A stretch of DNA of 63,199 nt, the filler included, from Collodictyon triciliatum (taxonomy: Eukaryota), in NCBI GenBank assembly GCA_043381765.1. It is 8 parts of 8 records of this genome, joined end to end, with 100 filler letters (N's around TTAATTAATTAA, not from the genome) between each part and the next. Parts side by side here need not be neighbours in the genome. Positions count along the whole stretch, not along the records: positions 51,154 to 60,284 come from JBHJMP010003143.1; 7 more parts are not named here. The stretch is one strand, 5' to 3'. The notes below the pieces were generated by a model. That model searched no databases, had not been told where the DNA came from, and saw only the letters and a program-made list of their open reading frames with translations. Within the stretch, counting starts at the first letter, position 1. Every line of letters starts with the position of its first letter. Below, in pieces: positions 1 through 63,199 of the stretch. The position numbers were made by a program, and so were the translations under genes.

Positions 1-47
<47 letters not shown>

Positions 48-188
48 TAATAATAATAAAATAATAATAATAAAATAATAATAATAAAATAATAATAATG
101 ATAATAATAATGATAATAATAATGATAATAATAATGATAATAATAATGATAATGCTGATATTAATAATAATAATGATAATAATAATAG
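1..188. repeat. (AAT)n / (GATAAT)n microsatellite at contig start
   Basis: Directly visible tandem trinucleotide repeat. Confidence 0.95.
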
Positions 189-1173
189 TCAGTAAACATC
201 AACAACAAATAACTTCTCACCAGAGAAACGAACGCCCACAATGCCCACGCGCCCTGGTCCACCATGATGCCAGATATGCCTGAGGCTCTTAACGAGCGAA
301 AGAATAATATCAACAGAGTGAATAATAAAGTGGTAATGTGTAGCCTCTAGACGGATGTCCATCAGGTCTTAGGCGGCAAGTCTGGGGCTGATCTGAGCTG
401 GCAATGCGAATCAATTTGATTCAGGTTTCAGATCTCGATCGACACTGGCCAAACCCTGGGCGTACGAAAGGACAAAGCTGCCGCGGGATTCAGAGAACCG
501 AAATATAGCCGCAGTTGTGGGTTATATGTCGTATATCCTTATCGAATCCTGGGACAACCAACCACACACACACCGTCCACATATAATCCAGATTTGGGTT
601 GTTCATAGGAGAGGTTAGCCAAAATAGCGCTCAGTCTGAGCGTTATGCGCTACAGAGGTTGAACAATAGCTTTATTTTGCTATGAAACTTTCTGGCGCTA
701 CAAGCCCCTACAATGTTGTTATCTTATGCGCTCTGTGTGCGTTAAGCGGGGCTATCCGAGCATTCCCAAGTGTGTGACAGCAGAGCGGCACAAAGACACA
801 AGTCCCGTCTCTACCAATCATCTGCCACCTAATCAACACGGCCTGATGTCTCTGGTGCGAACTCCTATGCGCGCGCCCTTTGCCGCAAGTCTGCCACACT
901 GCGCCTGCGAAAGCACCCTCGCCGCCTAGAGTCTCGGCGCCTTTCCTGCCCCTCCTGAGTTGGCAACTCCAACAATCGCCCATCCCCTCACCCGAACGCT
1001 TTCTAGCCAGTCAGACAAAATCAGAAGGAGAGAACAAGAGCAAAAATCTAAAAGAAAATCAAAAAAAGTAGAAGAAACAAAGAGAGGAAGGAAGGAAGGA
1101 AGGAAGAGAGAGAGAAATGCAAGACTGCTTCTTTAAATAACACACAACAGATCCACCCACCACTTCGTCTGCC

Positions 1174-3653
1174 ATGGAGAGTGTCCTGCAACGCCTAGAA
1201 GCTGTCACTGCCCGCCTGGAAGCCGTAAGTTGCCACGCTTGGTGGGAAATATCTCCCATGGAATACAAAACAAAACAAAACAAAACAAAACAAAACAAAA
1301 CAAAACAAAACAAAACAAAACAAAACAAAACAAAACAAAACAAAACAAAACAAAACAAAACAAAACAAAACAAATTAACAAGCGCAAATTTTGTGCCCAG
1401 GCCGCTGCCCAGGGAGGTGCCCCCGCCTCACCCGCCCCGTCGGGCGCCGCCCCAGCAGAAGCCGGAGCCGTCAGCCGATCCGTGAGTGAGTTTGACGCGT
1501 TTGTTGCTGAGTCTGCGCAGCCGTTTGTCGCGCTCTGCAAGAAGATTGGAGGAGACGTTGCGACCCAGGTAAGCGCAAGCCTTCTACGGCCACGCGTGGC
1601 CCTCAAAGAAGAAGAAAAAAAAAAAGAAAAAAGAAAAAAGAAATAAGAAATATGAAAAGAAACAAAAAAACTAAAATGGGGCCGGGCAGGTTGTGTTCGT
1701 GGAGGAAGGGCTGCAGGAGAACCGCAAGCTTGTGGAGCTGGCGTCGCGGGCCAAGAAGCCGGCAGACGCAAAGGCGGTGTGCAGCGGGGTGCAGGGCAAG
1801 ATCGGGGCGGCCAAGGACTTCCGCGAGAAGAACCGGTCGTCGAAGCAGTTCAACCACGTCTCTGCGCTTGCGGAGGGCGCCGGTGCGCTGGGGTGGGTGC
1901 TGATCGAGCCGACGCCCGGGCCGTTTGTGGAGGAGATGCTTGCGTCTGCAGACTTCTACCTCAACAAGATCCTGCGCGAGTTCCGCGGCGTCGACAACAC
2001 ACACGTCGACTGGGTCGCCGCCTTCAAGGCCCTCCTCAAGGGGCTGCAGGCCTACGTCAAGGCCCACCACACCACTGGCCTCGCCTGGAACCCCCGCGGC
2101 GTCGACGCCTCCTCCGCCGCCGCTGCCCCTGCCACTCCTGTCGCCCCCGCTGTCCCTGCCCCTGCCGCCCCCGCTGCCGCCCCCGCCAACCCCATGGCTC
2201 TCTTCAGCCAGCTCAACTCCGGAAACGTCACCTCTGGTACGACCGTCCACTCCTCCTGCTTTTGACCGCCCACTCCTACCTGCTTTCGACCGTCCACTCC
2301 TACCTGCTTTCGACCGTCCACTCCTACCTGCTTTCGACCGCCCACTCCTACCTGCTTTTGACCGCCCACTCCTACCTGCCTTCGACCGTCCACTCCTACC
2401 TGCTTTCGACCGTTTACTCATCTGCCTCCTCCTTCCAGGTCTCCGCAAGGTCACCGACGACATGAAGTCAAAGAACCGCACGGACCGCAGCGCCGTCGTC
2501 CCTGGTACCGTATTTTGCATTTGTCAATCTTGCTATCTGTGTTGCTGACCTGTATTCTCCTCTGCAGCCGCTGCAACTCCGGCCCCAAAGGCCACACCCG
2601 CATTCGGTGCCAAGGCTCCCTCGTACGTCTCTCTTGAGTCCCCGCCCTTCTCTTTCTTACGTTTTTATTTCATTTTATCGCTTTGATTTTTTTTCTATTT
2701 TAACACACATGTATTTTCATTCTCTCTCCCTCTCCTTCTCTTGATGTTCATTTTACTGTCGGGATTAGTGGCCCACCAAAGCTCGAGCTGGACGGAAAGA
2801 AATGGGCCATTGTAAGTTATTCGGCCTACTCTTCCTCCTTTGTTCAGTGTCATTGCAAGCATACCTATTATGTAAACAGCAAGGAATGGTAGCGAGCAGG
2901 CAATCTCTCCCCTCTAATAGTTACCCTTATGCTGGTCTAGGAAAATCAAGTCAATAACCGCACCATCGTCATCGATGATACAAACACCAAGCAAAGCGTC
3001 TACATCTACAACTGCCAGGGCTCTCTGATTGTCATTAAGGGCAAGGTTAACAACATCTGCGTCGGTATGTTTCACGGCATGCGATATGCCCTTTGCCTTG
3101 ATATCCCACGCTTATCCATCTTCGCTCATCGCCAAGATTTCATATCCCAATCCTAACGCAGCCCTGTCCTTACCCCTCACTCTTCCCTATTCGCTTCTCT
3201 AGACAGCTCAAAGAAGACCAGTGTCGTCTTCGACGCTGTTGTCGCCAACTGCGAGGTTGTCAACAGCACCTCCATTGAGATTCAGGTGACAGATAGGGTC
3301 CCCAGCATCGCCATCGACAAGTGCTCTGGTGTCCAACTCTTCCTCTCAGCCAACTCCCTCGATGCTGAGATCATCACCGCCAAATCTGACCAACTCAATG
3401 TTACCATCCCCAAGGGAGAAGACCATCACGTAGGCCCACTGCAGATCTAATATCATCATTATCTCCACCCACAGGCACCTCTGGCCTCCTCACTTGTTGG
3501 GTTTCTCCATGTTTAACACAAAAAAATATATAATTGTTATCGTATGACACCATCGTGTTTCTTTCACACCAGGATGAGATGCCCATCCCTGAGCAGTTCG
3601 TCACTAAAGTCGTCAACGGCAAGCTGGTCACCACCATCAAGGAGCACGTCTAA
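1174..3653 (+). CDS. CAP: Adenylyl cyclase-associated protein (CAP/Srv2), 9 exons
   Basis: N-terminal RLE motif (MESVLQRLEAVTARLEA), helical domain (FYLNKILREF, YVKAHHTTGLAWN), WH2 motif SGLRKVTDDMKSKN, and CARP beta-domain (LELDGKKWAIENQ, KQSVYIYNC, EMPIPEQF) ending TAA at 3651-3653. GT-AG exons join in frame: 1174-1224, 1401-1568, 1690-2236, 2439-2504 and five further exons. Confidence 0.95.
1265..1373. repeat. (AAAAC)n microsatellite in CAP intron 1
   Basis: Directly visible. Confidence 0.95.
2240..2413. repeat. 24-bp minisatellite (CGACCGYCCACTCCTACCTGCTTT, about 7 copies) filling CAP intron 3
   Basis: Visible tandem units between the donor at 2237 and the acceptor at 2438. Confidence 0.9.
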
Positions 3654-4212
3654 GCAGATCTGGCATTGTTGCTCCATATCGCTTCGTATGCCTCTGCGCT
3701 TCTCTCCTTACCCTCACCCACCCGATAAAGCACTGCAGGATACAACAAGACGAGCAAACTCTTCTGCGTCCATCATAATGTTTCTTGAATTTTGAGTGTA
3801 TATATCACTATTGTCATTCATTCATAAGACCATTGCTATGAAGGTGGTCTATTTCGGTATCATGCTTCTAGCGCGCGGCATAAAAATTTATTGCGCGTTG
3901 GTGAACTTAGCCTCCAGTAGATCATTTATCAAAGGCATTTCATCGAGGCGACTGCGCATGCCTGATGTATTTTAATATCCCTATGAATCTGTGAAAATAA
4001 CACCTAAACATCTTGTGCATTCAACGGCAACTCCATTCTTTTCCCTTGTACGCTGCGTTAGCTATCTGTCTAAATGGAATAAATGAAGGAAAGAAAAAAA
4101 TTGGCGGGCAAAAAACAATATTTATGCTACCAGTGGACAAGACCTCGAATGACGGGCCAACAACCTAGAGAAGGAAGACCCCAAAATGGCCAGCCTGCGG
4201 GGTATCAGCTAC

Positions 4213-7200
4213 CTAATCCGACTTGGTACCAGGGAGGGGGTCATCAACAACCGGAGCATACTCGAGCTCCTCTTCTGCTAGCGGACTATCCGCCTCCAAA
4301 CTCTCTAGGTCGTTCGGTAGGCTAGCAACTAACCGCCCACTCGCCTCCTTCTCCTTCTCGGTAGCATGGGAGCCATGCACCTGCTTGTTGGACTGAGATT
4401 CGCGGGACGCCTGAGGATAGGGCACTTTGGGCTTTCTTCCCAGGGCAGCCAAGTGTTGTGCCATCACTTGCTTGAATTCATGAGTTACGCATCTGTTGTG
4501 ACCTTCTTCCTGTTCGTAGAATTGGCATTAGTTGGCGGTGGTAATCATTTTTGAAATCTGAGAAATTTTGTGATACATAAGGGGGTGGATGATGTCATGG
4601 AGTTTGATTTGGGCTGTCTGGGATGTCCCTTGGCTGCACTCACAAGAATAGAAACTATGCGGCCTAGGCAAAAATCATCCGCAAATTTGGCAAGTTCCAA
4701 TGTGAGCTCATAAAACGCAGAAGTGCTCCATCCACAACCTCGGTGTCTCATCCATGGGTCTTTTTCATGTCCATCGAACCCCGCCGATATTATAATGATG
4801 TCTGGCTTGTGTCTTCGAAGATGGGTTATCATCTCTTTCTTGATTTCGTGCAATTTGACATCGTCAAAAGGAAAACGGTACGGAATCTTACAACATGTTA
4901 ATGTAAAATTGTTGGTGATTTTGAAGTTGGTAAAGTCCTTCCTTCAATTGAGCAGAAGCTCCCTTTTTTTTTTCCTTTTTCTTATAATGTCGTATCTTCT
5001 GTATTCCGAAATATAGCGAACTCTAAAAAAAAAAACCTTCAAAAAGAGAAAGGATAGAATAAGTATCGACAAACATTGATAACTCCTAATTCTGGTATTG
5101 ATGAGCCCCCTGAGGCGAACCCAAGCTCCTTGTCAAATAAATGGGAAGATATATACAAGCAACCAGGGTCTAAATGAATATCTCGACTCAATTAATACAC
5201 ATCCACAGCGAATGAAATTTGCAAAAACTTCACCAAGCTGGTAAGTGGAATGATTAAAAGAAAAAAAAAGCTTGGATACCATCCAGAAGAATTTCCTGAG
5301 TTCCTTGTCCGTGAACCAAACCAAAATCGACCACCGCAACTCTCTTTACACATTTGACTATTCTCGAATACTTTGCAGCAATCGCAGCATAATTTAAAAC
5401 CCTGTTCTAAAACAATCCGCGGAGTAGGCATGTAATCAATGCCTTTATGACCAGTAAATGAGCAGAAAAGGCAAAATATACTCATCGGATAAATAACCAA
5501 CATATAATTAGTTTGAAATGTAAAAGAATAAGTGGGAGGTGTAATATGGGTAATACAAGGTGATGTGAACCGATATTGAAGCCAAGATATCCTACTTGAT
5601 GCCCTGGAAAACGAACTGTATACAAATTTGTCTCGTGTTGATATTGAATAGTGTATTTCATATGCATTTCAATCGCATATAAAAAAACATATGAAGGCTA
5701 GATATATATTCGTAAAGCGGTATAACCTGGGCAAAACACACTTCGAAACTCCCCTGACAATACCATATCAACAGCCGTACATACGGATGCGACACTACAT
5801 TTCAATGTCTCCAGAGCACCCTTTCCCAACTTGAGATTCTATTAAGAAGGAAACGAAGGAATTGTACACATCAATTGCAAATTTTTTGTCGATGATTTAC
5901 TTATTTTTTCGTATTTTTTATTATTAAAGATAGTTGAGTAGAAATAACAACAAACATATATAAATACACAAAAATTTTTAATTATTTCTTAAGATGTTCG
6001 AGTTGTGAGAAACTTCTATTGGTGCATAAACTTGAAGAAGATAAGACGCGTAAATCCTTTCGCGTTCACTGCTCATACCGTTTGGTTGGAATCCTTAGAT
6101 GAAGTCTCAGCCGACTTGAACGATGCATGAATAACATCTGTGTAGCTATTTTGATGCGCAAGTCTATCTCGTTTCGAATTAGACTTACTGTATAGGATCT
6201 GATCATTTCAATTGTATGATTTCCATACTTTCTTTTCTCTTTCACTTGTCTTCCATACTCGGTACATATTTATAGAACAATAATGACGCTCTCACTTCAT
6301 TAGTCTTCCAATATCTCTGAAGTGTGTGTCTTGTTCAATTTTATGTGTGAGCTTGACACAATTTGGGTAGGTGCGAGCCACATCCTCAAAAGCACTTAGA
6401 GAACATCTGAATATATAATTATATATAACTAGAATGCATATCATATCGATTAGAAAGGTCATGATTCTAGTTATACCTGAGTCTTTCATTGGGAAAGTCA
6501 TCTGTATGCGACAAAGAGAATATTCTATCATCAAGAATCATGGAGGCAATTTGGCAATATGAGACAGAATGTTCTTTGATTGATGATATATCACGCAACA
6601 GTTTGACACAAATGTCCTGTTGATTTAATTTAATTGTTTTTAATTAAAAAAAAGCTTAATCAATACTAATCGTAAAGTGGAGTATATCACTTCCAATATG
6701 TGTCACCTTATCCCTTTCATGCTTTGCATATGCATCGAAAAAGTCGCGCTCAAGGGATGACAATATTTCAGATTTTTTCGTAACAGTCTCAGAGTTCTTT
6801 TCCAAGCTATCCTCTTCGATTTTCAGCTGAGAATAAAATTGGATTATCAATATATCCACAATTTACTCATTCGTGTAATATAATCAAACCAATTAATTAA
6901 AATCCCTCATCACTTTACACAAATTGAAAGGAAGAATAATTTTTTTTATCAAAGCAATTAAACGCAATATTAATTAGACTATACACATAAAATACATAAT
7001 TCGAGATGAGTGTGCTGAAGATGTAGAAATATGTTTAATAGTTACTTCAATCTCTTCTTCTTTTAGTCTGGTCTCCAGAATTTTTATTTCTTTTTCCAAG
7101 GCCTTGAGCTGAGCCCTACCCCATCTATCTCTGATTTGAATTTCAATCGCAGCTTTAGCTTCAGACAGAAAATATCCTTCATAGCTCTCAACTTTTTCTT

Positions 7201-7991
7201 GAACCTTATGTAACTATTAAAAGAGAGACCAATTTTTTTTTATTATAATGACCAGATTCTCTTCTAAATATAACATGCTTAGAGACAAGAGAAGTCTGTA
7301 CGAAGAGATAGAAGTTATATTTTATTTGAAAAAAATACCTGGTCTTCTATAACTTCCTCAGCCAACAATTCATTTCTTATATTATACTGGATCCTGTGCT
7401 CTGTTACATTTCATATTTTGAATTCTTGAAGTTTATACATAATAGTAAAATTATGTCTAGGAGAGAAAAAAAAACTAATATAAACGTCAAATTATCAAAC
7501 CTTGGCCGATTTCTTTAAGAACTTGTGCGCTGATATTTGTTATTATCGTCTTTTCATTTGGGGTCATATCTGCATCAAAAGCTCCATAAAACTGGTCTAT
7601 GGTCTTTTTATAGTCCCTAGTGATGCATTTTGATGTTGTATATATCATTATTATTTAATAAATATAATCGTTTACTCAAAAAAAATGAAGCAGCAAATGA
7701 TATCCTTTTTATTCTAAGTATAAAGCAGAATGAAATATGAATCAACAAAATAGTGCAGCATTTTAAAATAGTGAAATCTTGGTAGCACCTTTCCAACATG
7801 AATATAGTGAAGATAACAAACGATGATTAGAATTTATGTGAATCGATTCACATGTGTTTGACTACATATAAAAAAATTACTCGACACTGAATATTGGCAA
7901 TATCCCAACAGATTCAGCAACTGGTTTTCTGATTATATGTTCCCCTGAAAATCGAGATTCGTCACATGTCAGCGCCGACATCATACTCATC
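4213..7991 (-). CDS. Multi-exon protein with coiled-coil N-terminal region and C-terminal histone-deacetylase-fold domain (probable pseudo-deacetylase); probably continues across the N gap to about 8950
   Basis: Colinear HDAC motifs in successive exons: CTAVDMVLSGEFRSVFC, RFPGHQVG, LNYAAIAAKY, RVAVVDFGLVHGQGTQEIL, KPDIIIISAGFDGHEKDP, GRIVSIL-EEGH. Stop at 4213. The 5' end is not resolved. Confidence 0.8.
6883..6961 (+). mobile_element. Tail-only LINE insertion with 14-bp TSD (ATCAAA[C/G]CAATTAA) in an intron
   Basis: Core CACAAATTGAAAGGAAGAATAA is shared with copies at 28913, 29100 and 55102. Direct repeats at 6883-6896 and 6948-6961 (1 mismatch). Confidence 0.75.
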
Positions 7992-9153
7992 NNNNNNNNN
8001 NNNNNNNNNNNNNNNNNNNNNNNNNNNNNNNNNNNNNNNNNNNNNNNNNNNNNNNNNNNNNNNNNNNNNNNNNNNNNNNNNNNNNNNNNNNNNNNNNNNN
8101 NNNNNNNNNNNNNNNNNNNNNNNNNNNNNNNNNNNNNNNNNNNNNNNNNNNNNNNNNNNNNNNNNNNNNNNNNNNNNNNNNNNNNNNNNNNNNNNNNNNN
8201 NNNNNNNNNNNNNNNNNNNNNNNNNNNNNNNNNNNNNNNNNNNNNNNNNNNNNNNNNNNNNNNNNNNNNNNNNNNNNNNNNNNNNNNNNNNNNNNNNNNN
8301 NNNNNNNNNNNNNNNNNNNNNNNNNNNNNNNNNNNNNNNNNNNNNNNNNNNNNNNNNNNNNNNNNNNNNNNNNNNNNNNNNNNAACCAATAACCAAAAAA
8401 AAAAAGGAGAGAAAGATAAATATGTCCTTCAGATTTTAGGGCTAGATATGATTCTGACATTGAAGGGAAGAATAAAATGGATAAAAATGAAACCCCACGA
8501 ACCAGACGACTGGTTGGATTCTTTCTTTCGTTTCTTCTGCTCCACAACACGTCCATTTAAGTCTACCGCACATGCACCGAAGCGATACATAGTTGATTAT
8601 CACCATAAGTGAGTGTAAAGTTCACAGACCGAACTTTTATTGAGAAAAGCAACCCATCTACCACGTCGAAGCAACTTCTCCAGAGTGCCAGTTCAAAGAT
8701 GAAGGTATCAACCAATAATTATATTATTACAACTGCGAAAAAAAAAGGTACCTTTATGTTTGCCAGTACGCCGTTTCTTGGGTGGCTCTTTGTACATCGT
8801 TTGGCTTCAGTCTTGATTTTATTTGGGGAGAGCAAGCACAAGGTCATACGCGTCTCCACACGATTCCTCTCTTGTTTTGTTCCGACAACCGTTGGTTTTC
8901 TTGGTTTGTTCACAAAGAAATCATCCAGAGTTTTGAAAAAGGTGAAGTCATGAAAAATCATAAGGGACTCTTTGTTTTTTTTTGTTTTTTGTTCTATGTT
9001 TTGTTGTTTTGTTGTTTTGTTGTTTTGTTGTTTTGTTGTTTTTTTGTTTTTGTTTTTTTTGTTTTTGTTTTTTGTTTTTTGTTTTTTGTTTTTTGTTTTT
9101 TGTTTTTTGTTTTTTGTTTTTTGTTTTTTGTTTTTTGTTTTTTGTTTTTTGTT

Positions 9154-9253
9154 NNNNNNNNNNNNNNNNNNNNNNNNNNNNNNNNNNNNNNNNNNNNTTA
9201 ATTAATTAANNNNNNNNNNNNNNNNNNNNNNNNNNNNNNNNNNNNNNNNNNNN
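9154..9253. other. Artificial contig linker N-TTAATTAATTAA-N; also at about 14088-14187, 23330-23429, 32569-32668, 41821-41920, 51054-51153 and 60286-60384
   Basis: Identical 12-mer with stops in all six frames, embedded in N runs at seven positions. Confidence 0.97.
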
Positions 9254-9417
9254 TATTGGTATTATTGGTATTATTGGTATTATTGGTATTATTGGTATTA
9301 TTGGTATTATTGGTATTATTGGTATTATTGGTATTATTGGTATTATTGGTATTATTGGTATTATTGGTATTATTGGTATTATTGGTATTATTGGTATTAT
9401 TGGTATTATTGGTATTA
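9254..9417. repeat. (TATTGGTAT)n 9-bp tandem repeat at contig edge
   Basis: Directly visible. Confidence 0.95.
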
Positions 9418-9494
9418 TTCTTTGCTCGCTATTGGTCATGTAAAAGAAAAAACATCATTTAATCTAGATATGATACGTTGTAATAGGTTTATAT

Positions 9495-10331
9495 GCTCAC
9501 ATGATTATCTGATAAATCCATGTGCAAAGGTGGATACTTCATGAGTGGAAAAAGCTCCAGTATCACAGCAGGAAATTCCTTGAGTTTCGAGTGACTCATG
9601 TCTATCTTTCGCAAGGGAAACACATACCGAGACCAAAAAAACGCGACATCAGCTCGTAAATCTTTTTCGGCTACCACGATTTTTTTCAATGACTGCAATG
9701 GGCTCAAATCTGGTAGGTCTTTCAGCTTTATGGAGAAGACGGGTAAAAAAAAAAGAAAACCTTTTACATGAAGCAAACAAGCAAATATTTGAATTTTTAG
9801 GAGGAATAACATGATATGGATAGGTTGAGTGAAGCGACCATTTTTCATGCGCAGATTAAGTATATATATAAAGGACTAGGGGCTAGGTTTTAAATGCTGA
9901 GTAAAACCTTATTATTTATCAAAACCAACTCGCTCAGATTCGACAAGGTTGTTATCCAACCAGGCAACGTCTCCAACTGGACAGCACAGCAAAGGTGCAT
10001 TTGAGTAAGTTCAGCTTTTAATAAGTAAAAGAACAAGTTGCGTCTTGACACGCAGCAATCCAGAGACCGACAAGGAAAAAAAAAAATGACAACACAAAAT
10101 ACAAAGAAAAATAACAGTAAAACTATAAATGAGCTTGATACATAAGCTCTGAGCGCAAGACCCAAACGCAACCCAGAAAACAAACCAGCAAGCCTTTGAA
10201 GCAGCAGAGAGAAAGAACTTTACCTCCGAGTCTCTGAAAGTAAGGCTTGTGAGCGCACCCAGGCGAGCGATCTCCAACTCCTCACCCTGGCTTTCCTGTG
10301 TGATCACAAGCGCGAAGCTCTGCTGCTCCAT
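9495..10331 (-). CDS. Leucine-rich repeat protein, 5' part (truncated by contig end)
   Basis: ATG at 10331. LRR-pattern exons: LETLPGWITTLSNLSELVLINNK, LKDLPDLSPLQSLKKI, LRKIDMSHSKLKEFP, MDLSDNH. Confidence 0.7.
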
Positions 10332-11249
10332 CGCACAGTCCCAGACTCTCCTAATTCCCGCGTTGGCGACTCAGAAGCAAGCTTCTCTCTTCTCCTCTGC
10401 CTACCACACACACACAGTAAGCCCCGCACCCACTCACCGCCCAAATGCCACTGGGTTTAGTATTCTCTTGTCTCCCTTTAACCTCTAGTTTTTTTTTGTT
10501 TTTTTTTATTCCGCAATCGGGTGGGATGGAGACGCCCAGAGGGATGAATGGCGCCCATCGCGGTGCAGCGACAGAAAGGAAAGGCAGGGATGAAGCAAAG
10601 ACGCAGCACAAACACACGACAGACAGGATGTCGCCCAGAAAGCACACACACGGCCGGCAAGGGGGAAGGAAGGAACGATGGAGCGATGGATGAAGCGAAG
10701 AAGGAGGCAAGGGAGAAGCCAGCGTGGGGATTCGCCCGTCCATGCAAGGAGATGGAGGAGCCAAGGAGAGGGCCCACAAGAGATCGATGGGGGAGCCCGG
10801 CCGCACAGCACGCGAGACAGCCGCCGATTGCACAGCCGCCAGTGCCGCCGCCGCCAAAGGGTCGCTCCTGCCACGGTTATGGTCCGGGTCATGCGAGTCT
10901 CCAACACGCTTGGGGGCGGCCGGGTGTCCACAGGCAGACGCACACGCAGATTGCACAGCCCGATTGGACGTGGCAGTCTGCGAGTTGGACGCACGTGGAC
11001 ACTCGGCGGGAGACTCGACCCATCATACGCAGCGGCCCCGGCGGCGCGGCAGACGGCAGGCTCTGCATCGGCACGGCTGCGGCGTGGGGGTGGGCTGCCT
11101 CAGGTCTCGAGATTGCGGGGGCGACGGTGGGGGCGGGGAGGATGGATTGCGGGGTCAGAGAGAGGGAGAGGGAGAGGGAGAGAGGGAGAGGGAGATGGAA
11201 AGGGAAAGGGGAAGGGAGTCAAAGAAAAAGGGCAGTAGCAGCGGCGGGC

Positions 11250-51153: not shown

Positions 51154-52278
51154 GACGAGTCCAACGCCTCCTTCTGTAGGTGGCTTAATCAGTGTTTTGA
51201 TTTTGTATTGCTGTCTCTTTGTTGTGATGAAGGTGCGGCATATGCTCTCCAGTGTGTCGAGATGCTTTTGAGGCAGGTGAGAGCCCTTCATGTTGTGGAT
51301 GAGGGTCGATAGCATGAGTTGGTTCCATAGCCTCGCTTTTCCAATGTCTGAAAGATGGAATCTTTTCCAAGAGGCGATTATGGACTTGATATTGTTGACC
51401 AGCTTATCCCACTTTTCTGTGCAGCCGCTCCCAAACATTATACCCAGGTATCTGAGTGCGTGGTTTGGGTATTTCCAGTCGATGTTTTCTGGTAGGATTC
51501 CACCATCCTGTAGGCCGAATAGGATACCGTCTGTTTTGTTGAAGTTGATTTTACCTCCGACTGCAAGTGTGTATTCTTGCATGCACTTATTTGCCAGGAT
51601 AGCGCCTTCAGGGGAGCGTAGAATGAAGGCTGTATCGTCGGCATATTGCAGGGGAAATCGGTTGCGGATTTTGTTGTTGTTTCTGAAGTGGATTGCAAGG
51701 CAGTCGGCTACAAAGTTAAAGAGAAGCGGCGCCAGAGGGCACCCTTGGTAGACGCCGCTTTGTCTCTGGATTATGTCGGTAGGGCCGTGTGCAGTCAGAA
51801 CCCTAGTTGCGGCGTTGTCGTGTAGCTTCTTGATTAGTGTGGTAGACTTCGAGCAGAATCCTCGCTTTTGTAGGATGATTTCTAGGGCTTCATGGTTCAC
51901 ATTGTCATATGCTTTCCCAAGGTCGTGGAATATCATGATGCGTGGGTGTTTGGAGACTTGATATTCCATGTGTTCCTTGTTCACAAGCCATATGTTTGTG
52001 TCGATGTCCCTGCCACGCATGAATCCTATTTGGTCCTTTGATATGAGCTTGTCGGCGATATCAGAGATTCGGTTTCTTAGGATTGTGGCAAATATCTTGT
52101 AGTCGTTGTTGAGCAGAGATATCGGGCGCCAGTCTCTGAGGTCAGTTGCATCCTCTTTCTTTGGGATTAGACGCACCATTGCTTCTGTAAAGCCATCCGG
52201 GATATTGTCTGTATCTGCAATCAAGCTGTTTAGTAGTCCCAGGAGGGATGTCTTGATAACTTCTTTCTTTATGTCCAC
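51154..52278 (-). mobile_element. Non-LTR retrotransposon reverse transcriptase (L1/Tx1-like), 5'-truncated, uninterrupted to contig edge
   Basis: LIPKK, WRPISLLNNDYKI, QIGFMRGR, DLGKAYDNVNH, GVYQGCPLAPLLF, QYADD, INFNKT, RYLG, P..EGGVGL. Abrupt switch to AT-rich DNA at about 52280. Confidence 0.95.
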
Positions 52279-53760
52279 GTTAAAATGTTTTATGTGTTTT
52301 CAAATAATTTTTTACTTGAAGAAATACCATATTATTTCTGTCTTGCTTAATCTTTTGATTTCTTTGTACTTCACCATAGTATTTATTCGTTTAGATACTG
52401 ATGTCTGATTATAAGGTTCAAAATAACTTATTTTGTTCAAGATATTATTATTTTTTTGGTCTTGAATCAATTTTTTTGTATTGGCCATAATCTAATGCGT
52501 ATATCCAAACATAACGAATACGCATCGATAATTGAATGATGAGGGACATGATTGAACCTTAAGAAAGATTGTAATCGCATAAGGCATCCGAAATAGTGGT
52601 ACGCTTAAGTGGATGATACCGAATGTGAAAATGGATGTTGTTTACAGTATTACCTAGAAAACCATCGAAAAAATTGGTGAAAATACTCTTATTCCAGATT
52701 ACCTAGCTCGGTTTGTGTGATTCATCATTAGCAGTCGTGCTTGGATAATTATACATTTTAAATGAGTGGCTGTAGAATGTAATTGTTTAGCACAACAAAA
52801 TCGTTCACTTAAATAAAAATGTCCTCTTTTCATATAAAATGTTATTATTATCGGGATATGTAAACCAATTGCTCACAGATGTAGCTAACTTGGGGTATGC
52901 TTCATGGATAATGCTGTTGGTCTGTTACATAATATGTAAGATTAGCAGTGGGTGGCAGTTTGTAACACTGCTAGTTACTGTGTTTTACGCCAGCTTTCTC
53001 TTCATATAAATATTGGCAAATGGCATAGTATTATTATAATCATTTTGTGAATATAGGATAGTGATATGGTTTATAAGAATATTTCATCGAGATATTATGT
53101 CGTGATTGAACAGCTATAAAACTCAAATCATTACTCCGATTAAAATCATAACAAAAAAGTGCAGATGAGCAAAGAAAAATGAGAAAACAAACAATAAAAA
53201 GCAAAAATAAAGACAAAATGTTTCCGACTCTCTGCTCGTCATGTTTGTTTTTCCTTTGTTATGTTGTGCAGAGGAGAATACAGGCAAGGTCATTCATAGA
53301 GTCGTATCATTGCCAGTCTGTCACAGCGGGAGAATATCTTCTGTAAAATTGGACATGACATACAACGCTTAGACAATCACGTCAGCGGTGTTCGACTTCA
53401 GGGGCACAGTCACACAACAAATTCATACATCTACACAAAGACCGAAGCAGATCGACAGCGAAGCCTTTATTACTCAACACATCCACAAAAAGAAGGGTGG
53501 TGGCGAGTTTTCTCAGCACCAGCAAAACACACTTAAGCAGTCTTTTTATCAATATTAATTGATGAGCAGAGATCGCGCGAACGAAAAGTTTTTTTTTTTT
53601 ATTTATTCTTTCATCCAGCCTCTGCGAACAAGCTAGCAGTCATCTGCACTCGTTCGGTTTGGCGGTCATCGGGATAGTACTCACTTGTACTTGTTTTTGT
53701 GGAGGGGGTGGTGTATAAAGATGGATGAATGGGTTGTTTGGTGGGTGGGTAGAAGATCAG

Positions 53761-56700
53761 TCACTGGATTGAACATCTTGAATTCTTCTGTGCACTCACT
53801 ATTTGCTTTTCTGAAAGCTTCGTATGGGGATGGTTTGTGCCATAGACAGTCTCGAATATCGCGTTGGCTTTTTTGTACATATGCAGAGCCCTTTGGTATT
53901 TCTTCTGGTTCATGAGTAGATTGCCCATATTGTAGTATGTATCCCCAACATCAGGATGTATTTCTCCAAACACTTTCAGTCGAATTACCAGTGATTTGTG
54001 GTGGTGTTCAAGAGCTTTGTCATATCTATTAAAAAAATAAGTTAACGAAGTATAAACACTACCAGATAGTCAAATAAAATATACTTTCCAAGGTCATTGC
54101 AAACCACTCCTATGTTATTATATGAAGTAGCAACATCAGGGTGCACTTCTCCATACACCTCGATTGTAATTTCAAGGTCTTTGTGATAGTATTCCAGAGC
54201 TTTATCATTTCTATTAATTATAAGTTAATTAAGCAATGAACATAAATACACAATCAAATAAAAATTACTTTCCAAGGTTATAGTAAACGTTTCCTATGTT
54301 ATTGTAAGAAGTGGAAACATCAGGATGTATCTCTCCAAACACTTTCAATTTGATTTCAACTGATTTGTGGTAGTATTCCAGAGCCTTATCATACCTGTTA
54401 AATTATAAGTTAATGAGAGGGCAAGCGCGAATAAACAACAAATAAAATATACTTTCCAAGGTTATAACAAACGAGTCCTATGTTATTATATGACATCGCA
54501 ACATCAGGGTGGACTTCTCCAAACACTTTCAGTAGGATTTCAAGTGACTTGTGGTAGTATTCCAGTGATTTTTCATATCTATTAAATAATAAGTTAATGA
54601 AGGATAATTATATATACATAGCCAAATAAAATATACTTTCCGAGTTCATCGTAAACGAGTCCAATGTTATTATATGTGGTGGCAACGTCAGTATGTATTT
54701 CTCCACATACTTTCAGTCGAATTTCCAATGATTTGTGGTAGTATTCCAGAGCTTTGTCATGTCTAGTAAATGATAACTTGTTCAAGATATAAATGTAAAT
54801 ACGCAATAAAATAAAACATACTTTCCAAGGCTATAGTAAACCAGTCCCAGAAAATTCAGATTTTTGCTGTTTGAACCTAATAAAAGCCAACCAAAAGTTA
54901 GCAACACACCCATAAAATCCAAATCAACTGACCAAACCCTCATCCGTCTCAACAGAAATGCGGTGCTCAAGAATTGGAATCAAAAAGGAATTCTCTTGGA
55001 TTTTCTGAAAATATTCAACTAACGCAGAGCCAGCAGGATTCAGTTGCTGTTGTACATACCCATTAAGATAAATTCAATATTGATACATGTAATTGAGTTT
55101 TATCACCTTGACCAACTCAATTGAAAGGAAGAATAAAAAAAAATCACCTTGACCAACTCACAATACACAGCTTTATGGTCATAACCGTTCTTATTCAGCT
55201 CTCTCCAGCATCCATAAAACTCGAAGCGATAATTGTCATCCAGCATGCTCACAACAGCCTAAAAAAACTAAATTACAACACATGCCACAGTAATAAAAAT
55301 AAAATACACTATTTAACCTTTTCACTCTTCATAAAATCCACCAGTTTATCATATTCGCTGGAAATCCTCAGATTGTGGCATATTTCGGCAACAATACTCT
55401 TGTCTTCAGTACCAGAGCCGTATTCACCCAGCAGCCACAATCCATATTCACGTGCTTCACTTATGTATGCTTCATCCTTAAAGTATCGCTCTTTGATGGA
55501 TTGTGTCAGCAGCTGGTGAGAGAACGCGTATCTAAGATAAAAATATTGTGACTAGCAATTACGACCATTAAAAAATTATCAATAACAGTATTACCTCCCG
55601 TTCCTCACAAAGAGCGAATCCAGCAAGACAAAAAGAAATGATTTCCTAGAATAAAAAAATACGATTTATCAATAGTGATGCATATAAATCATATGCCAGG
55701 AATCGATATACCAGATTGCATGGTTGATTTGCATATGAGTTTGGTTAAGTCGATGCTCCATGTATTTGTCCAGCTCGTTTTCATCAAGACCGATGCGCGA
55801 CACATAAAGGACACTGATGGACAGACAGACAATATCTTTTCCTAAAATTTATTATGTAAAATCAGTAAAATCATATTAAAAGAACCACTTTATATGTATC
55901 ACAAAACCATATTTCTTTTCCCAGCGGCTCATCACAAGGTCGAACAAATTGACAACTCCCTTTGTCTCCAGCATTTCACGAAGCTCGGTGTCTACTTTTT
56001 CGTACACCCCAAACACACGAAGCTCATCCAGCACAATCCGCAGGTAGAGTGGATGGCCTGGTCTCGTATTCATCATTAAAATATTTATACTAAAATAAAA
56101 TATAAAAATAAATCGAATCAAAAACTATAATCACCAGTATCGTCACAGTCACTCAGTATCATTTCCATCTGTTTCTCGTTCAAGGTCTTGTTGTAGCGCT
56201 TGAAGAACGAGGTGGCTGCTTGTCTGATTCCGGCATCATCAAGCTTTGATACAGGAATGACATCGAGCCCTGCTGACCTGGCAACCTATTCAAAAGCGAT
56301 TGGGTTAATTTAAATGTATTATATCCTCAAAAAAATTAACAAACATCGCATGATTCGTGGGTGTCGATGGTTGATGCGACGATGGAGATGTTCTTTGGTG
56401 TCTTTTTGGGAAGCCATTCAAGGCGATGGACGTGCTTGTTTTGCTCTGTATTGACCAACTGGTTGAATGCATCGATGACCAAGACAACCTGCTTTTTTCT
56501 GTATTGATAGGCTTGTCAGATATTATATTTATTTTAATTGAAACATATTATTGAAATCGACTCGTTTCTTGATGCAAGCTTGAGTATGTGGTCTAGTCCC
56601 TTCTTCAAAGTTTCTTTCCCTACAACAAGACATAAACCAAAATTAGTGCTCATTGAAATTTATTGAATGAAAAGCTATTAAAAATATAAATAAACCGATT

Positions 56701-58360
56701 GTCATTTGACATATAAACCTTCTTCGGAGTCAAGGTTCAGTTCGATTGCTTCATTTTCAACAAGAATGCGAGCTACACGCTCCACCAAACTATAACAAAT
56801 GGTGATTAATACTTATATGACCAATTAAAATATTTAACCTTACTATATTATTCGCTTATTCTTACTTTTCTACGTAGTTACTCAGGTTTGAACATCCGAC
56901 GAAGTGGTAGATGACTACTAGGTTCGACTTTTTGCCCGCATTCAGGTCACGGACCAGCCCGCTCATAATCGTCGATTTGCCAATACCAGACTCTGCTCCA
57001 ACAACGGTAATACCAGAATCGACAACATCGAGTTGTAGCATTGCTTTCTCCTTCAGAATGGCCAATATGGTGTCTCTTCCTTCCAATCCAATCAGTCGAT
57101 GTCGCATAAACTGCTCATGCGCCATGTCCTCAGGATGCTTATGCTGCAAGGTTTTGATATTATATTTGGAGAACCAAAATAATTAAAGTTAACTTAATAT
57201 TTTCTATACTTGAAATTTTTTTGAAACCAAACCTCTTGGTCGGGAAAATCCTTGTCGATTGCTTCCATCAAGTCATCAACCATCATCGAGACGAGCTGCT
57301 GGGGTGTCTTGTATGGCTTGACTTCAAACACATTTCCAATCTTTTCTTTCAATCCATCCTGATTTTCTTTCTGAAATCAAAGCATAAATGAGTTCTCAAA
57401 TTACCGTAGTATCATAAAGCGAAATGGTATAAAGTCTTTTCTGCTTACATCCTTTTCATTGACTGGGCGATATAATGCACGCTCTGCATAGGTTTCAGCA
57501 ACATGGTTGACTGCATGTTCTTCGTCGCGGGAATAGAAGAGTGCACGTCGGGCAACAGGATTTTCTTTCAGAGCACCGTGAACAATCTTTGATATGATTG
57601 ATGTTAGAGACGAGTTGTAAAAATTACAAATATTTGACTATAAGCGGATAAACTGCTTAAATGAACCTCGTAGTCAGTCACACTGAGACCCCTAATCTCC
57701 TTGAGGTATGGAAACTTCAAGTCCGTGTCTGGATGCCATTCAGATGGGTTTTCATGGTTTGGTGACCAGCCATAACGTGAGCCGAGTGTGCATAGAAAGT
57801 ATGGGCATTCCTCGATAGATTCAAGGCAGCTGATAACGACCTATATAATCGTGAAAAATTAAAACTGATACAAAAATGAATGAAAAATAGAAATATCAGA
57901 AAGAACTTGAATAATTCCCACCAATCCGTTTTCAGATATTTCACTGGTCAGTCCCCAGCGCAAGTCGATGAAAACAAGGATGACACCCTTCTTCTTGGCA
58001 AAGTCTTTGAGTCTGCAATAATTTTTTGATTTATCAATAAACCGAGAACATACAAACATGTAATCATGAATTTTTTAATTCAATAAAACGATGTTACTTT
58101 TTTTCGGCATTTGCAAAGAACTCGTCTCTTTCTTTTTGCATGTCTCGAAACGTGGAGGACATGAAGATTCTCAAGACTCTGGAGTCATAGACAACAGTCC
58201 ATCTCTCTTCGCCATCAGAATAAACTGCGGCTGGAATTAAGCCTGTGCGAATTTTCTCATCGACTGGCGCAGATTCTCGTGTTGGTTCCATAAGTTTCTG
58301 GTCTCCAGATTCTCGCTGGTTGGCGGCGTCAGATTGTCTGCTTGGTGATGGCTCAGACAT
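53761..58360 (-). CDS. DUF4062 - NACHT/STAND NTPase - TPR protein (NLR-like, NPHP3/TEP1-type architecture) with C-terminal CaaX box
   Basis: RIFMSSTFRDMQKERD, IDLRWG, LGSRYGW and SVTDYE (DUF4062); Walker A AESGIGKST; YHFVG; Walker B VLVIDAFNQL; GHPLYLRIVLDEL; 42-aa TPRs (HPDVATSYNNIG); ends RCSIQ-TGA. Confidence 0.92.
54026..54822 (-). repeat. Tandem 184-bp cassettes, each a 126-bp TPR exon plus a 58-bp intron
   Basis: Exons 54762-54637, 54578-54453, 54394-54269 and 54210-54085, all phase 2-2. The introns are mutually similar. Confidence 0.92.
55102..55160 (+). mobile_element. 23-bp tail-only LINE insertion with perfect 18-bp TSD that duplicates a splice donor
   Basis: ATCACCTTGACCAACTCA at 55102-55119 and 55143-55160 flanks ATTGAAAGGAAGAATAAAAAAAA. 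Confidence 0.85.
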
Positions 58361-60567
58361 CTTCCTATTGATTAAATGCGAATAATATATAGGATTAAGA
58401 ATTGTTTAATGATATACTATAATCTTATGCTATTCTCTCTGTTTGACCGCCTCGGTTGATTCAATACGATTAATCGACTCGTAAAATTCCTCTCACTTTT
58501 GATTTTCATGATAACTCCACTAAAAGGAATATTATTGATAAAAATTCTCGGATAAATATATTTTTGTATAATAGTGAGGGTTAAAACTACACTCTTGATT
58601 ACAATCTTATTTTTCTACTATATAATGATGAATCTTTAACTAAGCCCGTATTTGAAAGTAAAAAAAAGTAAAATAATGTGTGAATCATGAAAGATGAGGC
58701 CTTTTGAAACAAAGTATTTACTTTAAATTATGCATTATATTATATTTAAAAAAATTATCTGAGAACAAAGAATTAATTTAGTTAAGATCATTCAGATCCA
58801 TTAGTCAAATCGTTCTTGAATGTTCTATATGAAAAAATTATTCTCATTAAATTAAACAAAGCATATATACAAAAATGCGTCTCAAATAATCCAGCAGCCG
58901 ATGCGAAAGGCCTATGCATTCCCTTACTTATATACTTATCCTCCATGGAATGACATGAAACTGTAAATGGAACAGTCTTTTGGTGATAACCTTTCCGTAA
59001 TTTCGAATTGTAGATAATTGGAAGCCATAATCTGAGCTGAAAGGAAACAAGAACATATTTTATGTATATTATGAATACCTACAAATGAAAATGTCGATTG
59101 CAATAATCAAGAGACATGGTCACTCGTAATTCCGTAGATTTCGGAAATGATTCGACGAATCTGCACATTTGTTGTATATATCAGATTTAGATCAATGTGA
59201 TATACAATATTTGCCTTGTATAAATGCGGGTCAAGTAAAATAAAATGAAAATATAAAGTTGGCATTTTAATTGTTTAACATATGATAGAGAACTGGTGAC
59301 TTCATGACCCATAGAACAGTCTAACTTTCAAATCAGGCATATTTCGAGAAGATGAATCGTATTGTCAGAGTTTGAAGCATAGGCGGTGGACGCTGAGCGC
59401 ACTGGCTCCCTATAGATAATTTTTTATAAAAAAACATTTTATTGTACATATTGTTGTTGAAATATGAGTAATGTCTGAGTACAAATAAGAAATACTCACA
59501 GAAAAAAAGGGCGTGATCTGTCTGCAAAAAAGGCAGTTTGGTCATCAAGTTCAGGAGTGAAAATATACACTTTTAACCTTGCGTGTTGAGTTGGAGGGGA
59601 CGGGTGTGTGGATTATTTGGAAATCTTCAAGCCTACAAATCCTGCAAAAAAAAATTGTATTAAGATGAGTAGAATGAGAATTGAAACCTCTTTTCCTTAA
59701 ATTGTATAAAGAAGCGGTATATAAACATGAGTACAAAGCTCACCATATGGTAAACCTTCATATGTTGGTAAAAAGGCCTCGAACGGTGGGTGTATATAGG
59801 CAGTGCCAGTGCGTTGTTTGTAGTCTCATGTGTCCTGGGGGAGGGGTGGTGTCTGACGTATCTATTTTTGGTGCGGGTTCATGGCATTAATAATACCGTT
59901 AGCCTGCTCTCTAAACAATTTCCGCTAAAATTTACGATATATACATAATTAAATATGATTCCTGATTACGAATTCGGATGGCGTGACGGAGGCACAAGTT
60001 AGGCTTTTTCTGGTCTCTATTGAAATATTTATACTTTTCATAAAATGTATGAAAATCTAGAAGCGTCATATGAAGTTGCTTTACTGCCAAGGGAAACTCC
60101 TAACAGAGAGAATTGTGACTGTTTTAAGTGGGGTCAATATACGAACAAAAGCATTAATTTTTCTCTGTAAAACATTCAAATTCCTAATTGGCTGCTGTAA
60201 ACGCGGAATTGTAGCGTAGATGCATATTCTTCCGATCCAAACCAACAAATATCACTAAATGATTCTTGAGTCTGCATAATAGAGNNNNNNNNNNNNNNNN
60301 NNNNNNNNNNNNNNNNNNNNNNNNNNNNTTAATTAATTAANNNNNNNNNNNNNNNNNNNNNNNNNNNNNNNNNNNNNNNNNNNNAAGAAAAAAAGAAAAA
60401 AAGAAAAAAAGAAAAAAAGAAAAAAAGAAAAAAAGAAAAAAAGAAAAAAAGAAAAAAAGAAAAAAAAGAAAAAAAGAAAAAAGAAAAATAAAAAGAAGAA
60501 AAAGAAGAAAAAGACGAAAGAGAACAGAGAAGTGACAGTATTTCTTTCTTTAAGATACAGAAGAATC

Positions 60568-62520
60568 ATGGAAGACAATACCACAGGAGGAATTCAAACA
60601 AAAGAGTTTGTGAAGAAGTGTGATGATGTCCAAAGAAAGCAAGCTTGGATTTCCACCAGCCAACAGAATCAAGCGGGACCTAGTCGTGTTAGAAGGGATG
60701 TTAGTTCAGCTTTTGAAGAAGCTGAAGGAGTTGGAGTCGATTTTCTAAAAATCAATAGAAATGAAGAAAAGAACGCCAGAAAAGACCAACCCGCCAACGC
60801 TGCGGTAGATATGCAGGAAATTCAAAAGGTTGAGCTTCGCTTGAGAAAGAAAACGAAGCTAATCGAAAGAAAAAGAACTATACCCTCTGTCCTGATATCA
60901 AATCAGAAGCTGCTCAATATTATGAATCGTTTTTACGAAAATCGAGTTTATGTGATATCGATGGCGTGCCTATACATCATATGCCATACACATGTTTTGT
61001 TTCTGTGTTTTAAGAAATCATTTCTTCCGGACGATTTGTATCCGATTATCCAGATTCTTACACTGTTTAATTTCACGATGCACCTTTCTTTTATGATTAG
61101 ACTGGATATCGCCAGAGAGATTATCATGTCATTCAATTTTTGGTACACATTTTACAGCGCGTTTTCATTTCACTTGTGCTATGTAATACTATGGGGATCC
61201 AAAGTCAACTTCATATGCGCGGCGATGCATTCATTTTCCAACGTCCTTTTTTTAATTTTTTATGATGCACACTCCTCCAAAAACATTTGGATAGTGAAGT
61301 CGATGCTACTTGTAGGGACATTATCTTATTTACCTATTGTTGCAGTTATTCTATTTAGAATAGTAGATTTCGAAACAGAAAAGATTTTCTACTGCTCAAC
61401 AGATGTAGAAATAATTGATATTCGGCTCCAGGCTCTTGACAACCTAACTACTTTTTTAATATACTTACTAAGGATTCTAGTAAATCATATTTTCTTGAAT
61501 AAGTCATCAACAGTCGTTTTTCTTTCTTCGTTTTACGAGTTGAATAGTACGCCTAGGAAACGACCGGACGAGCTAGACAAAAGGAAACAAGAATATAGGT
61601 CGCAATCGTGCCTGTCTCCAGAAAAACTACCACCAGAACCAAATGTTGCCCAATCTACCCTGAATATTGACAACCCAATTGCAGAACCTTGCCTACTTTC
61701 CAAATCTTCTGTGGGGGGATGCGCCGATGCAGTAAACGAGATAGATAATCATGTAGGACCAGACGCAGACCCAAGGACACATATGGTAATCGGTATATTA
61801 CATGACAATGTGGCTTACTTTGACCCTCGGCAGACTATATTTCACCGTGTTATTTGCACCAGAATGAAGAAACTGGCAGCATTGATGCGTTTAAAGTATT
61901 ACAATGTATTTGGAATTGCAATCGGGGTTATTTCTATCTTCTTTAGTATCCCTTTAAGTGCAGGTGTTGAGGTCAATGACGGGTTCTACTATACGGGATG
62001 TATGTGCACAGCTGGAGGGATATTATTCATATCAGTTCAAATAATAACAACATGCAATTATTTTTTGGCATATAATATGTTAATGTCCTTTGATTATTGG
62101 TACGTGATGCACCTCATCATAAAGGTTATAATTACCTCAGGCATACAAAGTTCTTGGGACAGCCGCATGATATTCTGGAGTTATACTGCTGTAGCCTTAA
62201 AATGGTGTGTAATGATAGATACTTTTTCTGCCAAGCACAGAAAATCGGCTTACATATCTTTGTTTGGAGGAATTTGGACGTTGGTTTTAGGTCTCATGTG
62301 TAAATTCAGTACTGGGCGCACATTTTCGCATGACTCTACAGTCGTAATGAGGGGAACACCTATCGCTTCAACAAGAATTACATTATCTACTTCCCTTTTC
62401 TCTGTTAGCCTGTTTGCTTTTCGCTTTCTATGGAGCTTCCAACGAAACAGGCAACGTGTTTTGTTCATGACAGAGAACGCACAGATTTTGGAATTACCTA
62501 ACGACCAATCATACCCATAA
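60568..62520 (+). CDS. Intronless multi-pass membrane protein (about 650 aa) with two internally duplicated TM bundles; function unknown
   Basis: Single long ORF with two hydrophobic blocks sharing motifs (IIMSFNFWY...FYDA and MLMSFDYWY...MIDT), separated by a polar linker. Confidence 0.8.
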   Translation: MEDNTTGGIQTKEFVKKCDDVQRKQAWISTSQQNQAGPSRVRRDVSSAFEEAEGVGVDFLKINRNEEKNARKDQPANAAVDMQEIQKVELRLRKKTKLIERKRTIPSVLISNQKLLNIMNRFYENRVYVISMACLYIICHTHVLFLCFKKSFLPDDLYPIIQILTLFNFTMHLSFMIRLDIAREIIMSFNFWYTFYSAFSFHLCYVILWGSKVNFICAAMHSFSNVLFLIFYDAHSSKNIWIVKSMLLVGTLSYLPIVAVILFRIVDFETEKIFYCSTDVEIIDIRLQALDNLTTFLIYLLRILVNHIFLNKSSTVVFLSSFYELNSTPRKRPDELDKRKQEYRSQSCLSPEKLPPEPNVAQSTLNIDNPIAEPCLLSKSSVGGCADAVNEIDNHVGPDADPRTHMVIGILHDNVAYFDPRQTIFHRVICTRMKKLAALMRLKYYNVFGIAIGVISIFFSIPLSAGVEVNDGFYYTGCMCTAGGILFISVQIITTCNYFLAYNMLMSFDYWYVMHLIIKVIITSGIQSSWDSRMIFWSYTAVALKWCVMIDTFSAKHRKSAYISLFGGIWTLVLGLMCKFSTGRTFSHDSTVVMRGTPIASTRITLSTSLFSVSLFAFRFLWSFQRNRQRVLFMTENAQILELPNDQSYP

Positions 62521-62629
62521 AAGTATGAAGTAGAACAGTCATGAATTTAAAAGGTTTTTACGGTAATCGCGTGTATGTTTGAATAAAATGAAAAAAAAAT
62601 GTGTAAACTTGAAGTGCGCTGAGTCCTGA

Positions 62630-63199
62630 CAAGCCAAGCCCTTACTTTCCATTCCACTTATGAGTCGTTGGGCCGAAACTATAGGCATTATAGACCCGCC
62701 GATAGTCAAAAGCTGGAAGCAAGTTCAAATAAGTCAGCTACTCCCGAAACACTGCACTCTACTTCTCAATATCTCCAACAGAGAGCTGTGGATAGGTACG
62801 CGTGTAGTTCATGAAGCAACGACCTCTCCAGAATGCACCATGTGCCATAGTGGAGATGACTATCGAACACACATTTGTGAAGTGCTCTCTTGCTCAAAAA
62901 GTGACAGAATCTACCCACAAGATGCTCTCTGAGATTGATTATGCTCCCAACCGACTCAGCGCGTCTGACATCCTGTTTGGCGCACAATACCAAATGACCC
63001 ACGACTCTAGAATGCTCTGGACAGTCACAAGGGGACATATGCTGTGGTTCTTATGGAGTGTGCGTGCATTCTCTCGCTCCAATGATTCACCCGAACGAGA
63101 AATCAATGTTTACAGGCTTGAAAGCCTCGTGCAATACAGCTTCCTGAACAGCCTGCTGAAACACGCCCGCATTCTCCGCTACTCTGACCGCAAGCGAAG
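62630..63199 (+). mobile_element. Decayed LINE ORF2 C-terminal fragment, same family as 36640-37296
   Basis: NRELWIGTR...CTMCHSGD, then a frameshift into IEHTFVKC; LWFLWSVR; SFLNSLL. Confidence 0.82.

Follow-up and report, generated by a model that had tools for sequence, protein, structure and literature searches.

Gene structure, expression and domain order

The window analysed here, a 63,199-nt stretch of Collodictyon triciliatum DNA, carries on its minus strand a coding region that extends from an ATG at 58360 to a TGA ending at 53761. Modelled under the guidance of two relatives (P0001 and P0002) and of the joints in RNA contigs, the gene comprises 22 exons and 21 introns of 58–101 nt, and its frame stays open for 1034 codons. 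The introns are short and spliceosomal, exon GC is 43% compared with 24% in the introns, and contig joints from three studies (runs X2, X4 and X5) match 13 of the gene's first 16 introns; the gene is intact, transcribed and, for most of its length, spliced. No sequencing run had a share above 0.17, too little to base a habitat or strain assignment on. The protein, whose nearest relatives come from EukProt transcriptomes, is made of three parts that follow each other in one open frame, in the order effector domain (DUF4062, TIR-like), P-loop NTPase of NACHT/NPHP3_N type and C-terminal repeat sensor (six 42-residue TPR_12 repeats). The features outside the repeat array are as follows.

53761–58360, minus strand: coding region, ATG at 58360 and TGA ending at 53761 (homology-guided model, no internal stop)
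57449–58180, minus strand: DUF4062 (TIR-like), exons 1–4, residues about 61–222, with MSSTFRD (R72), GSRYG (R140) and SVTDYEI (E176) (Pfam and motifs)
57667–57669, minus strand: codon of Glu176, which closes exon 3 and corresponds to the catalytic E1008 of TEP1 (motif mapping)
56135–57143, minus strand: NACHT/NPHP3_N-type P-loop NTPase, exons 6–10, with Walker A at about 56970–56999 and a Walker B-like motif at about 56471–56488 (Pfam fragment matches)
54938–56057, minus strand: helical region between the NTPase and the TPRs, exons 11–16 (tblastn alignment to P0001 and P0002)

Exon 3 alone scores 26.8 bits against Pfam DUF4062 (PF13271), above the cut-off of 24.7, and exon 1 scores 19.2 bits; the DUF4062 region of relative P0002 matches the TIR-like chain of TEP1 (11gz_A) with E = 1.3e-17. 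Numbered with an offset of 893, this chain has R908 in its STFRD motif, R976 in its SRYG motif and E1008 as the second E of SVTEME, and the equivalents of these residues in the window protein, R72 (STFRD), R140 (SRYG) and E176 (SVTDYE), are all conserved, Glu176 being placed by motif at a point where the HMMER alignment is off by 5 residues. Of 15 relatives, 8 have STFRD, SRYG and SVTxxE together, as does the window protein. DUF4062 has been described as a TIR-like NADase, and the NADase activity of TEP1 as dependent on E1008 and impaired in R908 and R976 mutants (bioRxiv 10.64898/2026.05.01.722283). Considering this literature and the conservation of the three residue equivalents, the role of effector that the first-pass annotation had assigned to DUF4062 appears plausible.

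Exon 6 encodes a Walker A motif (AESGIGKS, residues 318–325) that fits the P-loop rule [AG]xxxxGK[ST]. The Walker B-like motif reads VVLVID, in a region (VLVIDAFNQ) that has no acidic pair after the Asp; NACHT proteins usually carry one. Since each exon holds only part of a domain spread over five of them, single exons score below the Pfam cut-offs, both for NACHT (PF05729; 17.9 and 16.5 bits, gathering score 26.7) and for NPHP3_N (exon 6, 18.6 bits); in relatives aligned over the whole domain, NACHT passes (P0001, 27.4 bits; P0010, 27.5; P0012, 35.4; P0017, 30.4). The Atlas neighbours of the P-loop exon are NPHP3_N clusters (score 0.94), and a search with this exon against 1.84 billion representatives returned 16 proteins at E ≤ 1e-3, one of which is an 87-residue fragment with 90% identity. 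No Pfam family was matched by the two exons scanned from the helical region (exons 11–16). The relatives combine DUF4062 with NACHT/nSTAND1, and 7 of the 9 scanned also have TPR_12. DUF4062, a NACHT-type P-loop and TPR_12 together bear out the initial description of the gene as NLR-like; it would encode a STAND ATPase and, by analogy with such proteins, may act in immunity or cell death.

The same domains could also belong to a nephrocystin-3-like housekeeping scaffold, with the architecture of ciliary NPHP3 and a TPR array that serves as a fixed protein-binding platform, with no non-self recognition. Human NPHP3, in which DUF4062 lies beside a NACHT ATPase, has the same architecture as this gene and is inactive in vitro, TEP1 being the only one of four purified human DUF4062-NACHT proteins that hydrolyzed NAD+ (bioRxiv 10.64898/2026.05.01.722283). 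The Atlas clusters nearest to the P-loop exon, weak Pfam matches to NPHP3_N and TPR_NPHP3, and purifying selection over most of the cassette are in line with such a scaffold. However, TPR_NPHP3, whose cut-off is 100 bits, reaches 32.6 on the terminal exon and 41–78 in relatives. Scores for NPHP3_N (18.6 bits here and 27–31 in relatives, cut-off 24.8), NACHT and nSTAND1 are much alike and close to threshold, which leaves no specific tie to NPHP3, and the Pfam scores do not identify an NPHP3 orthologue. The gene retains the catalytic Glu together with the two Arg residues, and its relatives differ in their N-terminal additions (CH, RRM) and in their sensors (TPR or TPR plus WD40), a diversity that fits an expanding STAND family better than a single conserved orthologue. 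High internal repeat conservation, as described below for this array, has moreover been reported to be rare in repeat proteins that lack an ATPase and enriched in NLR-like ones (PMC13449251). A scaffold of this kind seems unlikely.

Anatomy and origin of the TPR cassettes

Tandem Repeats Finder (TRF) detects a period of 184 at 53946–54847 (4.9 copies, 75% matches, score 873), and a self-BLAST of the whole 63-kb window yields a shifted self-match of the array with E = 1e-138 and no second region that resembles it. On the minus strand, the period corresponds to four exons of exactly 126 nt each that alternate with five homologous GT..AG introns (59, 58, 58, 58 and 59 nt, in order from 54821–54763 to 54084–54026), all of which are in phase 2 in the full gene model. 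The four phase-symmetric exons, the homologous introns of about 58 bp and the 184-bp periodicity noted at the outset are thus confirmed by TRF, by the exon and intron coordinates, by phase and by intron identity, with the span 54026–54822 corresponding to the four exons and five introns.

54822–54876, minus strand: exon 17, linker end and helix A of TPR 1 (…NLNFLGLVYYSLGK) (gene model; the TRF array begins within it)
54763–54821, minus strand: cassette intron 17, 59 nt, phase 2 (model and intron homology; a variant X2 RNA contig removes a net 59 nt here)
54637–54762, minus strand: cassette exon 1, 126 nt, HDKALEYYHKSLEIRLKVCGEIHTDVATTYNNIGLVYDELGK (Pfam TPR_12, 40.1 bits)
54579–54636, minus strand: cassette intron 18, 58 nt, phase 2 (gene model, intron homology)
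54453–54578, minus strand: cassette exon 2, 126 nt (gene model, translation)
54395–54452, minus strand: cassette intron 19, 58 nt, phase 2 (gene model, intron homology)
54269–54394, minus strand: cassette exon 3, 126 nt (Pfam TPR_10, 41.2 bits; TPR_12, 35.2 bits)
54211–54268, minus strand: cassette intron 20, 58 nt, phase 2 (gene model, intron homology)
54085–54210, minus strand: cassette exon 4, 126 nt (gene model, translation)
54026–54084, minus strand: cassette intron 21, 59 nt, phase 2 (gene model, intron homology)
53761–54025, minus strand: terminal exon, which holds unit five (TPR 5 helix B, TPR 6 helix A; more divergent than the four cassettes), then the final helix B, a short tail and the stop codon TGA (TPR_12 at 65.1 bits against a Pfam cut-off of 30.1)

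The 42-residue spacing of the units and scores above 30.1 bits assign the repeats to TPR_12, and the terminal exon also matches the TPR chains of kinesin light chain (KLC1/2; E = 3e-14). An AlphaFold model of the terminal exon, computed with no alignment, is all-helical (H3–22, H27–37, H40–61) at a mean pLDDT of 56, a low confidence that makes it unusable for site mapping. The exon boundaries do not separate repeats; each cuts through a TPR at the turn that follows helix A (K16 codon in canonical TPR numbering), so that every exon encodes helix B of one repeat, eight extension residues and then the helix A that opens the following repeat. Because all five flanking introns are in phase 2, each cassette is phase-symmetric, and the gain or loss of a unit preserves the reading frame.

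The cassettes are 69–79% identical in pairwise amino-acid comparisons, their sequences differ by 19–25% between units, and any exact stretch common to two of them is at most 24 nt long. Their translations agree with the constant framework (LEYYHK, H[TP]DV, YNNIG) and the variable positions (EI[R/L/K/T] and [T/M][T/S]YNNIG[L/N/V]V[Y/C][D/Y/N][E/N/D]) that had been read from them before. Homology extends to the introns of the array, which have a mean pairwise identity of 72% (10 pairs), compared with 54.5% between cassette introns and the other introns of the gene (80 pairs) and 53% among the latter (120 pairs); the first 14 nt of the cassette introns are 89% identical.

The 184-bp periodicity is best explained as the trace of a tandem duplication in which one 126-nt TPR exon was copied together with its 58-nt intron. 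A search of metagenome contigs for paralogous 126-nt exons collected 79 loci, none of them with a 184-bp period; all 79 bear the 42-residue unit at a spacing of 126, 123 or 120 bp and are intronless, which suggests that here the intron was part of the copied unit. As paralogues, these loci were rejected: they are generic intronless TPR_12 arrays whose best identity to a cassette is 75%.

Tandem repeats are prone to assembly error, and the window contains 16 runs of N, which raises the question of whether the periodicity could be an assembly artefact or the gene a decaying pseudogene. However, none of these runs lies within the gene, the frame is open over all 1034 codons across 21 introns, spliced RNA contigs cover the gene, and collapsed or inflated copies are impossible because the units differ by 19–25%. 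Such an origin is close to refuted, and we regard it as exceedingly improbable.

Age, variable sites and turnover of the array

With a dS of 0.58–0.90 and an overall dN/dS of 0.17–0.34, the four cassettes are old and under purifying selection overall. At four codons defined a priori as hypervariable, dN is 0.89 against a cassette dS of 0.74–0.81 (dN/dS about 1.1–1.2, from 4–5 units only), whereas the other 38 codons have a dN of 0.12 and a dS of 0.81. This comparison of the two codon groups separates a constrained cassette from hypervariable codons whose values are about neutral, with no clear positive selection.

Differences between cassettes lie mainly at TPR positions 9, 12, 13 and 31 of the concave face, which set specificity in TPRs generally; positions 2, 5, 9, 12, 13, 33 and 34 have been described as the hypervariable concave face of TPRs at large (PMC1261162). 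Among 302 units from 47 metagenome loci, the four most variable columns (35, 38, 15 and 39) are all within the six most variable of the window (chance of about 1.5e-4, by simple arithmetic); only this overlap of top columns is informative. Ranked over all columns, variability in the window and variability in the 302 units are not significantly correlated (rho 0.25, P = 0.12). Mapped onto the TPR as first suggested, the variable sites fall mainly on the concave face, at the same positions that are variable throughout TPRs of the class.

Calculated from the formula of PMC13449251 and not with T-REKS, Psim amounts to 0.84 for four units, 0.81 for five and 0.72 for six, in each case above the value of 0.70 that defines high internal conservation, and mean identity within the array is 0.66, against 0.28–0.34 in the nearest STAND relatives (five compared). 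Together, this uniformity and the Psim values could mean more turnover than a slowly evolving array would have. They would be accounted for if the gene belonged to an actively diversifying receptor family, in which TPR cassettes move between numerous paralogues or alleles, and are added or deleted, by unequal crossover or by conversion, or are omitted during splicing, giving a repertoire of binding specificities under diversifying selection. The phase-2 symmetry of the five cassette introns allows any such gain, loss or skip; the high internal conservation that a Psim of 0.84 indicates is, in fungi, tied to repeat exchange and length polymorphism; and the intron ends adjoining the exons, 89% identical as opposed to 66% at the third codon positions of the cassettes, could mark conversion tracts. 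Half of the pairs of informative sites (18 of 36) are incompatible with one tree, but a PHI-like test for clustering of recombination over the 9 informative sites is not significant (P = 0.09). The age of the cassettes and the purifying selection acting on most of them speak against rapid turnover, and neutral drift at free surface sites would equally give a dN/dS of about 1.1–1.2 at the hypervariable codons.

RNA contigs bear on both exchange and skipping. Over 4.8 kb, run X2 provides 273 contigs that fall into three identity classes (66 at 99% or more, 100 at 95–99% and 107 at 90–95%), as expected from several related genes. In contigs of this run with a depth of 124, a unit resembling cassette 4 is followed immediately by one resembling cassette 1, with 20 letters of the contigs' own at the junction, and three more are in-register mosaics (cassette 1/terminal, cassette 4/terminal and cassette 4/cassette 2); assembly with k = 31 cannot have fused the cassettes of the window, because no pair has more than 24 identical nt in common. 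However, the mosaic contigs were placed at 90% likeness, the RNA nature of the run is guessed, and joints of this type often derive from other organisms or repeats, which makes these contigs ambiguous hints at paralogues, alleles or other organisms. Among the joints listed, 15 of 33, none leads from the end of one exon over an entire cassette to the start of another, as skipping would; the X2 depth of 2.6 over the bin of cassette 3, compared with 92–274 in neighboring bins, is a lack of cover that constitutes no evidence of absence or skipping.

Within the 63-kb window there is no second gene copy and no antisense cassette, and tblastn (E ≤ 10) detects no trace of a cassette beyond the array, unlike in the introns of Ectocarpus with their inactivated TPR exons. 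A protein search with the terminal exon found 4 matches among 9 candidates, with identities of at most 51%, and a search with the cassette alignment, covering 4966 candidates, gave identities of at most 73% among the best 120 of 3187 matches, with no close paralogue in either set. Paralogous cassettes with an identity above 75% were not recovered from the metagenome contigs or protein collections searched; the collection of related exons envisaged at the start did assemble the 79 TPR_12 loci but no true paralogue. Considering also the dS of 0.58–0.90, the limit of 24 nt on exact identity and the nearly neutral hypervariable codons, the diversification by unequal crossover or exon skipping put forward in the first-pass annotation is not demonstrated for these cassettes, and an actively diversifying family is rather improbable.

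We favor instead, with moderate confidence, a STAND ATPase built of DUF4062, an NTPase and six TPR_12 repeats, whose array arose by duplication of exon plus intron and evolves slowly. Change would come from point substitutions and, occasionally, from units gained or lost over evolutionary time, and the array would not be a programmed or somatic shuffling system. The TPR array may act as the sensor; ligand binding would release NTPase-driven oligomerization, and the resulting clustering of DUF4062 would switch on NAD+ hydrolysis as a cell-death or signaling output, a mechanism modeled on TEP1, for which it has been proposed, and on a bacterial DUF4062 defense protein, for which it has been shown.

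A bolder possibility, to which we give little credence, is that the gene belongs to a family of NLRs with a TIR-like NADase in a freshwater microbial eukaryote, whose interchangeable, phase-symmetric TPR exon cassettes are exchanged, gained or lost between paralogues or alleles and perhaps chosen by splicing. A range of specificities would result, the unusually conserved intron ends being signals or conversion tracts. Were this true, exon-cassette receptors would have evolved a second time, independently of those of brown algae, and here with another type of NTPase and with an enzyme as the death effector.

Significance and relation to known receptors

The locus extends the DUF4062-NACHT-TPR architecture, known from bacteria and animals, to a microbial eukaryote, in a gene whose TPR array grew through duplication of an exon along with its intron. 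[quoted passage not shown] If the cassettes do turn over, they would offer a compact second example of an exon-module receptor, with 58-nt introns instead of the long brown-algal ones; they would be tied to DUF4062, an effector domain whose NADase chemistry has only just been described; and the exon-shuffling hypothesis for non-animal immune repertoires would become testable with a single PCR amplicon of less than 1 kb.

Both precedents that had been invoked at the outset for such a system, exon-encoded STAND-TPR repeats in Ectocarpus and repeat shuffling in fungal NLRs, are real. In the NB-ARC-TPR genes of Ectocarpus, the TPR domain is built from 126-nt exons of 42 residues, with 124 exons in 13 loci, compared with one gene and four cassettes in view here (Zambounis et al. 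2012, PMC3341825). As in that system, a STAND NTPase precedes TPRs encoded by repeated 126-nt exons, the array derives from exon duplication, and variable residues are set in a constant framework (PMC3341825). [quoted passage not shown] The introns differ as well, those of the cassettes being 58–59 nt long and free of inactivated TPR exons, which the Ectocarpus introns do hold (PMC3341825). An Ectocarpus exon is, by the wording of that paper, one TPR plus linker, whereas here the boundary splits the TPR between its two helices (PMC3341825), suggesting that the two arrays originated independently.

With fungal NLRs of high internal conservation (HIC), such as the NB-ARC-TPR proteins of Podospora and HNWD, the gene has in common a tripartite NLR-like organization with a TIR-related, death-type N-terminus, a Psim of at least 0.70 and a few variable positions on the binding face (PMC13449251). 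Length polymorphism, exchange of repeats and positive selection are features of these fungal NLRs, whose repeats are 80–100% identical and lie in one exon; the units described here are 69–79% identical at the amino-acid level, have a dS of 0.58–0.90 and occupy an exon each (PMC13449251).

Four human proteins, TEP1, NWD1, NWD2 and NPHP3, run like this one from DUF4062 through a NACHT ATPase and a helical arm to a repeat sensor, which consists of WD40 repeats in the first three and of TPRs, as in the present gene, in NPHP3 (bioRxiv 10.64898/2026.05.01.722283). The catalytic Glu and the two Arg residues of TEP1 are conserved here and the NPHP3-specific Pfam models stay below threshold; an exon-cassette array is not described for the human DUF4062-NACHT proteins in the literature searched. 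In bacteria, the DUF4062 NADase of Swarozyc has been described as an abortive-infection effector, in a protein whose description speaks of helical stalks and does not mention TPRs. Other bacterial proteins, for example P0047 (named from Treponema primitia), combine PF13271 and NACHT/NPHP3_N with the same 42-residue TPR unit; these prokaryotic DUF4062-STAND-TPR_12 proteins are encoded by intronless genes, with as many as 22 contiguous units in an array.

Architecture and expression of the cassette gene

The 184-bp exon-cassette array that the first-pass annotation had placed at 54026-54822 was borne out by Tandem Repeats Finder (53946-54847; period 184 bp, 4.9 copies, 75% matches, score 873), by window self-comparison (E = 1e-138) and by reading of exons and introns, the translated exons reproducing the motifs originally quoted. 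The array lies far beyond chance, and the whole-window self-comparison recovered no second array of like kind. On the minus strand, four TPR exons of exactly 126 nt alternate with five GT..AG introns of 59, 58, 58, 58 and 59 nt within a larger gene:

54762-54637 (-), first cassette exon
54578-54453 (-), second cassette exon
54394-54269 (-), third cassette exon
54210-54085 (-), fourth cassette exon
58360-53761 (-), gene encoding DUF4062, a NACHT/NPHP3_N-type P-loop NTPase and six TPR_12 repeats

All five cassette introns (introns 17-21 of the gene model) are in phase 2, so that the frame is kept upon any gain, loss or skipping of a unit. In canonical TPR numbering, anchored at Y4, G8, Y11, A20 and Y24, they split the K16 codon, at the turn that follows helix A; one exon thus encodes helix B, the extension of eight residues and helix A of the next repeat, in agreement with the helix placement of a low-confidence model (pLDDT 56).

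The gene model was guided by two EukProt transcriptome proteins, P0001 and P0002, which share 54-55% identity with the P-loop exon, and was checked against RNA contig joints. It has 22 exons (43% G+C), 21 introns (58-101 nt, 24% G+C) and 1034 open codons, starting with the ATG at 58360 and closing with a TGA whose last base is 53761. Logan contigs from four runs, three of them RNA or presumed RNA and from three studies, were aligned to it. Joints from these three runs support 13 introns out of the first 16, twelve read directly and intron 5 deduced from a separate contig record; the gene is therefore genuine and undergoes splicing, and it is expressed in the source organism or, at the least, in close relatives. 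Intron 15 fits loose contig ends in run X5, and one variant contig has a net 59 nt removed at intron 17. Of 33 joints, the 15 listed include neither ordinary joints of the cassette introns nor a whole-cassette exon-to-exon skip.

Neighboring features of the window

51106-52299 (-), reverse transcriptase (RT) ORF (Pfam RVT_1, 109.9 bits), 1.5 kb downstream of the gene and on the same strand
50900-51053, plus-strand T run of 154 nt, after the RT ORF
8971-9153, similar T run
36403-37338 and 62630-63197, RT-tail-like ORFs
60601-62520 (+), intronless 639-codon ORF beside the NLR-like gene, with many hydrophobic segments and no Pfam family
1675-2265 (+), G+C-rich exon for the N-terminal domain of cyclase-associated protein (Pfam CAP_N, 150.6 bits)
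18292-19440 (-), ORF with no Pfam match, whose long stretches of polyproline/GMMGG repeats resemble formin FH1 on visual inspection; tandem repeat 18361-18671 is part of it
9154, 14088, 23330, 32569, 41821, 51054 and 60285, paired 44-N runs, 12 nt apart, about every 9.2 kb

The 154-nt T run corresponds to poly(A) on the strand of the RT ORF, and an RVT_1 ORF with such a tail marks a non-LTR retrotransposon. The paired N runs, often beside AAG/AAC-type microsatellites in a window without a 9.2-kb repeat, look like masking, not biology. G+C-rich stretches (about 1-2.5 kb, 10-12 kb) alternate with A+T-rich ones across the window.

Domains, relatives and the putative effector

Pfam recognizes DUF4062 on exon 3 (26.8 bits, cut-off 24.7) and exon 1 (19.2 bits), fragments of NACHT and NPHP3_N on exons 6 and 9, and TPR_12 on the terminal exon (65.1 bits) and the cassette frames (35-40 bits); full-length relatives likewise carry DUF4062 and NACHT/nSTAND1/NPHP3_N. 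Only 16 proteins among 1.84 billion representatives match the P-loop exon at E <= 1e-3. Nine of them were scanned with Pfam: TPR_12 lies C-terminal to the NTPase in seven, one also with WD40, and DUF4062 is listed in four. The Walker B region (VVLVIDAFNQ, residues 408-417, about 56471-56488 (-)) keeps its Asp; NACHT proteins usually have an acidic pair after this residue, which is replaced by Asn-Gln both here and in P0001 (AINQ) and P0002 (AVNQ), so that hydrolysis may be slow or absent.

DUF4062 has been described in a 2026 preprint as a TIR-like NADase and bacterial anti-phage effector (bioRxiv 10.64898/2026.05.01.722283). The same source reports a DUF4062-NACHT-TPR architecture for human NPHP3, with WD40 replacing TPR in TEP1, NWD1 and NWD2, and a TEP1 NADase activity that depends on E1008, with contributions from R908 and R976. 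Over its DUF4062 region, P0002 matches the TIR-like chain of TEP1 (11gz_A; E = 1.3e-17), whose offset of 893 makes R908 the Arg of STFRD, R976 the Arg of SRYG and, in turn, E1008 the second Glu of SVTEME. In the window protein the corresponding motifs are MSSTFRD (R72), GSRYG (R140) and SVTDYEI (E176), and all three also occur in 8 of 15 relatives. Given these TEP1-like motifs and the NADase precedent, the initial proposal that DUF4062 serves as effector is reasonable; it is a role that we infer, since NPHP3, NWD1 and NWD2 showed no activity in vitro as purified proteins (bioRxiv 10.64898/2026.05.01.722283).

Origin, age and variation of the cassettes

Identity among the five cassette introns is 72%, compared to 54.5% against the gene's 16 remaining introns and 53% among the latter, so exon and intron were copied jointly as one 184-bp unit. 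Identity between copies reaches 89% over the first 14 nt (GTATATTTTATTTG-like; 54026-54821, minus strand), more than the 66% that third codon positions of the adjoining exons reach, and is 62% over the last 20 nt; these intron ends are not common to the other 16 introns. The 42-residue unit recurs in all 79 related metagenome loci at 126-, 123- or 120-bp spacing, that is, without introns. Loci L012, L001 and L004 carry up to 22 contiguous units, with a consensus (YDKALEYYHKALEI..KVLGEDHPDVATSYNNIG) almost identical to the window cassettes; the same TPR framework occurs very widely.

The cassettes are 75-81% identical in nucleotides and 69-79% in amino acids (dS 0.58-0.90, dN/dS 0.17-0.34). Because of this dS, near-random intron middles (44% identity vs 35% for unrelated introns) and identical stretches of at most 24 nucleotides between any two units, they are old copies and not a freshly shuffling array. 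Variation falls on TPR positions 9, 12, 13 and 31, and also on 17 and the residue that opens the extension; 302 units drawn from 47 metagenome loci vary most in four columns, which are exactly positions 9, 12, 31 and 13. Magliery and Regan report that positions 2, 5, 9, 12, 13, 33 and 34, which form the concave face used in binding, are hypervariable in TPRs generally (PMC1261162). Since metagenome units and TPRs at large vary at like positions, a constant framework with few variable sites is a property of the fold class and, alone, no sign of an arms race. The four class-wide hypervariable columns were taken as an a-priori class.

Substitution rates by codon class
Codons; dN; dS
Hypervariable class (four codons); 0.89; 0.26 (based on very few synonymous sites)
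Other 38 codons; 0.12; 0.81
Whole cassette; 0.17; 0.74

With the whole-cassette or 38-codon dS, omega at the four codons is about 1.1-1.2, a value from four sequences in which drift and positive selection are inseparable.

Other features, the well-kept first 14 nt of the cassette introns among them, point to a more dynamic array. Mean within-array identity is 0.66, compared to 0.28-0.34 in five STAND relatives with at least three units, and Psim (0.84 for four units, 0.81 for five) exceeds the 0.70 of high internal conservation (HIC), reported to be rare in repeat proteins generally and enriched in NLR-like ones (PMC13449251). In run X2, one contig (depth 124) leads from a cassette-4-like to a cassette-1-like unit via 20 letters of its own, and three more are in-register cassette mosaics; as the window cassettes share no 31-mer, such contigs are no simple fusion artefacts of assembling the window gene, and their source may be paralogues, alleles or some related organism. 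The 273 X2 contigs on 4.8 kb fall into three identity classes, suggesting several related genes.

In summary, of the diversifying immune receptor first proposed, the NLR-like gene and its cassettes stand, whereas active diversification is an unlikely, minority reading; the locus is best read as an NLR-like STAND gene whose putative sensor grew by exon-plus-intron duplication. Among titles and abstracts found, in a search with most subscription journals outside it, none pointed to TPR exon cassettes in a DUF4062-NACHT gene. Of the closest described systems, the NB-ARC-TPR genes of Ectocarpus likewise have 126-nt exons, but differ in carrying an NB-ARC domain, in long introns that contain dead exons and in their many loci; moreover, their 42-aa exon is described as one TPR plus linker (PMC3341825), which, if the wording is exact, implies that this layout and the helix-B-first exons of the window gene arose independently. 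Fungal HIC NLRs differ in having more uniform, intronless repeats with demonstrated repeat exchange, and the DUF4062-NACHT proteins of animals and bacteria complete this group of closest systems.
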